A model generated the notes under the pieces. That model saw nothing but the letters and a program-made list of their open reading frames with translations, searched no databases and had not been told where the DNA came from. This document shows, in pieces, positions 1-64,000 of a DNA stretch of 64,000 bases. The stretch covers positions 62,001-126,000 of IMG/VR virus record IMGVR_UViG_3300034072_002211; one strand, given 5' to 3'. How positions within the stretch are numbered: the stretch's first letter is position 1; the number at the start of each line of letters is the position of its first letter. Position numbers and translations under genes: made by a program.

Positions 1-1655
1 AACACAGTCTCCTTGAACTGCATTGCCTTACGCTGCGAATACCACTTGCTCAGCAGACCAGGGATAACAGCTTCCACATCAGTGCGGAAGATGGTTCCAT
101 TTGCTGTGATGCAATAGGGATTGCCCTGGAGGAAGATGTATTCGTAGAGCTGCTCGCCCGTGACTTCGATGGAAGAACCTTCCTCAAAATCAACGATCAT
201 CTTCTCCTGCGACTTGGTGATCACCAAGTCATATTCGAGAGTTGCGAAGAGACCTTCCCAACATTCTGGACCAGGAATGCCCTGCGCCAAGCGGCTGTCG
301 ATGAGCGCATTTGTGCGGTCAAGACGGATCTGACCAATGAGCGTCTCAGGACCCATGTTGAGGGCGCGCAGAGCCGACGGATACAGGGAGTTAATGTCGC
401 AGCACGCGATTTCCCTGTGGATACCAATCTTTGGCTTCGCAACGTAAGCACCAACAACCGGTCGCTTTCCGTCCGACTTGAATGGACGTGGGCCGTCATC
501 TTCTTCGTTCCAATCGTCATCTTCGTCCATGTCGACTTCCCAGTCTGGACGCTTGCGATTTGGAACGCACATTCCGCGCGAGTGCGCTTCGTTGATGATC
601 GACTGCTCAATCAGTGCCACCGAGCCCATGGTCGTTGGCAGCAACACGGTATTCGTGTGAGCAATCTGGTTGGCCAGTTCGATGAAACGCTTCTTCTGGT
701 CAATCTTGTAGAGCAGCGCGGTGTCCTGGCGGTTGTATTCCAGGAACAGCTTGAAGTCCCTCTTGTAGAGGTTGTCCAGAGTGCCACTATAGGCGACCTT
801 GTTCTCACCAACTTCAATCTCACCAACATAGTCAAGTCGGTAGCTGTGAAGTTCCTGAGGGTTATGCTTCCTGTAGAGCTCTAGGTAGTCCAAGTGGATA
901 CGACCAACTAGCTCGTAAGTTTCCTGTTCTTTCTTGAACTGGACAAACTTCTTCTTCTTGGGACGCTGGTTCCAGAGGCACATCCTCTTGGTGTAGTCCT
1001 TACCCATGATCCGCTCGATGCGGTTCACGATGTAGGGAATATCGAAGCCCTTTGAGTTCCAGCCCGAGAGAACGTCACAGTCCTCAATCAAGTCCAGGAA
1101 CATGGTGAGCAGCTGAGTCTCATCATTACACAGGAAGGTGTTGGGCAGCTCGTTACAGATCTTGTCTGCCATTTCCCACGTGAGATGGTCCTTGTCGACC
1201 ACTGGCAAGTTGGGCTTGAGGCAGAGGGTGATCAGTTCATTGTCGTGGCTGCGGTGAACAGAGACCGCCGTGATCGCGCTGAAGGGATCATCGGGTCGCG
1301 CAAAGCCGCGCTGAGGGTCAAAGTCCACCTCAATGTCGAAGAAGCCAATATTCAGAACTGGCGACTCAACATCTTTGTAATTCTCTTCGAGACAGCGGAA
1401 GATCGGATTCACATCCGATTCAAAAATCCTGCGCCCGCTCTGAAGCTTGAGCTCCTGCTGGAACTTCTTCTTGGACGTAAAGGTGCTCTTGGACACGGGG
1501 CGACCCCACATATCCTTGTAGCGACCACCGCGAGGATCATCATAGTAGAAGGAATAGGTAGCAGGGATCGTGTTGTAGACCCTCTGCCCATTGATGCGTT
1601 CTACGATGAGAATCTCGTCCGTCTCCTGGTTGTGCATGGCATCAACGTAGGACAT
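1..1655 (-). CDS. Family B DNA polymerase, 5' part; runs off the left window edge and is absent from the ORF track
   Basis: Manual translation from ATG 1655 (SD aaggag): MSYVDAMHNQ... ExoI FFDIEVD, ExoII SGWNSKGFDIPY, ExoIII YNRQDT, polymerase region II GAYV...CDINSLYPS; open to position 1. Confidence 0.95.
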   Translation of the reverse strand, partial: MSYVDAMHNQETDEILIVERINGQRVYNTIPATYSFYYDDPRGGRYKDMWGRPVSKSTFTSKKKFQQELKLQSGRRIFESDVNPIFRCLEENYKDVESPVLNIGFFDIEVDFDPQRGFARPDDPFSAITAVSVHRSHDNELITLCLKPNLPVVDKDHLTWEMADKICNELPNTFLCNDETQLLTMFLDLIEDCDVLSGWNSKGFDIPYIVNRIERIMGKDYTKRMCLWNQRPKKKKFVQFKKEQETYELVGRIHLDYLELYRKHNPQELHSYRLDYVGEIEVGENKVAYSGTLDNLYKRDFKLFLEYNRQDTALLYKIDQKKRFIELANQIAHTNTVLLPTTMGSVALIEQSIINEAHSRGMCVPNRKRPDWEVDMDEDDDWNEEDDGPRPFKSDGKRPVVGAYVAKPKIGIHREIACCDINSLYPSALRALNMGPETLIGQIRLDRTNALIDSRLAQGIPGPECWEGLFATLEYDLVITKSQEKMIVDFEEGSSIEVTGEQLYEYIFLQGNPYCITANGTIFRTDVEAVIPGLLSKWYSQRKAMQFKETV

Positions 1656-1690
1656 CAGATTCTCCTTATCTTATGTTCTTGGGTGCGTAT

Positions 1691-1978
1691 TTACCTTAGC
1701 ACCAGGACGGTTAACCCTACAATATTCAGGATGGTATTGAAGCCCATAAGGACAAACATCCAGGATGCTTTCCTCATATAGGCACCAATCATGATCATCG
1801 CTGATCCAACGAGCCAGATGGAGTAGCAGAGAATCATGGGCGGCACGTTGGCCCAGATGCTCAAGATGGTCGTTGAAGTCACACTCAGAAGGGTGCCTAG
1901 GAATTCAAACCAGAACATTGTCCGGTTGTTCTCCCAGTCGTGCTTCCAGTGATTCCAAACGTCACGTAGAATATTCAT
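1691..1978 (-). CDS. Small membrane protein, about 3 TM helices
   Basis: 95 aa, hydrophobic, co-oriented upstream of polB. Confidence 0.75.
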   Translation of the reverse strand: MNILRDVWNHWKHDWENNRTMFWFEFLGTLLSVTSTTILSIWANVPPMILCYSIWLVGSAMIMIGAYMRKASWMFVLMGFNTILNIVGLTVLVLR

Positions 1979-1994
1979 GAAGCACTCACAGGTA

Positions 1995-2018
1995 TGGGGA
2001 GGGACGAATCCCTCCCCA
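1995..2018 (-). terminator. 10-bp GC-rich hairpin with UUCG loop (terminator or processing/stability hairpin)
   Basis: tggggaggga-cgaa-tccctcccca; no clear U-tract. Confidence 0.55.
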
Positions 2019-2025
2019 CCGGGAA

Positions 2026-2280
2026 TTAGGCGCGACCAACGGCAGCGAGGATTTCCTCAACTTCGTTGACAGCTTCCTTGTCGGCTTCCAGCGAGGCCTT
2101 GTGAGCGGCGCGGATTGCCTTGTTGATAGCAGCTGGCTTGAGGTTCAGTTCCTCGGCAACTGCCTTCACAACGTCACGGAACGAGCCCTTGAGGTCTTCG
2201 ACTTCCTGGGTGATCTTCAGACCCTCGTCGATGACGCGCTTGAGCTTCTTGGCGTCTTCTGCGGTAAGCGTGGTGCTCAT
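2026..2280 (-). CDS. Small dsDNA-binding protein, T4 DsbA / GapR (DUF2312)-like
   Basis: 84 aa from MSTT (SD ggag): KLKRVIDEGLKITQEVEDLKGSFRDVVKAVAEELNLKPAAINKAIR fits the family's helical pattern. Confidence 0.7.
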   Translation of the reverse strand: MSTTLTAEDAKKLKRVIDEGLKITQEVEDLKGSFRDVVKAVAEELNLKPAAINKAIRAAHKASLEADKEAVNEVEEILAAVGRA

Positions 2281-2351
2281 TTTGTTCTCCATGGTGAGCG
2301 TTTTGTTATGCTCACCATAGCGAACCAGGTTTCCCGCAGTCTATATTCTGG

Positions 2352-3113
2352 TTACTTCCAACGCTTGCTAACTTTGATCTGTCGAGCAGCAGGGTCTGTA
2401 AGGGGCTGCAGGTCGTCAGCTCGCACCTCACGATCCTTGCGTAGTGCGCTAAAGCTCATGGCACGCTCTACCCTCTCAGGGGCTGGCAGACCCGTTTCCT
2501 TGGCGTCTTTCTTGGCCTTCTTGTGCTCAGCGTCGGCCTTGGCAGTCTCAACGTCGTAATCCTCGTCCAATTCCTGACCACCACCGTTGACCAACACAGT
2601 CATCTTCTTGGAGCCAATGAAGTCTAGAACCTTCTGGTAATCCTCGAGATTGTCAAACTCAATCACAGCCACAGTGCGCTGATCGGCCGCAATGAAATCC
2701 CAACGACGGTCCAGAGCTTCTTTGGCCTTTGCGACATCAGTCGCGTTGTCAAAGACCAGAGCACCATTCTTGCGAGTATTCCAAGCGATACCCTTATACA
2801 TCAGAACACCAACTGCGGTCTCTAGATCTTCTGGGCTGTGGAAAACAATAGTGTTGGGTTCAACGTCGCTTGTCTCTTCCTCATCACCCAGACCGTCCAT
2901 GACGTCGTCCATGTCGACTTCGTCCTCAACGACTGGCTTGGGTTTGGGAGCCTTCTTGGCACGGACAGTGAGCTCAGCGGCTTCAGTCTTGTCCAGTTCC
3001 ATTTCGGTCACGACTTCGTGGATCGCTTCGTCGAGATCAACACCCTTGATGGTGCGCTCTGCGACACGAAACGATGCCTCAGCGAGCATGGTCTCGAAAA
3101 TCAGTTTGTTCAT
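2352..3113 (-). CDS. Acidic hypothetical protein, candidate late/internal head protein
   Basis: 253 aa, SD ggagg, TAAATA at 3138-3143 upstream, N-terminus MNKLIFETMLAE. Confidence 0.75.
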   Translation of the reverse strand: MNKLIFETMLAEASFRVAERTIKGVDLDEAIHEVVTEMELDKTEAAELTVRAKKAPKPKPVVEDEVDMDDVMDGLGDEEETSDVEPNTIVFHSPEDLETAVGVLMYKGIAWNTRKNGALVFDNATDVAKAKEALDRRWDFIAADQRTVAVIEFDNLEDYQKVLDFIGSKKMTVLVNGGGQELDEDYDVETAKADAEHKKAKKDAKETGLPAPERVERAMSFSALRKDREVRADDLQPLTDPAARQIKVSKRWK

Positions 3114-3140
3114 GGGTTACCTCCTATGGGTTTCCCATAT

Positions 3141-3395
3141 TTACCGTGAGAGTGGAATGCGTCCAGCCCAGGAAAGCTTGAAGAACATGGCATCTCGCCC
3201 ATTGGCGAACCAGACACCCTTCTCCCAAGGGTTACAGTCACCCTTGACATATTCTTTGATCCAAGGGTCCAGGTGTTCGTCCCAATAGTCAGCGAGGAAA
3301 TCTTCCTGCTCTCTGGTCATCTTGCGACGTTCTGGGAGACCTAGATCTTCCCAAAAGATTGTGATGCTAGGAAGGGTGACTTCGAGGATTTCCAT
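3141..3395 (-). CDS. Small hypothetical, FKLxW paralog family
   Basis: C-terminal VWFANGRDAMFFKLSW; TAATG coupling. Confidence 0.8.
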   Translation of the reverse strand: MEILEVTLPSITIFWEDLGLPERRKMTREQEDFLADYWDEHLDPWIKEYVKGDCNPWEKGVWFANGRDAMFFKLSWAGRIPLSR

Positions 3396-3880
3396 TAGCC
3401 CCAGGCCAGCTTGAACATGGCCGCGTCGCCTTTACGGAGGAAGCGATACTTGTAGGGGTTGATTCTAGCCCAGCGACTCTTGGTGCAACCCTCTACCCAC
3501 GCGAAAATCTCTTTCTGCATCGCGTAGCTACACTCGCCCTGCGCCTCGCGCTCGGCGATCTTGTCCTGATTGACCTTGATATCATGACCAAAGAATGGCT
3601 GCCACCAATTCAGGGGACTGCCGTATTTCATGAACATCGCGAGGGCCGAACTCGACGTCGCAATAAACCCAGGCACCAACATGCCGAGATTTGGTCCATC
3701 GCCAATCAGAAACAAAGCCGGTGAAATGCTGATCAGTAACAGGATGACCAGCAAAAGTGCCAGACTTCCTGGTCCCGTGTTAAGCAGCCAGCGTAGGGGC
3801 TTCCACGAAGGTCCCAAGCGATCGAGCTCGCTCGTAGAGTTGTCGTGACGCAATCTGCTTTCCCTTCGCCTCAACCTCAA
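3395..3880 (-). CDS. Membrane-anchored FKLxW-family protein (start uncertain)
   Basis: Two hydrophobic segments, then YRFLRKGDAAMFKLAWG; 5' end overlaps the uvsE 3' end. Confidence 0.7.
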   Translation of the reverse strand: MRLRRRESRLRHDNSTSELDRLGPSWKPLRWLLNTGPGSLALLLVILLLISISPALFLIGDGPNLGMLVPGFIATSSSALAMFMKYGSPLNWWQPFFGHDIKVNQDKIAEREAQGECSYAMQKEIFAWVEGCTKSRWARINPYKYRFLRKGDAAMFKLAWG

Positions 3881-4838
3881 GATCGGTCCAGACCAAGTGG
3901 CTCAACGCCCAGTCATTGCTGCCTTGATTCCAGCAGCCATATGAATGCGCGCGAAGCTTGCTTGGCTTGTGACCTGCTTCGCTGAGCAGCTTAAAGTCAG
4001 GTTGGCCAACAGAGCAAGCCCCTTTCAGAAGCTCTTCCGATGAAGTGGAGAAATGCCCAAGGGGACGAACGCCCATCCAGCTGAGCTTGATCCAGTCGAT
4101 GCGAGGATCGTTGGGCTGAATATACTCACCCCCGCTCTCAACCCAATGGTGGTGAATGTCCAGCACAATGGGAACCACGTGATAGAGCTGGGCTGCGATC
4201 ATCTCGTCCAAGGAGCAGCCAAACTCGTCATTCTCAATGGTCAAGAGATTGCGAAGCGTGAGGCTCAGTTTGTTCTTGATCGTGTCCTTGAGCTGAACCA
4301 AGCCAGGATCGAGATTGTTGTTTGCGTGGATATTGATCGCAAACCCACCGGAATGCCAGCTCTCTCCATAACCCATGGACTCAGCCACATAGGCGTGATA
4401 GTTGAGATCCACGATGCTATTGGCGAGCACTTCGGGCTTCTGAGTGCAGAGCGTCGTGAACTGGCCGGGATGAGTGCAGAGCCTGATGCCATTTGTGTCC
4501 GCAAATGCCCTCACAGGGGCCAGACCGCCCTCGATTAGCTTGCGGGTGTCCAGGTCGCGATAAACCCACGCGAAGTCCTCTACGGTGTATGCGGGGAGGA
4601 AATCGCTGGTGATGCGGAACAGTCGCATCTCTCTGGGCTGCTCTGAGATCCACTTGAGCTGCCGCATGAGCGTTTCGATGTTGTGTTGGACCAGACCATA
4701 GAGCTTGGCATACTGGTCATCGCGCTTCATCTTGCGGAGCGCGGTCAGCGTCGTGGACGCTTGGTTCATGGACTTTGCGAGGGTCTTGTCAGACGTCTCG
4801 AACTTACAACAGAAGCCTACGCGGGGTGTGTCACTCAT
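3780..4838 (-). CDS. uvsE: UV-damage endonuclease
   Basis: GFCCK, RLFRITSDFLP, RLCTHPGQF, LTIENDE, VLDIHHHW motifs; sigma70-like TTGCTT-N17-TATATA at 4872-4844. Confidence 0.92.
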   Translation of the reverse strand: MSDTPRVGFCCKFETSDKTLAKSMNQASTTLTALRKMKRDDQYAKLYGLVQHNIETLMRQLKWISEQPREMRLFRITSDFLPAYTVEDFAWVYRDLDTRKLIEGGLAPVRAFADTNGIRLCTHPGQFTTLCTQKPEVLANSIVDLNYHAYVAESMGYGESWHSGGFAINIHANNNLDPGLVQLKDTIKNKLSLTLRNLLTIENDEFGCSLDEMIAAQLYHVVPIVLDIHHHWVESGGEYIQPNDPRIDWIKLSWMGVRPLGHFSTSSEELLKGACSVGQPDFKLLSEAGHKPSKLRAHSYGCWNQGSNDWALSHLVWTDLEVEAKGKQIASRQLYERARSLGTFVEAPTLAA

Positions 4839-4876
4839 ACCACTATATAGTGCTCGACCCTGCGAAAAGCAACGTG

Positions 4877-5026
4877 TTAGGGGAGATTTCCGCCACCAGC
4901 AAGGCCAGCGATGAACAACAGAATGATGTTGATCACTGGCCCCACTATCGACTCCTGATCGCGCACCTTGGTAATGATGTCAACGATCTGGAATGCGAAG
5001 AGAACGGCCAGGGCAATCCAGAACAT
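4877..5026 (-). CDS. 49-aa two-TM membrane peptide (not in ORF track)
   Basis: TAATG-coupled: MFWIALAVLFAFQIVDIITKVRDQESIVGPVINIILLFIAGLAGGGNLP. Confidence 0.65.
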   Translation of the reverse strand: MFWIALAVLFAFQIVDIITKVRDQESIVGPVINIILLFIAGLAGGGNLP

Positions 5027-5430
5027 TACCACCGGGCGACTACCTGAATGTCGACGATCTCGCCGAACTCAGTGGTCACCTTGCCGACCATGTGCTTGCG
5101 GTTGTCCATCCAGAAGTCGTTTTCATACTCCCGGACTTCGCGGTTGGTACCGCCGAGGGAATTGCCCTCGTCATCGTGCGTGGGCCGATGGGTGGAAATA
5201 CGGGTCCAGTTCGTGGGATCCAGCAGCGCGGGCCAGTAAGTCGTGGTCATCTCACCCGACTGTTCCTTGCTGACGATATTGAACTGATTGCGGACGATCT
5301 CCGGCTCGGTCTGGATCTTGTCGATCAGCGCCTGGAGGCAATCCGAGGACGAGAATCGCTTCTCGCCCGGATCACGGAACGCAGGGGTCAGTCCGATGCC
5401 TGCGATGGGATTGAATCCGCCGTTGCTCAT
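5026..5430 (-). CDS. Hypothetical protein
   Basis: TAATG overlap with the ligase stop gives start MSNGG at 5430. Confidence 0.75.
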   Translation of the reverse strand: MSNGGFNPIAGIGLTPAFRDPGEKRFSSSDCLQALIDKIQTEPEIVRNQFNIVSKEQSGEMTTTYWPALLDPTNWTRISTHRPTHDDEGNSLGGTNREVREYENDFWMDNRKHMVGKVTTEFGEIVDIQVVARW

Positions 5431-7400
5431 TAGCCCCACAACTCCTTTGCCTTGGTGATCGAGATCACGTTGTCTTCACCGATGAGCTGCCGGGCCTTGA
5501 CCAGCTTGCTCGAATTGCCCGTGGGATCCTTGGCCACGAGGTAAGTCGTGTCCTTGTTGACCGAGGAGCCGATGCGACCCGAGCGGGCCTCAATCTTAGC
5601 TTCCAGATCCTTGTCGCGGATGCCCGTGAATACCACCGTGACGCCCTCGAGGTCGCCGCCGGTGACCTTCTCCTTGGGAGCCACCAGCGTGTAGTGGCCG
5701 TCGATGGCCTTGAGGAAGTCGAGGAACTTGGGCAGGTTGTCCACGATCGTCTGCGCGGTCTTGCGCTCGAAGCCCTCAAGGGCTGCGATTTCCTGGACCG
5801 TGATCGTGCCCTCGAGGATGCGCTCGTTGGGGAACGCATCGCAGACCTTGGTCATCTTGCGCCGACCGATACCGCGGCCGAGCAGCGAGGTTGCGCCAGC
5901 GAGGATGCCGAGTTCCACGTTGCCCAGCTTGAGCTTCAGACCGTTGTAGATCTTCGTGCCCGCGCTGTCGCCGGCTGCGGCCTTCAGCGTCGCTTCGTCT
6001 GCGAGGATGATGTCCACCGGCGTCTTCAGGCCCGCATCATAGAGCTTCTCGATGCTGCCCTCGCGCAGGTGAGGAACGTCCAGGCCGGTCACGCCGAAGA
6101 TTGCGTTGATGACCTCGAGCTGAACCTGACGGTTGTTCTCGGGGTTCAGCATGACGAGGTCCACGTCGCCCTCGGTCCAGCCCATCAGGCCGAACTCAGT
6201 AACGTCCGGCATCTGCGCGCCCAGGGGAGCAATCTCGACCACCTTCTGGATGAAGGGGATCACGTCGCCCGAGCGGGTGATCTGGATCTTGGCGCCCGGC
6301 CCGATGATGTTGTCCCGGATGAACTTGGCGTTGAAGCCAGTGGCGTAGGTGATGGTCACGCCGACGAGGTCCACGGGGTCGATTTCCACGCGGGGCTTGA
6401 GGTAGCCGGCCTTGCTGGGGTTCCAGTGGACCTTCTTCACGGTCGCGATGGCCACGTTGTCCGCGCCGCCGACCTTGAACTTGCGCGAATACATAGGGTT
6501 GATGCTGCTGGAGTTGCGGCGCAGCGCAGCGCGCAGGTCAGCATTGTCGAGGTCGATAACGATGCCGTCGAGTGGGGTCGGGCTCTCCTTACGGCGCTTG
6601 TTCAGCAGCGCAGTCAGGAAATCGTCGGTCAATTGGTGGCCCTTGACCACCACGTAGGGAGTGACCTCATAGCCCATGTCCTCGAGCAGCTTGAATTGCT
6701 CTTGCTTGCCCATCTTGGGATCGACGATACTGGTCGCGACCAGCTTGACCGTGTTGTAGAAGAGGTCCGGTGACTCGCTGGCGTTCATGCGACCCGCAAC
6801 ATAGTTGCGCGAGTTCTTGTAGACGCGACCACCCTCGGCCTCTGCCTGGGCCTTCTGCGCCTGGAAGACAGCCTCTTCCATGATGACCTCGAGACGCACG
6901 GCCACGTTGCCCTTGGCGGTCGTCGGGCAACACTTGATCCGGCTCATATGCCGCGTGATGTCTGCGCCCTGGAAGCCGTTGCCGCGCGAATATGCGATCT
7001 TCAGCTTTCCGGCGGCGTGGACGTTGAGTGCGCTGGTGCCGTCCTGCTTGTCCGAGATCACGAAGTCCTCGTTCTCCCAGCCGTTCTTGCGGACCCACTC
7101 GATGGTCTCACCCTCGTAGCACTGGTCCAGGGAGCCCATGGGGTAGGGCAAGTCGATCTTGCCGCCGCGCACGTCGCTGCCGACCGTCGAGAGGAAAAGG
7201 TTCTTGGGATCGATGCTCTTCAGCATCTTCTCGAGCTCATCATACTGAGCGTCCGAGAGGAAGCTTTCGCCGTCGCCGTTGTGATACTGGTCCGATGCCT
7301 CGGTCAGGATGTGGACGAGCACCTCGGGGGTGGGTTCGGTTTCCCCACTGAGAATCTGCTGGGATGCTTCGACCGCATCGAAAAGCTGAACCGTTGTCAT
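5430..7400 (-). CDS. ligA: NAD-dependent DNA ligase
   Basis: Domain Ia YHNGD..SDAQYD, adenylation KQDG, RNYVAG, DGIVI, OB fold TGFNA..RSGDVIP, HhH repeats, C-terminal BRCT VVFTG. Confidence 0.95.
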   Translation of the reverse strand: MTTVQLFDAVEASQQILSGETEPTPEVLVHILTEASDQYHNGDGESFLSDAQYDELEKMLKSIDPKNLFLSTVGSDVRGGKIDLPYPMGSLDQCYEGETIEWVRKNGWENEDFVISDKQDGTSALNVHAAGKLKIAYSRGNGFQGADITRHMSRIKCCPTTAKGNVAVRLEVIMEEAVFQAQKAQAEAEGGRVYKNSRNYVAGRMNASESPDLFYNTVKLVATSIVDPKMGKQEQFKLLEDMGYEVTPYVVVKGHQLTDDFLTALLNKRRKESPTPLDGIVIDLDNADLRAALRRNSSSINPMYSRKFKVGGADNVAIATVKKVHWNPSKAGYLKPRVEIDPVDLVGVTITYATGFNAKFIRDNIIGPGAKIQITRSGDVIPFIQKVVEIAPLGAQMPDVTEFGLMGWTEGDVDLVMLNPENNRQVQLEVINAIFGVTGLDVPHLREGSIEKLYDAGLKTPVDIILADEATLKAAAGDSAGTKIYNGLKLKLGNVELGILAGATSLLGRGIGRRKMTKVCDAFPNERILEGTITVQEIAALEGFERKTAQTIVDNLPKFLDFLKAIDGHYTLVAPKEKVTGGDLEGVTVVFTGIRDKDLEAKIEARSGRIGSSVNKDTTYLVAKDPTGNSSKLVKARQLIGEDNVISITKAKELWG

Positions 7401-7442
7401 CTGGACTCCTTGTGTTTCGATCTACCTTCGATCTAACACAGG

Positions 7443-7844
7443 CTACTCAGAAGTCAAGCGGATAAGCTCTTTCTGGATCGTCTCCATTGGAAGGTGCTTG
7501 GCAAGCGATTTCAAGAGGATCCTGCGATACCAGAAGTTCCACTCCTTGGCATCAGCACGCAAAGCGGCTTCTTCTACAGCCGCTTGAGCTTCTGCGCCCA
7601 CTAGGTCTCCATGAGCTAGTTTCATAGCCAGATCGTAGAACTCATTGAACGTGAGAGTGCCGGGTTCTTCATCCTCTTCATCGAGCGCGGGAACGCGAGG
7701 CAGACCAAAGTTATAGTCTGCTGAAGTGCTCAAGCTAAGTCCAATCCAGAAATGTTCAACATCCTGGTCCCAAGCTTGTTCAATGATGGATCGGTGATCG
7801 CCTTGAGGATTCATGAGGGAGAGGACGATGTCAATGGGTTTCAT
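7443..7844 (-). CDS. Stand-alone N-terminal (DNA-binding) domain resembling phage ATP-dependent DNA ligases
   Basis: TFNEFYDLAMKL...GAEAQAAV...EWNFWYRRILLKSL resembles the N-domain of T4-like ATP ligases; no KxDG adenylation domain follows. Confidence 0.65.
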   Translation of the reverse strand: MKPIDIVLSLMNPQGDHRSIIEQAWDQDVEHFWIGLSLSTSADYNFGLPRVPALDEEDEEPGTLTFNEFYDLAMKLAHGDLVGAEAQAAVEEAALRADAKEWNFWYRRILLKSLAKHLPMETIQKELIRLTSE

Positions 7845-7851
7845 CGTCCCC

Positions 7852-8460
7852 TCACTTCTTCTTAGTGAGCCACTTGTTCAATTCGTCGCGAGCGACTACC
7901 ACGTAGCCCTGCTCTGCGAGCATATTCATGAATAGGTGTGGCAATTCGTAATCAACTCTGCGATATTGTTCTGGTAGATCTTCCCAGGGGCGCATAAGTG
8001 GATGTTGCTTACTCGATTCGTTAACACTTAGACCAAATGACCAACCGGACTTGGCACGTGCCTCATACCAGCGTTGGTGTTGGTGCTTTGCCAGCGTTTC
8101 ACAAAGGTTGTTGTAATCGTCCTCTTCCATTACAACTGCGTCAGCCGGCCCATGACGCGCGGATAACACTTCTTCAGAACTTGTTTCAATTTCGCCCTCG
8201 GGGTATGCTTCTTCAATAACCTCCGCTTCCTTCGCAGTAAGGTCGCGGGTCAGAGGAACTTCATAATAGTGGGTACCAGCTTTGGTCTCTTTGTGGACCA
8301 TGAAGACCACATCTGGGTCACCTTGAGGATTTGTTGTCTGCACGCTGCTCAGCACGCCGCTGGGCAGGTTGTTCTTTACACAATGATACCACGCGATCGC
8401 CTCTTCCTTGGAAAGAGGCGAGCTCGTCTTTAGTCGGATGAAGAGAGGAATCTCTGTCAT
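7852..8460 (-). CDS. RyR-domain protein
   Basis: LAKHQHQRWYEARAKSGWSFG...HPLMRPWEDLPEQYRRVD; ATAAGTA at 8466-8472 upstream. Confidence 0.85.
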   Translation of the reverse strand: MTEIPLFIRLKTSSPLSKEEAIAWYHCVKNNLPSGVLSSVQTTNPQGDPDVVFMVHKETKAGTHYYEVPLTRDLTAKEAEVIEEAYPEGEIETSSEEVLSARHGPADAVVMEEDDYNNLCETLAKHQHQRWYEARAKSGWSFGLSVNESSKQHPLMRPWEDLPEQYRRVDYELPHLFMNMLAEQGYVVVARDELNKWLTKKK

Positions 8461-8461
8461 G

Positions 8462-8992
8462 TTAATACTTATCTGGCTCCACAGCTGGTAGATCAGGATT
8501 ATCTACAGCAGGAGGCGTCTGAACATTGACCTGAGTCACTGGAGTAGGCGCCGGAGTCTGCTGGCTGGGAATGTAATAGGTTGGAACCATTGTTGGCGTA
8601 TAGGGAGAACGCTCGCTTTCACCCTGCTGACGCAGAGCTTCAATCTGTGCGCTACCTCGGGTCCAAGCTGCCACACCCAGGATGGCACCAAATGCCACGT
8701 GGAAGAGACCGCTACCCTGCATAGTCAGTGGCTGCCAAGGCGTCTTGTTCTGGATCATCGCAATAGCAACCTGTGGATCGAGGTCCTTGATTGCTGCGGC
8801 CATCTGAGCCATGTTGGCTCCCTTGAAGCCCATGAACGCAGGAGCGATGATGAAGTCAAAGAGACAGATCATCAGATAAACCACTGCGGCCGCAGGACGC
8901 CAAGTCCTATTCAGCCAACTCTCACCACTGTTCAGAGGATCGAAGGGATCCTTCTTTACCTGCTTCTTTTGTGCCATTAGCCGATCTCCCAT
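8462..8992 (-). CDS. Putative holin-like membrane protein (3-TM holin type); start may be 8977
   Basis: WRPAAAVVYLMICLFDFIIAP and FHVAFGAILGVAAWTR hydrophobic segments; ATAAATA at 9006-9012. Confidence 0.6.
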   Translation of the reverse strand: MGDRLMAQKKQVKKDPFDPLNSGESWLNRTWRPAAAVVYLMICLFDFIIAPAFMGFKGANMAQMAAAIKDLDPQVAIAMIQNKTPWQPLTMQGSGLFHVAFGAILGVAAWTRGSAQIEALRQQGESERSPYTPTMVPTYYIPSQQTPAPTPVTQVNVQTPPAVDNPDLPAVEPDKY

Positions 8993-9022
8993 TGGGGTTA
9001 CCGGCTATTTATGAGAAATCTG

Positions 9023-9532
9023 TTACTCTGGTTTGGTGAATATGCGAGCTTCGCCCCTTGCGTATGGTGTAGTGCTTTCAAACTCCCATGCTTTTCTCCA
9101 CGCAAGACCATTGTCTGAGTATTCTAGACGACCCAATTTTACAGATTGAGTTGAATAGCTATCATTGCGGGCTTTCCAAAGAATCTCATTGATTACGACA
9201 GGTGAGGTGAATTGATAAGAAACCCACCCTGTCACACTTGGATTATAGAAGTTGTCACCGGACCAGAGCGTGTTGTCGTTGTCATCGAAAGCATTTGTGA
9301 TTGGGTATCCTGGAAAAGTCGAGCTGGCAATTGGTGTACCACCTACCGCCATGTTAGGGCCACCAGAGGTCCCACGGAATTCAATTTTAATAGCAGAGTA
9401 TGAGTCGCCACTAGAATTGGTAGTATCAAAGTTTTCAATACAGAAGATTCGCCAATACAAATGAGGCTGGTTAGCCCCAAGCGAGTCAATTGGAGCTCTC
9501 GCCACCATTGCTGAGATAAGCTGATTGAACAT
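9023..9532 (-). CDS. Discoidin/F5-8 type C-like carbohydrate-binding virion protein
   Basis: Start corrected to TAATG-coupled MFNQL; NAFDDNDNTLWSG...GWVSYQFTSPVVINEI...LEYSDNGLAW. Confidence 0.7.
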   Translation of the reverse strand: MFNQLISAMVARAPIDSLGANQPHLYWRIFCIENFDTTNSSGDSYSAIKIEFRGTSGGPNMAVGGTPIASSTFPGYPITNAFDDNDNTLWSGDNFYNPSVTGWVSYQFTSPVVINEILWKARNDSYSTQSVKLGRLEYSDNGLAWRKAWEFESTTPYARGEARIFTKPE

Positions 9533-9960
9533 TATGCGAGCTCTAGATCGCCCATTAGATCCCATTCGTCAGTTCCAACCTTTATTAAAGCAATAGACGA
9601 CGATTGGGTTCTAGTCTGTGGAAGAAAATCAGCTGAATAGTTAACGACAACCCCAGATGCGCCAGCAACTAGAGCCACACCAGTTCCTGCTTGGCGAATG
9701 TTGATCTGTGTTCCAATAGGAAACGTGACGTTGGCATTGGTTGGGATCGTGCAAATCTGCTGGACGGCGGCTGTGAACCTCAGATAAGACTGAGCATCAA
9801 TTAGGCGAAGGGTATAGTCGCTACTCTTATTTGCCACTACGATGGGGCCATTGACAGGTGCTACTTCAGACCAAGTGGAATCCTTACGAGCATATTGCTT
9901 GCCGTCTGCAGGTGCCTCAGAAATTACTTGGGCGTCAATGTCTGTGAGCTTGATCTTCAT
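9532..9960 (-). CDS. Fibre adaptor protein
   Basis: EAPADGKQYARKDSTW motif plus C-terminal YTL..IP...FPIGTQI...WDLMGDL domain shared with 30695..31264. Confidence 0.7.
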   Translation of the reverse strand: MKIKLTDIDAQVISEAPADGKQYARKDSTWSEVAPVNGPIVVANKSSDYTLRLIDAQSYLRFTAAVQQICTIPTNANVTFPIGTQINIRQAGTGVALVAGASGVVVNYSADFLPQTRTQSSSIALIKVGTDEWDLMGDLELA

Positions 9961-9969
9961 GTTGACTCC

Positions 9970-10374
9970 TTAGCCGCAATTGGTGCCAATGCGGCGCCTA
10001 TCTTCAATTTCACCTGGGGGTCCAATGACCACATACTGGGATACCTTTGTTGTGTAGACAGGTGCCTCAGGACCTTCAATGATATACTGGGAAGATTTGG
10101 TGGTAGCCACTCGCTGTTCACCGGGGCCTTCAACAATATACACTCCTATTTTGCTAGTGTGAACACCTGGTTCTAGACCTTCAGCTACATAGAGACCAAG
10201 TTTACCTGTTTCTAGATTACTATCAGGACCTTCGAGAACATACTCACCTAGCTTGCTCGTTTGAATAGAACTGGCAGGACCTTCAGCGGTATATTGACCA
10301 ACTTTAGTGGTCTGGAGGGTACCACCTGTACCCTCCACTACCATTTCACTGGTCTTGTTGGTCGAAACAGTCAT
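9970..10374 (-). CDS. Virion protein with about seven 17-aa repeats
   Basis: Repeating (T/S/G)K(V/L/I)GxY(V/I)xEGP units. Confidence 0.75.
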   Translation of the reverse strand: MTVSTNKTSEMVVEGTGGTLQTTKVGQYTAEGPASSIQTSKLGEYVLEGPDSNLETGKLGLYVAEGLEPGVHTSKIGVYIVEGPGEQRVATTKSSQYIIEGPEAPVYTTKVSQYVVIGPPGEIEDRRRIGTNCG

Positions 10375-10377
10375 CTC

Positions 10378-11376
10378 TTAGTCCTTGGACACAACACCAA
10401 ACTCAGTGGCGTTCACATCGCCGATGTTTGCCCAAGCGGCACCGGTGGCTGGGTTGTTCTCCCAAAACGCAACACCACCCTTCCAACCAGGTCCAATTGG
10501 CGCATTAACTGGACCCTCATAGTCAGTGCCTGCTACGCGAAGAACAGGTCGCACGTTCTGTGGAAACTGTCCAGTGCCGTCATTCTTAGAGAATTCAGCG
10601 ACTGCCACTGCTTTGATTACATGACCCGCAGTAGTAGCCGGCAATGCCGCACCAGTAAAAGTAGACTTCGTGCCGCTTTGTGAGGTATAGATAACATCGG
10701 TACCAATAGTGGATGCAGGTGCGTCATCTACCTGCGAGAAGTCACCGACCCAACCGGTGTTAGTACCGTTAGCCGTTGGGTTACGGCGACGAATGGTATG
10801 ATTGATAGTGCTGTAGTCAGCGAGGATAAGCTGGTTCATGCGCGTTGCACCACCTCGTCCGTAGAAGCGAACTTTAGAAATATTTCCAATCGAAGTCGTA
10901 TCACCAGTCCAACGATTGACGAGAACACCTTCCTGGAAAGACTCAATAAGCCCCTCAACTCCAATCTTGATCCTCATGTCGATAACCTGCCACTCCTGAA
11001 ATGGAGAACCTAGACCAGTCACAGTGTCAACCCAGGCAGTTCCATTCCAGATTTGGATCTTATCACTCCACTGTGCCTCAGCGAATCTGCGGACTTTTTC
11101 AACTCCATCACTGTCGTAGAAGACAATACTTGCGCGACGTGATCCATAAGCGTCACCAGTATATCGGCGATAATGCAACCACAGGACATCGTTCGTAGCA
11201 GTCACATTGCCAGTTACAGAATCAGTCAGCGGAGCCTCAACATAATCAACGTCGTTGCTAGGAATTTCAACTGAACCCCTGCTAAACCCGCTGATAGCCC
11301 CAGAAGTAGATTCTGTGACACCAATGGTATAAGTGGAGTAGCATTCCAGCTCATCTCCGATGAAGAAAGTGGTCAT
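10378..11376 (-). CDS. Virion beta-rich protein, paralog of 57351..58376
   Basis: 332 aa; C-terminal WENNPATGAAW..VNATEFGV matches ENKDPATNEPW..VNAVQAGY. Confidence 0.75.
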   Translation of the reverse strand: MTTFFIGDELECYSTYTIGVTESTSGAISGFSRGSVEIPSNDVDYVEAPLTDSVTGNVTATNDVLWLHYRRYTGDAYGSRRASIVFYDSDGVEKVRRFAEAQWSDKIQIWNGTAWVDTVTGLGSPFQEWQVIDMRIKIGVEGLIESFQEGVLVNRWTGDTTSIGNISKVRFYGRGGATRMNQLILADYSTINHTIRRRNPTANGTNTGWVGDFSQVDDAPASTIGTDVIYTSQSGTKSTFTGAALPATTAGHVIKAVAVAEFSKNDGTGQFPQNVRPVLRVAGTDYEGPVNAPIGPGWKGGVAFWENNPATGAAWANIGDVNATEFGVVSKD

Positions 11377-12860
11377 TACTTGTTACCCCTCAAGATCCAA
11401 GTGAAGTTAGAAATGGTGTCCGAGACACCAGGTGCATGAATTGAAATTGAGTCACCGGCTACCAAGGTCTTGCCAGTGCCATCGGCTGTGGCAAAAGTCG
11501 CAACGCCATCAGTATTTACAGAGAGCGTGCCAATCTCAGTTGTAGAATTCTTACGAATACTCAGAACAAAGTTAGAACCTGGCTGCATGCCAATCAACTT
11601 TGCCTGGCTTCCGGAGAAGTTGGCTGGGAATGAGATATCAACATCCACAACGTAGATCATCAGGATCTCGTTAACTGCTGGACTGGTCGTGAAGAAGCCT
11701 GCCATCCTGTAATAAGGATCGGCGGATCCACCGCCGCCAGTGCCCGTCGGAGCATCAACCCACTCAACGCCATCTTCTGTGCTATTCACTGCTAGGATCT
11801 TAGCTGCATTGTTGTCATAGCTAGGAAGAGATATTCCCGAACCACCCGAACCAGTGCCTCCACTCGTGGAGCGAATCTCAATCGAGTCGCCGCTCGCATT
11901 ACTGGTTAGGGTGACTGTGTTATCAGAGACGCTATACTGGGAGATGGGCAGGTGGAGACCATTGACAAAGACATCAATGTCTCCCTTAGTTGACACCGTA
12001 GCAGGAAGAGTGATAGTCTGCGAAGAACCAGTACCTACTGCCGTTACCGGAGGCCAAGCAGGTCCACTTGGTTCGCTACCACTACCAGAGCCAGGCGTAA
12101 AGGAGGTCCACGCGCCATTCTGACGAGCGTAAAGAGCTCCATCCTCTGGAGCCTCTTCAATACCACCGGCCGGATCCTGCCAGATGGCGTCACCGTTGAA
12201 ATTGCTGTTCTTAGTCAGGACCTGACCCGTGGTGCCACCGTCTGGAATACCAGATCCACCTGTTGGATCAGCCCATTTGACGTCGCCGGTCGCCGCCGAA
12301 TTCTTGGTTAGAACCTGTCCCTCATTACCACCAATTGGAAGTTCAGGATCACCTGCGCCGCCGCTGGGCAGATCAAGCCATGTGAATGCGCCATCAGCAC
12401 CGGAAGTCTTACCGAGAAACTGGCCCTGGTTACCACCGAGTGGAACAGTATAGTCGCTCAGGTAGTCAGGAGTGACCCATGCGGTATCGTAGGGATTGGA
12501 AGAAATTTTGGTGAGAACTTGGCCCTGAGCACCACCGGCAGGAACACCTACACCATCGGCGCCATTATTGCCGTTGGTTCCATCAATACCGTCGTCGCCC
12601 TTGTCGCCCTTTTCGCCACGTTCACCTTGAAGACCCTGTGGTCCCTGGTCACCTTGGTCGCCTTTGGCGCCCTTAAGGCTCGCAATCCACTGGGCTTCGG
12701 TTCCAACAAAGCCATTCTCAATAGCGATCTCATAGGCAGATTTGCCGGGTTGGGAAGTCCTCTTGACAGCCCAAGCGACTCCATTCCAAGCCCACGTCTT
12801 GCCATTGACCGAGTGCTCTTGGCCAAGAGAGGGATTAGATGGGAAGTCAAGATTGGCCAT
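11376..12860 (-). CDS. Modular fibre protein with short collagen segment
   Basis: SAYEIA..NGF.GTE..W.ASLKG, Gly-X-Y stretch, 4x PxGGxxGQ(V/F)LxKxS..D..W repeats, C-terminal domain shared with 58376 and 55370. Confidence 0.8.
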   Translation of the reverse strand: MANLDFPSNPSLGQEHSVNGKTWAWNGVAWAVKRTSQPGKSAYEIAIENGFVGTEAQWIASLKGAKGDQGDQGPQGLQGERGEKGDKGDDGIDGTNGNNGADGVGVPAGGAQGQVLTKISSNPYDTAWVTPDYLSDYTVPLGGNQGQFLGKTSGADGAFTWLDLPSGGAGDPELPIGGNEGQVLTKNSAATGDVKWADPTGGSGIPDGGTTGQVLTKNSNFNGDAIWQDPAGGIEEAPEDGALYARQNGAWTSFTPGSGSGSEPSGPAWPPVTAVGTGSSQTITLPATVSTKGDIDVFVNGLHLPISQYSVSDNTVTLTSNASGDSIEIRSTSGGTGSGGSGISLPSYDNNAAKILAVNSTEDGVEWVDAPTGTGGGGSADPYYRMAGFFTTSPAVNEILMIYVVDVDISFPANFSGSQAKLIGMQPGSNFVLSIRKNSTTEIGTLSVNTDGVATFATADGTGKTLVAGDSISIHAPGVSDTISNFTWILRGNK

Positions 12861-12895
12861 GGTGCTCTCCTAAAATACCAGTTACTTATCTGGAG

Positions 12896-13078
12896 TCAGA
12901 TGATCTCTACCCAGGCTGAGCTGTTCTCACCAACCATATAGATGAACAGGGAAAGAGAAGAAGGCTCCAACCAGACTTCATTTTCAACTGGATTCTCGGG
13001 AGCAGTTTCAGAGACAGTGAATGGAGTTCTCAGGGCAGTTAGTAGTCCTGAAATCTGCTTCATTTGAAGATTCATCAT
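12896..13078 (-). CDS. Small virion protein (fibre linker module)
   Basis: APENPVENEVWLE..LFIY..WVE resembles the internal module of 58376..59338; SD ggag. Confidence 0.6.
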   Translation of the reverse strand: MMNLQMKQISGLLTALRTPFTVSETAPENPVENEVWLEPSSLSLFIYMVGENSSAWVEII

Positions 13079-13097
13079 TCTATCTCCAAGTCATGGC

Positions 13098-13130
13098 TAG
13101 AGCGTGGATGACCTAGCCATCCACGCTCTA
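13098..13130 (-). terminator. Perfect 13-bp hairpin abutting a TAAATA motif
   Basis: tagagcgtggatg-acctagc-catccacgctcta, downstream of the 13152..13937 stop. Confidence 0.55.
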
Positions 13131-13151
13131 TTTACCTTGGTTTGATCAGTA

Positions 13152-13937
13152 TTAGGAAGCGAATGCGTAACGACCTGAAACAATATCACCTGCTTCCAAG
13201 TCATATGGAAGAGTATCGAGGTTCAGAACCAAGTTACGACCTGAAACGCTATACTGGCTACTCTCGATGCGCTGACCGTTGACTTCGATGGTGATTGTTC
13301 CTGCCTGAGGAGCGAACTCGAAGAAGTTGATGAACGAGTAGGTGCCTTCCGAGAGAAGGTTACCTTCGTATTCAACTGCGGTATCACGCAGGTTGACACC
13401 AGCACCACCGATGCCGGTTGCGCCGATGTAGCGGTGACCGACCAAGTAGAGTGCGTTGGCGCCAGTTGCCGTAACGCCAGCTGGGAGAGTGTTGACGAAG
13501 CGCAGGACGCCTGCGTTATAGTCGAAAACCCACTCCTGGTTGTTAGTGCCACCGTTCAGCTTGACGCCACCAGCATTGGGGTTACCCCTGTAGACTTCGA
13601 CGAGGTAACCTGCGTCGATTGATGGTGGGATCCAGTTAGTGAGACGCGAAGTGAGGTCGCCCTGCGTCGCAGTAGCAACCCAAGCCAGGTTACCAGAAGC
13701 AGTTGGATCAACAGTCATCTGGATTGGCGTGGTTTTGCTGTAGAACTGAACAACAGATCCAGTTGCGTTTGGAGCAGGAACAGGAACGCTCTGCGACATG
13801 ATCGCATTGCCATAGACAGCCACATTGCTGCCGATGGTTTCCTCGAAACCCTGCTTGGTGGAACCACCAGTGTTGGCTACACCATAGATAGTCTTCTTCC
13901 AGAGGAAGTCGACCTTCTGGGTATCAGAAATTGCCAT
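13152..13937 (-). CDS. Virion structural protein
   Basis: MAISDTQKVDFLWKK N-terminus; C-terminal IEVNGQRIESSQYSVSG..GDIVSGRY module. Confidence 0.8.
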   Translation of the reverse strand: MAISDTQKVDFLWKKTIYGVANTGGSTKQGFEETIGSNVAVYGNAIMSQSVPVPAPNATGSVVQFYSKTTPIQMTVDPTASGNLAWVATATQGDLTSRLTNWIPPSIDAGYLVEVYRGNPNAGGVKLNGGTNNQEWVFDYNAGVLRFVNTLPAGVTATGANALYLVGHRYIGATGIGGAGVNLRDTAVEYEGNLLSEGTYSFINFFEFAPQAGTITIEVNGQRIESSQYSVSGRNLVLNLDTLPYDLEAGDIVSGRYAFAS

Positions 13938-13950
13938 TGGTCAATCCTCC

Positions 13951-15666
13951 TTATGCGAAGCTAATAGCAGAAATTGCCTGACCAGCATTCAAGCGGAAGC
14001 GGACCAGGATTTCATTTGCCGTGGAGTTGGACGAAGACTCAGTGCCGAAAGTCAGCGTGTAAGTCTGAGTGCCAGTGCGTGCTGGGAGAGTACCAGCCGC
14101 ACAACCCGCAGCGGTATCACCCGAACGACCTGGAACACCTGCGCCACTGTAGAGCGCCATACCATCCCACCAAGCATCGCCCAGAGCTTCTGGGCTCTTG
14201 GTCTGATTGGTCGAAACGCCTGGTAGGGCAACCCAAACACCCTGGTAGGTGCCAGTTACAGTCACAGCAACAGAGCTCTTGGAACCCTGCTTAATGCTGA
14301 AAGTGATATACTGAGCATCATCCTTGGTGCTGTAGTTGATACCAACTGGCAGATAACCAGTGGAGTAGTCGGTCTTGTCAGCGCGGATCTGACCACCAAC
14401 AATCACAGCTTCATGAGTGAAGCCAGCCACCGTGAGGTCCTGAGTGTTAGACCAAGCGGTGGTAGTGATGTTAGTTGGCGTATCACCGGTTGCTTCCATG
14501 TGGACACGAGCGGTAGTGCCTGGACCAGCAATGTTTGCTTCACGGACGCCGGAGGTGCCAGTGAGAACAATCAGGTTGGTTGCCGACTGAGCGTTACCCG
14601 AGCCATTTGGATTGGTTGCGGTGACCGTGATCTTCTGAGCACGATCGTTGATCGCACCACCAACAGTAAAGGTCTGAGCCGTCATGTCGAAGGTCAGCGT
14701 ATCCTTGTCCAGGATAGCAGGCAGACCACCCTGACCAGCTGCGAAGTTAACCGTAGTGCCAGGACCTGCGATAGACAGGATAGTACCAGTGGCGTAGGTT
14801 TCGCCGGCAAGATTGGTTGCGTTCGCACCAACAGTTAGCGTAGCACCAGCGGTGTAGTGCTCAATACCCGAAGAGAAAACGGCGTTCTTGGTTGCCTGGG
14901 CTACCGTGATTGCCGAGACCACTGGGTTAGCGGTCAAGCTGTCGCGCACAAAGTTCAGGACACCAGTGTTGCCCGAGAAGCTGTGACGAAGCTGTAGAGT
15001 GTTGAGACCAACAGCCGCGGACGAGCCAACAACCTGCGAGTCGAAGGACTGGAAGAAGCCATCAGGTGCCTGACCACCACCAACTGCGGTGCCGTTCCAT
15101 TTGTTGTCAGTGATACGGAGCAGCCCGGTGGTCTTGCTGTCACCAGTGCCTTCACTGAAGAGGAAGGACTCAGCTGCTTCAGCTGCGCCGTTCTTCCAAA
15201 GCTGGATCGTACCAGCAGCACCGTCACCGAGGTCCTGAAGGACAGTGGTGTCAACATTTGCAGCCGTGACGCGGACAACGTTCGCACCAGCAGCAGGGCC
15301 GCCAGTGATGCCGTTATCAGTGTAACCCTGTGCTGCCTTAGCAGTGGTGTTAGCAGTCGAGAGCGACAGCTCACCGGTGCTTAGTGGAGCAGGTGCTGTT
15401 GGGAGGAGAAGACCGAGGACTTCGTTGAGAGAGTCGATCGCGGTTGAAACCTTAGTGGTTGGCTCAAGGGCAACGGCTGGTGCCTTACTGCCAGTATAAC
15501 GGCCTTCAGTGTAGCTGCCATCTTCCGCGGGGCCGAGGTAAGTGCTGGATCCGGTACCGACTTCGGGAACAACCCAGTGGTTGTTGCCGTTGCCGTCCGT
15601 CATCAGGACTGCGCCTTCTGGCTGACCATCGGAGTGAATCTGCTTGATCTTAATCTTGGACATCAA
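13951..15666 (-). CDS. Virion structural protein (fibre/whisker-associated, G/A/T-rich)
   Basis: 571 aa, beta-rich composition, SD ggag, within the late block. Confidence 0.8.
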   Translation of the reverse strand: MMSKIKIKQIHSDGQPEGAVLMTDGNGNNHWVVPEVGTGSSTYLGPAEDGSYTEGRYTGSKAPAVALEPTTKVSTAIDSLNEVLGLLLPTAPAPLSTGELSLSTANTTAKAAQGYTDNGITGGPAAGANVVRVTAANVDTTVLQDLGDGAAGTIQLWKNGAAEAAESFLFSEGTGDSKTTGLLRITDNKWNGTAVGGGQAPDGFFQSFDSQVVGSSAAVGLNTLQLRHSFSGNTGVLNFVRDSLTANPVVSAITVAQATKNAVFSSGIEHYTAGATLTVGANATNLAGETYATGTILSIAGPGTTVNFAAGQGGLPAILDKDTLTFDMTAQTFTVGGAINDRAQKITVTATNPNGSGNAQSATNLIVLTGTSGVREANIAGPGTTARVHMEATGDTPTNITTTAWSNTQDLTVAGFTHEAVIVGGQIRADKTDYSTGYLPVGINYSTKDDAQYITFSIKQGSKSSVAVTVTGTYQGVWVALPGVSTNQTKSPEALGDAWWDGMALYSGAGVPGRSGDTAAGCAAGTLPARTGTQTYTLTFGTESSSNSTANEILVRFRLNAGQAISAISFA

Positions 15667-15680
15667 GAGCTCCTTATGGT

Positions 15681-15712
15681 GAGAAAGGGAGCGGGCCCAA
15701 AAGCCCGCTCCC
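15681..15712 (-). terminator. Rho-independent terminator
   Basis: gggagcgggc-ccaaaa-gcccgctccc followed on the minus strand by tttctc. Confidence 0.75.
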
Positions 15713-15726
15713 CATCATTTGGTTAA

Positions 15727-17715
15727 TTAGGCAGCAGCCGTGTGGTAGCTGACCGACAGAGTGTCGCCTGCTTCATACGGATAGCCGTTTGCTGCGTCGT
15801 TCAAGGTAACGGTCGAACCAGCAACCGCATAACCTGCCTTCTTCAGCTTGACACCGTTCATGTAAACCGCAACATCACCGGTCGGTGCCGAGGTCAGAGT
15901 GAACGAGACGTTAGCTGCGGCAGCAGGAGCAAAGTCCTCCTCAACAGCAACAGTGGCACCCAGCTGAGCTGCGGTGACATATTCGATTGCCGTACCAGCA
16001 GCGTTCCAGCGAAGGAACTTGTTGGCTTCTGGGGTGCCAACCTCTGCAAGGCTCGAGAAAGCCACCTGCGAAGGATCAAAGCCAATAGCAAAGCCGTTGA
16101 CGACCGAACCAACCGCACCGGCACCAAGGGTGATAGCGCCACTGGACGAGGTCACATCCTCTAGAGCTGCCTTACCAGTACCACCGTTAGCAACTGGCAC
16201 AACGCCATCGAGCGAAACAGTGAAACCAGTGTCAGCCGTGCCAGAAACCGCGATGTTTGCGCCAGCTAGAACGTTGCTGTTGGTGTTGTCAATAATGTCA
16301 ACACCACCCTCAGTATTCCAAACCAGACCGTCATTCGCCTTCACAAAGAACGGAGTTCCAGCTTCGCCTACCTTGTAGTAACCATCGCTGGAAACCTTGT
16401 AGTAGTCACCGGCGTCCTTGTAGCCAGCTGCGAGACCGTCAAGATCAGTAGCTTCACCAGCGGTTGCGCCTGGTCCAAAGGAGATCAGGTTTAGATCGCT
16501 ACCGCCGAGAACACCAACATAGTTGAAAGCGTTACCAAGCGAATCAATACGAGCATCAAGTGCGTCGATATCGCCTTCAGCAATGGTCAGGGCAGCGTCG
16601 ATTGCCTCAACCGCAGCCTTGAAAGTGGTCTTACCTTCAGCCTTACCACCAGCTGCGAAAGCAGCAAGCGTGCCATCAGTATTCAGACCGACCGCAGATT
16701 CAATGGCATCGACTTCAGTCTGGAGAGCGGTCAGCGAGCCGCCGCCGCCACCAGTTACCGCATCAAGGTCAGTGCGAACAGCCTTGATTGCGGCATCGAG
16801 AAGCATGTCCGCACCCTTGAGGGTGGTTGCGCTATTGATGTAGTTCGAGGTGGTTTCAGCCTCGTAAGCACCAGTGACCGCTAGACCAGCACCTGCCTGG
16901 GTTGCGTCCAGTTCAGCCTGAACTGCGCCAACTGCGGCAACGCGCAGGAGCTCTTCAGACTTCAGAGCAGCGTCCAGTTTGCCAATAGCAACAGTGTGGT
17001 TATCAGGAGTAACCGCAGGAACTGCAGGGATCACGTTCTCAGGATCGCTTGCATCCTCTGGGATTTCAGCCGAACCACGAACGATATAGTTACCGTTTGC
17101 GTAGAAGTTTGGAGTACCGTCAGTCTTGGCACCAACAGTTGCTTCTAGTGCGTTGTGCTCACCCTCGAGAGCCAGGATAGCGTCCTCAGCCGCATCCAGA
17201 GCAGGTTCGATAACATCCAAACGAGCGTCCAGAGCCGAGTCAGCATTCTGATAAGCAGTAGTCAGCGCATCCAGATCAGTCTGGGTGGCAGCCGCATCAG
17301 CAGTAACCTTGACAGCCGACAGTGCGGTGTCCAGGGCTGCGAGGTCAGCCTTGACCGAAGCTTCACCAACGAACTCACCGCCGGCGATTGGAGTGTAAGT
17401 ACCGTCTGCGTTCAGACCAACTGCGGTCTCAACTGCGTCCAGTTCAGTCTGAACACCAGCAACACCAGTGCCGGCTAGTCCGGCAAGTTCGTGAATTGCT
17501 GCTTCAACCGTGGTAGCGGTTAGGGCGGTAGCACCCTTATCAAAGGTAGTGTCAGCGGCTGCGACCTTCTCGTAACCAAGTGCGCCACCAGTCAGGACCT
17601 TGAGGACCTGGCCTGCGGTGCCCTTGCTCAGGACAGTGCCGTTACCGTTGGCGCCACCAATCAGCAGGTCATGCTCATTTGCGAGCTTAATCTGCTTTGC
17701 GCGTAGCTGTGCCAT
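15727..17715 (-). CDS. Coiled-coil fibrous virion protein (whisker/fibritin-like)
   Basis: Ala-rich heptads with recurrent ELDA(V/I)E(T/S)AVGLNxDG units; C-terminal VAVYMNGVKL..YAVAG..GDTLSVSY module. Confidence 0.8.
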   Translation of the reverse strand: MAQLRAKQIKLANEHDLLIGGANGNGTVLSKGTAGQVLKVLTGGALGYEKVAAADTTFDKGATALTATTVEAAIHELAGLAGTGVAGVQTELDAVETAVGLNADGTYTPIAGGEFVGEASVKADLAALDTALSAVKVTADAAATQTDLDALTTAYQNADSALDARLDVIEPALDAAEDAILALEGEHNALEATVGAKTDGTPNFYANGNYIVRGSAEIPEDASDPENVIPAVPAVTPDNHTVAIGKLDAALKSEELLRVAAVGAVQAELDATQAGAGLAVTGAYEAETTSNYINSATTLKGADMLLDAAIKAVRTDLDAVTGGGGGSLTALQTEVDAIESAVGLNTDGTLAAFAAGGKAEGKTTFKAAVEAIDAALTIAEGDIDALDARIDSLGNAFNYVGVLGGSDLNLISFGPGATAGEATDLDGLAAGYKDAGDYYKVSSDGYYKVGEAGTPFFVKANDGLVWNTEGGVDIIDNTNSNVLAGANIAVSGTADTGFTVSLDGVVPVANGGTGKAALEDVTSSSGAITLGAGAVGSVVNGFAIGFDPSQVAFSSLAEVGTPEANKFLRWNAAGTAIEYVTAAQLGATVAVEEDFAPAAAANVSFTLTSAPTGDVAVYMNGVKLKKAGYAVAGSTVTLNDAANGYPYEAGDTLSVSYHTAAA

Positions 17716-17741
17716 ATTAGTTTTTCTCCTAGTTGATCAAC

Positions 17742-18827
17742 TTAGGTTTTGTAGATGAAGAAGACTTCATCATCTACATCAACCCCATAACCGGTTTCTA
17801 CAGGGTCGAACACGAGCACCTTCGTCGTAAGGTTGAAGGTGAAGTTTTCATTTTCGATGCCATTGATTGCCATGTAGAGAATCTCCTTGGCATCACTTGG
17901 CATCATGAATGTGGTCTGACCGGAGGTCACATTCTCGACGTCGTATTTATTCGTCTCAGATTCAGAGCTACCAGATCCGGAAATTTCTGAACCACGTTCA
18001 AGAAGAACTGCTTTTGTGGGCAATTCAAGCTGAAGGTAGACAGCAACTGACTTGCCCTCAGGCTTGACATTCGTCAGCGCGCCTGGCTCATTTGGATCCA
18101 GATAGAACACATCACCATGTTGGCCCCAAAGTGGCGGGTTGACATTCGTGATTAGCTTGCCCAGAGGTCGATATTTGAAGTAGGAGAGACCAGGAACACC
18201 AATCTCAGTAACAATACCAACAGCTCTATCAAAGTTCTGAGCAGTTACTTTCTTATACCCGAAATCGGTTTCAAAGTCAGCATAAATCACATCACCTGGG
18301 AAGAATCCATGATCGGGCTGATTGACCAGACTCTGATCCGTAAGGTCACGAGCAATAAAGCGAGCCATAAGGTCGTCCACTGCCTGAGTTGGCATGTAGA
18401 GCTCTTCAATAGGACCTAGAATCGGAAGACCGTTTTCAGCAATACGGAAGATGATGCCATTGGAAAATGGATCACAGAGTCCGTTACCCGTCTGGGCAGG
18501 GTCAGTGAACAGATTGTAACGTTCAATATCTTCAATGACGCAGTTGACGACGTAGGTGTCTTGCGACGTGATTTCGATAATCTGATTGGCTCTGCCGCCA
18601 GCACCAGACGCGAACCAGTCACCTACCTTGACATCTTTGCCAGTGTAGAACATTGGCTCCTGAGTGGTATGGTTGCTGTGAGCCTGTGGCTGAATATCGA
18701 TCTTCACAGTCCACCTGTAGGGACTACCAATGAAGATATCACCAGTGTTATCATCCAGAGACCAATACTCGGACTCCGAAAAGTCCGAGATCATGGCCTT
18801 GAGCTGTAGGTTAGGAGTTACTGGCAT
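17742..18827 (-). CDS. Virion structural protein
   Basis: 361 aa in the late block; C-terminal YMAINGIE...DDEVFFIY module. Confidence 0.75.
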   Translation of the reverse strand: MPVTPNLQLKAMISDFSESEYWSLDDNTGDIFIGSPYRWTVKIDIQPQAHSNHTTQEPMFYTGKDVKVGDWFASGAGGRANQIIEITSQDTYVVNCVIEDIERYNLFTDPAQTGNGLCDPFSNGIIFRIAENGLPILGPIEELYMPTQAVDDLMARFIARDLTDQSLVNQPDHGFFPGDVIYADFETDFGYKKVTAQNFDRAVGIVTEIGVPGLSYFKYRPLGKLITNVNPPLWGQHGDVFYLDPNEPGALTNVKPEGKSVAVYLQLELPTKAVLLERGSEISGSGSSESETNKYDVENVTSGQTTFMMPSDAKEILYMAINGIENENFTFNLTTKVLVFDPVETGYGVDVDDEVFFIYKT

Positions 18828-18837
18828 TCTTTACTCC

Positions 18838-21800
18838 TTAGCCAAACATCACATTGAAGACTGCCGTACCAGAAGCACCTGAACCAGCTGCGCTCGAAGA
18901 AGCGCCGATGATGTCAATGGAGCCAGCGTTGGTGTAACGAATACAGAAAGCACCAGTTGGGATCTTCATCGTCCTAACACCACCGATGGTGCCGTTATCA
19001 CCAAAGCAACCAAACGTGATTGGATGACCATAAGTGGGGTTGTAGGTGATAGTGATAGTAGTTCCCGAATAGGTCACCGTGAAATCACCGTTGGACACAT
19101 CAGAGATACCAGAGAGGTTACCACCAGTGTAAGAAGCAGTGAAACGAACCGAGTTGGCGTTACCGCCACCAGTGCCACCCGAACCACCGCCGGGGATGTT
19201 CACAGTAGCAACACCCGCGTTGTCAGTGACAGTTACACCAGCACCGGTGAAGTTGATTGCGCTTGGAGTTGCGGAGCGGACAGTGCCGTTCTGCTGAACT
19301 GCCACGATGTTACCATCCTGACCATCGGCACCGTCAGCACCATCCTGACCGGCAGGGCCCTGAGCACCATCAGCACCCTTGATTGGACCAATGGTCGAAT
19401 CGGCGCGGCCGTCAGTCCAAGTCAGAACCAGATAACCCTGTGCGTTGAGGGTTGCGGTAGCAATACCAGCACCGTCAATGCCATCCTCGCCATCGAGACC
19501 ATCAATACCAGGAGCACCGGCAGGGCCGCGAGCATTACCAGCGTTGATCGTGCTACCATCGCTCATTGCGAGGGTTAGGTCACCAGTGGTCTGGTTGATC
19601 GAAGCCGAGGTCACATTGCGACCAGCTGGACCAATATCACCAGTATCACCCTTATCACCTTTGACAAGGCCGGCATCGCTGGAGGTCGTGTCAGAATAGG
19701 TAACAATCAAATGACCCGAGCCATCGACCGTAACAGAGCTTACACCGCGACCTGGGTCACCAGTATCGCCCTTTGGACCGGTCGCACCAGTTGGGCCCTG
19801 CTCACCGGTGGCACCAGTGTCGCCCTTCGGACCCTGGGGGCCAGTGATATCACCAGCAACCACTTCAGTGGAGTCGCTCATTGCGAGGACCAGATTAGAA
19901 CCAACAACCGACGCGCTTACGACGTTGCGACCTGCTGGGCCAACTGGACCCTGTTCGCCGATTTCACCCTTTTCACCCTTTTCACCGGTGTCACCTTTTG
20001 GACCACGAACGCTGCCAGCAACGATCAGAGTCGAAGAATCGCTCATGGTGAGAGTCAGAGTATCACCGGAAACGGCTGCGCTGCTGATGTGACGGCCTTC
20101 TGGACCAATATCACCAGCGTCACCCTTTGGTCCCTGTGGACCTTGAGGACCACGAGCCTCGCCGGCATCAATGGTCGAGTTATCGGAGAGGGTCAGGATC
20201 AGACGACCAGCACCGTCAATGGTTGCGGTCTGAACTCCCTTGCCTTCAGCACCAGCTGGGCCCTGGAGACCAGTGTCGCCGCGATCACCCTTGTCACCCT
20301 TGAGGCTTGCCAGCCATGCGGATTCAGTGCCAGAGAAGCCATTCTGGACCGCCACATCATATGCGCTTGCGCCTGCGATGTCCGCGTTCAGAGCAATACG
20401 GGTGAAGACGTTACCGAACGATTCCTGCGTGCTGATCACGAAGTTGTCGTCAAACATCAGACCAGTCTGAGTTTCCCAGGTCTGATTGCCGTCGCTGTTC
20501 TTACCGCCGACTTCAAAACCGCGGAAGACTAGCTCTGCGGTATTAGTGTCATACTGCTGGAAGTCCAAGTGCTGACCAGGACGGATCTTGGTCACTGGGA
20601 AGTAGGACATAACTTCGCCGTGCTGACCAACCTCCAAGGAACCACCGCCCGAACCACCAACTGCGCTGATCTTAATGCGACGGCCATAAAACTCGTCCGC
20701 ATCGGTGATCTCGATGTTGATATTGTTGCCAGATTCAAAGGTGATGCGATTGTCTTCACCATAAGTGATTGGATAGCCGCCAACTTCCTGTGGTTGCCAC
20801 AGACCGAGAGTTGGGCCAGTGGCGCGCAGATAATCAATCTGCTGATCGTTCTCAGTCCACTCGCTTTCAATCTTTAGACCGTCACGGATGTGAAGCACAT
20901 CTGGAGAGAAGAAGCTTGGGATACCATCGCTGTTATACTGGACATAGCGAGCGCCACCGCCTAGGCCACCTTCAAACTCGATTAGGGCTTCGCCGATATT
21001 ACCGTTGCTGGAAACAATGAAACCAGGGCCGAAGGCCAGGTTGAACGCGCCCATGACATTGTTGCCCTGCTGGTCGTTCATGTAAACGCCGGAGATAACA
21101 ACAGTCTGATCTGGTTCATCGGGACTCTGCGACATCATTAGACCGCCGCCGAATACCAGCTTACCAGTTGGATTGAATTCGCCAATCTGAGGGATGATGA
21201 CATTGTCGCCAATGTCCTGGAAAGTCACGCTTGCGACTTCAAGACCTGGGATGTGAGCAATAGCCGTGCCAGCAGCACCGTCTTCAGTCAGAACCTCAAC
21301 GCCTGCGCCGGTGAAGGCCAGACGGGATGTAGGATTGATCGAAGGAGCATCAACGTAACCAGGACCCTCGGAGTCGTAAGTGCGCTCAGTGACGATGATC
21401 GAGCCACCAGTGCCAGCTGGTCCTTGTGGGCCCTGTGGACCCTGTGGACCCTGTGGACCGGTTGGGCCAGCGGGACCCTGAGGACCAGTTGGACCGGCCG
21501 GTCCCTGTGGACCGGTTGGCCCGGTGTCGCCCTTGTCGCCCTTGTCGCCCTTGTCGCCTTTATCGCCCTTAGCGCCCTTTGCTGCGGGCTCGGAAGGAAT
21601 CACAGGCGCCTTGGTTGGACCACCAGTGGCGGGCTTACTATTGCCAATGTACTGCTTACCGTCATTGTCATTTGGATTCAGACGAATGTCATTCGACGTA
21701 GAGCCAGATTCAGCAGTTGAAGAATTCTTGGTTGCGATCTTAGTCGCATTAGCCGCGTCATTGTTGAGCGGATCAGTATTTGTTGCTTGACCAGGGACTG

Positions 21801-21840
21801 GGAGGTAAGTGCCTGGCTTGTCGGGAGTTGGTCCGGCCAT
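18838..21840 (-). CDS. Collagen-like fibre protein, 1000 aa
   Basis: Long Gly-X-Y run plus about six repeats of [short collagen + GRxVxSAx(V/I)xGxxLxLx(M/L/Y)SD.S]; TAAATA at 21870-21875. Confidence 0.88.
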   Translation of the reverse strand: MAGPTPDKPGTYLPVPGQATNTDPLNNDAANATKIATKNSSTAESGSTSNDIRLNPNDNDGKQYIGNSKPATGGPTKAPVIPSEPAAKGAKGDKGDKGDKGDKGDTGPTGPQGPAGPTGPQGPAGPTGPQGPQGPQGPQGPAGTGGSIIVTERTYDSEGPGYVDAPSINPTSRLAFTGAGVEVLTEDGAAGTAIAHIPGLEVASVTFQDIGDNVIIPQIGEFNPTGKLVFGGGLMMSQSPDEPDQTVVISGVYMNDQQGNNVMGAFNLAFGPGFIVSSNGNIGEALIEFEGGLGGGARYVQYNSDGIPSFFSPDVLHIRDGLKIESEWTENDQQIDYLRATGPTLGLWQPQEVGGYPITYGEDNRITFESGNNINIEITDADEFYGRRIKISAVGGSGGGSLEVGQHGEVMSYFPVTKIRPGQHLDFQQYDTNTAELVFRGFEVGGKNSDGNQTWETQTGLMFDDNFVISTQESFGNVFTRIALNADIAGASAYDVAVQNGFSGTESAWLASLKGDKGDRGDTGLQGPAGAEGKGVQTATIDGAGRLILTLSDNSTIDAGEARGPQGPQGPKGDAGDIGPEGRHISSAAVSGDTLTLTMSDSSTLIVAGSVRGPKGDTGEKGEKGEIGEQGPVGPAGRNVVSASVVGSNLVLAMSDSTEVVAGDITGPQGPKGDTGATGEQGPTGATGPKGDTGDPGRGVSSVTVDGSGHLIVTYSDTTSSDAGLVKGDKGDTGDIGPAGRNVTSASINQTTGDLTLAMSDGSTINAGNARGPAGAPGIDGLDGEDGIDGAGIATATLNAQGYLVLTWTDGRADSTIGPIKGADGAQGPAGQDGADGADGQDGNIVAVQQNGTVRSATPSAINFTGAGVTVTDNAGVATVNIPGGGSGGTGGGNANSVRFTASYTGGNLSGISDVSNGDFTVTYSGTTITITYNPTYGHPITFGCFGDNGTIGGVRTMKIPTGAFCIRYTNAGSIDIIGASSSAAGSGASGTAVFNVMFG
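21415..21578. repeat. 9-bp tandem repeats encoding collagen triplets
   Basis: (cctgtggac)n and (ccttgtcgc)n encode GPQ and GDK repeats. Confidence 0.9.
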
Positions 21841-21898
21841 AGTCGATCATCCTCTCTTAAGGGTTCAGATATTTAGCCCTTTTTCGGGCACTTACCCG

Positions 21899-22327
21899 TT
21901 AACGGGCCAAAGTGATCTTCACCACATTGCCGAGCAGAGCTAGAGCCTCAATATCCTCATCATAAAGGATTTCAGAGAGATAAGAACGGTCTAGGCGTGC
22001 CCTGATCCAAAGCGCGTTGATCTTGAAAGTTACACCAACAGTTGAAGTATCACCACCGCTGGTGTAGTCACCAGTTGGAGCAAATGGATTAATGGGGAAC
22101 TGAAGGTAAGGGGTGGTCTGAGTCAGCTTGATAGGAAACCAGTCGGCCTCAGTGGGTTCCATCTCCAGGGAAGCTTCGATGTGAATGCGTCCCGTGAAGT
22201 TGACCACCTGAACTACCACAGTGTGGAGACCGTCAACATGCCCAAACCAGCCGTCAGCCTTGACCGCCTCACCAGTTAGGTTTGCGATTTCCTGGGTGTT
22301 GCCCATCATGACTACGGTGCTTGGCAT
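21899..22327 (-). CDS. Conserved-type late/virion protein
   Basis: 142 aa, GEAVKADGWFG..DGLHTV..FTGRIHIEASL; TAAATA at 22349-22354. Confidence 0.75.
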   Translation of the reverse strand: MPSTVVMMGNTQEIANLTGEAVKADGWFGHVDGLHTVVVQVVNFTGRIHIEASLEMEPTEADWFPIKLTQTTPYLQFPINPFAPTGDYTSGGDTSTVGVTFKINALWIRARLDRSYLSEILYDEDIEALALLGNVVKITLAR

Positions 22328-22397
22328 GGCATTCTCCCCTGTTTTCCATATTTAACGAATAATGACAACCTGGAGACACACCAGTTAATCAGGTGTC

Positions 22398-23207
22398 ATG
22401 AGCTTTTTCGCATCCCTCAAAGCATTGGTCATACCAGTGAACAACGTTCAGACCATCTTGTCAGATGACGATGAATATCTGAGTGCTCCTCAAGGAAGCA
22501 TCTTCTATGAGTGTGTTCCTATCCCAGACGGACCGGGCGTTGCTCAGATCAAGGGGATCTTGGAAGCTCTGCCTCCTTTGAGTCTCAAGTTTGGACCTTG
22601 GATCGCAGGTGGCGCACCACGTCGTCTACTCCAGGGATTGTCCCTAGAGGATGGTGATGTGGATCTCTTCTTCAAGGACAAGAAGTCTTGGGAGACGTTT
22701 ACCGCTGCGCTTGAGGGTTATGAACTGGTCATTGAGACCAAGCGAGCCAAAACCTTCTTGGTCAATGGCTTCAAGGTCCAGATGATCAATCGCAAGTTCT
22801 ATGATTGCTTGGAAACGGTATTCAAGGACTTTGACTTCAGTGTCTGTCAGGTAGCAACTGATGGTCAATTCATCGCGTGCACCAAGCAGGCTCACATTGA
22901 TGTTATGGATGGCTTGCTCCGATTTGCCCCTCAGGGCACCATTGCAAAGCGAACTCTCATCCAGCGGATGACCAAGTATGTTGGGCATGGGTTTGTGCCC
23001 GAGCCAGGGCTCTTTGAGCTTATAGTGAAGTCTGGCCTAGACTACGTGAGCGCCTATGACATCTTCGATCGCAACGACGTTTCGGTCTATGACATCAACG
23101 ATGGCGAAATGATTGAGGACGAAGAGTCCATTGCCACTGATCAGATGAACGAAGGCGTGATGCGGACGATTGCTCGCCGCCTTGGTTTGGAGAAGCAGAA
23201 TGTCTGA
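22398..23207 (+). CDS. Nucleotidyltransferase, tRNA-NTase/poly(A) polymerase head-like
   Basis: WIAGGAPRRLL...GDVDLFF and DFDFSVCQVA motifs. Confidence 0.75.
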   Translation: MSFFASLKALVIPVNNVQTILSDDDEYLSAPQGSIFYECVPIPDGPGVAQIKGILEALPPLSLKFGPWIAGGAPRRLLQGLSLEDGDVDLFFKDKKSWETFTAALEGYELVIETKRAKTFLVNGFKVQMINRKFYDCLETVFKDFDFSVCQVATDGQFIACTKQAHIDVMDGLLRFAPQGTIAKRTLIQRMTKYVGHGFVPEPGLFELIVKSGLDYVSAYDIFDRNDVSVYDINDGEMIEDEESIATDQMNEGVMRTIARRLGLEKQNV

Positions 23208-23634
23208 GCTGCGTGAATACATCAAGAAGATGTGCGTCTACAGCAAGCTGGCTGAGAAGCCCGTTGTGGGCCGTCACGGGGACCTCAAGCTAGTGTTTAT
23301 CCACGGCTTCCCCATGACCCTCAGAGGCTTTTATCTCATGGCCTCGAGGGCCATCTTTGGGGGAACGCTTCCCCTGTATAGCAAGCTGTGGAATGACATG
23401 AACGGTGAGACCAAGCTATTGTGCCAGGGTCTTGGTCATAAATTGGAGGAAGGGCGCGAAGCCCACTCGGTTATCGAGGGGATCCGCGCCGCATCAGGAT
23501 GGAACAAAGAATCGTCGACTAGAACTGTCGGCTATCAATGGGACCGTGACTTCCTCTTCAAGTGGGTTGAATCTGTTGAGGAACAGATTGCCCTACTCGA
23601 TGGGATTACTCTCCCAGGTCCACGACTTCAATAA
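23200..23634 (+). CDS. Hypothetical protein
   Basis: Start MSELREY overlaps the upstream stop. Confidence 0.65.
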   Translation: MSELREYIKKMCVYSKLAEKPVVGRHGDLKLVFIHGFPMTLRGFYLMASRAIFGGTLPLYSKLWNDMNGETKLLCQGLGHKLEEGREAHSVIEGIRAASGWNKESSTRTVGYQWDRDFLFKWVESVEEQIALLDGITLPGPRLQ

Positions 23635-23785
23635 GAAGCTTGGAACCTTCTTCACCGAGAAGCTGCTCAACCATCATGGTTAGTGCTTCTCGCATTTCGG
23701 CGCTCAGGATCAACTCCTGAGCTTCGCCGTCCTTGAGCAGCTTGCTGATCTTGAGGACGACAATCTCTTCGTGCAACTTTGCCAT
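23606..23785 (-). CDS. 59-aa late protein (not in ORF track)
   Basis: MAKLHEEIVVLKISKLLKDGEAQELILSAEMREALTMMVEQLLGEEGSKLLIEVVDLGE; SD ggagg; TAAATA at 23813-23818. Confidence 0.75.
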   Translation of the reverse strand: MAKLHEEIVVLKISKLLKDGEAQELILSAEMREALTMMVEQLLGEEGSKLLIEVVDLGE

Positions 23786-23819
23786 GGCTGGCCTCCAATT
23801 AACTGACTACTTTATTTAG

Positions 23820-24044
23820 TCAGTCAATTTTTGCTAGGAGGCTATCCAGATTGTTCATGATCACATTCATTTGGTCAATGTGACCTTTTAGCTGTTCCTT
23901 GAGATCCAGTGTCTGAAGGACCAGCATTTCCTTGACTGCCTTGACCGCTGCCAGCTCACTCTTGAGAGCTTTGAGCTCTTCGTCCTTGGCAGCGAGCATC
24001 TCGCGCATCTGGGCCGGAGTCTTGAAGTCGATGACGTTGCTCAT
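23820..24044 (-). CDS. Small coiled-coil protein
   Basis: 74 aa heptad pattern, MSNVIDFK start. Confidence 0.7.
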   Translation of the reverse strand: MSNVIDFKTPAQMREMLAAKDEELKALKSELAAVKAVKEMLVLQTLDLKEQLKGHIDQMNVIMNNLDSLLAKID

Positions 24045-24151
24045 GAGAACACCTCAGAGAGTAAGCCAATCAATACCAAGAGGCATAAAAACCCGATGGT
24101 GAAGAACGCCACAGAAAACGTCCAGCAGATCAGCTTGATAAAAGCTTCCAC
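24041..24151 (-). CDS. 36-aa single-TM peptide (not in ORF track)
   Basis: GTG start right after the upstream stop, ATGA overlap downstream: MEAFIKLICWTFSVAFFTIGFLCLLVLIGLLSEVFS. Confidence 0.5.
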   Translation of the reverse strand: MEAFIKLICWTFSVAFFTIGFLCLLVLIGLLSEVFS

Positions 24152-24505
24152 TTAGAAGTCTTCGACCACGCGATTCTTAGGCTTGCGACCACGACGCTTG
24201 CCGAGGATTGCCTTACCACCGTCTGCGGTGATGTTGTAGACGCTTGCGAAACGCACCGGATCCATGCCGTCGATTTCCTCAACGGCTTCAGCGAACACCG
24301 AAGTCGGTGCGCCAGAACGCAGGTCAGCCAGCTTGAACACCACCTTGCCATCTTCACGAACTGTAGCACCAACGACCGAGAAGTCATTGCTGACCACAAC
24401 ATTGTTCACCGAGCCAAGACCCATGGCCTTGTGCTTTGCGCGAACTTCAGTTCCTGCTGGGAGAACACCCTTGTTGACGAGGGCTTCTGCGAGCTTGTTA
24501 TCCAT
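24152..24505 (-). CDS. Hypothetical protein
   Basis: Start MDNKL (SD ggag); C-terminal KRRGRKPK. Confidence 0.75.
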   Translation of the reverse strand: MDNKLAEALVNKGVLPAGTEVRAKHKAMGLGSVNNVVVSNDFSVVGATVREDGKVVFKLADLRSGAPTSVFAEAVEEIDGMDPVRFASVYNITADGGKAILGKRRGRKPKNRVVEDF

Positions 24506-24639
24506 ATCCGAAACGACTCCAAACAACGGTCCGATCCAGGAGCGCCGCTTCGATCTCAGTGAGCGTTTCGATCTATGGGAAAGCGCAGTTTCCTGCGCTG
24601 TGTCATTGCTTTAGCAGAGTCTTAGGTTAATGCAACACC

Positions 24640-24678
24640 AAAGAAACACCTGGTGCGAAAAAATCTCGCACCAGGTGT
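24640..24678 (-). terminator. Rho-independent terminator after clpA
   Basis: 13-bp stem acacctggtgcga/tcgcaccaggtgt followed by ttcttt on the minus strand. Confidence 0.8.
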
Positions 24679-24685
24679 AACTCAG

Positions 24686-27013
24686 TTAGTCGGCGATGAC
24701 CAGCTTGTCGTCTTCGACCTTCACAACCGCCGTGCCGCCGTTCTTGAGCGAACCGAAGAGCATCAGTCGGCTCAGTGGCTGAGCCAGCTCGTTCTGGATC
24801 ACGCGGCTCAGAGGACGCGCGCCCATCTTGGGATCGTAACCCTTGGTCGCCAGGTAGCTCTTGGCGTCGTCTGTGAGGGCAATAGTCACGCCCTTCTCCT
24901 GTGCCTGCTTGTTCAGCTGGGTCAGGAACTTCTCCACGATCATGAGCATGTTCTCGCTCTTGAGCGCGTTGAACTTCACGATTGCGTCAAGCCGGTTGCG
25001 GAACTCGGGAGCGAACATCTTCTCGATAACCTTGTCGTCATTGCCGGCCACGCTGTTGTCACCAAAGCCCAGGGTGTTCTTCTGGAGTTCGCTGGCGCCA
25101 GCGTTGCTGGTCATGATGAGGATCACGTTGCGGAAGTTCACCGTCTTGCCTGCGCTGTTGGTCAACTGGCCATTGTCCATGACCTGCAGGAAGATGTTGA
25201 AGATGTCCGGATGGGCCTTCTCGAGCTCGTCGATGAGCAGGACGCAATGCGGGCTGTTCTCGACCGCGTTGGTCAGGAGACCCGAACCCGAGGCACCATC
25301 GCCAAAGCCCACGTAGCCCGGAGGCGAACCGATGAACTTAGAGACACTGTGCTTCTCCATGTATTCCGACATATCGAAACGATGGAGCGGAATGCTCAGG
25401 GTAGCTGCGAGCTGCTTCGCCAACTCAGTCTTACCCACACCAGTCGGACCAGCGAACAGGTAGCTACCCTGCGGCTTGTTGGGATCGCGCAGACCAGCAC
25501 GGCTCAGGATAACCGCGTTCTCCACGACCTCGACCGCCTGGTCCTGGCCGAAGACTGCCTTGAGCAGATCGTCCTTGAGGTGAGCCAGCTTGGCGGTCTC
25601 GTCTTCCTTGACCGTCTTAGCTGGGATCTTCGCAATGCGCGCGACTTCTTCTTCGACCAGCTCAGTGGTGATCTCAGTCTTGCGCTCTGCCTCAGGAGCA
25701 ATCTTCTGACGAGCACCGGCCGCGTCGATGACGTCAATGGCCTTGTCAGGCAGCATCCGGTCAGTCACGTAGCGGGCAGTCAGTTCGACCGCAGCTTCCA
25801 GGGCCTCCTGAGTGTAGGAGATGCCGTGGTATTCAGCATAGACCTTGCTGAGACCTGCGAGGATGCGCTTGGCGTCTTCGACCGTCGGCTCCAAGACGTC
25901 CAGCTTCTGGAAGCGACGCAGGAGTGCCCGGTCCTTCTCGAAGTGCTTGCGGTATTCCTCGTAGGTCGTGCCACCGATGCAGCGCAGCTTGCCCTTGGCG
26001 AGAGCCGGCTTCAGCAGGTTGGCCACGTCCAGCGCACCGCTGCTACCAGCGCCAGCGCCCATCATGGTGTGGATCTCGTCGATGAAGAGGATCGGGAGAA
26101 TGCCCTTCTCTTCGCCAACCTTCTCCACCGCGTCCAGGATCTGCTTGACGCGCTCTTCCATGTCACCACGGAACTTGGTGCCAGCCATCAGCGCACCAAT
26201 CTCGAGCGAGTAAACGATGCTGCCCTTGATCGCTTCGGGAACCTGCTCCTCGGCGATCATCTTCGCGAGGCCTTCGACCACAGCCGTCTTACCAACGCCC
26301 GGCTCGCCGACGAGCACGACGTTGTTCTTGGTCCGGCGAGCAGTGGTCAGCACCAGCGAAGCGACCTCAGTCTCACGACCAATCAGCGGGTCAATCTTGC
26401 CGGCCAGTGCCTGCTCGTTGAGGTTGACGCAGAACTTCTCGAGCAGACGCTCGCTCTTGGACTTCTTGGGTCCCTTGTCCTCGCCTTCTTCCTCGGTCTC
26501 TTCGCCCGCGAGAGCAGGGTCAGAGCTCTTGGCCTTCAGCTTCTCGACCGTGTCGTCTTCGTCGTCGCCCAGCAGATCATCGTGAGCAACTGCGCTCTTG
26601 ATGTCAAAGGCTTCCACGTTGTTCTTGGCGAGGAAATAGACAGCGTGGCTGTCAGTGTCCGTCTCGGCCAGCAGCGCGAGCAGAATGTCCACAGCACGAA
26701 TGCTCTGGCGACCGCTGAACAGAGCCTGGGTCACAGTGCGCTGAACAACGCGGTTCAGCGGCAGCGTCTGACGGGGAGGAAGACCATTGGCTTTGCCCAG
26801 CGCACCCGACTTGAAGTGGGCCACCAGGTCAGCCGAGAGGTCCGAGAGGTTCACACCAATCTCAGTGAGAACCTCAATGACGCGCGCGTCCTCGAGAACC
26901 GCGGACAGCAGATGCTCGAGGGTCACATATTCGTGATCATTCCGCTCAGCGATCTGCGCGGCGCGATCGAAAATTTCCTGAGCCTTCGTTGGGTCAAAAC
27001 TGTCCAGCGACAT
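24686..27013 (-). CDS. clpA: ATP-dependent Clp protease ATPase subunit ClpA
   Basis: Clp-N HEYVTLEHLL; Walker A GEPGVGKT and GPTGVGKT; GTKFRG pore loop; LGF ClpP-docking loop; GARPL; no ClpB middle domain. Confidence 0.93.
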   Translation of the reverse strand: MSLDSFDPTKAQEIFDRAAQIAERNDHEYVTLEHLLSAVLEDARVIEVLTEIGVNLSDLSADLVAHFKSGALGKANGLPPRQTLPLNRVVQRTVTQALFSGRQSIRAVDILLALLAETDTDSHAVYFLAKNNVEAFDIKSAVAHDDLLGDDEDDTVEKLKAKSSDPALAGEETEEEGEDKGPKKSKSERLLEKFCVNLNEQALAGKIDPLIGRETEVASLVLTTARRTKNNVVLVGEPGVGKTAVVEGLAKMIAEEQVPEAIKGSIVYSLEIGALMAGTKFRGDMEERVKQILDAVEKVGEEKGILPILFIDEIHTMMGAGAGSSGALDVANLLKPALAKGKLRCIGGTTYEEYRKHFEKDRALLRRFQKLDVLEPTVEDAKRILAGLSKVYAEYHGISYTQEALEAAVELTARYVTDRMLPDKAIDVIDAAGARQKIAPEAERKTEITTELVEEEVARIAKIPAKTVKEDETAKLAHLKDDLLKAVFGQDQAVEVVENAVILSRAGLRDPNKPQGSYLFAGPTGVGKTELAKQLAATLSIPLHRFDMSEYMEKHSVSKFIGSPPGYVGFGDGASGSGLLTNAVENSPHCVLLIDELEKAHPDIFNIFLQVMDNGQLTNSAGKTVNFRNVILIMTSNAGASELQKNTLGFGDNSVAGNDDKVIEKMFAPEFRNRLDAIVKFNALKSENMLMIVEKFLTQLNKQAQEKGVTIALTDDAKSYLATKGYDPKMGARPLSRVIQNELAQPLSRLMLFGSLKNGGTAVVKVEDDKLVIAD

Positions 27014-27510
27014 TACTTCTTCCTTTCGTTCTTAGCGCGCTTCTTCTTCGCCATGTCGAGAGTCAGCTTGCTAACACGATCTGTAAAACAGACACCATCC
27101 AGATGGTCCAGCTCATGCTGAAAGCACCTAGATGCCAGGCCGGTCAGTTCTTCCGTATGAACTACGCCATCCCGATCTTGGTAGCGGACGGTTACATTCT
27201 TGGGGCGCTTGACCTTGAGAAGTAATCCCGGAAAGCTAAGACATCCTTCCTCTACAGCGATGAGCTCTTCACCGCTTTCAATGACTTCCGGATTATAGTA
27301 GATCTTGGGTGTTCCACCAATATTCATGGCGAACACGCGGTAGAGAAAACCCATCTGATTGGCCGCGAAACCAACACCACCTTCCTCGGCCATCAGCCGA
27401 GTGAGTTCAGCTTCAATAACCGCTGAATCGGAGGGTGGATTCTGAAAGTCCCACGCGCAACTCGCGGCGTAGAGACTCTCGGCTCCATCGGTCTGTAGGG
27501 TGAACTTCAC
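27013..27510 (-). CDS. def: Peptide deformylase
   Basis: GVGFAANQ, EGCLS and QHELDH motifs intact; likely GTG start at 27510. Confidence 0.95.
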   Translation of the reverse strand: MKFTLQTDGAESLYAASCAWDFQNPPSDSAVIEAELTRLMAEEGGVGFAANQMGFLYRVFAMNIGGTPKIYYNPEVIESGEELIAVEEGCLSFPGLLLKVKRPKNVTVRYQDRDGVVHTEELTGLASRCFQHELDHLDGVCFTDRVSKLTLDMAKKKRAKNERKK

Positions 27511-27865
27511 TGAGCAGTCGCCTCGCATATTGTTCGATCTGGGCGCGAGCTTCTGCCGTTACATCACGACACATCTGGATTCTGTCTCTTGGGGAGAACT
27601 GTTCCCGTTGTGCCGTCTGAACATTCGTATGCACAAAATCACCAACCGACACAAGAGCAAAATTCACGTCCATGATGAGACTTGCGTCCACACGGCCGCC
27701 ACGGTCAGATGAGTTGCGCTCCAGGAGGCGACGGAAGTCTAGGGCCCAAGCTGAGTAAGCCTGAGAGATGCGATTACACTGGCGAATGCTGGGGTCGAGT
27801 CCACGCGGCGCTTGTGCGAACGCGGGAGTGCTTACCAAGAGCAAAGCAGCAATGGCTAGGCGCAT
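27413..27865 (-). CDS. Hypothetical protein with signal peptide
   Basis: MRLAIAALLLVSTPAFA-Q, SD ggagg; 3' end overlaps def. Confidence 0.65.
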   Translation of the reverse strand: MRLAIAALLLVSTPAFAQAPRGLDPSIRQCNRISQAYSAWALDFRRLLERNSSDRGGRVDASLIMDVNFALVSVGDFVHTNVQTAQREQFSPRDRIQMCRDVTAEARAQIEQYARRLLSEVHPTDRWSRESLRRELRVGLSESTLRFSGY

Positions 27866-27884
27866 CTGTCCTCCTTTCACTACC

Positions 27885-27912
27885 TAGATAGCAAAAGGAG
27901 GTGAGATGTCAA
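27885..27912 (-). promoter_or_regulatory. sigma70-like early promoter
   Basis: TTGACA-N16 (ending GC)-TATCTA. Confidence 0.6.
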
Positions 27913-28751
27913 GCCCTCAGTTCACGAGCTTTTTCAATGAGCTCACGCTGTTCGTCGGTAAGCTTGCTGGGTTCAAAGACCACTTCGACCATCATGTCGC
28001 CGCGCTGGCCATTACCTAGTGGCATACCTTTACCTGATGCCCGGAGGCTCTGGCCTGGATGGATGCCGGCAGGAACGCGCATCTTGATCTTGCCACCCTC
28101 GATGGTGGGGATCTCTTTCTCAGTGCCCAGCATTGCGTCCAAGTAATCAATTGTCACGCTGGTAACGAGGTGATAGCCCATGCGTAGGAAGGTGTGGTGA
28201 GGAACCACGTTGATCTTCACATATAGGTCACCTGGGCTAACTCCCTGCATGGCGTCATCACCCTTGCCCTGGAAGCGCAACTTGATACCATCCTGAATAC
28301 CAGCTGGGATCTTGAACTGGATATTCTGTGCTTCTTTGCCAGGGAGGTTGTATTTGACGTCAGCATCCTTGCCCGAGAAGGCTTCCTCAAGCGTGATCGC
28401 ATAAGACAGCACAATGTCGCGGTTGCGAGCATCCTGGGGGTAGGGATTGCGGGAACGACGGATATCGCGGAGGATCTCATCCAGATCCATGAAGCCTTCG
28501 TCAGGACGATTGCTCCAGTGGAAAGTGTGACCGGGTCGGAAGCCACCAGTCCGCTGGGCGTCATATTGCGCCTTCTTCTGCGGATCCTTCAGGTGCTCAT
28601 AGGCCTCATTGATCTCTTTGAACTTGGCCTCTGCCTCAGGTGCCTTGTTGGTGTCAGGATGGAACTCTTTCGCAAGCTTGCGATAAGCACTCTTGATCGT
28701 GGCATCATCTGCCGTGGTGGGGACGCCGAGGACCTGATAGAAATCTTTCAT
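27909..28751 (-). CDS. DnaJ/CbpA-type co-chaperone (class B, no Zn finger)
   Basis: J-domain with HPD; C-terminal GDLYV and GDMMV DnaJ-C domains. Confidence 0.92.
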   Translation of the reverse strand: MKDFYQVLGVPTTADDATIKSAYRKLAKEFHPDTNKAPEAEAKFKEINEAYEHLKDPQKKAQYDAQRTGGFRPGHTFHWSNRPDEGFMDLDEILRDIRRSRNPYPQDARNRDIVLSYAITLEEAFSGKDADVKYNLPGKEAQNIQFKIPAGIQDGIKLRFQGKGDDAMQGVSPGDLYVKINVVPHHTFLRMGYHLVTSVTIDYLDAMLGTEKEIPTIEGGKIKMRVPAGIHPGQSLRASGKGMPLGNGQRGDMMVEVVFEPSKLTDEQRELIEKARELRA

Positions 28752-28837
28752 ACTTTCTTTGTAAGCCTCACCTGGTGTTATGTCAAAATTGACGCTGAAC
28801 TCTTCTGATAATTATCCATGTAGTTAAAGGAGACAGC

Positions 28838-29176
28838 ATGACAGACATCATCGAAAAGGTTCACGGAGCCAACCGTGACCGCCGAATGGAAATCTTCGCG
28901 CGCAGGATGCTCAAGCTGGGTGAAGAGTATGGTGAAGCCAGTCAGGCCTATCTGAGCGTCTCCAGTGAGAAGAACGGCAAGAACAAGAGTTGGAGCGATG
29001 TCCGTGAGGAACTCATTGACGTCTTGGTCGTGACTCTCGATCTCTTGTGCCATGAACTACCCGATGGCAGTGGTGCTGATCTCGAGAGCGTCAAGGAAGC
29101 AATCAACAAGGAACTCGACCGCAAGCTAGCCAAGTGGGCTAAGAAGCAGGTCGGTGGAACCGATCAGAGCGTATAA
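28838..29176 (+). CDS. MazG-like NTP pyrophosphohydrolase
   Basis: KLGEEYGEA...EELIDV acidic motifs. Confidence 0.8.
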   Translation: MTDIIEKVHGANRDRRMEIFARRMLKLGEEYGEASQAYLSVSSEKNGKNKSWSDVREELIDVLVVTLDLLCHELPDGSGADLESVKEAINKELDRKLAKWAKKQVGGTDQSV

Positions 29177-29340
29177 TGGACGTTTCAGCATATCGCAGCG
29201 GTTGGTGGGATGGTGATGAAGGCTATGGCATCGCGGGTGGCTCAGAAGCTATCATGCGACGTCAGCGCGGCAATGCCTATACCGACTCCTACATGGTAGG
29301 GTATAGGGATGGTAAGAATCGTCGCCCACAACGCTATTGA
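29176..29340 (+). CDS. 54-aa protein (not in ORF track) with two Y-x2-G-(W/Y)-x-DG motifs
   Basis: TAATG-coupled: MDVSAYRSGWWDGDEGYGIAGGSEAIMRRQRGNAYTDSYMVGYRDGKNRRPQRY. Confidence 0.7.
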   Translation: MDVSAYRSGWWDGDEGYGIAGGSEAIMRRQRGNAYTDSYMVGYRDGKNRRPQRY

Positions 29341-29343
29341 ATA

Positions 29344-30186
29344 ATGACTTTGTATTCCATGTGGTGCTTAACCGGCCGCATGGAATACACCTACCTCACA
29401 CCTCCCGAGAAGGCAAACGATGGCTGGATGGGTCATCGTATCAAACTCTTCTTGAAACAAGATCGCTTTGCTGAGTTTACGACCTTTCTCGAAACCTACT
29501 GCGGTGAGAAAGGCAAAGATTGGCGACTAGAATCTCGATCCAAGAAATCCTTTTGGATATGGGGTGATGAACCGGCCAAGATCCGTTTCAAGCACAAGAA
29601 GCACGCTGCCCTGCTGAAGCTTCAGTGGGTTGAGGATACTGATCCCATGGAAGACACATGGAATCAGCTGAAGAAGATGACGCTCAACTATCCCACGCTT
29701 GGGTCAATCCGACCAACTGGTAAGAGCATGGCCAGCCAGGCGATCGGCCGTGGTATCCGCAACACCCACGTGACCACAGTGGCTCCTCCCACAAATCCAA
29801 ACCCGCTTCCCTGGTATGGGTCGATCGGCGATCCCTTCTGGACCCTCTACCAAAGCAAAGCCCTCTCCCGTAAGTCATACAGCAAGATGATGGGTTTGGA
29901 CTATGACTCCATCTACCTCGACACCGAGGCCAGCATCAGTCCTTACTGGCTCAAGGAGAACCTTGAGGACAAGGGCCATACTGTCATGACCACTCAGGTT
30001 CTCAAGGAACGTCTCAATGGAACTGGATCAAAGTCAACCACCGTATGCTGGTCGCCAGAAACACTACGTCTACGGGATGAAGTTCTACCTGACTCCGAGC
30101 AGGCAAGCGGACTTAGAGAAGGTGCTGGAAACATTCCAGATCACCAAATACCGGCTGACGGTGGAGAGTCAGCTTCGGGGGACTGA
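29344..30186 (+). CDS. FKLxW-family domain with long low-complexity C-terminal extension
   Basis: IRFKHKKHAALLKLQW near aa 80-95; 3' 170 nt overlap the next ORF. Confidence 0.7.
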   Translation: MTLYSMWCLTGRMEYTYLTPPEKANDGWMGHRIKLFLKQDRFAEFTTFLETYCGEKGKDWRLESRSKKSFWIWGDEPAKIRFKHKKHAALLKLQWVEDTDPMEDTWNQLKKMTLNYPTLGSIRPTGKSMASQAIGRGIRNTHVTTVAPPTNPNPLPWYGSIGDPFWTLYQSKALSRKSYSKMMGLDYDSIYLDTEASISPYWLKENLEDKGHTVMTTQVLKERLNGTGSKSTTVCWSPETLRLRDEVLPDSEQASGLREGAGNIPDHQIPADGGESASGD

Positions 30187-30496
30187 TTTGCCTGAAAAGG
30201 CATTCATCAGCTTTCGTATCAAGAAGCAGGCAATGTTGTTCAAGATCGTGTGGATCCCGTGTGATCCACCGTCTCCTAGCGTCGTTCTGCCAATTATTCG
30301 ACGAGTCATGCCCAGCATCATCGCGCAGGATATCATCGGAGTTTCGCCCATGACCGGCCCAGTCAGCGACATCTTCACGCTGCGGGTCAAATACGCAGAT
30401 TCGCAGGACCAGGCTTCAACACCTGTATCTCCGTACGAAGTCCGCTCTGGCGATGAACCTGGTGAAGAGCCGGACGCGGACCGCACCTCTGAGTGA
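30017..30496 (+). CDS. FKLxW-family domain fused to a gp23 major-capsid-like (Gol-region) peptide
   Basis: AFISFRIKKQAMLFKIVW, then VVLPIIRRVMPSIIAQDIIGVSPMTGPVSDIFTLRVKY; SD aagga upstream of ATG 30017. Confidence 0.75.
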   Translation: MELDQSQPPYAGRQKHYVYGMKFYLTPSRQADLEKVLETFQITKYRLTVESQLRGTDLPEKAFISFRIKKQAMLFKIVWIPCDPPSPSVVLPIIRRVMPSIIAQDIIGVSPMTGPVSDIFTLRVKYADSQDQASTPVSPYEVRSGDEPGEEPDADRTSE

Positions 30497-30694
30497 TTCT
30501 AAATTGCGATATGATGGTATTCATGTTATCTGGGTTCTACCCGCTGGCGGGTAGCATCTAGCTAACACGCATAGCGTCATGTCTCAACTTAGGATCGCTC
30601 GGAGTGGCGATTATATGTACGGGAAATCACACAGATAACCCAAAGAGACTCGTGGTAAATATGGTGTAATCCTTCTCTTGAATAAGGAAATCCC

Positions 30695-31264
30695 ATGACC
30701 ACTCAGCTTCAGCTACGTCGTGGCACTACCGCCGAGCATGCAACCTTTACGGGCGCTCAGGGCGAAGTCACGCAGAATACTACCACCAAGCGCCTTCACT
30801 CCCATGACGGATCGACTGCAGGTGGTCTTCCACTAGCTCTCTTGAGCGATCTACCAACCGGTGTCCCATCGGGTGGTTCACAGGGTCAGGTTTTGACCAA
30901 GAACTCTGCGACCAATGGAGATTTGGTTTGGGTCACTCCGACTCCTACTAACGTGACGACCATCCAGAATAGGACGGTTACCTCTGCCTATACTCTGCAG
31001 CTTGGTGACGCATATCTTCGTATGAGCTATAACAGTGGGACAGTTGTTATCAACATTCCAACTCATGCGGCTGTCCCATTTCCAATTGGCACTCAGATCA
31101 CAGCTATTTGGGTCGATTGTAATGCAATGAGCATCAGCTTTAGCAGCGGTGTGACTTATACCACTCCTGACTCGCTTAATCTGCGTAAGCCCGGTAGTTC
31201 TGTGACGATGACTAAAGTAGCTCAGAATCACTGGGATATTGCCGGTGATATGAGGGTAAGCTAA
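30695..31264 (+). CDS. Fibre adaptor with Mtd-N-like N-terminus
   Basis: MTTQLQLRRGTTAEH..FTGAQGEVT; one PSGGSQGQVLTKNS repeat; C-terminal domain shared with 9532..9960; TAAATA at 30656-30661. Confidence 0.8.
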   Translation: MTTQLQLRRGTTAEHATFTGAQGEVTQNTTTKRLHSHDGSTAGGLPLALLSDLPTGVPSGGSQGQVLTKNSATNGDLVWVTPTPTNVTTIQNRTVTSAYTLQLGDAYLRMSYNSGTVVINIPTHAAVPFPIGTQITAIWVDCNAMSISFSSGVTYTTPDSLNLRKPGSSVTMTKVAQNHWDIAGDMRVS

Positions 31265-32112
31265 TGGCTGTTCGTCCGGGCGTAATTGGTGCTTCTAACA
31301 TTCTTCAGAAGCGCATCTCACTACCAGAATCTGCATTTACCCCTGCTAATGAGAATTCTGCGTATATTTTCAACACTAACGCCACTACAACCATTGGTAG
31401 TGGTGCTACGGCGGTTACTGTCACCAAAAGGACAGCTAATAACGATCCGGCTGGACAACCAAACCCTCAGAATCCTTGGGTTCCTCCTACATATGATTCG
31501 GTAACCCAGTCTATGACCTTTTCAGGAACCCAAAGTCTAGCCTATCTGGATACTGATACTCTTCATGTTTATCCGCCGTATTCATGTCAAGTTGATTTTA
31601 GGCCATCTGTTGTTAACAAGACTACAATGTATATTGTGAACAACGGACAAGGCGGTGGTATTGGCTGGGAAGAATTTGTCATTTATCTAAACAATGACAA
31701 TGCCATGATCTCGACCTGTGCTGCTAATAACGGCGAAGGCGGAAATGCTGCAAGTGGACCTCCATACACCGCTTATTATAACCTGGGAAAGGTTATGATC
31801 AATACTTGGAATCGGGTTGGTGTTATGTGGTATAATGTCGGTGGAACTCTTAATGAATCTACCGGCATTTATACAGGTGGGACCAATTATATGCGTGGCT
31901 ATTTGAATGACATTGAGATATTTACTCGTCCTTTGAATGGTCAAGCATGGACAGGCGCAGGTGGCACAAAGACGGCAGAATCTGGACGTCTACCCTGGAA
32001 TTCTCCAAATGGTATCTGTATTGGTAACGATAGCGCGAACTTTGGAACTACATTCTTTCAAGGATCTATCAGGAATTTCTTTATCGGTAGAACTCTATTT
32101 TGGCCTATCTAA
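31264..32112 (+). CDS. LamG/concanavalin A-like lectin virion protein
   Basis: TAATG-coupled; C-terminal ICIG...FFQGSIRNFFIG..FW matches 59384..59992. Confidence 0.75.
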   Translation: MAVRPGVIGASNILQKRISLPESAFTPANENSAYIFNTNATTTIGSGATAVTVTKRTANNDPAGQPNPQNPWVPPTYDSVTQSMTFSGTQSLAYLDTDTLHVYPPYSCQVDFRPSVVNKTTMYIVNNGQGGGIGWEEFVIYLNNDNAMISTCAANNGEGGNAASGPPYTAYYNLGKVMINTWNRVGVMWYNVGGTLNESTGIYTGGTNYMRGYLNDIEIFTRPLNGQAWTGAGGTKTAESGRLPWNSPNGICIGNDSANFGTTFFQGSIRNFFIGRTLFWPI

Positions 32113-32177
32113 CATACTGACAACCTGATGTGTCCTGCCGTAGTCTGAGTAAGAAAACTAGACAGACAGGACACATT

Positions 32178-32642
32178 ATGCCGCACATCTTTTGCGATTT
32201 CGATGGTGTGCTCGTAGACTTCGAACGAGGGTTCGAAATGTTCTATGGCAAGAGGCACGACGAAGTGCCAGAGTTCGTGATGTGGAAGATCATCAAGAAC
32301 AACATGAGCCACTGGGAGCAACTCCCAGCTATGCCCGGCGCTCTACAGCTTTGGGCTTACATCGCTCCCCACAGCCCGACCATCCTCACGGGTTGCCCAA
32401 CCTCCGGTAAGCAGCAAGCCATCGACGGTAAGACGATCTGGAAGAACCGTGAGCTGGGTCTTCACGTTCCCATCATCGCTGACCTCAGCCGTCACAAGCC
32501 AAAGTATATGAAGGCTCCGGGCGACATTCTGATTGACGACATGGAAAAGAACATTACACGCTGGGTTGAAGCTGGCGGTGTGGGTGTTCTTCACACGGAT
32601 GCCGCAAGCACCATTGAGAAGCTGAAGGCGCTAGGGATCTGA
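32178..32642 (+). CDS. HAD-family 5'(3')-deoxyribonucleotidase-like protein
   Basis: IFCDFDGVL, ILTG and ILIDD motifs. Confidence 0.85.
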   Translation: MPHIFCDFDGVLVDFERGFEMFYGKRHDEVPEFVMWKIIKNNMSHWEQLPAMPGALQLWAYIAPHSPTILTGCPTSGKQQAIDGKTIWKNRELGLHVPIIADLSRHKPKYMKAPGDILIDDMEKNITRWVEAGGVGVLHTDAASTIEKLKALGI

Positions 32643-32643
32643 T

Positions 32644-33171
32644 ATGGAACCGCTTGACTGGTTGGTAGTGGCTACGTTCCTTTTCGTTGGCTATTGCGCC
32701 TCTGGTCTCGCGGGCAAGCATCTCCACTGGCTTGTGAATCGTCGCCGCGTCGTTCATGGAGACATGGTCGGCGGCGACGTCGTTGGAAGGTATCACAACG
32801 TGGGCACAATCAACATCTCGGGCCGGTCGTTCTCCGGCAATAACATCACGATTATCAACGATCGCATCTATGTCGACGGCAAGGACATCACGGATGATGC
32901 TGGCGAAGGCGCCAAGGGTATCGTGAAGATTGAGATCACTGGCGACGTCAAGCTGGTCAACTGCGACCGCAGCGTCTCGATCAAGGGCAATGTCAACGGC
33001 GATGTGAAGTCGGGCGGTTCTCTGAACTGCGACAACATCACCGGCAACGCGGAATCCAACGGTTCCATGAACGCCGGCAACATCGGCGGCAATGCCCGTT
33101 CGGGTGGAAGCATGAACTGCGGCAAAGTCAGCGGATCCGTTACGGCAGGAGGAAGTGTTCGACATGGCTGA
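32644..33171 (+). CDS. Membrane-anchored protein with Gly-rich beta-helix-like repeats
   Basis: N-terminal TM, then 16-aa GN(V/A)xSGGS(L/M)NC repeats. Confidence 0.7.
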   Translation: MEPLDWLVVATFLFVGYCASGLAGKHLHWLVNRRRVVHGDMVGGDVVGRYHNVGTINISGRSFSGNNITIINDRIYVDGKDITDDAGEGAKGIVKIEITGDVKLVNCDRSVSIKGNVNGDVKSGGSLNCDNITGNAESNGSMNAGNIGGNARSGGSMNCGKVSGSVTAGGSVRHG

Positions 33172-33400
33172 AAAGAAACCCTACGCATACCGCTTGGAGC
33201 GCATCGTTCCCAAGGACGGGTTCTTCATGGCAACGGCTGCGCTGATGACCTGCGCCGTTACTGGCAAGGTGCTGAGCACGTCTGGTGGTGGTGGTGAATA
33301 CATCAGCCCTGAGGTCCGACAGGTGATCCTCAAGGACCAGGAAGTCCAGGAACTCATCAAGCGCAAGATCGCAGAACTCGACGCGCATCCTATTGCTTGA
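33164..33400 (+). CDS. Hypothetical protein
   Basis: Start MAEKK (SD ggagg), overlaps the upstream stop. Confidence 0.7.
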   Translation: MAEKKPYAYRLERIVPKDGFFMATAALMTCAVTGKVLSTSGGGGEYISPEVRQVILKDQEVQELIKRKIAELDAHPIA

Positions 33401-33424
33401 CAAACAGGATCAGCCTGCTATAGG
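33397..33424 (+). promoter_or_regulatory. sigma70-like early promoter
   Basis: TTGACA-N16 (ending GC)-TATAGG. Confidence 0.7.
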
Positions 33425-33565
33425 GTGATCTCGAGACAAAAAAAAGGAATTCGTCATGATTATATGGTGTCTAGATCGGAGCTCTGCAGGGCGCTAATCC
33501 ACGACACCATAGTTTTGGCGTAATGGACCACCCTGCGAGGTATTAACCTTTCAGGGTGGTTTTCC

Positions 33566-34456
33566 ATGGGCGGAAATGCGTTTCCGGGCCTGCCAATGGT
33601 GCGGGTCCGAAGGGAGGATGTTGCCTCCACTGTAGATCATGTTGTTACCGTAATGAACATGCCGGGGTTCACTCGCGAGTATGCGATGAACAACCTCATG
33701 GGCAGCGCGGGCAAACAGGACGACTCGGGCGATCTCGACTTCGCAATGAACAACGCTCCGGCGAGGTTCGTTGGTGAGGAAGTGTTGCCAGTCTTTGACC
33801 TCAAGGTTTTTGCGGAGAGGGCACGAACTGTTCTGCCTCAGGGACACGTGAACACAAAGACCCTCAAGGGTGGTCAGTTTCAGACTGCCTTCCCAGTCGC
33901 GGGTGATCCCGCGAAGGGTTACGTTCAGGTCGACTTTGTTGCGGGAAATCCCGAGTGGCTGAAGTTCAGCCACTTCTCACCAGGTAAGGACTTCAGCCCT
34001 TACAAGGGTGTCTTGCTGTCAACGATGCTGGGTGTTCTGGCCAAGATGCGTAAGGATTTTGAGCTGGAAGACGAGCAGGGTCGTTACGCCAGGGTGGGCC
34101 TCCGCTTCGACTTGGAGAAGGGCCTCTACAGGCAGTGGAAGCTTCGCAAGCGCGATGGCCAGGGTATGAGTGTTGTGACCGCCGATGAATTTGAGACTGC
34201 GGTTGCAACTAGCCCGCGCTTCGTGCGTTTGTCGAGTGTCACGGTGCCTGAGGAGGTATTGAGACTGCTGTTTGGGACACCAGTGGACCCGGAGGAGGTC
34301 AACACCTTTGAGAAACTGGTGGCCAAAGTTCGTGAGGTTCTTCCTGAGCGTTTCGAAGAGGCACGAGAGCGTTTCCTCGAAGCATTCATGCGTAGTGCCG
34401 GTAAGAACGACTACACGTTGGAAGAGGTCGCCTCAGCCAGCGTATGGGAACAGTAA
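33566..34456 (+). CDS. Pol-beta superfamily nucleotidyltransferase-like protein
   Basis: MGGNAF; MGSAGKQDDSGDLDFAM (GS...DxD); third acidic strand YVQVDF. Confidence 0.7.
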   Translation: MGGNAFPGLPMVRVRREDVASTVDHVVTVMNMPGFTREYAMNNLMGSAGKQDDSGDLDFAMNNAPARFVGEEVLPVFDLKVFAERARTVLPQGHVNTKTLKGGQFQTAFPVAGDPAKGYVQVDFVAGNPEWLKFSHFSPGKDFSPYKGVLLSTMLGVLAKMRKDFELEDEQGRYARVGLRFDLEKGLYRQWKLRKRDGQGMSVVTADEFETAVATSPRFVRLSSVTVPEEVLRLLFGTPVDPEEVNTFEKLVAKVREVLPERFEEARERFLEAFMRSAGKNDYTLEEVASASVWEQ

Positions 34457-34526
34457 TGGAATAACCGCGCCGTCGAGCATACGCAATGCCCCCCTGCCAG
34501 TCTCCGGCGCGGTTATTCTTGCCCAC

Positions 34527-34733
34527 ATGGATGTTGAAGAAATCAAAAGCTGGTGTGACGAATGTTGCGCTGGCCGCTGGTCGTACGAATCAACAGACTG
34601 GGCTCCTATTCAGCTTGGTACTCTGACTGTTCCTGTTTTCTGTTTCTACTTCACACATCGCGCGGATGTGTCGATGTTTGCCAAAGCATACGACCTGGAG
34701 ATGAAGCTTGCCCTTGAGGTGCTTCACGTATAA
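34527..34733 (+). CDS. Small hypothetical, divergent FKLxW family member
   Basis: EIKSWCDECCAGRWSY...FYFTHRADVSMF; start MDVEE inferred. Confidence 0.6.
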   Translation: MDVEEIKSWCDECCAGRWSYESTDWAPIQLGTLTVPVFCFYFTHRADVSMFAKAYDLEMKLALEVLHV

Positions 34734-34781
34734 TCAGGTGTTGCGCTACTAAGTAGGTGGTGCTACAAAGTTTGAGCCTCG

Positions 34782-35201
34782 TTGGCAGATCGAACCATCT
34801 GCGAGGCTTCTGTGACCCACAGCAAAGGTGTTATGGCTTTCCTCGAGGAATGGCAGAAGGCCATCTTCGAGTCTTATACTGATGACAAACCTTTTGTGAA
34901 CCACTATGGGCGCAAGGGTTGGGAAAGCAAATACGATCCCAAGTTCACCAAGGGCACAGCATATCAGCCCCGTAGAACCCCTCCGGACGTCAGCTCGCTC
35001 CCAGAGCGGAAGTGGGTAGAGCCACGCTACCCCAGAGACGCCGAGGAATCTCTGGAGTTCTCTAGGGACATGAAAGCCTGGCTGGTGGACCGCAAGGTCA
35101 AATATCAGATTTGTGAAGTCATGTTGGACAAGCGTCCTGCCACGGTCTATCTGTTCAAGAAGGCCAATGATGCGTTGATGTTCAAACTGACTTGGGGATA
35201 A
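34782..35201 (+). CDS. FKLxW family protein
   Basis: VYLFKKANDALMFKLTWG; sigma70-like TTGCGC-N17-TACAAA upstream. Confidence 0.8.
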   Translation: MADRTICEASVTHSKGVMAFLEEWQKAIFESYTDDKPFVNHYGRKGWESKYDPKFTKGTAYQPRRTPPDVSSLPERKWVEPRYPRDAEESLEFSRDMKAWLVDRKVKYQICEVMLDKRPATVYLFKKANDALMFKLTWG

Positions 35202-35202
35202 T

Positions 35203-35556
35203 ATGAGCCGCAGAAACAAGGCAAAGACAAAGTCTGCCCCATTTAAGAGTTTTCGCATTCGAGGACGCGGAACTCGGATCCGTCGAATTCCTCGTCGCTT
35301 CAGGAAGCCCAACTACTGGCATCAGCACGACGACCGGACCTACAGCAAAATTGCGATCCGCGATGTTGAGTTGCTCTGGCTTGATCAGTATGCTCCAACC
35401 GCAGTTGTATCGTGGGAGAAGGTTCCGGGTTGTGAAACCATGCCACTCTATAAGCAGGGCAAGTGGGACGGCATGGCCCACTTTGTGCGCTTTACCAAGG
35501 AAGATCTGAGCAACGCTATCATGTTCAGAATCGTGTGGTGGAATACCCGTGCGTAA
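35203..35556 (+). CDS. FKLxW family protein
   Basis: FVRFTKEDLSNAIMFRIVWW. Confidence 0.75.
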   Translation: MSRRNKAKTKSAPFKSFRIRGRGTRIRRIPRRFRKPNYWHQHDDRTYSKIAIRDVELLWLDQYAPTAVVSWEKVPGCETMPLYKQGKWDGMAHFVRFTKEDLSNAIMFRIVWWNTRA

Positions 35557-35836
35557 GAGTCCTATCAACGTCGAGTGTAAGATAGATGATCTGAGCCTCG
35601 ACGCACTGGAATGGCTCGACAGTGACGCACAGGATCTCTCTTGGATCCACCGTAACTGGCGCATTTGGGAAAGCCCTGCGACAGAGCATGAGCTCACCTA
35701 TGCTGAACTCATGGAACGCAAGCACTTCATGAAGAACTATGGCACGTGGCGTCATCCGGTCAGGAAAAGATCGGTTGACGTGATCCGCTTCGCCAGTAAT
35801 GCGGATGCTATGTATTTCAAACTGAAGTTCCTATGA
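35549..35836 (+). CDS. FKLxW family protein
   Basis: VIRFASNADAMYFKLKF. Confidence 0.75.
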   Translation: MRKSPINVECKIDDLSLDALEWLDSDAQDLSWIHRNWRIWESPATEHELTYAELMERKHFMKNYGTWRHPVRKRSVDVIRFASNADAMYFKLKFL

Positions 35837-36069
35837 TCAAGCACACCGAGTCCATTCGCTCCGATCTCATCGTGAGCAAGAACCGTGCCCGTAAGGCAAT
35901 CTTGAGCGGTGTGGGAACCAGCACCACCGTAGTGCAGGAAGCGCGTGACTGGTTGCGGACTCAAGCCAAGCATCACTGGTATTTCTATGAGTGCCAGGAG
36001 ACTGGCAAGCTTCGCATTGCGTTTCATGACAAGAACGATGCGATGATGTGGAAGCTCGCATGGCACTGA
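35833..36069 (+). CDS. FKLxW family protein
   Basis: IAFHDKNDAMMWKLAWH; ATGA overlap. Confidence 0.8.
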   Translation: MIKHTESIRSDLIVSKNRARKAILSGVGTSTTVVQEARDWLRTQAKHHWYFYECQETGKLRIAFHDKNDAMMWKLAWH

Positions 36070-36377
36070 TGAAGCCTGGCTTCTACATGCTGGCTAAACA
36101 TGGCCCATGGGAGAGGCACGTCAGAGTCAAAGGAACTGACGCTATGAACGAAGCCGTGATGTGGTTGGCTCGCCAGGGCAAGGCAGAGAACATTGACTTT
36201 GAGGTTTTGATCGAAAAGATCGAGCATAAGAACACTACGAAGACCGTTGTGCCAATCACAATGAAGAGGCCCAGCGGTCGAACTGCCACGATGAACCAGG
36301 CAGTTCAGTCCGTTGAACCCATCATGTTCTTCAATGACGCGACCCTGGCCAGCTATGTCAAGCTGACTTGGGGTTGA
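36069..36377 (+). CDS. FKLxW family protein
   Basis: TGATG-coupled start MKPGFY; MFFNDATLASYVKLTWG. Confidence 0.75.
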   Translation: MKPGFYMLAKHGPWERHVRVKGTDAMNEAVMWLARQGKAENIDFEVLIEKIEHKNTTKTVVPITMKRPSGRTATMNQAVQSVEPIMFFNDATLASYVKLTWG

Positions 36378-36596
36378 TCATTTGTAGCGGAAGGTGATGC
36401 GGCCTTTAGACAAGTCATAGGGCGTCATTTCTACCTCGACGGTATCAGCCACGATGACCTTGATGTTGTTCTTACGCATCTTGCCTGAGATGTGACCAAT
36501 GATCACCATCTTGTTCTCAAGCTCAATACGAAACAGTGCGCTGGGAAGAACCTCGATTACTCGGCCCTTCATCTTTAGTGTGCCTTCTTTTGACAT
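36378..36596 (-). CDS. infA: Translation initiation factor IF-1
   Basis: 72 aa: [18 protein letters not shown]...[29 protein letters not shown]. Confidence 0.96.
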
Positions 36597-36626
36597 AACT
36601 CTCTTTGTTAGGATACTCAGGGCTAT

Positions 36627-37052
36627 TTAGCCCTGAGTCCTAATCGTCTGTTCTGCCAAGCTGTCATCGTTCAGCATGGGAACGATCCACCAGAGGTTGG
36701 GAATGACATTCTCAGGCATCGAGTATGCTTCCACAACTTCTACGATTTCGTCGGTCATCGTAGAGAGGTGGTGCATAGCCTCGGTGTTGTGACAAGAGAA
36801 CCAGTGAACCGCATAGTCATCACCTTCGAGGGTAAAGCGGTAGTTCCACTCAATGTCCACACCTGCTTCTTCGATGAACTCACGACGCATGGCGTCGTGA
36901 GCACTCTCGAACATCTCCACCTTGCCGCCAACCGCATTGTAGAGACCCGCCTGCCAGTCGGGACGGTTCTTGAGGATCAGAGTGACCCTCAAGCCGTCAT
37001 CGCTATACAGCAGACCCGCTACATAGTTGGTCTTGCCCAGGACGATATTCAC
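36627..37052 (-). CDS. Nudix hydrolase
   Basis: GGKVEMFESAHDAMRREFIEEAGV Nudix box. Confidence 0.9.
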   Translation of the reverse strand: MNIVLGKTNYVAGLLYSDDGLRVTLILKNRPDWQAGLYNAVGGKVEMFESAHDAMRREFIEEAGVDIEWNYRFTLEGDDYAVHWFSCHNTEAMHHLSTMTDEIVEVVEAYSMPENVIPNLWWIVPMLNDDSLAEQTIRTQG

Positions 37053-37696
37053 TTGGCGTTACCCTGGCCGAGGATCTTGATCTCGTCGCAAACGCCGAGG
37101 TCCTTGGCTTCCTGGGCCGACAGCCACACGTCGTGAGCCGGCAGAAGCTTCTCTTCAATCTGAGCCTTGCTCAGACCGGTGTGCTTGATGTAGTGGTTGA
37201 GCATACGAGTCTGCGTGAGCTCATATTCCTTGACTGTTGCGAAAAGCTCATGAGCCTTACCGCGATCACCCCACGACCACTGGTGCGACAGGATCGAGGT
37301 GTTCGGGGTCAGGATGCGATGACCCTTGGCGCCGGCGATGAACGTGAGGAAGCCGCACGAACCAATCATACCTAGGCCCATGGTATGGACGGGGATGGCC
37401 GAGCCTTCCATTGCGTCGATGATCGCGAACGCGCTGTTGACTTCACCGCCGGGCGAGTTGATGATCAACGTGAGGTGATCGAAATCATTCTTGGGTGCGA
37501 AGTTTGCCTCAAGGATCCAAGTGACAATCTTGCTTGCGGTTTCGCTGTTAAAACCACCGCTCAGGAAAAAGATACCCTTGTCCTTCAGCGAAGGTGCCGG
37601 GTTGACGGGGACGGTTGCCATAACCGTGGTTGCCTCTGGGGTCGTCTCGACCTTCACCTCGGCAACACCCTTTTCAGCACCAGTCTTCTTAGCCAT
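37049..37696 (-). CDS. clpP: ATP-dependent Clp protease proteolytic subunit
   Basis: INSPGG; Ser in GMIGSCG, His in LSHQ, Asp in HDVWLSAQEA; start MAKK with SD aggag. Confidence 0.9.
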   Translation of the reverse strand: MAKKTGAEKGVAEVKVETTPEATTVMATVPVNPAPSLKDKGIFFLSGGFNSETASKIVTWILEANFAPKNDFDHLTLIINSPGGEVNSAFAIIDAMEGSAIPVHTMGLGMIGSCGFLTFIAGAKGHRILTPNTSILSHQWSWGDRGKAHELFATVKEYELTQTRMLNHYIKHTGLSKAQIEEKLLPAHDVWLSAQEAKDLGVCDEIKILGQGNAK

Positions 37697-37807
37697 ACTA
37701 ACTCCTATTGGCCCATCGTCGGGCAACAAGGACACCATATTGGTTAGCAGATTGGTTTGTCAGTATTCATTTTGATTCTCCGAAAATGTCCTGCTAGTCA
37801 GCGGCTT

Positions 37808-38179
37808 ATGGTAAAGAAATCAGTTTTGGTTGTGCAGGCCAAGGATACCGGCAGGTTCCTTCTCAAGAAGCGTGATGACGTCTGGGGGTTCGCCGCTCAG
37901 CATGACTTTGACCCAGAGGTCTCGATCCTGTTCAATCTCATCAAACAGGCCAACGTAGCCATGGGTTTAGCCGAAGATTCAGACGACTTCTGTTTGGATT
38001 ATGTGGACAACATCGGCAAGGTTCAGGTCTTCCACGCGCTTGTGGAATCCGAACTGATAAGTGATCCAGATGCCGAGTGGTGCCATCTGTTCACATTCCC
38101 AGAAAACTTTGATCCTATCTTCGATAAGCTGTTCCAGGACAATGCCTTTTTGGCTAAAATAGTTCAACCTGAAATATAG
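37808..38179 (+). CDS. Degenerate Nudix-fold-like protein (no intact Nudix box)
   Basis: VVQAKDTGRFLLKKR..WGF N-terminus and AEWCHLFTFPENFDP C-terminus; catalytic REXXEE absent. Confidence 0.5.
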   Translation: MVKKSVLVVQAKDTGRFLLKKRDDVWGFAAQHDFDPEVSILFNLIKQANVAMGLAEDSDDFCLDYVDNIGKVQVFHALVESELISDPDAEWCHLFTFPENFDPIFDKLFQDNAFLAKIVQPEI

Positions 38180-38212
38180 ACATAAGAATGCTCACCTCTT
38201 TACATCTGGAGG

Positions 38213-38686
38213 GTGACCCCAATTGAAGACTACATCCAGAAGCCACAGGTAGAGCGTCAAGCTCATCTCAAGCTCACTGAACCTTGCATTGAGCGGGGTG
38301 GGATGAGCTCCTACTGCAAGGGTCTGCTGGCTCACATCCTCAATACCACTATTCCTTCAGGGAAGAAGGTTCACGTCTGCCATGTTTGCCACAACGGCAA
38401 GTGCTCTAACCCCAATCATCTCTACTGGGGAACTCCTAAAGAGAATCGAGCAGACGCGTTAGCCAATGGCAAGGCTCCCTCTCCTTACCATGCCCGTTTG
38501 CGAAAAATGAGTGTTGAAGAAGCAAACGCTCTGCAAGGCCGAAAGGGAAACACCAACGGTTCTGGCAATCGAGGAGGAAGCAAATCTCCTGAGCATAGGG
38601 CTAAGATTGCTGAAGCTATTAGACGTAAGCATGATAGCGGAGATTACGACGGCGTTGACTTGGGCCGTAAAAAGAAGTTGCGGTAA
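38213..38686 (+). mobile_element. Free-standing HNH homing endonuclease with NUMOD3-like tail
   Basis: VCHVCHNGKCSNPNHLYWGTPKEN; KSPEHRAKIAEA; directly upstream of tRNA-Leu. Confidence 0.85.
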
Positions 38687-38717
38687 TAGTTCTAAGGTCT
38701 TAAAGTGTAAGAACAAT

Positions 38718-38803
38718 GCGGGTGTGGCGGAACAGGCAGACGCGTCGGATTTAGGTTCCGATACCCAAAAGGTGTGCAGGTTCGATTCCTGTCACCCGCA
38801 CCA
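38718..38803 (+). tRNA. tRNA-Leu(TAG)
   Basis: Acceptor gcgggtg/cacccgc, anticodon arm tcgga-tttaggt-tccga, long variable arm, T-loop ggttcgattcc, encoded CCA. Confidence 0.95.
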
Positions 38804-39032
38804 CACGTAATTTATGTTGGGAACTGCCTAGTCGGGCGACGGTTCGACGAAGACGACGGTCATGGTAGTTGGTGCTTTGTGGACTTGTATTCAGTGGTGA
38901 CACTGGGTGTTGTGATGATAAGTTCGTCAGGTGACGTCATCGCTCCTATTAGCCTGTTCGGACAGCTACGGCCCTCCGGTATGAAGAGTCCGGTGCTAGG
39001 GTGAGGAACCTAGCCCCAACATAAATAGTGGC

Positions 39033-39581
39033 ATGCGCTATTATGAAATCTTTGAGCGAGACAATCGCAAGATCATTTCCAGCCTCAGGGCTTTGATTGA
39101 CCATCCAAATACTGAGCCCGCTCTTCGTGATGTGGCTCAGCGTAAGTTGGACAAACTGCTGGGTTCGGAAGAAGATCGTCAGGCCGATATCCTGGCTACT
39201 CGTAAGGCCAAAGCAGCCGCCGAGGAAGAAGCAGCTCGCAAGGCTGCGGCAGAGAAGAAAGCTGCCGCGGAAGCGCAGGCAAAGGCTGACCGTGCTGCTC
39301 GTGAAAAGCAGCTTGCGGACAAGGCCGAAAGGGATTTGAATCAGCGTCGTGCTCAAGCACAAGCTGATCGTGAACAAGAAGAACTCCGCGCTGCTTATGA
39401 CCGTAAGCGTTCAGCGGCAGAACTGAAGAACACGAAGCCAACTGGGAAATATACGTTCAAGCCATTGGACACTGACCCAGAGAATGAAGGTGACTTTGAT
39501 CCGGGTGCGCCAGCAGATAAGGCTGGTTTCAAGCCCAACGACAAGTTCAAGCCACAGCCATTCAAGCCAACGAGTTTCTGA
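39033..39581 (+). CDS. Late hypothetical protein, candidate internal head protein
   Basis: ATAAATA at 39021-39027; MRYYEIFE N-terminus; Ala/Lys/Glu coiled coil. Confidence 0.75.
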
Positions 39582-39588
39582 TCGAAAC

Positions 39589-39665
39589 GGCCCCGTAGCT
39601 CAGCTGGATAGAGCGTCTGCCTCCTAAGCAGAAGGTCACTGGTTCGAATCCAGTCGGGGTCGCCA
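39589..39665 (+). tRNA. tRNA-Arg(CCT)
   Basis: 77 nt; anticodon arm tctgc-ctcctaa-gcaga; ggttcgaatcc; encoded CCA. Confidence 0.96.
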
Positions 39666-39671
39666 GATCGG

Positions 39672-40481
39672 ATGATCTACAATTCAGGCCTCAAGAGCAA
39701 ATGGCATCGCAATCCCAAGAAGCGCACGCTTCTTGAGAAGATCGCACGCCGTTTTACATTTCCCAAATACAATGACATGGCGCTGACCTGGGATGCTTGG
39801 GACAAGCGCAATGAGCGTCTCAAGCGCAACTTTCCTGTGCGCTGGTTCATCAACGAGACCATCCCTGATCTTTGGCGTGATTATGTGATGTCGCCTGCCC
39901 GCAAGGTTCGGCAGTTCTTCCGCTATCGCTTCAAAGAACGTCTCCACATCATTGAACTTGATCTCAAGCCAGGCTATTATGATCCAGACACTCGACTGAT
40001 CCATGGTGCGTTTCAGATGCTGGTTGATTATGTGGAGATCCAGCTTGCGGCAATGCATCATGCTGCCGAGGAAGCTGAGAAGAGCCCTGGCGAGCCACGC
40101 AAGCGTTATGACCTCAGGATTCGCCGTATGAAACGCAAGCATGGTCGTGATCCCGAGGCTGGTCTCGCTTATCTGGATTGGCAGATCAATGAGTCGCAAC
40201 TACCTGGTGTTCCTATGCTAGGTGGCATCACTCAGAGTGAATATGCCAAGGAAAAGAAATTCCTCTATGAGTGGTGGACTGTTTACCGCAAGCAACGAGC
40301 CAATCTCCACAATGATCCTCTGATCTGGGATCACAACGATTATGACCCCAAGGTGAGTATCTTTTCGCAAAATACCCGTTATCAACATCATCTCATGCAT
40401 CAGCTAGAAGTGTTCTACGAGGATGAAGACACTGAGATGCTTCATCGTCTAATCAACATCAGAAGCAGAATGTGGGTGTAA
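39672..40481 (+). CDS. Hypothetical protein
   Basis: 269 aa, [23 protein letters not shown]; C-terminal [12 protein letters not shown]. Confidence 0.8.
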
Positions 40482-40488
40482 AAAGTTC

Positions 40489-40519
40489 TTGCTTTCCGAG
40501 GACGTTTTGCGTATAAATA
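40489..40519 (+). promoter_or_regulatory. Composite promoter: sigma70-like TTGCTT-N17-TATAAA overlapping T4-type late TATAAATA
   Basis: Directly upstream of a GNRA leader hairpin (40530-40549) and tRNA-Pro. Confidence 0.65.
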
Positions 40520-40556
40520 GATTACCAGCAGCGAGAAGCAATTCTCGCTAGAACAT

Positions 40557-40658
<102 letters not shown>

Positions 40659-40694
40659 CCTTGACTTCTGTTCCTGTCCTGTTACATTCCTGGA

Positions 40695-40991
40695 ATGCAC
40701 TATTATGTGGGCAATGAAGGGCATCACATTCTCGAGCTCACCCGAGCCGAGACGGATGAACTCTTTGACCCCTTTGATCCCATGGATGCGGACCTTCCCA
40801 GTCACCTACATCATCAGCGACATCGGTTTATCAAGCAATCAACCTACGACTGGTTGGTAGCCAACGTGAGCGAGCCGGACCAAGGGTGGCGGACCAGCTC
40901 TGTGTTGCCAGTGTCGAGGGATCAGAAGCTGCTAGTCTTTGATAGCAAGGAAAAGGCCATGCTATTCAAGCTGACCTTTGGTGGAGTATAA
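40695..40991 (+). CDS. FKLxW family protein
   Basis: LVFDSKEKAMLFKLTFGG; TTGACT-N16-TACATT promoter at 40661-40688. Confidence 0.8.
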   Translation: MHYYVGNEGHHILELTRAETDELFDPFDPMDADLPSHLHHQRHRFIKQSTYDWLVANVSEPDQGWRTSSVLPVSRDQKLLVFDSKEKAMLFKLTFGGV

Positions 40992-41201
40992 ATGGATCAG
41001 GTTCTATCATTCGCCGCTGACAATCCCATCACAGCGGTCATCCTCGCGCTGATTATTGCCAGCGTGCTCACGTCGCCATTTCGTTATGGCTTCAGAGCCT
41101 ACAATCGGCGCCTTCGTTCTCTGAATATCAGGGAGCGCGGATGGCCCCCTGAGCACCTCGATGCAGATGGTGATTTCAAGCCGGAGCCTGAAGAGGATTA
41201 A
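40992..41201 (+). CDS. Small single-TM protein
   Basis: 69 aa, N-terminal hydrophobic helix. Confidence 0.7.
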   Translation: MDQVLSFAADNPITAVILALIIASVLTSPFRYGFRAYNRRLRSLNIRERGWPPEHLDADGDFKPEPEED

Positions 41202-41938
41202 AGCCTGAAAAGGGCAACAGTTTCGCTGAGTGGGTTGGTAACCAGTACATGGTTACCCCTCTGCTCAGCAAACCAGAAGTCTCCCAGCATACGCTGAATC
41301 CTACGGCAGTTGGCATTTGCGGTCTCGTCTAGACGGGTCGCAGAGCCCATAGCAGCGTTGTTCTCATTGACAGCTTCCATGCTGTCCAGGTCCACGTATT
41401 GAAGCTCTACGGTTACTCCACGGGCTTCCATGGTAACCTTCTTGCCCTCTACAACCAAGTTGTCGAGATCACTGGCACGGAAGAACTCCGTGAGACCTTC
41501 TTCGACTTCATCTTCATGTCCGGCATGGTCAACTTCGCTGACCAGACGAACGTGGCGACGAATCACTTCATCAGTTGCTGGAAGAACACCCTCAACGTCA
41601 TACATCTGAGCCTTCCAGTTCTGAATACCCGTGAGTCCCGACAGGCTCTCTAGAGTATTCATGAGCTTCTTAGGCATGTTCTCGTCGCGGAGCAATTCCA
41701 CGAACACCATGTAATAACCATCCTCATTGGGAGCAGGGCTGACATCCGTGTCCAAGATCGCCGATGCACCCTTCTGAACAAAGCGGTTCAGATCTTGCGC
41801 TGGATCGCGATCCATGACATAGAAAGCAACCACGACGCTGTCGTCGTCCAGCTTGCTTTCATATTCGTCTACGCTGATCAGAGGGAGGACGAGATCTTCA
41901 AGATCACCTTCCTTGAGACCTTCAAATAGGTTTTCCAT
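41198..41938 (-). CDS. Conserved-type jumbo-phage hypothetical (possibly virion)
   Basis: LKEGDLEDLV...SVDEYESKL...VVAFYV...AQDLNRFVQKG; TAATG-coupled. Confidence 0.8.
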   Translation of the reverse strand: MENLFEGLKEGDLEDLVLPLISVDEYESKLDDDSVVVAFYVMDRDPAQDLNRFVQKGASAILDTDVSPAPNEDGYYMVFVELLRDENMPKKLMNTLESLSGLTGIQNWKAQMYDVEGVLPATDEVIRRHVRLVSEVDHAGHEDEVEEGLTEFFRASDLDNLVVEGKKVTMEARGVTVELQYVDLDSMEAVNENNAAMGSATRLDETANANCRRIQRMLGDFWFAEQRGNHVLVTNPLSETVALFRL

Positions 41939-42498
41939 TATAGACCTCCAGTGTCCTCGTCGGACTCTTCCTCATCAGCGCCAGCATCGTCAGCAGGATC
42001 ACCGTCCTGCTCAAATGCGTCCTTGTCGTCGATGTTCTCGTCGCGAGCATCGCTGACGTCCTCGACGTCCACAATCTCATCATCGACGTGCATCTCTAGA
42101 TCACTGTCGTCGAGTTCTTCAATGAAGCGACGTGGGATCTGGATCTCAATGAGCCAGATCTCTTCCTGCTTCATCTTGGGCTTGTTATTGGATTCAAGAT
42201 CATCAGGAGTCTCAACGTCAACGCTGGACTCTTCCTTGGCCTTGCGGTAGAAAACCTTGACACCATGACGGATCAGTCGCTCAGCACCAGCAGGATCGGG
42301 CATCTCCTGGTAAGCATACTTGAGGGTCATCGAAACCCAATAGCGACGGATCTTTGGTCCATCGACGATCTCACCCTCAAACCAGTTCTTGAAGACGTAA
42401 AGGTCCAGGGAATCCATGAAGTCTTCCATCTGGATCAAGACGTCCGTGAGACTGTCCGAGTCACTGAGTCGCTTGAATAGCTGTGGGTTGGCGGGCAT
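41938..42498 (-). CDS. Conserved-type jumbo-phage hypothetical
   Basis: LIQMEDFMDSLDLYVFKNWFEGEIVDGP..RYWV; acidic tail; ATAAGTA upstream. Confidence 0.8.
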   Translation of the reverse strand: MPANPQLFKRLSDSDSLTDVLIQMEDFMDSLDLYVFKNWFEGEIVDGPKIRRYWVSMTLKYAYQEMPDPAGAERLIRHGVKVFYRKAKEESSVDVETPDDLESNNKPKMKQEEIWLIEIQIPRRFIEELDDSDLEMHVDDEIVDVEDVSDARDENIDDKDAFEQDGDPADDAGADEEESDEDTGGL

Positions 42499-42579
42499 AG
42501 GTCACTCCTTGTTCCCATTACTTATCAAGGAACCCATGTTTGCTAAATAGGAGTTAGATTATCAGACTGGAGAACAGCC

Positions 42580-43035
42580 ATGCGTCTGTGGGAACTATTC
42601 AGCGACCTTGATGAAAAGAGCCTGAGTGCGGTTGAGAGGGATCTCGACGCGCAGGATTATCAGCCTGCGGAAAAGGTCAAGACTCAGAAGCTACCAGTTA
42701 TTGATCTGGATCTCTCTAGCCCGCATGTGGCGCAACGTCTCGTTCAGAGGAGCAAGACAGCTGGCATCAGCCCAGAAGAGATCGAAGACCTGTTTCATCG
42801 TGGTCGCGAAAAGTTCAAAGTAGAGATTGGTCAGGCTAGCCGCGCAGATGTTGCTGGCCAGCACATTGACTTCTACGATCCAGAGAGCAAGCTGCTCGTT
42901 CCAACTATCGTCCAGCCAAACCCTAACTGCAAGCCCAACAGCCGCGGCAAGGTTGTGTGCCAGACTACCTCGGGTCCAGCGCCCAAGAACAGCCTGGTAG
43001 CAAAGACTGTGGTTCGCAAGGGCGTCGAGGACTAA
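42580..43035 (+). CDS. Late hypothetical protein, candidate internal head protein with possible RNase-like (BECR) fold
   Basis: TAAATA at 42544-42549; MRLWELFSDLDE; SPHVAQRLVQR...ISPEEI...LVAKTVVRK. Confidence 0.7.
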   Translation: MRLWELFSDLDEKSLSAVERDLDAQDYQPAEKVKTQKLPVIDLDLSSPHVAQRLVQRSKTAGISPEEIEDLFHRGREKFKVEIGQASRADVAGQHIDFYDPESKLLVPTIVQPNPNCKPNSRGKVVCQTTSGPAPKNSLVAKTVVRKGVED

Positions 43036-43055
43036 ACTGTCTCATTTTAAGACAG

Positions 43056-43766
43056 TTAAGCAGATTCACCCAACTTGGTGACAGTGGGCTTTTTGATAAA
43101 GCCACCCGAAGGTTCATTGTTGAGGTTGTGGATAACCTCGTTCATGTCCTCGATGTAGACGTCTTGATATAGATCCCAATTGATAGAGATCACCCTCTCG
43201 TCGTCGATCTTGGCGACACCCAGTCTTGCGAGCTCTTTGAGGAACGCTACATCGCGTTCAGCCATGCTCTCGAAGTAGGCGTTGTCTTCAACCAACTTGG
43301 CGATGCTCTTTCCCAGACGTCCCCAGCGAGTCCGAATGGTATTCCGGACGTCAGACCAGGACTTTTCCAGCTGATTGATCTTGTTGGTGTATTCGCGTAG
43401 CCTGGACTGGTAGGAAGCTTCGCGCTTGTTCTTTTCCTCGCTCTGCCGCCGCTCATGCTGGCGAGACTTCTCGAGCTCATCCTCGAGGACCAGCTTGGCG
43501 GCCATGAGAAACCGCTTGTAATAATGCTGGAGGATGGTATGTTCTTTCATCTTCTCCATAGCGGCTTCCTGAAGGACTTTGAACTCAAAGCCCCTCATGC
43601 CATATTCAGCCGCTATGTTGTCGAGAGGATGGGTGGGATAGGTCCAGGGCTTGGGCTCAGGCTTGCTGAACTTGCGCTTGGCTTCCTCGATATCGCTGGC
43701 ACCAAAGCGAAGACGTCCAGCAATTTCCTGGAGGACATCATCGCCAAGGTAGCTGTCACGCGGCAT
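43056..43766 (-). CDS. Hypothetical coiled-coil protein
   Basis: 236 aa, overlaps the upstream gene end. Confidence 0.75.
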   Translation of the reverse strand: MPRDSYLGDDVLQEIAGRLRFGASDIEEAKRKFSKPEPKPWTYPTHPLDNIAAEYGMRGFEFKVLQEAAMEKMKEHTILQHYYKRFLMAAKLVLEDELEKSRQHERRQSEEKNKREASYQSRLREYTNKINQLEKSWSDVRNTIRTRWGRLGKSIAKLVEDNAYFESMAERDVAFLKELARLGVAKIDDERVISINWDLYQDVYIEDMNEVIHNLNNEPSGGFIKKPTVTKLGESA

Positions 43767-44265
43767 CGGTCATCCCGTAGATGATTTCGCCCTTCTTCTG
43801 CCCGCGCAGCTTGAAGTAGACGAGCTCGCTCCGGAGGTCCTTGAGCTCATCGGTCTTGGTCTCAATGAGCAGGTCCACGAAGCGCATTTCGATTTGGCCC
43901 TTCTCCATCATGGCACGATAGTAGGCCTTGGTCTCGTCATAGTCGGCACGGGCTTCCGTGATGTGCCAGAGAATGCCGGCCTTGAGAGCCTGGAAAGCCT
44001 CATCGCCGCGCTGGTTCAGGAACTTCTTGATCACCCACTGGTCGGTGACGAACTCGGGCTTCTCCACTGCCACGTAGAGCTTGAAGCTGCCCTGGCTTGC
44101 GAGTTCCGCCTCGTAGATCTCCTGCGCGATATCCTCGGCGGAGTCCCCATCGACGAGCTCAGCAATTTTGTTCATGTCCACCGCAATGTCCTTTCGGCCA
44201 TTCGCGATGTCCTCGAGCATCTTGTGTTCCCGCCGATACGGGTAGAAGTGGATTTCGTTTGCCAT
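43756..44265 (-). CDS. Hypothetical protein
   Basis: 169 aa; TTGACA-N16-TACAAA promoter at 44299-44272. Confidence 0.75.
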   Translation of the reverse strand: MANEIHFYPYRREHKMLEDIANGRKDIAVDMNKIAELVDGDSAEDIAQEIYEAELASQGSFKLYVAVEKPEFVTDQWVIKKFLNQRGDEAFQALKAGILWHITEARADYDETKAYYRAMMEKGQIEMRFVDLLIETKTDELKDLRSELVYFKLRGQKKGEIIYGMTDAA

Positions 44266-44300
44266 GCCGCATTTGTAGCAAGACAGATGCGTTTGTCAAC

Positions 44301-44334
44301 CAAAAGAAACGGCCCCAGGAAAACCCCAGGGCCG
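44301..44334 (-). terminator. Rho-independent terminator after phoH
   Basis: cggccctggggttttcctggggccg followed by tttcttttg on the minus strand. Confidence 0.65.
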
Positions 44335-44357
44335 CTCCATTCTTGACAGTAATGCTC

Positions 44358-45158
44358 TTAGAGGTTGCCGTTGAAACCCTTGTAGATACCGAGGAGTTCC
44401 TTGACAACAGGGTGACGCTCAACGTCCTGACGTGCGAACTTGATCACGTCGATGTGCTTCGAACCTTCGAAGCGGTTGAGGAAGTCCGCGAGACCATTCT
44501 CCTGACCACGATCGCTCTGTGCGAGGTCACCGGTAACAACCATCTGCGAACCTTCACCAATACGGGTGAGGATCGAGAGCAGGGAGTTAGGAGTGGTGCC
44601 CTGAGCCTCATCAACGAGGATGTAGGCGTTCTTGAAGGTTCGACCACGGATGAATGCGATAGGCACCATCTCAATAATGTTCTCCTCCAGCATGACCTGG
44701 ATCTCTGCCTGAGTGTAATACTCAGCGAACACATCCAGAACTGGCATCATCCAAGGAGTCATCTTCTTGAGAATGTCGCCTGGGAGATAACCAATGTCCT
44801 TGTCGTCAACTGCGACGTTTGGACGGGTGATAACAATCTTCTCAACGAGACCTGCCTTGAAGCACTTGATAGCGTGCAGGGTTGCGAGAAGAGTCTTACC
44901 AGTACCTGCTGGGCCAACTGCGAACGTGACGTACTTGTTTGGATCCTCGAGGCTTGCCACCAGGTTCTCCTGGGACAGGTTACGAGGCACGATGTCAACG
45001 CGCTGCTTCTTTGGCTTCTGAGGGAAGTTTAGCTCAATAACATTCGAAGTGCGATCCTGCTGGTAGCGGCCGCCACGAGCGCCTGGGGTTGCGCCGATGT
45101 TACGGTCTGCACGAGGATTAGCGCGGTTAGCGCCCTTAGCACGGGGTTGTTTAGCCAC
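44358..45158 (-). CDS. phoH: PhoH-like ATPase
   Basis: GPAGTGKT, IGYLPG, FIRGRTF, LVDEAQ, GDLAQSD, DVERH motifs. Confidence 0.95.
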   Translation of the reverse strand: MAKQPRAKGANRANPRADRNIGATPGARGGRYQQDRTSNVIELNFPQKPKKQRVDIVPRNLSQENLVASLEDPNKYVTFAVGPAGTGKTLLATLHAIKCFKAGLVEKIVITRPNVAVDDKDIGYLPGDILKKMTPWMMPVLDVFAEYYTQAEIQVMLEENIIEMVPIAFIRGRTFKNAYILVDEAQGTTPNSLLSILTRIGEGSQMVVTGDLAQSDRGQENGLADFLNRFEGSKHIDVIKFARQDVERHPVVKELLGIYKGFNGNL

Positions 45159-45287
45159 TTTCGACCTCCATGTTGGAGTTGTTAAAACATGGGCTGCTCG
45201 AAAGTATTTAAGCCTAGAGGAGGTGTTAAACCTGCTACTTAAAGGTGGCTGAAGCGGCCACTAAATAGTGAACCGCTCCAGTATATC

Positions 45288-45890
45288 TCACCGAAGAACC
45301 GGACTGTCTGTCCTGATGTGTTCGTAGATATCTCCCCAATCATCAACGCGCGTCACACGAGCATCATGGTATTGCTCGTTGTGCTTATAGTTGATCAGGA
45401 AGCTCTTGTGGCCAACGTCAGCACCGGCGCTGGCGTGCTTCATCTTGTCCTCAACCCAATAGGTGGGCTGGTAACGTGCCAGATGATTGCGCTTGCCTTC
45501 AGCCAGACCCACGCAATGTAGGCCATCAAAGACGCCAAAGCCAAACACCTCATTGAGGTTGTGCCAACGACCTTCCCAGGTATCCCGGTCAGTCGCACAC
45601 GCCGTAATGGCAATGAACTTGAAGCCTTCATCGTGAAGCTGACGAACGGCTCCCACGACGCCAGGCAGCGGCTGGAAGTTGCGCCAATACTCAGGATTGC
45701 CGTTGAACTCGCGAATCAAGTCTCGCGAGTGCTCAAGCTCACAACCCAGCCATGCTTCAACATGCCAGAAGTCCTGTAGCTTGCCAGGAGCATCACGATG
45801 CTGAGAGAAGTTCTCACGAACCCAAGCTTCAAAGGGAGAAGCCCAGTCGAAGAGAACCTCGTCGCAATCAGTTAGAATCACCTTCGCCAT
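45288..45890 (-). CDS. HAD-family phosphatase/5'-nucleotidase (T4 gp30.2-like)
   Basis: Start MAKVILTDCDEVLFDW; AITA; YWVEDK. Confidence 0.8.
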   Translation of the reverse strand: MAKVILTDCDEVLFDWASPFEAWVRENFSQHRDAPGKLQDFWHVEAWLGCELEHSRDLIREFNGNPEYWRNFQPLPGVVGAVRQLHDEGFKFIAITACATDRDTWEGRWHNLNEVFGFGVFDGLHCVGLAEGKRNHLARYQPTYWVEDKMKHASAGADVGHKSFLINYKHNEQYHDARVTRVDDWGDIYEHIRTDSPVLR

Positions 45891-46260
45891 CAGCGGTCTC
45901 CTTGGGCTTGAAGCGGTCAATGAAAGCCTGAACCTTCTCGAGGTTCGTTGGATCATTTGCGATCCACTTTGCGAGAGCCGCCTTGACCTCACCATAGTGG
46001 CGAGACACGAAAGTGTTGATCAGGTGGTCATGATCCAGATCGGCATCACGGCACTTGACAACCTTGTTCTCAAAGAGATCGATGATCAGTTCAGCGGAAA
46101 CTTCCTGCTTGCTAGAGACACGATCAACGATGACCATGTTCTCAACTGGCTCCCACTGGGCGGTTTCCATGAAGCCCTTGCTCTGGCTCTTCTGGCCAGC
46201 CGCTAGGACAAAGCTGTAGCTGACGACCATGAACGGGCGACCGCGTAGATACTTAGACAT
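45868..46260 (-). CDS. Hypothetical protein
   Basis: 130 aa in a coupled operon. Confidence 0.75.
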   Translation of the reverse strand: MSKYLRGRPFMVVSYSFVLAAGQKSQSKGFMETAQWEPVENMVIVDRVSSKQEVSAELIIDLFENKVVKCRDADLDHDHLINTFVSRHYGEVKAALAKWIANDPTNLEKVQAFIDRFKPKETADGEGDSN

Positions 46261-46717
46261 TTGGTTCCTCGAATTTCTCGTAGGGGATCTCGACCCACTC
46301 TACGCCTGCTTCCTCGAAGCGCCGCTTGCTCTCCGAGAGAATTGGTTCCCAGCGATCAGCCTTGTCAGGTGGGCAGCTGGGCGCCACAACCCTGGTAATC
46401 CCTGCCTGGATCATATGCACCGCACAACGATCACAGGATAGGAAGGGCCACGTATAGAGAGTGTTGCCACGCACATTGTCATGTGCGCTCAACACCGCGT
46501 TCATTTCGCAGTGGACGATGAAGCTGTATTTGGTCTCTCTGTCTTCATACCTCTCAGGAAGATCTTCAATCCCTCGAGGAAAACCATTGTATCCAATGCT
46601 GGCCACCGAATTATCTGGGCGAACAATCACCGCGCCCGTTTGAGTGCTAGGATCCTTGGACCAGCCCGCAACCAAGCGAGCTAGTTCAACATACCTGATA
46701 TCCCATTTCTCGCTCAC
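46253..46717 (-). CDS. dCMP deaminase
   Basis: WSKDPSTQTGA, GYNGFPRG, HCEMNA, SCDRC. Confidence 0.93.
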   Translation of the reverse strand: MSEKWDIRYVELARLVAGWSKDPSTQTGAVIVRPDNSVASIGYNGFPRGIEDLPERYEDRETKYSFIVHCEMNAVLSAHDNVRGNTLYTWPFLSCDRCAVHMIQAGITRVVAPSCPPDKADRWEPILSESKRRFEEAGVEWVEIPYEKFEEPNV

Positions 46718-47652
46718 AGCTGACTGAGCTCCACTAGGGTAGCAGCCAGATTGATCTCAGCATCAGCGCAGATTGCGTGATTGCGAAGACCCTTGGCGAT
46801 GATCACAATAGCCAGGCTCTGCGTCATATCATCAGCACCAAAGAGGTGGAGATTCTTGTAGAGGAACTTGTAGATTTCCTCATAGTCATTGACGTCAGCA
46901 TTGGACACAATGGTCTTGCGAGCATCGGTGAAACGCTTGGCCTTGAACATCTCGACCACTTCGCCCATGTAATTGAGCGAGGTTGCGCTGGCTTCCTGAA
47001 GCGGGCTCAACTGACCACCAGTGGTGTGCTGGTCCAGCAGGTTGATGCACTTACGCAGGTCTGGATAGCTGTTGTTGACGTAAGCTTCCAGGCTGTCGAT
47101 TTCGTAAGCGACGTTCTCGAGAGCCAGGATCTCCATCACGCGACCAAAGAAGCTTTCCATGTCGAGCGCGTCGAAGTGGAAGCTCTGCATGCGCGAGTGG
47201 AGCGCGCTCATGATCTTGTGAGGCAGGTTACAGGTGATGATGAAGCGAACGCTATCAGCAAACCGCTCCATTTCATTGCGGAGGATTGCCTGCGCGTTCT
47301 GGCTCAGGTAATCGCCCTCGTCGATGAGAACAACCTTGTAGTCACCATTGGGGAAAGTGGAACAGAAGCCAACAATCTTGTCACGCACGGTGTCCACGCT
47401 GTTTTCACGCGAACCGTTGAGCTCCAGGATATCATACTTGTTCACGCCCAGCTCATTCAGCAGAAGCTTGGCTAGGGTCGTCTTACCAACACCTGGCGAA
47501 CCACTCAGCAGCAGGTGAGGAAAGGGAATGGTCTTCTGTTCGGGGTTCTTGACCCACTCTTCAATTTGCGCGCGGACGTGATCATTCTTGAACACATAGC
47601 CCTCGAGCGTGTGGGGTCGATACTTCTCAACCCAAAGATCTGGGGTGGCCAC
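46714..47652 (-). CDS. Clamp loader ATPase (RFC small subunit / T4 gp44-like)
   Basis: LWVEKYRP, GSPGVGKT, ELNGS, IDEGDYLS..AQ..LR, SR motif, PDLR. Confidence 0.93.
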   Translation of the reverse strand: MATPDLWVEKYRPHTLEGYVFKNDHVRAQIEEWVKNPEQKTIPFPHLLLSGSPGVGKTTLAKLLLNELGVNKYDILELNGSRENSVDTVRDKIVGFCSTFPNGDYKVVLIDEGDYLSQNAQAILRNEMERFADSVRFIITCNLPHKIMSALHSRMQSFHFDALDMESFFGRVMEILALENVAYEIDSLEAYVNNSYPDLRKCINLLDQHTTGGQLSPLQEASATSLNYMGEVVEMFKAKRFTDARKTIVSNADVNDYEEIYKFLYKNLHLFGADDMTQSLAIVIIAKGLRNHAICADAEINLAATLVELSQL

Positions 47653-47866
47653 GTTTGGCTTCTCCTATTGCGGTGTCTAACCACAATAGGTGAAAGACCG
47701 GTGAAACGTCAATTTACACGTGGTGTCGTGGCCCTCTAATATAAGGGCGCATCAGGGCACAAAAGTCGTAAAGCGTCCACGGCACACAAGCATGTAGAAT
47801 GATCCTCAGTGACGCTCGCTGGGCGTCTGAGAGCACATATCAGCCTGTGGACAACTCAGTGGATAA

Positions 47867-48136
47867 CTAGCCCCAACGCAGAAGAAAAAGCATTGCTTGC
47901 CGACGGGTGTGGAAGAAAAAGGCAAAGCTGGTATTGACTTGCCAAACACGACATCGCCAAGGGCGTTCTTCAGAGACATCTTCGATGCCATATTCCCGCT
48001 TGCCAATAGCAAAGCGCAGCCAGCGGTAAACCTCAGGCTGTAGAAGACTTGTGGCTTTTCCGCTTTCGTTATACTGGAACAGGGGACCTTTGTGGGGAAC
48101 AAATACCATCCATTCCCCACGCGGATTTTGGATCAC
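47867..48136 (-). CDS. FKLxW family protein
   Basis: FFFHTRRQAMLFLLRWG. Confidence 0.75.
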   Translation of the reverse strand: MIQNPRGEWMVFVPHKGPLFQYNESGKATSLLQPEVYRWLRFAIGKREYGIEDVSEERPWRCRVWQVNTSFAFFFHTRRQAMLFLLRWG

Positions 48137-48417
48137 TCTCCACCCCAGGCAAGCTTGAACGCCATAGCGTCTTTCTTGCTCTTGAAGTAAAAGTTACCAG
48201 TCCAGGCATACTTGTCAAAGACAGCGAAGCGGCCGTGGATCATGGGACCATTGCACCAGTCAACAGCCTGGTTCCGGCGCTCCACAAAGCCACTGCGGTC
48301 AGCGATCATACGACCCCACTGATTTTGAACCATGGCCGTGTCGCTATCCCGCATAGGGAAAGCAACCTTGTGCCATTCGGCTTCCATCTTAGGGTTGTAT
48401 TCTCTCAACTGTCCCAT
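48133..48417 (-). CDS. FKLxW family protein
   Basis: AVDWCN...FYFKSKKDAMAFKLAWGG. Confidence 0.8.
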   Translation of the reverse strand: MGQLREYNPKMEAEWHKVAFPMRDSDTAMVQNQWGRMIADRSGFVERRNQAVDWCNGPMIHGRFAVFDKYAWTGNFYFKSKKDAMAFKLAWGGE

Positions 48418-48730
48418 CTGACCAACGCAATCTATATACCAAAGAGTCCGCCGTGTTGGTGAACTCTACGAATAGCCTATAGACTCTGGGCTTGGTTTGT
48501 TCAATATCCTGCTCGACGGATTCGTAGCGGAGATTGTGGGGGATCTTGGCCTCGGTGAGCCAGGCCATGCGCTCTTTGAGAATGGCTGAGAATCGCTCAC
48601 CTTCACAGATATAGTTGTGGAGGTCAGTCCAGTCACAGGGTCGGAAAGTTTGGACCAAGACAACAGGATATTTGAGGCGGCTGAACCAGCCGCGTTCAGA
48701 TACGTCTGGTTCTATAGCTTCTGCGTGCAT
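48389..48730 (-). CDS. FKLxW family protein
   Basis: VEFTNTADSLVYRLRWS. Confidence 0.7.
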   Translation of the reverse strand: MHAEAIEPDVSERGWFSRLKYPVVLVQTFRPCDWTDLHNYICEGERFSAILKERMAWLTEAKIPHNLRYESVEQDIEQTKPRVYRLFVEFTNTADSLVYRLRWSDGTVERIQP

Positions 48731-48736
48731 GTGAGT

Positions 48737-48952
48737 TTAGCCGTGCGCCAGCTTGAAGAGCAGCGCGTCGTTGAGGTTGAAGAACTCGATGGTAACATGA
48801 CTATCCACGGGGTCACCGATATAGCCATGATACCATTCAAAGTCTTTTACTTTGTGGCGATGAAAACAGACAAAGTCGTTCATGCGCTCAAAGTGATCGT
48901 GATCTCTAACAAAGATCACCAACCTCAGAGGGTTAGAGGAGAGGACACTCAT
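48737..48952 (-). CDS. FKLxW family protein
   Basis: IEFFNLNDALLFKLAHG. Confidence 0.75.
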   Translation of the reverse strand: MSVLSSNPLRLVIFVRDHDHFERMNDFVCFHRHKVKDFEWYHGYIGDPVDSHVTIEFFNLNDALLFKLAHG

Positions 48953-49280
48953 CGGTTACCATCAGGACGCCCTTGAGGTCCACGCGCTGAACGTAGAAAG
49001 CCTCATCGTCACTGCCTTCTGGAATGGCAGTCTCGATACCATAGGTCCAACGGCCGTGCTCCACTAGGATCCACTGACCGGGCTTGAGATCGGACTGTTC
49101 TGGACCAACGCGCCACACCTGGCACCAACGTGGACGAATACCACGATCCTTGCCGTTGTCGTCGAGAACGATGATACCACCCTTTGAGATGGTCTCGCCC
49201 TGCTCCATGTTGACCACAAGAACGTGGTCCTTGATGGGACGGATGTCGCCGCTGATCTTGTTATAAACGGTTGCTGGCAT
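48933..49280 (-). CDS. groES: GroES-like co-chaperonin
   Basis: IRPIKDHVLV..E..SKGGIIV mobile loop, VGP, LKPGQWILV. Confidence 0.85.
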   Translation of the reverse strand: MPATVYNKISGDIRPIKDHVLVVNMEQGETISKGGIIVLDDNGKDRGIRPRWCQVWRVGPEQSDLKPGQWILVEHGRWTYGIETAIPEGSDDEAFYVQRVDLKGVLMVTDECPLL

Positions 49281-49309
49281 TGCTTGTCTCCGGTTTGCTA
49301 CCGAAGTCC

Positions 49310-49678
49310 TTAGTCGTTGCCGTTATCCACAAGCCTACGACCCTTCTTTGGTGCGAGGCCCTGAGGCATATCGGTTTCAGCCTTTGGCTCTGCCTTGCCG
49401 GTGAGGCGGGCAACAGCCTGATCAGGCGTCTCGAACACATCAGGAACTGCTGGCTTCAGCGAAACCTGCTGAGCAGCACCAGGGTTGCGGTTGTAATAAT
49501 CGCGAGCAATCTGTTCCCTGCGGACTTCGATCTGGCCATTCTGACCCAAGATATCCCCGCGGGCGTTCATCTTCGCGTTGCCAAGTGCGCGCGACTCTTC
49601 ATTCGCAGCACGCATAGCGTCCATGTCAATGACGACACCACGCATAGAAACTTGGGGCTTTCGAAAGTTGCGAGCCAT
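49310..49678 (-). CDS. Late hypothetical protein
   Basis: RGVVIDMDAMR...ALGNAKMNARGD; ATAAATA at 49707-49713. Confidence 0.75.
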   Translation of the reverse strand: MARNFRKPQVSMRGVVIDMDAMRAANEESRALGNAKMNARGDILGQNGQIEVRREQIARDYYNRNPGAAQQVSLKPAVPDVFETPDQAVARLTGKAEPKAETDMPQGLAPKKGRRLVDNGND

Positions 49679-49732
49679 TTGCTCCTCCTTAAACGACCTA
49701 TGCTTCTATTTATGCGTAGTTAAACCAGGGGT

Positions 49733-50266
49733 TTATTTGAGGAACTCGCGCACATCTAAATCAAAAGCCAAGCTATCCACACGATGAACGCCAATCTTGT
49801 AAAGGATGTAGGAAGCCACACTGGAACCACGTCCCACACCCCAGACAATTCCGCGCTCACGGAAGTTGTCAACAAGGTAGATAAGACAGCGGAGAACAGG
49901 AATCATCTCCCGCTCTTCAAAGAGCACCCACTCTTCTGCGATGCGCTGGATCTCCGGTTCGGAAGCACAACGCTCCACAAGCCATTCCAGAACATCCAAA
50001 CTCGCATATGGCTCTGGGGTAAACCATTGCGCTTGGTGTTGAGCATCATTCTCTTCCACGGAGATCGTGGGCTTTTCGTAGATGCTCACTTGATCTTCAG
50101 GGTGGTCTAGTTCTCGGCAAAGCGCGTTGAACTTGGACACACCCTCGTTCTCGAGAGCCGTGAGTTCCTTGGAGAGTTCAGCACCCCGCATCAGATGGTC
50201 AATCAGACCATCTGAATCAAAGAGCACATTGCCCCACTCGTCAGTCTTGCGACCCTTGAGATCCAT
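49733..50266 (-). CDS. Stand-alone fragment resembling DNA polymerase III alpha
   Basis: IVWGVGRGSSVASYILYKIGVHRVDSL resembles DnaE GxGRGS(A/V)xSL(V/I)xYxLGIT. Confidence 0.7.
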   Translation of the reverse strand: MDLKGRKTDEWGNVLFDSDGLIDHLMRGAELSKELTALENEGVSKFNALCRELDHPEDQVSIYEKPTISVEENDAQHQAQWFTPEPYASLDVLEWLVERCASEPEIQRIAEEWVLFEEREMIPVLRCLIYLVDNFRERGIVWGVGRGSSVASYILYKIGVHRVDSLAFDLDVREFLK

Positions 50267-50973
50267 TAGTCGACCTTACCGCCTTCGATTACCTTGGGGC
50301 GAAACTCTGGGCGAACAACCACAGTGTCAGGCTTGCTGTTTGGCTCAACCATCTGTTCCGCAATGAAACCCAGGCTGTAAGCCCACTGAGGCGGAGTATT
50401 GAGATCATCCTCATCGCTTGGGATCTGATCCAGCGTGCTCGCATCAGCACGGTTCCACCAAGCCTTGCTGAACCAGTTGCGTTCAGTCAACCACTCTTCC
50501 GCAGTTGGGAAGGACTCACCGGGAGTGCCACCTACAAAGAGGAAGCTCATGCCACGGGCATCGGTAGATTCAACTTCGATGCTGTGAAAATCAAAGGCAC
50601 CCTGAGTGATTGCCTTAAGCTTGACTAGTAGGAGTTCGCAAAGAAGCGCATCAGTTGGCTCTTCTGGACAAAGCATCACGTTGTTGGAGGTTTCCGGGCC
50701 ATTGTCGCCCAGGAATGCCATAGCAGCCCACTCATTCTCACCGTTGATGATCACGCTGTTATCGACGACCTTCTCGAAGAAATAGGCCATCTTTGCCAGC
50801 GCGATTTCCATGCGAACCGCATAGTCATCGGTGTCAACATCCAAAGTGCTGATGTCGCACTTGACCTTGATATTAGTGGGGGAAAGACGTTGCCCAATAA
50901 CCCGTGTGGCCTTGAATTCATGGCGCAGGCTAATGAAGAGATGATTGGGCAGAATTTCGTTATCTTCGTCCAT
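50266..50973 (-). CDS. Hypothetical protein, possibly a degenerate QueD/PTPS-like T-fold
   Basis: Start MDEDNE; FFEKVVDNSVIIN and EEPTDALLCELLLVKLKAI..HSIEVES echo QueD LDHxxLN and PTxENLA; no Zn-binding His pair. Confidence 0.5.
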   Translation of the reverse strand: MDEDNEILPNHLFISLRHEFKATRVIGQRLSPTNIKVKCDISTLDVDTDDYAVRMEIALAKMAYFFEKVVDNSVIINGENEWAAMAFLGDNGPETSNNVMLCPEEPTDALLCELLLVKLKAITQGAFDFHSIEVESTDARGMSFLFVGGTPGESFPTAEEWLTERNWFSKAWWNRADASTLDQIPSDEDDLNTPPQWAYSLGFIAEQMVEPNSKPDTVVVRPEFRPKVIEGGKVD

Positions 50974-51146
50974 TATAATCCCCAGTGTGGGACATAGGAC
51001 TCTAGCCGCTTGAAGCGCGGCATGTAGGAATTGCTGGGCCCAGCAACACAACTACAAGATTTGAGCAGCCCTTTGTTGAGCATCCTGTCGTCGTTCGTTG
51101 TATTTAGCGAAAGGGTTGCTAAACCGACCCTCTCTGAACCCGCTTC

Positions 51147-51196
51147 CTAACCAGTTCCCTATGCCTTATTCTTTGTCAACATAGCGAACTGGTTAG
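51147..51196. terminator. 17-bp imperfect inverted repeat just after the large fibre gene
   Basis: ctaaccagttccctatg-N16-catagcgaactggttag, 1 mismatch. Confidence 0.55.
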
Positions 51197-51206
51197 CAGG
51201 GAGTCA

Positions 51207-54200
51207 TTATGTGAATAGCCAAGGACGGTAGTTGTCACCCAGCTGGGGCTCAGGACCATCTGCGCGAGTTGGTGATCGAGCATCGTCAGCGGTGATCAAG
51301 AACGAAACCGCTGCGAACGTTGCGTCTGCGTAGGTTTCCGACCTTGCCTTGAACGCGAACTTGACGAATCGCTGTGGGATGACCAATGCCTTATCAGACT
51401 TTGTCTCAGATCGAGCACCGGGTTCCAAGCCCACCAGACCAAATCCGGTGATCGCCGGACGGTCAGCAATCGTCCTGCTTCTCGTCGCAGAAATAAAGCT
51501 TGGCCTCTCGATACCATACCACTGATACTGAGGTTCAGGTGGTTCCTCACCAGAGAAGATATAAGAGTGCGTTCTGGTGGTCACATCATCCGCGCGAGTC
51601 TCGCTGCGTCCAATGAACCCTTCCTCGACCGTGCTTGGCTCATGCCATTCGTCAGCACGGGTCTCACTGTTGGCCTTGTTGACAATCACAATGTCAACGG
51701 TGACCACTGCCCTATCAGCGCGAGTATAGGAAACTGCCTCTGGCTGAATTTCAGGAACATCTGCGAGAGTCTCAGACCTGCCCGTTACTGGGGTACAGAA
51801 CTGCTCAAACTTTGGCTTGATTTCATCTCGGTCCTGATAGGTAGCCGACCTAGCCTTGAAGCCGCGGGGACGTGCCACATCATCTGGTTTGATGGTATCA
51901 GGATCGTCAGTGTAGGTTGGCGAACGATTACCATTGATGTTGAGAACCGTTCCCGGAATGAGGGTCAGGCCGGCCTGGTAGTTATCCGCGAAATCAATAG
52001 CCGCAATGTCATTGATTCGACCCACACCCGAACGAGTGCTCGTCTTGAGCAATGGGGTAGAATCTGGCAGCTTGTAACCAGAGCTGCTACCAATAGACTG
52101 AATTGGATTTAGATCAGAAGTGGTGGTGCTCCTGTAGGCATACATATAGTTGCCTCGGGCCTCAAGCCTCAAGCGCAACGGTAGCGTGAGCTGATTCTTG
52201 TTGACCCTAGTGAACTCAACGGTGGTCGTCGCATAACGGTAGCCAAAGACTAGGCTATCATTCTCAAACCAGATACCCACAAAGTGCTCCGAACTAGCAG
52301 CCCTTATGATGAGTGGCATCTCAAGGTTAACAACTGGGTAAGAGTATAGAGTACACTCAATCCAGTGGTTGAGGTTCAGCGTTGGCTTAGTCCAGATAGC
52401 CGAGGACTTGGTGCCGCTGAGCAAGCTCAATCGTCCATTTGCACTGACAACCGCCTTCTTGGGATCGCCCTGAAACTCAGTTGTCATGAAGTCGAAGCCC
52501 AGATCCACCAGAGGCGTTCCTGCCGGAGCATCAAAGAATTCGCTCCACACGATGTCTACGCGAGGAACAACATCCGAGCGAGTTTCTGAACGGGCATCAA
52601 CGGCAACAGGGAAGAAGCGAGGCGGACCAATGTTGTCACCTGATTCATAGTTGTCCGCAACACCATACGCATAAGCAGAGCTGGTGTTACCAACCTCATC
52701 CATGAAACCCCAACCGGTTTCAGTTGCTGTCAAGAAACCATCATATAGGTTAGAGCTGGCTGTGTATTCGTGCAAGAAGGTCTTGGCATCCCTGACCTTC
52801 ATTGGGCCAGTGAATACCTGAATCTTGTTGTCCTGGACTTCAATACGGAGGCGACCCTGGTAGGAAGCAGAACCAATATCGCGCTTAAATCGTCCTGGAG
52901 AGTAGAGGAACATCCTACCAGAGCTACTAGAGACTGGTTCCACCAAGATGCCCACAAAGTTCGAGTCACTCATAACTCGAACAGCACCTGCGATGACCGA
53001 AGAACTTCGAAAGTTAGTAGAACCTAACCAGTCAAATTCGATGTAGTGGCGAGGTGTCTCAACTGGCTTAACCCAGAATTTTGGATAAGTCTTCTGGCCT
53101 TCTTGGACCAGTTCAGTAACAGAGGCGCCATACTCTGCCTGGAAGCCCCATGCGACCACATCACCACTGTTGAGTGTGGAGTTCTGAACCAAAGCGGCAT
53201 GCCAACCCATTGCGCCTTGAATACCAGATTGGGTCGCAGTGAAGTTTATACGCTTTGGTGTTTCATCGACAGTGATGTCATCGGAGTATTGGGTGGTGTA
53301 GTTACCGTCTCTTGCAATCGCACCAAGCCTGACTGTGGTCGTTCCAGAAACACTGGCGACATAACAGGAAAATGTATTTCTAACGGTGCCGCCGCTACCG
53401 AAACCAGGAACGTCAGGAATTGGGGTGCTCCTGATACCAGACATGGCTCCTGGAGCGAACCTCACGATTGTTCCGTCCGGACGTCCATTGAATAGCGGTG
53501 TTGAGGCATAGCCAAGTTTCTGAGCACCACCGATAATCGTCCAAGCAGACGTCATCAAGTCATTGCTCTGAGGGAGAGTATTCGCACTTAGGCTTTGGAG
53601 TGTGAGTCGGTTAGCCCAAGCTGAATAGTTGTCCCTTGAATAAGAACCAGAACCCTTGGTAGTGAAGTTGCGGTTGACAAGTTCACCCAGATTGGATTCA
53701 AATGGCTCAACCCAGCGAGGTACGTTATGGGAGTCAGGAGCCGGCAAAATACTGATTGGATCAGAACCGTCAGTTTCTGAGCGACCCTTGATTGGAGTCA
53801 TATAAGCGGGACTAAACCCTGCTTCATAGTTGTCCAATGTTGCGGTAGCGGCACCAGCCCAGGCATAATAACCAAAACCTACCTTGGTGGAGTTCACATC
53901 CCAAAGAGAACTGCTGATAACCAGGCCACCTGGGATCAAAGAATGGGTAGGCTTTGAACCCACTGGACCAACAAATAGGAACAGACGATCATCAGCAACT
54001 TCTGCTCGAACTCGACAAGGTGGACTACTCAGCCCCGCAGGCCAAGCAGCAGGAGAGATTTCCATGAGGGCGTTCGCATTCATAGGTCCAATACGGAGGC
54101 GCCCATTTACATATCGAACACCGATGCTTTTGCTATAAGAGTCAGCGCGGAGCAAAATAGGAAAGTGCTGGTCTAGCACTGTGCCTAGGAAGTCCACTTC

Positions 54201-54905
54201 AACATAGTGATTCCTTGTCCCAACATCATAGTTCCAAACCTGAATAACAGTCTGGCTGGTACCGGGCCTGTATGGCGTCAGAACTGGGCTGCGTTCCAAC
54301 TGAGCACCCCAGAGGACCATTTGAGGAGTAGCGCCATTAGCTGCCTGGGCAAAGCCAACCGTACTTGACGAGGTGGTATTACCAGAACCTGGAATCGTGA
54401 ATGTCCACGAAACCCTAGTTGGCGTTGTGGTGAGCTGAATCTCTGGTCCGGTTACCGTAGTGCTTGGGCTATCAAAGTAATAGGGACGGAAGCTACCAGT
54501 GCCACTTGGAACACTAGCCCAAACCGAAATAGTATAAGGAACACCGCGAGATAGACTCATGGTCCTCATGATACCAGACCATGATCCTGGGCCACCGGTA
54601 CAGAAGTTGAAAATGTAACCGTTGGTTGACCCGTCAGGCATAACCTGAGCGGACTTAGGACCTTGTGATGCCGCTACGCCTCCCGGAAGGCTTCCGGTCG
54701 ATGGGAAGAAGCTGAAAATCTGCCAATAGCCACTGGCAGTGGACATAAACTCAGTCTGTTCGTAGAGATTATAGCGACCACCGGCCATCTGAAGCTGACC
54801 TGCGCCGTTAATTGTCGCCACGCCAGAGTTCTCAGTGGACTTGAAGCCCAACTGGGAAATATCAGTGCCAGCAGGCTGGCTAAAGTCCAGGTTCAAAATC
54901 GCCAT
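51207..54905 (-). CDS. Large multi-lectin virion fibre/spike, 1232 aa
   Basis: Three F..PAGT.L..LGF-type ConA-like modules, two CBM-like modules ending WG(A/F)Q(L/A)E, about 12 RSET(R)(A/S)D repeats mostly C-terminal. Confidence 0.8.
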   Translation of the reverse strand: MAILNLDFSQPAGTDISQLGFKSTENSGVATINGAGQLQMAGGRYNLYEQTEFMSTASGYWQIFSFFPSTGSLPGGVAASQGPKSAQVMPDGSTNGYIFNFCTGGPGSWSGIMRTMSLSRGVPYTISVWASVPSGTGSFRPYYFDSPSTTVTGPEIQLTTTPTRVSWTFTIPGSGNTTSSSTVGFAQAANGATPQMVLWGAQLERSPVLTPYRPGTSQTVIQVWNYDVGTRNHYVEVDFLGTVLDQHFPILLRADSYSKSIGVRYVNGRLRIGPMNANALMEISPAAWPAGLSSPPCRVRAEVADDRLFLFVGPVGSKPTHSLIPGGLVISSSLWDVNSTKVGFGYYAWAGAATATLDNYEAGFSPAYMTPIKGRSETDGSDPISILPAPDSHNVPRWVEPFESNLGELVNRNFTTKGSGSYSRDNYSAWANRLTLQSLSANTLPQSNDLMTSAWTIIGGAQKLGYASTPLFNGRPDGTIVRFAPGAMSGIRSTPIPDVPGFGSGGTVRNTFSCYVASVSGTTTVRLGAIARDGNYTTQYSDDITVDETPKRINFTATQSGIQGAMGWHAALVQNSTLNSGDVVAWGFQAEYGASVTELVQEGQKTYPKFWVKPVETPRHYIEFDWLGSTNFRSSSVIAGAVRVMSDSNFVGILVEPVSSSSGRMFLYSPGRFKRDIGSASYQGRLRIEVQDNKIQVFTGPMKVRDAKTFLHEYTASSNLYDGFLTATETGWGFMDEVGNTSSAYAYGVADNYESGDNIGPPRFFPVAVDARSETRSDVVPRVDIVWSEFFDAPAGTPLVDLGFDFMTTEFQGDPKKAVVSANGRLSLLSGTKSSAIWTKPTLNLNHWIECTLYSYPVVNLEMPLIIRAASSEHFVGIWFENDSLVFGYRYATTTVEFTRVNKNQLTLPLRLRLEARGNYMYAYRSTTTSDLNPIQSIGSSSGYKLPDSTPLLKTSTRSGVGRINDIAAIDFADNYQAGLTLIPGTVLNINGNRSPTYTDDPDTIKPDDVARPRGFKARSATYQDRDEIKPKFEQFCTPVTGRSETLADVPEIQPEAVSYTRADRAVVTVDIVIVNKANSETRADEWHEPSTVEEGFIGRSETRADDVTTRTHSYIFSGEEPPEPQYQWYGIERPSFISATRSRTIADRPAITGFGLVGLEPGARSETKSDKALVIPQRFVKFAFKARSETYADATFAAVSFLITADDARSPTRADGPEPQLGDNYRPWLFT

Positions 54906-54916
54906 GAATCACCCAC

Positions 54917-54951
54917 AGAAAAGAATGGGTAGGCCCGAGAGCCTACCCATT
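54917..54951 (-). terminator. Rho-independent terminator with ATAAGTA motif fused to its 5' base
   Basis: aatgggtaggc-ccgaga-gcctacccatt followed by cttttct on the minus strand; tacttat at 54951-54957. Confidence 0.7.
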
Positions 54952-54974
54952 ACTTATTAGGACAGGAAACCCTC

Positions 54975-55355
54975 TTAACGTGGGTTACCAACTTCCCAGA
55001 TGTCGAACGCATTAACAGTCACCTGGCCCTGGTCAGCAACCTGGGTGGTGGTGATGTTGTTCACGAACTCAACGGTCTGATCGGCCTGGTTTACGAACAC
55101 CGCACAAGTGACCGAAGTCTGCGAGTTCGCAATACCAGTTGCGCCAGCAAAGCGCAGCTTGCGACCGTCGATGTCGCCGTTTGCGAGGGTCAGGTCAGCC
55201 TGGTTAATCGCGACTTCAACGACCTTGGTGGTGTTGCCAGTTGCGAAGTCAGCTGGAATGGTTGGGCAAAGCCACATATGAGTGATGCGTGCCTTGAGGC
55301 TGTTGAGAGCCGCATCCTGGTGCGCGGCATCAACATATGGAGAAGTAATAGCCAT
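54975..55355 (-). CDS. Small virion protein, probable fibre partner
   Basis: DAALNSL..HMWLCPTIP...LANGDIDGRKL; SD ggag. Confidence 0.7.
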   Translation of the reverse strand: MAITSPYVDAAHQDAALNSLKARITHMWLCPTIPADFATGNTTKVVEVAINQADLTLANGDIDGRKLRFAGATGIANSQTSVTCAVFVNQADQTVEFVNNITTTQVADQGQVTVNAFDIWEVGNPR

Positions 55356-55369
55356 GGTGTGTCTCCGTG

Positions 55370-56101
55370 TTAGACGGGCAGCTTGACGCGCTTACCGGTC
55401 ATTGTGAATGAAATGTTGCGGACCTCATCGTCAGTTTCAACAACGGTGAAGGCCAGGATTTCGCCAGTGCGAACAACCAGTTCCAGAGCGCCTAGGTTAA
55501 TAGGATCTGGGGTAAAGGCGAACACGCCCTGACGGTTGATCGTAATGGTTCCAAGAACCCTATTGTTCTTGTCCTTGATGCTGAACTTCGCACCATTAAT
55601 GGGAGGGATCATTGCGTTCCCCTTACCATTGAATGGATTACCAAAGTTCACATCAACACCAGCAGTCCAAACAAGCGTGGAGTTCACTGGTGGCTTTTCA
55701 GGGAAGAAGCAAGAAACAGTCTCCTTCTCCGCATATTCAGGCAAGGAAACCCTGATACGACCACCCGAGAGCTTCTCAATGATCAGATCATCATCAAAGA
55801 TGATTTCGGTAACATCCTGACCAAGAACCTTGAGGGCTCCACCAACATCACCCTTGTCGCCCTTAGGACCTTGAGGACCAATAGGCCCAATGTCGCCTTG
55901 ATCACCCTTATCACCCTTTGGTCCTTCTGGTCCTGGGGGACCAGCACGACCGGGAGCAAACGGTGCATCAATGCTATTGCCTAGGCTTCCACCCGAGTTA
56001 CGGCGCTTGCTGAAGTTGCCAGTTCCAGGCTGAACCTGGATACCGTCGGTACCACCAATGCCCTCGGATGAGCCGTCAAGATTACCAATAGATCGTGACA
56101 T
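55370..56101 (-). CDS. Collagen-containing virion protein
   Basis: N-terminal SRSIGNLDG..GIGGTD shared with 58376; Gly-X-Y run; C-terminal domain shared with 11376 and 58376. Confidence 0.8.
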   Translation of the reverse strand: MSRSIGNLDGSSEGIGGTDGIQVQPGTGNFSKRRNSGGSLGNSIDAPFAPGRAGPPGPEGPKGDKGDQGDIGPIGPQGPKGDKGDVGGALKVLGQDVTEIIFDDDLIIEKLSGGRIRVSLPEYAEKETVSCFFPEKPPVNSTLVWTAGVDVNFGNPFNGKGNAMIPPINGAKFSIKDKNNRVLGTITINRQGVFAFTPDPINLGALELVVRTGEILAFTVVETDDEVRNISFTMTGKRVKLPV

Positions 56102-56150
56102 CAGACCCCTCCAAAAATACTCACTATTTATAGGAGGGGCCCGATGTATA

Positions 56151-56525
56151 TTATTGGGACTTCTTGCCTGCTTCCGTATATTCCTTGTTGAAGCTAGGAA
56201 CGGGCAGATTGGAGGTCTTCTTGGCCTGAGCTGGCTTTACGACCTTGGCATTTGCGTCTTCAGTCTCAGCCTTGCTCTTTGCGAACTCTGGGTCAGATTC
56301 AACAACCTCAGGAAACATTCCCTGGATTGCTTCAAAGGTCTGCTTCTTCAATCGCTCCTCTTTCTCCTCCTCAATCATCTCAAGCATCCACTGAAGCTGA
56401 GAGATCAGATCCCGGCTGGATCCCCACATATACGCCTTGTTGATGCGCTTGTGGATTTCGCTGGTCTTCTCGAGCAACTCGTCGTCGCTCAAGTTCTTGA
56501 AGGAGAGAAAAGGATGGTCAATCAA
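56151..56525 (-). CDS. Hypothetical protein
   Basis: HPFLSFKNLSDDELLEKTSEIHKR; ATGA overlap with MazG. Confidence 0.75.
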   Translation of the reverse strand: MIDHPFLSFKNLSDDELLEKTSEIHKRINKAYMWGSSRDLISQLQWMLEMIEEEKEERLKKQTFEAIQGMFPEVVESDPEFAKSKAETEDANAKVVKPAQAKKTSNLPVPSFNKEYTEAGKKSQ

Positions 56526-56929
56526 AGGTCACCGGCCTTTCGGTTTTCGCTACGGTCAATGGAGAACTTTCCACCTGGGAAACGGCTCTCCAGCTTCTTG
56601 ATGTTCTCGTCTAGGACGTCATAGGGATTGAGACCCAGCGCCATGACGCCGTTGATCCAATACCACATCACGTCGCCCAGCTCACGCATCATGTGATACT
56701 GGTTGGCTTCGTCGAATGGCTTGCCCTGGAAGATGATCTTCTTGACAATTTCCATGAACTCGCCGGATTCGGCCGAGAGACCGCACGCGGCAGTCAGGAG
56801 ACGCTCAACATTGCAGCCCTGGACATACAGCTCACCCAGGCGATCAGTGAACGCTTCTGCGTCCTTGCTGGGCTCGCTGGTGACGCCGTCCACGAAGCGG
56901 CCATACTCGTTAAGATAGTTTTCGGACAT
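56522..56929 (-). CDS. MazG-like NTP pyrophosphohydrolase
   Basis: GLSAESGEFMEIVKK..RELGDVMWY..ENIKKLESRFP; start MSENY. Confidence 0.88.
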   Translation of the reverse strand: MSENYLNEYGRFVDGVTSEPSKDAEAFTDRLGELYVQGCNVERLLTAACGLSAESGEFMEIVKKIIFQGKPFDEANQYHMMRELGDVMWYWINGVMALGLNPYDVLDENIKKLESRFPGGKFSIDRSENRKAGDL

Positions 56930-56985
56930 TATGCTCTCCAATTGGAACTTAGGATCACCATAGCAAACTGGTGACCCAGAAATCA

Positions 56986-57351
56986 TTAATTGGCTACCAC
57001 AACCACGTGGGGACGGCGCTTCTTCTCGGTGATGCTACGGAGTACTTCAACGTAAGCACCACATACAGCCACGTCAGTATGTTGGATTGGCATAGGATGG
57101 AGGACCTCGACCTGAGAGCCATGTGCTCGAACGGCCCCAGGAGGCTCTACCTGAAGACTTTCAATCTGAGCACCATGGGTCTTGATCATCTGAGGAGGCT
57201 GGACGCCTACCACTTCCACTTGTGAGCTGTTGACGCGAACAGGTGGATTGGGAGAGACGTTGGAAATCTCGACCAAGGTTGAGATAACCTTGGCTTGTGA
57301 TTCATTTCTGTTGAGGGCTTCGACCTGAACGGCCGTAACTTGGACAGTCAT
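56986..57351 (-). CDS. Virion protein with about six 17-18-aa repeats, paralog of 9970..10374
   Basis: Repeating xx(S/A)Q(V/I)E(V/S)L units; C-terminal RR motif. Confidence 0.7.
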   Translation of the reverse strand: MTVQVTAVQVEALNRNESQAKVISTLVEISNVSPNPPVRVNSSQVEVVGVQPPQMIKTHGAQIESLQVEPPGAVRAHGSQVEVLHPMPIQHTDVAVCGAYVEVLRSITEKKRRPHVVVVAN

Positions 57352-58376
57352 TATTTCGTGATCTTATAGCCTGCCTGGACCGCATTGACTCCAGCTGGAG
57401 TCCAAGGTTCGTTGGTTGCTGGATCCTTGTTCTCAATGCGGTTCATGTTCAAGTGGTTGGTAGGTAGATTGTAATCCCCACTCTCGGTTTCAACGGAGCC
57501 GCTCTTAACCAGTGTCCTCATCTGACGGGTTTCAGCATCGGTCTTGGTCGCCCAGACGTTGAGCTGGATTGCGTCAATCTTGTTTGGAGTAGTGGTCAAA
57601 TTGGTGAAGTTGAACAGGTCCTTGGCGCCTAGAGCAGTTGCGCTCACAAAGTCATCCACACTCACGAACTCATCATCAAGCATGTTGAAACCAGTGGAAC
57701 CAGTGCTTGGTAGAAACTGATTACCCGAGATGTCACCATTTGGACGAAGAGTCTCAATACGGCGTTCACCAATACGGGTTGCTTCGTCAATCACGTACAT
57801 GTCATCATAGCAGAACGAAGACACGTTACCGCCATTCAGATGGAGACCATTGAAGCCATATGGAGCAGAAGCCTGGGTGTTGCCTCGGAAGTCGATGATT
57901 TCCACACCATCGAGATAAACGGTGGCGCGACCCGCAGTGGTGTGACCCACATATTCCATTTCAAGATAGTGCCAATCCTGAGTCTTAATAATGTTTGGAG
58001 CACTTGCCGCAACCATGGTATTTCCACGCCAGATTTTAACTTCACCAATGTCACTGATGCTCATACCGAACTGAGCAGACTCACCATGCATCAAGCGAAT
58101 GAACTGACCATGGCCAGAAGCATTAGGAACATAATAAGGGAACAGAGCAAAGGCAATAGTTGCGGTCTGGAGGTAGAGATTGTCATTGAAGTAGGTGCGA
58201 ACGAATGGACTCCAGACGCTGTCACCGAGACGAAAAGCCTGACCGCCATAACGACCCGCGACACCGCCGGTATCACGCATGTTGCCCAACCACTTGGTGT
58301 GAAAGCCAGGAAGCGTGGTATTGCTCTTGCTGAAGTCGTAGGCGTCAAAGCCATCCATGAAAACAACATTAGCCAT
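57351..58376 (-). CDS. Virion beta-rich protein, paralog of 10378..11376
   Basis: WHYLEM..VYLDGV lectin-like N-part; shared C-terminal domain. Confidence 0.75.
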   Translation of the reverse strand: MANVVFMDGFDAYDFSKSNTTLPGFHTKWLGNMRDTGGVAGRYGGQAFRLGDSVWSPFVRTYFNDNLYLQTATIAFALFPYYVPNASGHGQFIRLMHGESAQFGMSISDIGEVKIWRGNTMVAASAPNIIKTQDWHYLEMEYVGHTTAGRATVYLDGVEIIDFRGNTQASAPYGFNGLHLNGGNVSSFCYDDMYVIDEATRIGERRIETLRPNGDISGNQFLPSTGSTGFNMLDDEFVSVDDFVSATALGAKDLFNFTNLTTTPNKIDAIQLNVWATKTDAETRQMRTLVKSGSVETESGDYNLPTNHLNMNRIENKDPATNEPWTPAGVNAVQAGYKITK

Positions 58377-59338
58377 TAGTAACGCTCTCCCTTGAAGCTG
58401 ATCACCAGATCAGCAATCGTCGCATCAGTCTGCGCTGGTGCCACAATCTTGATCTCTACGTTTGCGGGAACATCAATTGCTCCACCGCTATTACTTACCA
58501 TGGTCGCAGCGCCGGCCTGATTGATAGTCCAGACACCCGCCATCTGACCGTTGATGAATATATCGCAAGCAAAGGGCTGGCTTGGGTTAACGCCACAAGT
58601 AAACAAGCATCCCTCGAAGTTAGGGAAAAGCGTGTGAGCTCTAGGAGCACGCCAACGATAGATCGTTTCTAGAGGACCGGGTTGTCCATCATAGAAAGCA
58701 CCATAGTCATAGGCAAACTGCTCTTGTGGAATTGCGGCTGGCTCGCTTGCGCCACTCTCAACCCACTGGCCAGAGTTGGCGTCCCTGTAGAAGAGAAAGA
58801 AGGAACCGTCAGTGGTGTTCCACCATCCATCGCCCTGTATAGCAGAGTCGGGTGGAGTAGGCCCGAAATGGATGCGATTGGCCGTCTGAGGGGCATCAAT
58901 GAAGATCAGGCGGTTGTTGGCCTCATCCACAGCAAGGATCTTCCCACCCTGACCCACGTAGGTCGATGGAGCGTCCTTGAGCTTGATGAACTGATCTGCG
59001 CCATTGGCACCAGTGATCAGAATAGTATCACCGGTCTCAATGACCGAAACGCCTTCGCCACCTAGGATTCTGCGGAAGCTATACGTGACACCATCGGGTT
59101 CCCTCTTGGCAAAGGAACCAGAGCCACGACCAATGTTCTGGATCTTGATTTCAACTTGCTGTTGGGGCTTGGCACTCACATAGGAGTTGTCCTTGACCGT
59201 TGGTGCGGCCTGGAGAAAGTCACCTGATCCGCTTTGGATGCGGACAGTATCTGTGCCTCCCATACCATAGGAGGTGCCATCAAGATTACCAATACTGCGC
59301 CTAGAAGTGTTCTTAGGCGGTTCCCTGTAGACAGTCAT
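58376..59338 (-). CDS. Modular fibre/adaptor protein
   Basis: ATAAATA at 59361-59367; SFRRILGGEGV, DAPSTYVGQGGKILAV, GPTPP..GDGWWN modules; shared C-terminal domain. Confidence 0.78.
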   Translation of the reverse strand: MTVYREPPKNTSRRSIGNLDGTSYGMGGTDTVRIQSGSGDFLQAAPTVKDNSYVSAKPQQQVEIKIQNIGRGSGSFAKREPDGVTYSFRRILGGEGVSVIETGDTILITGANGADQFIKLKDAPSTYVGQGGKILAVDEANNRLIFIDAPQTANRIHFGPTPPDSAIQGDGWWNTTDGSFFLFYRDANSGQWVESGASEPAAIPQEQFAYDYGAFYDGQPGPLETIYRWRAPRAHTLFPNFEGCLFTCGVNPSQPFACDIFINGQMAGVWTINQAGAATMVSNSGGAIDVPANVEIKIVAPAQTDATIADLVISFKGERY

Positions 59339-59383
59339 GGAAGCCCTCCGATCTCTTTGATATTTATTGGAGAGCTAGGTGAC

Positions 59384-59992
59384 TTAAACTGTCCAGAAAG
59401 CACTCTTCCCTAGGAGGAAGTTGCGGATACGTCCTCTGAACTGACGCTGGGCATATTTGGAGTAATCGCCACCAATTGCTAGACCAGCCGCAGCGTTATA
59501 GGGCTCAGCTGCTTCAACGTCAAAGACCTGAACTTCATTCACAAAGCCATACACCCGGCCGTTCAAGAACATGAAGCCAATGCGATACCACTGCTTGGCA
59601 TTTAGGCCGTTCACGAAAACACCAGAACTTGTAAGGCCGTTGTTGGTTGTAGATGAACCAAAGCTTAGAACATTGCCCTCACGAGCAATGCGCCATTCAG
59701 GCCAACCAGCACCGAAACCTTCACCCACGGTAGCAACCCAGCTATTACCGGTTAGATCCTCAAAGTAGACTTCGAGGGACACGCTATAGGGAGAGGTAAC
59801 ATGCCAGAGCTCTTTATCAGAGAAACGAATGTTCTGAGTGCCGGTGAAGTTCATGTAGTCGCTAACCGTTGTTGGTTTGGTATCAGCGGCTAGAGCGGTT
59901 GACGTGGCAGTTTGGTCCACAGGACTGTTGGTGAGGCTCAAGACTACATTGTTGCGAGCCAGAACATCATATTGATAAAAACCCATCAGCAT
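59384..59992 (-). CDS. LamG/ConA-like lectin virion protein
   Basis: WYRIGFMF..YGFVNEV..GLAIGG..FRGRIRNF; ATAAATA at 59998-60004. Confidence 0.78.
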   Translation of the reverse strand: MLMGFYQYDVLARNNVVLSLTNSPVDQTATSTALAADTKPTTVSDYMNFTGTQNIRFSDKELWHVTSPYSVSLEVYFEDLTGNSWVATVGEGFGAGWPEWRIAREGNVLSFGSSTTNNGLTSSGVFVNGLNAKQWYRIGFMFLNGRVYGFVNEVQVFDVEAAEPYNAAAGLAIGGDYSKYAQRQFRGRIRNFLLGKSAFWTV

Positions 59993-60000
59993 ATGGGTAT

Positions 60001-60648
60001 TTATGGCTCCACAGGTGGTTCAGGATCGGTTGGCTTCTTTGGGTCACCGACCTTGACATAAACACACTTGGGATCAGCCAGCTGTCCGCGATCAGTGATC
60101 ACTGAATAGCTGAAAGCATCATAGCCCTCAAAGCCACTGTTGGGCACATAGACTAGATCCAAATGATCATCTGTGAGCTTCACATAACCGTTGGTTGGCA
60201 AAGTGAGGATCAGTGGTTCGCAGAAATAGGCCGCAAAGAGATCGCCCGGATTGCTGGCAATGGTCTTGGCTCCCTGAACATTCGAGACCCTGATGTAGTT
60301 GGCTTCGGGCATCACGTAGGTCCAAGGTCTATCGGCAATGATATCAATGCGACCTCCTACTGGTTCCTTGAACGTGATCTTCTGTCCTACAATCTCATAG
60401 GCTTCATAGGAGTCACCAAAATCCAGCGTAGCATTGTGGAGACGGAAACCATCCACGTAGACTTCCACCCACTGAGGATGGGTGGGTAGAGCAGGAAGAG
60501 TCAGTTCAGTTACCGGCTCATTGACCTGAACATCAAACCCTACTTCATAGGCACCACGTGGAATTGGAGTAGTGAGGCTCTTGACAGCCATGTTCTGAAC
60601 TTGAACAAATGGTTGAACCGCACGGCTATTTAGAACAGTCATAACCAT
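60001..60648 (-). CDS. Virion protein with C-terminal Ig-like (Big_9-type) domain
   Basis: PTNGYVKL..LVYVPNSGFEGYDAFSYSV; TAATG-coupled start (alternative start 60591). Confidence 0.7.
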   Translation of the reverse strand: MVMTVLNSRAVQPFVQVQNMAVKSLTTPIPRGAYEVGFDVQVNEPVTELTLPALPTHPQWVEVYVDGFRLHNATLDFGDSYEAYEIVGQKITFKEPVGGRIDIIADRPWTYVMPEANYIRVSNVQGAKTIASNPGDLFAAYFCEPLILTLPTNGYVKLTDDHLDLVYVPNSGFEGYDAFSYSVITDRGQLADPKCVYVKVGDPKKPTDPEPPVEP

Positions 60649-63600
60649 TAGCCACCTCCCAACAGCCATGCCTTGGCCACTAGACCAGTTGGCTGGATCT
60701 CACAAACCAGAGTGGTTTCCCTCTTCACAATATAGCTGAAGGTTCCCTCCGGCTGCTGATAAGTCTCAACCTCCAGACCCCTTGCTGCTTCCTCACCGGC
60801 TTCTTCGGCCTCTTCTTCAGTCTCGAAACCACCAGGATTTGTAGGTACGCTATCCCACTGAAGATCAGCAGCATGCCAACCACTTGCGCCTTCGGCAGCA
60901 AACGAGTTGTTCCTAGTGGCACTTGGTTCGTTTATACCATACACCAAAGTAGACGTTTTACCAATGCTTGGGTTCTGAACTCCAAGATATGGCACCTTAG
61001 AACCCAAGAAGACTGGTTCAGACGTGATGTATTCATCGTGGTGACGATGAAGGTAAGCATAAAGGGTCTTGATATCCACTGATACCCTGCGCTGGTCACT
61101 GATGCTATACCAGACTGGTTCAAACATTGTGCCAAGGTTGCGTGGAGCAATTCTCCAATCGGGGCTGAACTTCTCGAACGTTGGACGAACAAGAGTGGTC
61201 CACTGCCTTGAGAATTGATACAGAGGTGCCCTCTTCATCTCGGCCCAAGTTGGACTAAAGGAATAGTCCCTCAAGTTGCCCCTGTAGAGGCAGGCAGGCG
61301 TGAAGTAAGACAGCGCAACATCCTTGAGAGGAAGCCAATATCCCTCCACTGCTCTGAAGATCACATAGTGACCACGCGAAGGATCATAGTTCTCCGAAAT
61401 GTCAACGCCATTGTAGGTATGACGTGGAGGTTCAACAGTCAACGTAGAAGTCTTGGCATTTGGACGATTTGGAGAAGACAGCCAAGCACTCTTGCTTGTT
61501 GGTGTCTTGACTTCCAATGAAGCCCTCTGCCAATCACCAACTGACTGAAGAGCGCCAGCTTCCCTTGGAGCAGATCGCCATTCACCAACTGACTGAAGCG
61601 TGCCAGCTTCGCGAGGTGCTGGTCGCCATTCTCCCACTGAAGCGTTTGTGAAAGCAATCCTGTTGGTAGGAGCAAACTCACCAATAGAGGCATTGCTTCC
61701 TAGTTCATGACCAATATGACGGAATGGAACACTCATCTGGGTTCCAGTTGAATGCTCCTGTTCAAACTCAACCCAGTTGGTTGGCATGTAGAGGTTCTCT
61801 ACACCGGGAACATTGAACTCACCCTTGGCCGGATCGATGTTCACAGAACCGAACTCATATACTTCGCCAGACAACAAATTGGTCTTGACAAACATCTCTT
61901 CAAAGAGATTCTTAACCGTATAGAATGCCTGAATCTGATCGCCGTTCTTGACCTTTGGACGCGCTACTGGTTCAGCACCATTGACACTGAAGACCATGCG
62001 TTCGTGATAGATTTCAATAGCGTATCCATCACTCAATCCGTCCATGACAGCCGTCTTGTCAGTTGGGAATGAGAAATCTGGAATACCATCATGGACAATA
62101 CCAAAGTCCAGATCCACTGGCAAATCATCGACCTCAGTGGTTCCCTTAACGATATAGTTGGTTCCTGGACCCAAGAGAATGGTGTCACGCTCATCAAGCC
62201 ACCAGTTGGACATCTTGGTGTGAGTGATCTCAACCGTGTCGTCAGTGTTGAGGGTGGTAGGGAAGGTCAAAAGTTGACCATCCTTCCTCACAGATCCATG
62301 AGTATAGTTGGGGAAATCGTAGATACCGGTCTCTTTGACAACTACCGTGCTCTTGGTTGTGAGGCTACCATAGGGCTGGAACCTCTGAGTATCAGAGAGG
62401 AACGTGGTCGCCGTGTTGACAACCAGAGCATATTGTGAATCAGCAATACTCAGAACACTATAGAAGTGTGGAGCATTCGCTGGAGGCCTCAGAGTAATAT
62501 CGAGGATATCTCCCTCCGAAACAACCGACTGTCCATTGTAGGGAGCACCGTTGCGCTGAATGTTGCCATGGCTCAAAGCAATGTAGGAGAAAGGAGTCTT
62601 GGGAGGAACAATAACCCTGAAGGTCACGCTTGGTTCCATGAACTTGGGTAGGATCTCCACATAGGTAGCCTTGGCATCGGAAGGAATGCCCTGAACCACG
62701 AAGTCAAAGGCATAATGCCCCAACTGGATTGCGGTGGATCGCTTACCCTGGCTGGAACGCATGATTGCTGTCACGAAGTCGTTGTTCTTGACCGTGGTGA
62801 TTGCTGAGCTGTTGATGAGCAACTTGGCATTTGGTGCCACACTAGCAGTCGAAGATTCAGCAAGACTGGTGATCTGAATATCACCGGATCCGGCATCTAC
62901 ATCAATAGGCGTATAGCGTAGATTTGGAGCAAACCCAGAAACTAGAGGATTGGCCGGAACCAGCACGTCATAGGCATCTAGGGCCACGTCGCCATAGTAG
63001 ATGTTAGGACTCTGAACACACGCCCAGGTGATGTTCCTCATGAACGTTACCTTGGTAGGTGCGGTTGCGAGATCAGTGAAGACAAAAATGTCACGAGATT
63101 CGTGGCAGGACACGGTGAAGTTGTTTCTGCCTGCAATACCTGCGAAGGGCATGTAGTCGCCCATGTCAATCTCAGAATGGAAGCTGAGATCCATATTAAG
63201 GATGCGAAGTTTGTATTCCAGAGGAACTGGAATTACAAACTTGTTTTTGAATACCGCAGGTACACCAAGCATTTCAGCACTGAATACCTCAGTGAGTGTG
63301 CCGTTGTTGAGCTTCAACAGCTTACCAGATTTGGTAGCCACAATAGCCGTAGGACCAAGTCCACAACCACCTATGATAGTTTCGGTTGTTGGATAGTTGA
63401 CTCCGATTGTATTGAGATCACTCAAGCTGTAGAGGATCTGATCACCGCCTACAAAAAGTGTTGTGCCGTCTGAAAAAATCGTTCTAGCACCTGGATAATA
63501 ACGAGAACTAGAAGCTTGTGAACGATCCCAATAAACCTTTCCAATCTGATTATTATTGAACAGAAAACACATCTCTCGACGATTCTGAGATGAATTCCAA

Positions 63601-64000
63601 AGCCATGTATAGCTCACAGCATTTAGACGATTAGAACCTTCAGTGAAGATACTATAATCGTACTGCCCGTTGGTGCCTAGATAGCTCACATAGTTGTTTC
63701 CTCGGGAAAGGCTAACAACTAGATCTCTGTTATAAGTTCCATTAGTCCAGGTATTAGTTCCTTCAGAATATTCTTGACTTCCTGATTTATAGAAAACCGA
63801 GCGGTTGATATTGCCGTAATCGTACCACTGGAGGTTCTTATACTGAGAACGCATCTGTGGGCGAGTGGTGCCCTGATTGCTTACAACGGCAAAGTAGCAC
63901 TCATTGCCATTGTAGAACCACTTGATATATTTGGTCTGATTGGCCGCCGGAGCAACGACACTGACTTCAATTGAGTCATTGAAGGCTAGGGCAACTGGAC
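60648..64000 (-). CDS. Large virion protein, 5'-truncated by the window edge (more than 1116 aa)
   Basis: Frame stays open from 63854 to 63998, so the track's start is not the true start; internal 16-aa VGEWRxAPREAGxLQS repeats near 61530-61645. Confidence 0.8.
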   Translation of the reverse strand, partial: PVALAFNDSIEVSVVAPAANQTKYIKWFYNGNECYFAVVSNQGTTRPQMRSQYKNLQWYDYGNINRSVFYKSGSQEYSEGTNTWTNGTYNRDLVVSLSRGNNYVSYLGTNGQYDYSIFTEGSNRLNAVSYTWLWNSSQNRREMCFLFNNNQIGKVYWDRSQASSSRYYPGARTIFSDGTTLFVGGDQILYSLSDLNTIGVNYPTTETIIGGCGLGPTAIVATKSGKLLKLNNGTLTEVFSAEMLGVPAVFKNKFVIPVPLEYKLRILNMDLSFHSEIDMGDYMPFAGIAGRNNFTVSCHESRDIFVFTDLATAPTKVTFMRNITWACVQSPNIYYGDVALDAYDVLVPANPLVSGFAPNLRYTPIDVDAGSGDIQITSLAESSTASVAPNAKLLINSSAITTVKNNDFVTAIMRSSQGKRSTAIQLGHYAFDFVVQGIPSDAKATYVEILPKFMEPSVTFRVIVPPKTPFSYIALSHGNIQRNGAPYNGQSVVSEGDILDITLRPPANAPHFYSVLSIADSQYALVVNTATTFLSDTQRFQPYGSLTTKSTVVVKETGIYDFPNYTHGSVRKDGQLLTFPTTLNTDDTVEITHTKMSNWWLDERDTILLGPGTNYIVKGTTEVDDLPVDLDFGIVHDGIPDFSFPTDKTAVMDGLSDGYAIEIYHERMVFSVNGAEPVARPKVKNGDQIQAFYTVKNLFEEMFVKTNLLSGEVYEFGSVNIDPAKGEFNVPGVENLYMPTNWVEFEQEHSTGTQMSVPFRHIGHELGSNASIGEFAPTNRIAFTNASVGEWRPAPREAGTLQSVGEWRSAPREAGALQSVGDWQRASLEVKTPTSKSAWLSSPNRPNAKTSTLTVEPPRHTYNGVDISENYDPSRGHYVIFRAVEGYWLPLKDVALSYFTPACLYRGNLRDYSFSPTWAEMKRAPLYQFSRQWTTLVRPTFEKFSPDWRIAPRNLGTMFEPVWYSISDQRRVSVDIKTLYAYLHRHHDEYITSEPVFLGSKVPYLGVQNPSIGKTSTLVYGINEPSATRNNSFAAEGASGWHAADLQWDSVPTNPGGFETEEEAEEAGEEAARGLEVETYQQPEGTFSYIVKRETTLVCEIQPTGLVAKAWLLGGG

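What the first reader, a model, noticed from the sequence alone, without database searches (positions are those of the whole stretch)
5430..7844. ATP-ligase N-terminal domain retained beside an NAD-ligase: apparent in-place enzyme displacement
Seen: the 133-aa ORF 7443..7844 ends ...EWNFWYRRILLKSL... with no adenylation domain. ligA follows 43 nt later, with its own TTGACT-type promoter inside the end of that ORF and a visibly more C/G-ending codon style. Established: T4-like phages usually encode an ATP-dependent ligase whose N-terminal domain carries a similar W..W..RILxKDL motif. Inference: LigA replaced the catalytic part while the DNA-binding domain survived, possibly as an accessory factor in trans.
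Basis: partly seen in the sequence, partly recalled or inferred. Interest (0 to 1): 0.6.

Follow-up and report, generated by a model that had tools for sequence, protein, structure and literature searches.

The report
Orphan ligase DNA-binding domain beside LigA
A giant phage keeps only the DNA-gripping front end of an ATP-type DNA ligase as its own small conserved gene, next to a complete NAD-type ligase gene that has taken the place of the lost catalytic part, so the leftover piece probably still has a job.

Summary
ORF 7443..7844(-) (133 aa) is a stand-alone copy of the helical DNA-binding (DB) domain of T4/Pmar-type ATP-dependent DNA ligases. It matches residues 20-130 of Pmar-Lig (E 5e-11). 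The AF2 model (pLDDT 95.5) superposes on Pmar-Lig (TM 0.85) and the T4 ligase DB domain (TM 0.61). A complete NAD-dependent LigA (5430..7400-) starts 42 nt downstream.

The pair is not specific to this genome. About 20 loci of Atu_ph07-like jumbo phages carry DBD-LigA, mostly as RyR-DBD-LigA-...-UvdE. All 35 stand-alone DBDs sampled form one clade. Their nearest relatives are N-termini of full ATP ligases lying between RyR and UvdE genes in related phages. Five complete DBD+LigA genomes plus Phosso have no ATP-ligase catalytic domain. The complete 543-kb ATP-ligase phage has no LigA. The DBD is under purifying selection (dN/dS 0.05-0.28).

Corrections: the event is old, at the base of the clade. 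LigA's GC-rich codons (GC3 0.86 vs 0.54) persist across relatives, so they do not mark a recent transfer. A conserved TTGACA-type promoter in the DBD's last codons is supported comparatively.

Action in trans with LigA is untested. Iyer et al. 2021 described stand-alone ligase DBDs in other, ligase-less phages.

The parts
7443..7844 (-). Stand-alone DNA-binding (DB) domain of a T4/Pmar-type ATP-dependent DNA ligase, 133 aa. All-helical, net charge -12. No catalytic domain.
   Evidence: phmmer vs PDB gives E 5e-11 to residues 20-130 of Pmar-Lig (6RAS and related entries). The AF2 model has pLDDT 95.5. Foldseek gives TM 0.85 to 6RAR and 0.61 to T4 ligase 6DT1/5WFY. 56 homologs of 123-145 aa were found. 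dN/dS is 0.05-0.28.
5430..7400 (-). Complete NAD-dependent DNA ligase (LigA), 656 aa. Domain Ia motif near residues 39-56, NTase with Lys118 (KxDG), OB, HhH and BRCT. No Cys4 zinc finger.
   Evidence: Pfam PF01653, PF03120, PF00533 and a weak HHH_5; PHROG 3869 at E 8e-130. Collinear with Thermus filiformis LigA 1DGS over residues 48-639. K118, D120 and G121 are invariant and no Cys is invariant among 32 relatives.
7452..7457 (-). -35-like hexamer TTGACT, formed by the Leu-Thr codons near the end of the DBD gene.
   Evidence: TTGAC sits at the same codons in 16 of 16 related loci, although TTG is only 27% of Leu codons in these genes.
7430..7438 (-). Extended -10-like element TGt-TAGATC, 16 nt after the -35-like hexamer.
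   Evidence: TG-n-TA at a 16-18 nt spacing is conserved across relatives. The hexamer is TATAAT in Atu_ph07 and L050, and TATAAC in Phosso and L053. The tool's own sigma-70 scan did not flag this site in the window.
7418..7424 (-). TAGATCG box between the -10-like element and the ribosome-binding site. Its role is unknown.
   Evidence: TAGATC is identical in 11 of 11 core relatives. No conserved RNA structure was found around it.
7406..7411 (-). Shine-Dalgarno AAGGAG, 5 nt before the ligA ATG.
   Evidence: Read from the sequence. GGAG is conserved in all relatives.
7852..8460 (-). RyR-domain protein gene (202 aa), ending 7 nt before the DBD start. It is the conserved upstream neighbour of the ligase locus.
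   Evidence: Pfam PF02026 at E 9.5e-13. It lies upstream of the DBD in most stand-alone loci, and upstream of the full ATP ligase in L015, L016 and L018.
5026..5439 (-). 137-aa ORF of unknown function, overlapping the end of ligA by 10 nt. Conserved downstream neighbour with GC3 0.79.
   Evidence: 67-91% identical in 11 IMG/VR loci (L003-L014) and about 31% in Phosso. No Pfam or PHROG hit.
3780..4838 (-). UvdE UV-damage endonuclease (352 aa). It marks the downstream edge of the conserved block.
   Evidence: Pfam PF03851 at E 1.4e-32 and PHROG 8420. It lies downstream of LigA in the stand-alone loci and downstream of the ATP ligase in L015 and L016.

Best explanation
ORF 7443..7844 encodes a free-standing, selectively maintained copy of the compact helical DNA-binding domain that normally forms the N-terminus of T4/Pmar-type ATP-dependent DNA ligases. 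It arose once, in the common ancestor of the Atu_ph07-like jumbo phages. At that point the ancestral ATP ligase lost its nucleotidyltransferase-OB core, and a complete NAD-dependent LigA gene took over nick sealing at the same place in the genome, between the RyR-domain gene and uvdE. This much is shown or strongly inferred. The next step is inferred only. The surviving domain is most likely still used in DNA joining as a separate subunit. It would act as a DNA/nick-docking or replisome-docking adaptor that works with the phage LigA, whose gene has stayed directly downstream in nearly every descendant. ligA additionally has its own sigma-70-like promoter built into the last codons of the DBD gene, so the two products can be made in different amounts or at different times.
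For: Identity of the domain:
- phmmer E 5e-11 to Pmar-Lig residues 20-130.
- AF2 model with pLDDT 95.5; TM 0.85 to 6RAR and 0.61 to the T4 ligase DB domain, followed by human LigIV DB domains.
- BFVD hits are Atu_ph07 gp283 and full phage ligases.
- The V51-P52 and L110 positions correspond to V58-P59 and L115 of Pmar-Lig. V58 and L115 shape its alpha3-alpha4 DNA-contact loop (PMC6698739).

Function retained:
- 56 close homologs and 35 stand-alone entries in the wider tree, 20 of them representatives of 50%-identity clusters.
- 24 invariant columns in the alignment.
- dN/dS 0.066 at dS 0.24, median 0.20.

Single origin from a fused ligase:
- Stand-alone DBDs form one clade (100/99; SH-aLRT 100), requiring one change of state.
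- The nearest fused forms are L018, L015 and L016/L017. They are full ATP ligases by Pfam.
- The fused form occurs in 497 cultured phage records.

Same locus:
- TM3-RyR-DBD-LigA-o137-UvdE, in full or in part, in L001-L014.
- RyR...ATP ligase...UvdE on one strand in L015 and L016, and RyR about 700 bp upstream of the ligase in L018.

Mutual exclusion:
- No PF01068 or A3-profile hit in complete DBD+LigA genomes. No PF01653 hit in the complete 543-kb ATP-ligase phage.

Linkage to LigA:
- The DBD is directly upstream of LigA in about 20 loci. This holds even where RyR is separated (L058) or absent (L059).

Promoter:
Against: - No direct evidence that the DBD binds LigA. The complex prediction scored 0.00, which the tool says counts neither for nor against.
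- LigA has its own HhH domain. In E. coli LigA this domain fills the position on DNA that the DB domain fills in ATP ligases (architectures reviewed in PMC7470946). Both at one nick may clash.
- The stand-alone domain is very acidic: net -12 here and a median of -8, against 0 for fused DB domains. That argues against strong DNA binding on its own.
- One nested relative (L056) keeps RyR-DBD but has no ligase gene downstream.
- LigAs of the same family work without any nearby DBD in other phages (L051, L052, L060).
- The synteny with ATP-ligase phages is loose in L015 and L016, where several unrelated genes lie between RyR, ligase and UvdE.
- The trees are unrooted. The polarity rests on the ubiquity of the fused form.
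Confidence: 0.55

Rival explanations
1. The stand-alone domain is functional but does not work with the phage LigA. It would serve another partner: the RyR-domain protein encoded 7 nt upstream, the phage sliding clamp, or a host factor. Alternatively it would act as a nick-binding regulator.
For: RyR-DBD adjacency is nearly as conserved as DBD-LigA adjacency, with overlapping or 7-nt junctions. L056 keeps RyR-DBD without a downstream ligase. RyR is also linked to the full ATP ligase in L018, L015 and L016. ligA has its own promoter, so it is not strictly co-expressed with the DBD. Iyer et al. 2021 proposed that stand-alone ligase DBDs in ligase-less phages recruit a host ligase. In T4 the ligase uses a loop in its N-terminal region to bind the gp45 clamp (PMC6698739 discussion).
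Against: DBD-LigA adjacency survives where RyR has been separated or is absent (L058, L059). The stand-alone domain, like Pmar-Lig, lacks the T4-type 26-residue clamp loop; this rests on its length and its close superposition on Pmar-Lig. No interaction of any kind was tested.
Confidence: 0.3
2. The replacement took two steps rather than a direct swap. The ATP ligase first decayed to a stand-alone DBD that recruited the host's NAD-dependent LigA, as Iyer et al. proposed for ligase-less phages. A LigA gene was captured next to it only later.
For: Ligase-less phages with stand-alone DBDs exist (weak BFVD matches to small proteins of phiM12 and Synechococcus phages). LigAs of the same family occur in other phages without a DBD and could be donors. 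L056 shows that a DBD without an adjacent ligase is viable.
Against: L056 is nested inside the DBD+LigA clade, so it looks secondary rather than intermediate. No basal DBD-only lineage was found. The DBD and LigA trees share the same two major clades, which fits LigA being present from the start. The P-SSM2 example protein shows no detectable similarity to this family.
Confidence: 0.2
3. The small ORF is a non-functional remnant of a truncated ATP-ligase gene that has not yet decayed.
For: It ends at the DB/NTase boundary and lacks any catalytic residues.
Against: dN/dS is 0.05-0.28 with saturated dS. Length and frame are kept in 56 close homologs and across 35 stand-alone entries, 20 of them 50%-identity cluster representatives. 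There are 24 invariant columns. The AF2 model has pLDDT 95.5.
Confidence: 0.02
4. The phage has a split ATP ligase, with the catalytic NTase-OB part encoded elsewhere in the genome and assembling with this domain.
For: The window's own record is only about 60% complete, so absence there proves little.
Against: PF01068 finds no NTase-OB in six complete or near-complete relatives. The lineage-specific profile A3 finds none in the four of them it was run on, yet scores 2.4e-94 on the control.
Confidence: 0.03

Closest known systems
N-terminal DB domain of Pmar-Lig (Prochlorococcus marinus ATP-dependent DNA ligase; PDB 6RAR, 6RAS, 6RAU, 6RCE) and of T4 DNA ligase (6DT1, 5WFY)
   Same: It has the same compact helical fold (TM 0.85 and 0.61) and the same EWN-x-W/F-YRR-hydrophobic-K-x-L helix. 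The Val-Pro of the alpha3-alpha4 loop is conserved. The length matches and it ends at the domain boundary.
   Different: It is a separate polypeptide with no NTase-OB core. Ser (or Thr, Lys) replaces the Asp that is present in every fused relative carrying the motif (29 of 30). It is much more acidic. It lacks the T4 clamp-binding loop.
Stand-alone ATP-ligase DNA-binding domains of subgroup 2.1 jumbo phages (Iyer et al. 2021, Viruses 13:63, PMC7824862; example AAX44695.1 of Prochlorococcus phage P-SSM2)
   Same: It is a free-standing ligase-type DB domain encoded by a large phage. The idea that it cooperates with an NAD-dependent ligase supplied in trans is also shared.
   Different: Those phages encode no ligase at all. 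Here a phage LigA gene is the immediate downstream neighbour. The two groups are not detectably related by profile comparison. The present family is a separate clade whose sisters are full ATP ligases.
[quoted passage not shown] 2021)
   Same: The mutual exclusion of the two ligase types is reproduced here among related complete genomes.
   Different: Here the replacement can be located to one locus, and it left a domain of the old enzyme behind as a conserved gene.
Atu_ph07 gp283/gp282 and Sinorhizobium phage Phosso CDS 210/211
   Same: They are orthologous pairs in cultured phages (33% and 36.5% identity for the DBD; 40% and 50% for LigA) with the same upstream RyR-domain homologue (annotated as RyR only in Phosso).
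   Different: gp283 is annotated 'hypothetical protein' and Phosso CDS 210 simply 'DNA ligase'. Neither record describes it as a stand-alone DB domain paired with LigA.

Membership tests
DB (DNA-binding) domain of ATP-dependent DNA ligases, compact T4/Pmar type | Significant sequence similarity to the N-terminal DB domain of a characterised ATP ligase | tested here: met
   E 5e-11, query residues 13-125 against Pmar-Lig 20-130
DB (DNA-binding) domain of ATP-dependent DNA ligases, compact T4/Pmar type | Compact all-helical bundle that superposes on solved DB domains | tested here: met
   8 helices in the model, pLDDT 95.5. TM 0.85 to 6RAR and 0.61-0.62 to T4 6DT1/5WFY.
DB (DNA-binding) domain of ATP-dependent DNA ligases, compact T4/Pmar type | Binds the minor groove of nicked duplex DNA through inter-helix loops | not testable with these tools
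   Only the loop-shaping residues (V51-P52, G83, L110) are seen to be conserved. The strong negative charge is a caveat.
ATP-dependent DNA ligase (enzyme) | Nucleotidyltransferase domain with the KxDG lysine, plus an OB domain, in the same protein | tested here: not met
   No PF01068 or PF14743 hit. The protein ends at the DB/NTase boundary. The label 'DNA ligase' used for the Phosso orthologue is therefore not justified.
NAD-dependent DNA ligase LigA (gene 5430..7400) | Domain Ia, NTase with KxDG lysine, OB, HhH and BRCT in order | tested here: met
   Pfam and PHROG hits. Collinear with 1DGS over residues 48-639 and with 2OWO over 39-388. K118, D120 and G121 are invariant.
NAD-dependent DNA ligase LigA (gene 5430..7400) | Cys4 zinc finger between the OB and HhH domains | tested here: not met
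   No invariant or near-invariant Cys among 32 family members. This is a Zn-finger-less LigA variant.
Stand-alone ligase DB domains of ligase-less jumbo phages (Iyer et al. 2021) | Free-standing DB domain in a phage genome that lacks any DNA ligase | tested here: not met
   A LigA gene lies 42 nt downstream here and in about 20 related loci.
Stand-alone ligase DB domains of ligase-less jumbo phages (Iyer et al. 2021) | Sequence relationship to the published example AAX44695.1 | tested here: inconclusive
   hhalign probability 0.2% against the single sequence. Weak fold matches (TM about 0.5) to small phiM12 and Synechococcus phage proteins.

The most novel reading that the evidence does not exclude
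The DBD and the phage LigA form a two-component hybrid ligase. In this reading an ATP-ligase-type DNA-binding domain, encoded as a separate subunit, docks an NAD-dependent, zinc-finger-less LigA onto nicks or onto the phage replisome. That would make it a chimera of the two ligase superfamily branches, held together for a long evolutionary time.
Probability: 0.3. Interest if true: 0.7.

Novelty: new variant of a known kind. Interest (0 to 1): 0.52.

Why it matters
Replacement of one enzyme by an unrelated one is usually inferred only from presence/absence patterns. Here the seam is visible. The old ATP ligase's catalytic core is gone and an NAD ligase sits in its place. The old enzyme's DNA-binding module has been kept under selection as its own gene ever since.

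If the module works with LigA, it would be a natural example of a DNA-binding domain from one ligase branch serving a catalytic core from the other. That bears on how ligases are recruited to nicks and replisomes, and on ligase engineering. It would also give experimental footing to the 2021 proposal that orphan ligase DBDs in phages recruit NAD ligases.

Two cultured phages, Atu_ph07 and Phosso, carry the pair, so the question is directly testable.

Tried and rejected
- **Complex prediction of LigA + DBD**. Score 0.00, verdict 'no answer'. It is not used for or against binding.
- **Conserved RNA hairpin in the 42-nt spacer** (CCTGTGTT...AACACAAGG). RNAalifold on 11 relatives gave no consensus pairs. 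Rejected.
- **The tool's sigma-70 scan** found no promoter at this site in the window. The promoter case rests on comparative conservation instead.
- **LigA's GC-rich codons as a sign of recent horizontal acquisition.** Rejected. The GC3 excess over the DBD is seen in 11 of 12 relatives despite dS above 1. Other genes in the genome share it, and Atu_ph07 shows the reverse.
- **Pfam and PHROG scans of the small ORF** gave nothing. The DB domain of this ligase type has no Pfam model (also stated in PMC7470946).
- **Relation to the published stand-alone DBD AAX44695.1.** None was detectable.
- **RNA-seq evidence for expression or a transcription start.** No RNA run holds the stretch, only metagenome contigs.
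- **TAGATCG box as a widespread phage promoter element.** The composite pattern occurs only 3 times in 277 kb against 0.32 expected. That is too few to call a class.
- **Giant cadherin-repeat proteins hit by the DBD profile**. Judged unrelated.
- **Supplementary tables of Iyer et al. 2021.** They are not held, so it could not be checked whether that paper lists Atu_ph07 gp283.
Full report
**1. What is in the sequence**

On the minus strand, a 133-aa ORF (7443..7844) is followed after 42 nt by a 656-aa ORF (5430..7400).

The large ORF is a complete NAD-dependent DNA ligase.
- Pfam finds the adenylation, OB, HhH and BRCT domains. PHROG 3869 matches at E 8e-130.
- It is collinear with Thermus filiformis LigA over residues 48-639.
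- The KxDG lysine (K118) is invariant among 32 relatives. No cysteine is conserved, so the Cys4 zinc finger is missing.

The small ORF has no Pfam or PHROG hit.

LigA forms a GC-rich island of 0.60-0.64 against about 0.50 on its flanks. Its GC3 is 0.858, rank 5 of 320 ORFs in the 277-kb record. The small ORF has GC3 0.537, rank 260.

**2. What the small ORF is**

- phmmer against all PDB sequences finds one family only: the ATP-dependent DNA ligase of Prochlorococcus marinus (Pmar-Lig; 6RAS, 6RAR, 6RAU, 6RCE). The match is E 5e-11 and covers residues 20-130 of that enzyme, which is its N-terminal DNA-binding (DB) domain. EWNFWYRRILLKSL aligns to EWNGFYRRVLIKDL.
- An AF2 model built on 28 homologs is all-helical with pLDDT 95.5.
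- Foldseek puts Pmar-Lig first (TM 0.85, E 1e-7). The T4 ligase DB domain follows (6DT1, 5WFY; TM 0.61-0.62), then the human ligase IV DB domains.
- In BFVD the best hits are Atu_ph07 gp283 and full-length phage ligases.
[quoted passage not shown] They contact the DNA minor groove through inter-helix loops (PMC7470946, PMC6698739).

The ORF is therefore a stand-alone DB domain of a T4/Pmar-type ATP ligase. It stops at the DB/NTase boundary.

**3. It is a conserved gene family, not a relic**

- The word search found 56 proteins of 123-145 aa at 45-81% identity, on contigs up to about 470 kb. One row, P0023, lists a 958-kb contig.
- The alignment has 24 invariant columns.
- Pairwise dN/dS is 0.066 at dS 0.24 and 0.18 at dS 0.61, with a median of 0.20. 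LigA has a median of 0.13.
- The profile search over 1.8 billion representatives found 253 clusters. Among the 150 listed are 20 clean stand-alone proteins and 46 full-length ATP ligases of 400 aa or more. There are also 280-370-aa proteins; the seven of these that were scanned all carry DB plus at least part of an NTase domain.

**4. Genomic context and relatives**

The cultured jumbo phages Atu_ph07 (490 kb) and Sinorhizobium phage Phosso (469 kb) carry the same arrangement: RyR-domain gene, small ORF, NAD ligase. Phosso's small ORF is annotated 'DNA ligase' and Atu_ph07's 'hypothetical protein'.

In IMG/VR, 12 loci (L003-L014) have the stand-alone gene. Where the contig extends far enough, it lies in the block TM3-RyR-DBD-LigA-o137-UvdE. 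L014 lacks the RyR match.

Further loci reached through more distant LigA or DBD proteins keep DBD directly upstream of LigA (L049, L050, L053, L054, L058, L059). This holds even where RyR has been separated by an inserted gene (L058) or is absent (L059).

There is one exception. L056 keeps RyR-DBD but has no recognisable ligase downstream.

LigAs of the same family also occur in other phages with no DBD nearby (L051, L052, L060).

**5. Evidence for displacement at the same locus**

- The other 31 IMG/VR matches (L015-L045) are N-termini of longer ORFs. The 24 that are complete on their contigs measure 417-452 aa, plus one of 817 aa. All six scanned with Pfam are ATP ligases with PF01068 and PF14743.
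- In a careful maximum-likelihood tree the stand-alone DBDs form one clade (100/99). The nearest fused sequences are L018, then L015 and L016/L017.
- A larger tree with 35 stand-alone and 58 fused sequences again needs only one change of state (SH-aLRT 100). It nests L056 beside Atu_ph07, so the missing LigA in L056 is secondary.
- The nearest fused ligases come from phages that share the neighbourhood. L018 is from a complete 543-kb genome and has the RyR gene about 700 bp upstream of its ligase. L015 and L016 have RyR upstream and UvdE downstream, all on one strand.
- The two ligase types exclude each other.
  - PF01068 finds nothing in Atu_ph07, Phosso, four IMG/VR genomes at least 90% complete, or the window's own record.
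  - A profile of the lineage's own NTase-OB cores (A3) scores 2.4e-94 on the 543-kb phage. It scores nothing (E up to 1) on three of those IMG/VR genomes, on Atu_ph07 or on the window's own record.
  - The 543-kb phage in turn has no PF01653.
- Fused ligases of this type occur in 497 cultured phage records. DB domains are N-terminal in ATP ligases of all domains of life (PMC7470946). The fused state is therefore taken as ancestral.

The remaining reservations are that the trees are unrooted and that the synteny in L015 and L016 is loose.

**6. What does not follow**

The GC-rich codon style of ligA is not a fresh-transfer scar.
- LigA exceeds the DBD in GC3 by 0.10-0.35 in 11 of 12 relatives, although synonymous sites are saturated. 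Atu_ph07 shows the opposite.
- The genome has a broad GC3 distribution, and o137 and other genes are also in the GC-rich class.

The split is old. It predates the divergence of the window's clade from the Atu_ph07/Phosso clade. The DBD and LigA trees both show those two clades.

In the unrooted LigA tree a DBD-less clade attaches between them. A root on that clade would make the DBD-linked LigAs monophyletic, but this is not resolved.

**7. The promoter**

- TTGAC occupies the same Leu-Thr codons in 16 of 16 loci, although TTG is only 27% of Leu codons in these genes.
- TG-n-TA follows after 16-18 nt. The hexamer is TATAAT in Atu_ph07 and L050, TATAAC in Phosso and L053, and TAGATC in the window.
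The generic scan did not flag it, and no RNA data exist.
- An invariant TAGATC(G) box lies between it and the Shine-Dalgarno sequence. No RNA structure is conserved there.

**8. How it probably works**

Shown: the domain is folded, conserved, and almost always encoded immediately before LigA.

Inferred: it still acts in DNA joining as a separate subunit with LigA, either as a nick or duplex binder or as a docking adaptor.

Arguments against this reading:
- The complex prediction gave no answer.
- LigA keeps its own HhH DNA clamp.
- The stand-alone domains are strongly acidic: net -12 here and a median of -8, against 0 in fused domains.
- L056 and the DBD-less LigAs show that neither partner strictly needs the other nearby.

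One sequence change accompanies the split. All fused domains that carry the motif read ...RRIL[IL]KDL, whereas the stand-alone ones have Ser, Thr or Lys in place of the Asp. This position is next to the alpha7-alpha8 loop, which in Pmar-Lig touches both DNA and the OB domain. The change would fit the loss of an intramolecular contact, but that was not tested.

The main rival is a LigA-independent role, for example with the RyR-domain protein. That gene is linked to the locus in both ligase types.

**9. Prior knowledge and novelty**

Iyer et al. 2021 (PMC7824862) had already noted two things:
- ATP and NAD ligases are complementary among jumbo phages.

Their example, P-SSM2 AAX44695.1, shows no detectable similarity to the present family. 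Atu_ph07 belongs to their subgroup 2.2. I found no paper describing a DBD-LigA gene pair.

The finding is therefore a new variant of a known kind. It is an independent, single-origin family of orphan ligase DB domains, fixed next to a phage LigA at the locus of the displaced ATP ligase.

**10. Verdict**

- Observation: confirmed.
- Interpretation: supported for the evolutionary claim, open for the functional one.
- Interest is moderate. The result is clean, testable in two cultured phages, and gives substance to an earlier conjecture. Its most interesting reading, a hybrid two-component ligase, remains unproven.

Noticed in passing
L018:6001-8454 (insert about L018:6493-6972): The 817-aa ATP ligase of the complete 543-kb phage has a second, degenerate NTase-like stretch between its DB domain and the real NTase-OB core. 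That stretch matches positions 101-199 of profile A3 at E 5e-13. This looks like an internal domain duplication.
   Followed up: partly
window 7852..8460 (-): The RyR-domain protein gene is linked to the ligase locus in both the ATP-ligase phages and the DBD+LigA phages. It often overlaps or abuts the DBD start. One relative (L056) keeps RyR-DBD without LigA. A functional tie between the RyR protein and the ligase DB domain is possible.
   Followed up: partly
window 5430..7400 (-), residues about 390-435: The whole LigA family of these phages lacks the four zinc-finger cysteines between the OB and HhH domains. No Cys is conserved in 32 sequences.
   Followed up: partly
window 7418..7424 and 7429..7435 (-): The TAGATCG box upstream of ligA is invariant (as TAGATC) in 11 of 11 core relatives and is duplicated in the window. 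The composite TTGACN-spacer-TA-spacer-TAGATC occurs 3 times in the 277-kb record against 0.32 in shuffles. The other two sites are at G000 130567(+) and 271045(-).
   Followed up: partly
window 7443..7844 (-) and relatives: Stand-alone DB domains are much more acidic (median net charge -8, window -12) than fused ones (median 0). They also replace the Asp of the ...KDL motif, which every fused relative carrying the motif has, by Ser, Thr or Lys.
   Followed up: partly
whole record G000 (window = 62001-126000): GC3 is very heterogeneous among genes (mean 0.62, sd 0.10). LigA and the downstream 137-aa ORF belong to a GC3-rich class, while DBD, RyR and the 3-TM gene belong to a GC3-poor class. The contrast is conserved in most relatives, which suggests gene-class codon usage rather than recent transfer.
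   Followed up: partly
window 3780..4838 (-) and 5026..5439 (-): A UvdE UV-damage endonuclease and a conserved 137-aa ORF of unknown function travel with the ligase genes. The block may be a nick-generating and nick-sealing repair module.
   Followed up: no
P0177, P0198, P0243 (profile search hits): The DBD profile gives many-stretch matches to giant cadherin-repeat proteins of 2167-4098 aa. They are almost certainly unrelated to ligases, but the reason for the score was not examined.
   Followed up: partly
record G000: IMG/VR labels the record 'provirus' and about 60% complete. Yet its relatives are 417-497-kb jumbo phages, two of them with terminal repeats. Identical DBD and LigA proteins also occur on a 468,011-bp contig. 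The only near-complete holder among sequencing runs is a subsurface metagenome.
   Followed up: no
window 8462..8992 (-): A 176-aa protein gives weak matches to 3-TM holin families (Pfam PF11351 E 1e-3; PHROG 3427). It is part of the conserved block upstream of RyR.
   Followed up: no

Follow-up and report, generated by a model that had tools for sequence, protein, structure and literature searches.

Why should a huge phage encode, on a protein of only 159 residues that is not a capsid protein, the one stretch of the T4-type major capsid protein that is most conserved and that in T4 is known to bind elongation factor Tu (EF-Tu)? The question arose from an earlier note on a 64,000-nucleotide stretch of viral DNA (the window), which pointed to a copy of the T4 Gol peptide on a small open reading frame at 30017–30496 (+). 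We have asked whether the similarity is real, whether the gene is a broken capsid gene, whether it is maintained by selection, and what the segment might do outside a capsid. The note's observation was correct, whilst its interpretation was supported only in part.

A capsid-protein segment on a small gene

The ORF at 30017–30496 (+), stop codon included, encodes 159 amino acids and is preceded by a Shine–Dalgarno-like AAGGA at 30004–30008 (+), 8 nt before the ATG at 30017. This start is supported by orthologues that conserve the protein from its first residues, and the public gene call, of 102 aa from a TTG at 30188, is too short. Residues 89–126 (nt 30281–30394) read as the note gave them and form the conserved core of a capsid-like segment covering residues 89–132 (30281–30412 (+)).

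The similarity of this segment to T4-type capsid proteins is far beyond chance. Residues 89–132 match positions 7–50 of the 376 positions of the Pfam profile PF07068 (Gp23) with E = 3.2e-12 and 47 bits against a cut-off of 24.4, and PHROG 138 (major head protein) is matched with E = 2.7e-12 over positions 63–111 of 444. Against the solved T4 gp23 chains (E = 8e-5), residues 89–129 align with gp23 94–134, which is 29–69 of the mature protein and corresponds to the Gol/N-arm segment (Gol peptide, 93–122). By our count, 17 of 41 positions (41%) are identical, including R-R, P, I-A, D-I, G-V and P-M, and the positions invariant in the T4 superfamily are kept. The T4 peptide as given in the note agrees with the T4 sequence in this alignment. 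The closest relatives of the segment are the major capsid proteins of jumbo phages of the RaK2/PBECO4/Asteriusvirus type, the best identity being 70.7% over 41 residues to the capsid protein of the Asteriusvirus jumbo phage JNE01, and the similarity continues to the “LRV-YAD” positions that follow. Such a protein is probably the evolutionary source of the segment.

The gene is neither a capsid gene nor a broken one. A full-length gp23 pseudogene around the fragment had been named beforehand as a finding that would count against the note's reading, but tblastn with three full-length capsid proteins found only the 40-residue piece in the window. A capsid-protein HMM of 390 positions, which we built from about 110 capsid proteins, hit exactly one open frame among all six frames of the window, at HMM positions 59–105 (E = 5e-21). 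The complete HK97-fold body (E-loop, P and A domains; about 390–520 residues) is therefore absent, and no HK97 fold appears in the predicted structure. Two database hits that seemed to cover more of the query, from Pelagibacter phage Mosig and Campylobacter phage CJLB-12, are simply the N-terminal parts of ordinary capsid proteins of 445–450 residues.

The phage's own capsid protein was sought for comparison with the fragment. It is not in the window, and a search with a jumbo-phage capsid protein returned 8000 relatives, of which none of the 120 listed came from the same contig. DNA-pattern scans of viral contigs found either only abundant unrelated capsid genes or only the small genes, and no locus held both.

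Genomic setting

The window belongs to a contig of 468 kb from an uncultured phage, and an identical protein lies on a 277-kb IMG/VR contig (UViG_3300034072_002211). A gp44-like clamp loader and the gp23-type motif place the phage in the T4-related group of jumbo phages, group 2.2 of PMC7824862. In the relatives whose flanks were retrieved (L003–L007), the gene order is the same: a ClpA/B-like unfoldase, peptide deformylase and DnaJ on the minus strand, then a MazG-like gene, a paralogue of the target's N-terminal domain, the target gene and an Mtd_N fibre-like gene on the plus strand, with IF-1, NUDIX and ClpP some 6 kb further on. The window's own genes were confirmed; they also include a deoxyribonucleotidase, and the IF-1, peptide deformylase and tRNAs mentioned in the note are indeed nearby. 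The placement with portal, protease and scaffold genes that is seen for the capsid gene in the Mosig locus is not found here, and no head gene was found nearby in any of the loci examined.

The note described the region as early-type, which is not established. A T4-type late promoter box occurs only twice in the window, neither time near the gene, scans for sigma-70 promoters and terminators were uninformative, and fibre-like genes lie next door. Downstream of the stop codon, a G+C-rich hairpin (7-bp stem, 4-nt loop) at 30537–30554 (+) lies inside a larger structure at 30511–30580 (RNA fold −32.8 kcal/mol, z-score −3.7, with 0 of 200 shuffles folding as well). It may mark the end of the transcription unit, although no T-run follows and it is not a canonical intrinsic terminator.

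Conservation and selection

Full-length orthologues of 158–187 aa, 39–71% identical, occur on contigs of 134 to 465 kb, including IMG/VR contigs of 462 and 465 kb, those in syntenic positions being 49–71% identical. Codon-level comparison of five orthologues shows selection on the protein rather than recent DNA transfer. Synonymous differences are saturated (pS 0.7–0.85) between the window and L005, L007 and L138 (a further orthologue), yet the motif stays 66–76% identical in these pairs, whilst the rest of the protein drifts to 17–35% at its most divergent. Against L007 the N-terminal domain falls to 34% and the tail to 29%, against L138 they fall to 49% and 17%, and against L005 they stay at 62% and 58%. 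Over the orthologues compared, the motif is 61–76% identical, the N-terminal domain 34–74% and the tail 17–75%, and dN/dS of the motif is 0.09–0.45 where it could be computed. Thus, the capsid segment is the most constrained part of the protein, and there is no sign of the relaxed selection expected of a pseudogene fragment.

None of 50,697 deposited phage genomes has a full-length counterpart of the protein. Matches of the motif in these genomes were essentially one per genome (1006 places in 1002 records; 2397 in 2396), and the listed ones fell on capsid genes.

The carrier domain and its family

Residues 1–88 (30017–30280 (+)) form an N-terminal domain of about 85 residues ending in an F-K-L-x-W helix, which we call the FKLxW carrier domain. 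With a 12-sequence alignment, AlphaFold predicts a compact beta-alpha-beta-beta-alpha domain (folded core about 18–80) with strands 19–25, 45–49 and 60–66, helices 27–39 and 69–78, and pLDDT 86–91 over residues about 20–80. Everything from residue 93 on has pLDDT below 50. The capsid segment and the tail are therefore predicted to be disordered, and look like an exposed, flexible appendage that is not packed on the carrier. The fold itself is not informative: Foldseek against the PDB gave only generic ferredoxin-like, ACT and PII matches, all with E above 0.05, and no similarity to head decoration or adaptor folds such as Soc, gpD or ClpS. An origin of the domain from a split intein or homing element was considered and rejected, since the predicted fold is not a Hint or nuclease fold.

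A profile of the carrier domain finds 73 representatives among 1.84 billion proteins, 42 of them below 1e-10 and nearly all 86–288 residues long. About 18 carry the capsid segment directly after the F-K-L-x-W helix, and the others carry different tails. Alignment of the profiles of motif-bearing and motif-less members (hhalign 98.4%, E = 5.8e-15) confirms that the two types share only the carrier domain.

One of the motif-less members is the upstream ORF at 29380–30186 (+) (268 aa as called, P0151; P numbers denote the small proteins collected here). It has the same FKLxW domain (BLASTP against the target E = 8e-6) with a different tail, and overlaps the target gene by 170 nt in another frame; the overlap is 17 nt in L007. 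We asked whether its tail is a decayed copy of the capsid motif, but hhalign aligns only the N-terminal domain and the capsid HMM does not hit it, so this is not supported. The paralogue looks dispensable. In L003 it has an in-frame TAG where the window has CAG, and in L005 and L006 no gene is called and no profile match is seen between the MazG-like gene and the target. The tails of the motif-less paralogues appeared to resemble hallmark motifs of DNA polymerase B, helicases and ribonucleotide reductase, an idea that we reject because Pfam gave only sub-threshold hits, the profile found nothing among the PDB sequences and tblastn found nothing meaningful in phage genomes.

The C-terminal tail of the target (30413–30493 (+)) is Ser/Pro-rich and then acidic, the tail from 127 to 159 being acidic in line with the note's acidic tail, and ends in a conserved R-S-G-D/E … D-R-T-S-E motif shared by the window's protein, P0001, P0004, P0005 and P0008. 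Similar endings occur in the motif-less paralogues P0156 and P0168, so that both types can end in the same R-S-G-E … R-T-S-E/G tail. No other ORF of the window ends this way.

The motif in other small proteins

A length-restricted search found 28 clusters of small proteins (90–187 aa) with the motif, the core of which, about 26 residues, is nearly invariant across all of these. In some the motif follows other N-terminal sequences (P0009–P0011, P0027), in P0015 it ends the protein, and in others it opens the protein and is followed by a domain that ends in F-x-L-x-W (P0020–P0023, P0025, P0026, P0028 and an ORF in another huge-phage locus, L135). That this last group contains the same carrier domain in permuted order remains a suggestion, since the profile matches are weak (E = 0.04–0.3) and the structure model, at pLDDT 40, was unusable.

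A few huge-phage loci also have small ORFs with other pieces of the capsid protein: a C-terminal piece directly upstream of the motif ORF in loci L009 and L140, and a middle piece 1.1 kb away in L135. These are sporadic, and the L009 piece has no relatives. Capsid-gene fragments therefore arise repeatedly in these genomes, but only the N-arm/Gol piece has become a recurrent, selected module.

The segment in T4 and a possible role in trans

In the unexpanded T4 head, gp23 residues 66–105 are disordered and point inward toward the scaffolding core, the first ordered residue being L106. After expansion the region becomes the N-fist and N-arm, with contacts within and between capsomers, and the mutations A94V and G97S, at the start of the segment, change head length (PMC9546572, PMC9958956). 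Independently, the isolated 29-residue Gol region is sufficient to bind EF-Tu domains II and III, prefers EF-Tu:GDP, inhibits the GTPase and thereby lets the e14 Lit protease cut EF-Tu; 13 residues of a 20-residue core matter. Gol is the most conserved part of gp23, which led to the proposal that all T4-type capsid proteins bind EF-Tu (PMC3014915).

The note inferred that the phage carries just this immune-trigger or EF-Tu-binding epitope on a small non-capsid protein, acting as a decoy for capsid-sensing defences, as an EF-Tu modulator or as a regulator of capsid assembly. That the segment is the gp23 Gol/N-arm region, that it sits on a small non-capsid protein with a genuine N-terminal domain and an acidic tail, and that no capsid gene or pseudogene surrounds it are all supported. 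The three functions remain inferences.

All readings share one step, in which the protein acts by presenting the peptide to the partner that normally reads it on the capsid protein. We tentatively favour EF-Tu, the only partner shown experimentally for the isolated peptide, although this is less likely than not to be the answer. In this view the gene encodes a small cytoplasmic protein that displays the segment as a flexible linear peptide on its carrier and works by molecular mimicry, occupying in trans the site on EF-Tu that the same segment of the capsid protein occupies. It would tune or pre-empt the interaction between capsid protein and EF-Tu, with a possible effect on translation and handling of the very abundant capsid protein, or on host systems that act through EF-Tu. 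The segment, its selection, the predicted fold of the carrier, the predicted disorder, the family and the synteny come from the analysis itself, whereas binding to EF-Tu, inhibition of its GTPase, activation of Lit and any consequence for the infection are inferred.

Several features point this way. The unit conserved in the small proteins runs from about T4 residue 94 to about 131 and does not include the N-fist, the first 25 residues of mature gp23 (from residue 66; PMC9958956). About two thirds of it corresponds to residues 106 onward, which in the capsid belong to the ordered body of the same subunit (PMC9546572). A free copy of that part has no vacant place in a capsid lattice, which points to a partner that reads the stretch as a linear peptide. 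The motif is kept whatever lies around it, it is predicted to be disordered, and in this clade the gene lies among translation and proteostasis genes (peptide deformylase, DnaJ, the ClpA/B-like unfoldase, IF-1, ClpP and tRNAs). However, EF-Tu binding is documented only for T4 and E. coli, and identity to the T4 peptide is only 41%. In other subfamilies the neighbours are not translation genes but a gp55-like gene (named from our reading of its sequence), baseplate genes and an Mre11/Rad50-like pair in L009, and an RNA ligase in the locus L141. The other capsid pieces on small ORFs are not explained by EF-Tu binding, the motif-less paralogues show that the carrier domain has a role independent of the peptide, and in a host with a Lit-type protease a free Gol peptide should be harmful to the phage.

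A role in the procapsid is possible and nearly as likely. The segment could dock the protein onto the scaffolding core or a capsid-protein subunit of the assembling head, where it would regulate shell assembly or size or be carried into the head with the FKLxW domain as cargo or decoration. The start of the segment is the scaffold-facing, size-determining part in T4, and several small relatives also carry, after the motif, a helix that weakly resembles the capsid propeptide helix (capsid HMM positions 9–50, E = 0.03–0.15), although this helix is absent from the window's protein. Ferredoxin-like, ACT and PII-type domains often oligomerise, which would fit a symmetric lattice, and the small ORFs with C-terminal or middle capsid pieces may also fit, but these are sporadic (one cluster only). 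The lack of the N-fist and of any obvious vacant site in the lattice, together with the absence of head genes nearby in the loci examined, weigh against this reading.

An anti-defence mimic is unlikely on present evidence. The protein would present the capsid epitope to host sensors of short capsid motifs (Lit-type proteases acting through EF-Tu, CapRel-type sensors), binding them without activating them, or would occupy EF-Tu, so that the late burst of capsid protein goes unnoticed. Lit and CapRel are described as sensing capsid proteins through short motifs, and a recent preprint reports an Avs7 sensor that uses EF-Tu as a structural partner (bioRxiv 10.64898/2026.01.04.697583). The motif is under strong selection and is predicted to be exposed, and huge phages carry many counter-defence genes. 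In L141 a permuted family member lies 1.5 kb from a T4 Rnl1-like RNA ligase, an enzyme that in T4 counters an anticodon nuclease. The weakness is one of logic, as the isolated Gol peptide, once bound to EF-Tu, is itself sufficient to activate Lit (PMC3014915), and a free copy would be expected to trigger such a sensor earlier rather than blunt it. Moreover, Pfam, PHROGs and NCBIfam give nothing beyond the capsid match, and no similarity to any known anti-defence protein was found. A bolder form of these ideas, also unlikely but not excluded, is that huge phages have turned the EF-Tu-binding epitope of their capsid protein into a separate, diffusible effector that loads EF-Tu before or alongside capsid synthesis, to reprogram translation or to blind host immunity that reads the capsid through EF-Tu (Lit-type proteases, EF-Tu-dependent Avs sensors); it would be the first phage protein built as a mimic of its own immune-trigger peptide. 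A partner not yet considered, for example a chaperone, also remains possible.

Finally, a functionless remnant of a duplicated or rearranged capsid gene, fused by chance to a neighbouring ORF, might be suggested by the sporadic capsid pieces and the apparently dispensable paralogue but is strongly disfavoured by the conserved position in contigs with saturated synonymous sites, the conservation of the segment itself, the ribosome-binding site and the frame intact in all orthologues, the recurrence of the motif in at least 28 clusters with several architectures, and the lack of any flanking remainder of a capsid gene.

Relation to known proteins

The peptide and the capsid family are known; what has not been described, as far as our full-text literature searches show, is a stand-alone protein with the Gp23 motif. 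In T4 the stretch is an internal part of a 521-residue capsid protein, whereas here it is the only capsid-derived part of a 159-residue protein with an unrelated carrier domain; in both it is functional, or selected, as a short linear unit. The jumbo-phage capsid proteins that are closest in sequence have 390 residues and a full HK97 fold. T4 gp24, the vertex protein that arose by duplication of gp23, is likewise a capsid-protein derivative kept as a separate gene, but it keeps the whole fold and builds the pentons, whilst the present protein keeps about 40 residues. Targeting peptides that load cargo into heads or shells, such as the capsid-targeting sequence of T4 internal proteins and encapsulin cargo-loading peptides, also pair a short peptide with an unrelated folded domain and are a possible analogy for the assembly hypothesis, but there is no sequence relation and those peptides are not copies of the shell protein.

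Why the Gol/N-arm stretch is so conserved and why it binds EF-Tu are still open questions. A family of small proteins that keeps only this stretch, under strong selection and outside any capsid fold, is a natural experiment which says that the stretch has a function as a free peptide, and it provides a simple reagent with which EF-Tu binding, Lit activation and effects on T4 head assembly become directly testable in laboratory strains. There is also a practical point, in that database pipelines label these proteins “major capsid protein” or “major head protein” or give them a Gp23 domain, which misleads annotation and marker-gene surveys based on g23. Short proteins ending in the motif are already present in phage databases under such a label: residues 91–122 of the window's protein match the last 32 positions of PHROG 12830 (short proteins annotated “major head protein”, profile of 128 positions; E = 1.7e-5), where only the motif matches and the N-terminal parts do not.

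Organisation of the locus

The FKLxW paralogue upstream of the gene for the N-arm-bearing protein (window 29344–30186, + strand) overlaps that gene by 170 nt. In the relative L003 (5364–6002) the same gene has an in-frame TAG where the window has CAG (Gln), and homology continues after it; this is either a nonsense mutation in a dispensable gene or TAG read as Gln. The public gene call for this locus (P0002, 102 aa from a TTG, window 30188–30496) truncates the protein, apparently because the caller avoided the overlap with the upstream ORF, whilst the orthologues show that the true start is at 30017.

In the 198-nt spacer that follows the gene, an unusually stable RNA structure is predicted at 30511–30580 (− 32.8 kcal/mol, z − 3.7). 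It has no T-run and so is not a standard terminator. Immediately downstream of the gene, at 30695–32112 (+ strand), a protein with an Mtd_N (major tropism determinant N-terminal) domain and a fibre-like C-terminus is followed by a 282-aa protein of unknown function.

The phage encodes its own proteostasis and translation set, located at 24686–28751 and 36378–37738 (both − strand) and consisting of a ClpA/B-like two-ring unfoldase, peptide deformylase, DnaJ, IF-1, a NUDIX hydrolase and ClpP. The order of this set is conserved in relatives of 134–465 kb. Further along the window, at 38718–40633, there are three tRNA genes (Leu-TAG, Arg-CCT and Pro-TGG), each separated by ORF-sized spacers. The window has two T4-late-promoter-like TATAAATA boxes in all, against 0.3 expected by chance, and one of the two lies at 40512, just before tRNA-Pro.

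Capsid-derived segments in other viral contigs

Small ORFs holding different pieces of the capsid protein, at C-terminal positions ~ 313–362 and middle positions ~ 150–214, are carried by other huge-phage contigs (L009, 9693–10285; L140, 8596–9115, − strand; L135, 1926–3573, − strand), where they lie next to or near the N-arm-bearing ORF. In L009, the two adjacent ORFs share a similar leader sequence. On a further viral contig of 46.5 kb (L134), an 86-aa ORF at 10865–11134 (− strand) joins a twin-arginine-like signal sequence (S-R-R-W-F-L-G-G, hydrophobic stretch) to the capsid N-arm motif.

In locus L141 (4001–7215), a permuted family member, in which the motif comes first, lies 1.5 kb downstream of a T4 Rnl1-like RNA ligase. 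In locus L142 (1489–2251) it is followed by an overlapping paralogue that lacks the motif, and this is the same pairing of motif-bearing and motif-less copies as is seen in the window. A very abundant environmental group of 390-aa capsid proteins, represented by at least 120 IMG/VR loci in the pattern scan (L011–L130), has an almost invariant N-arm motif at residue ~ 67.
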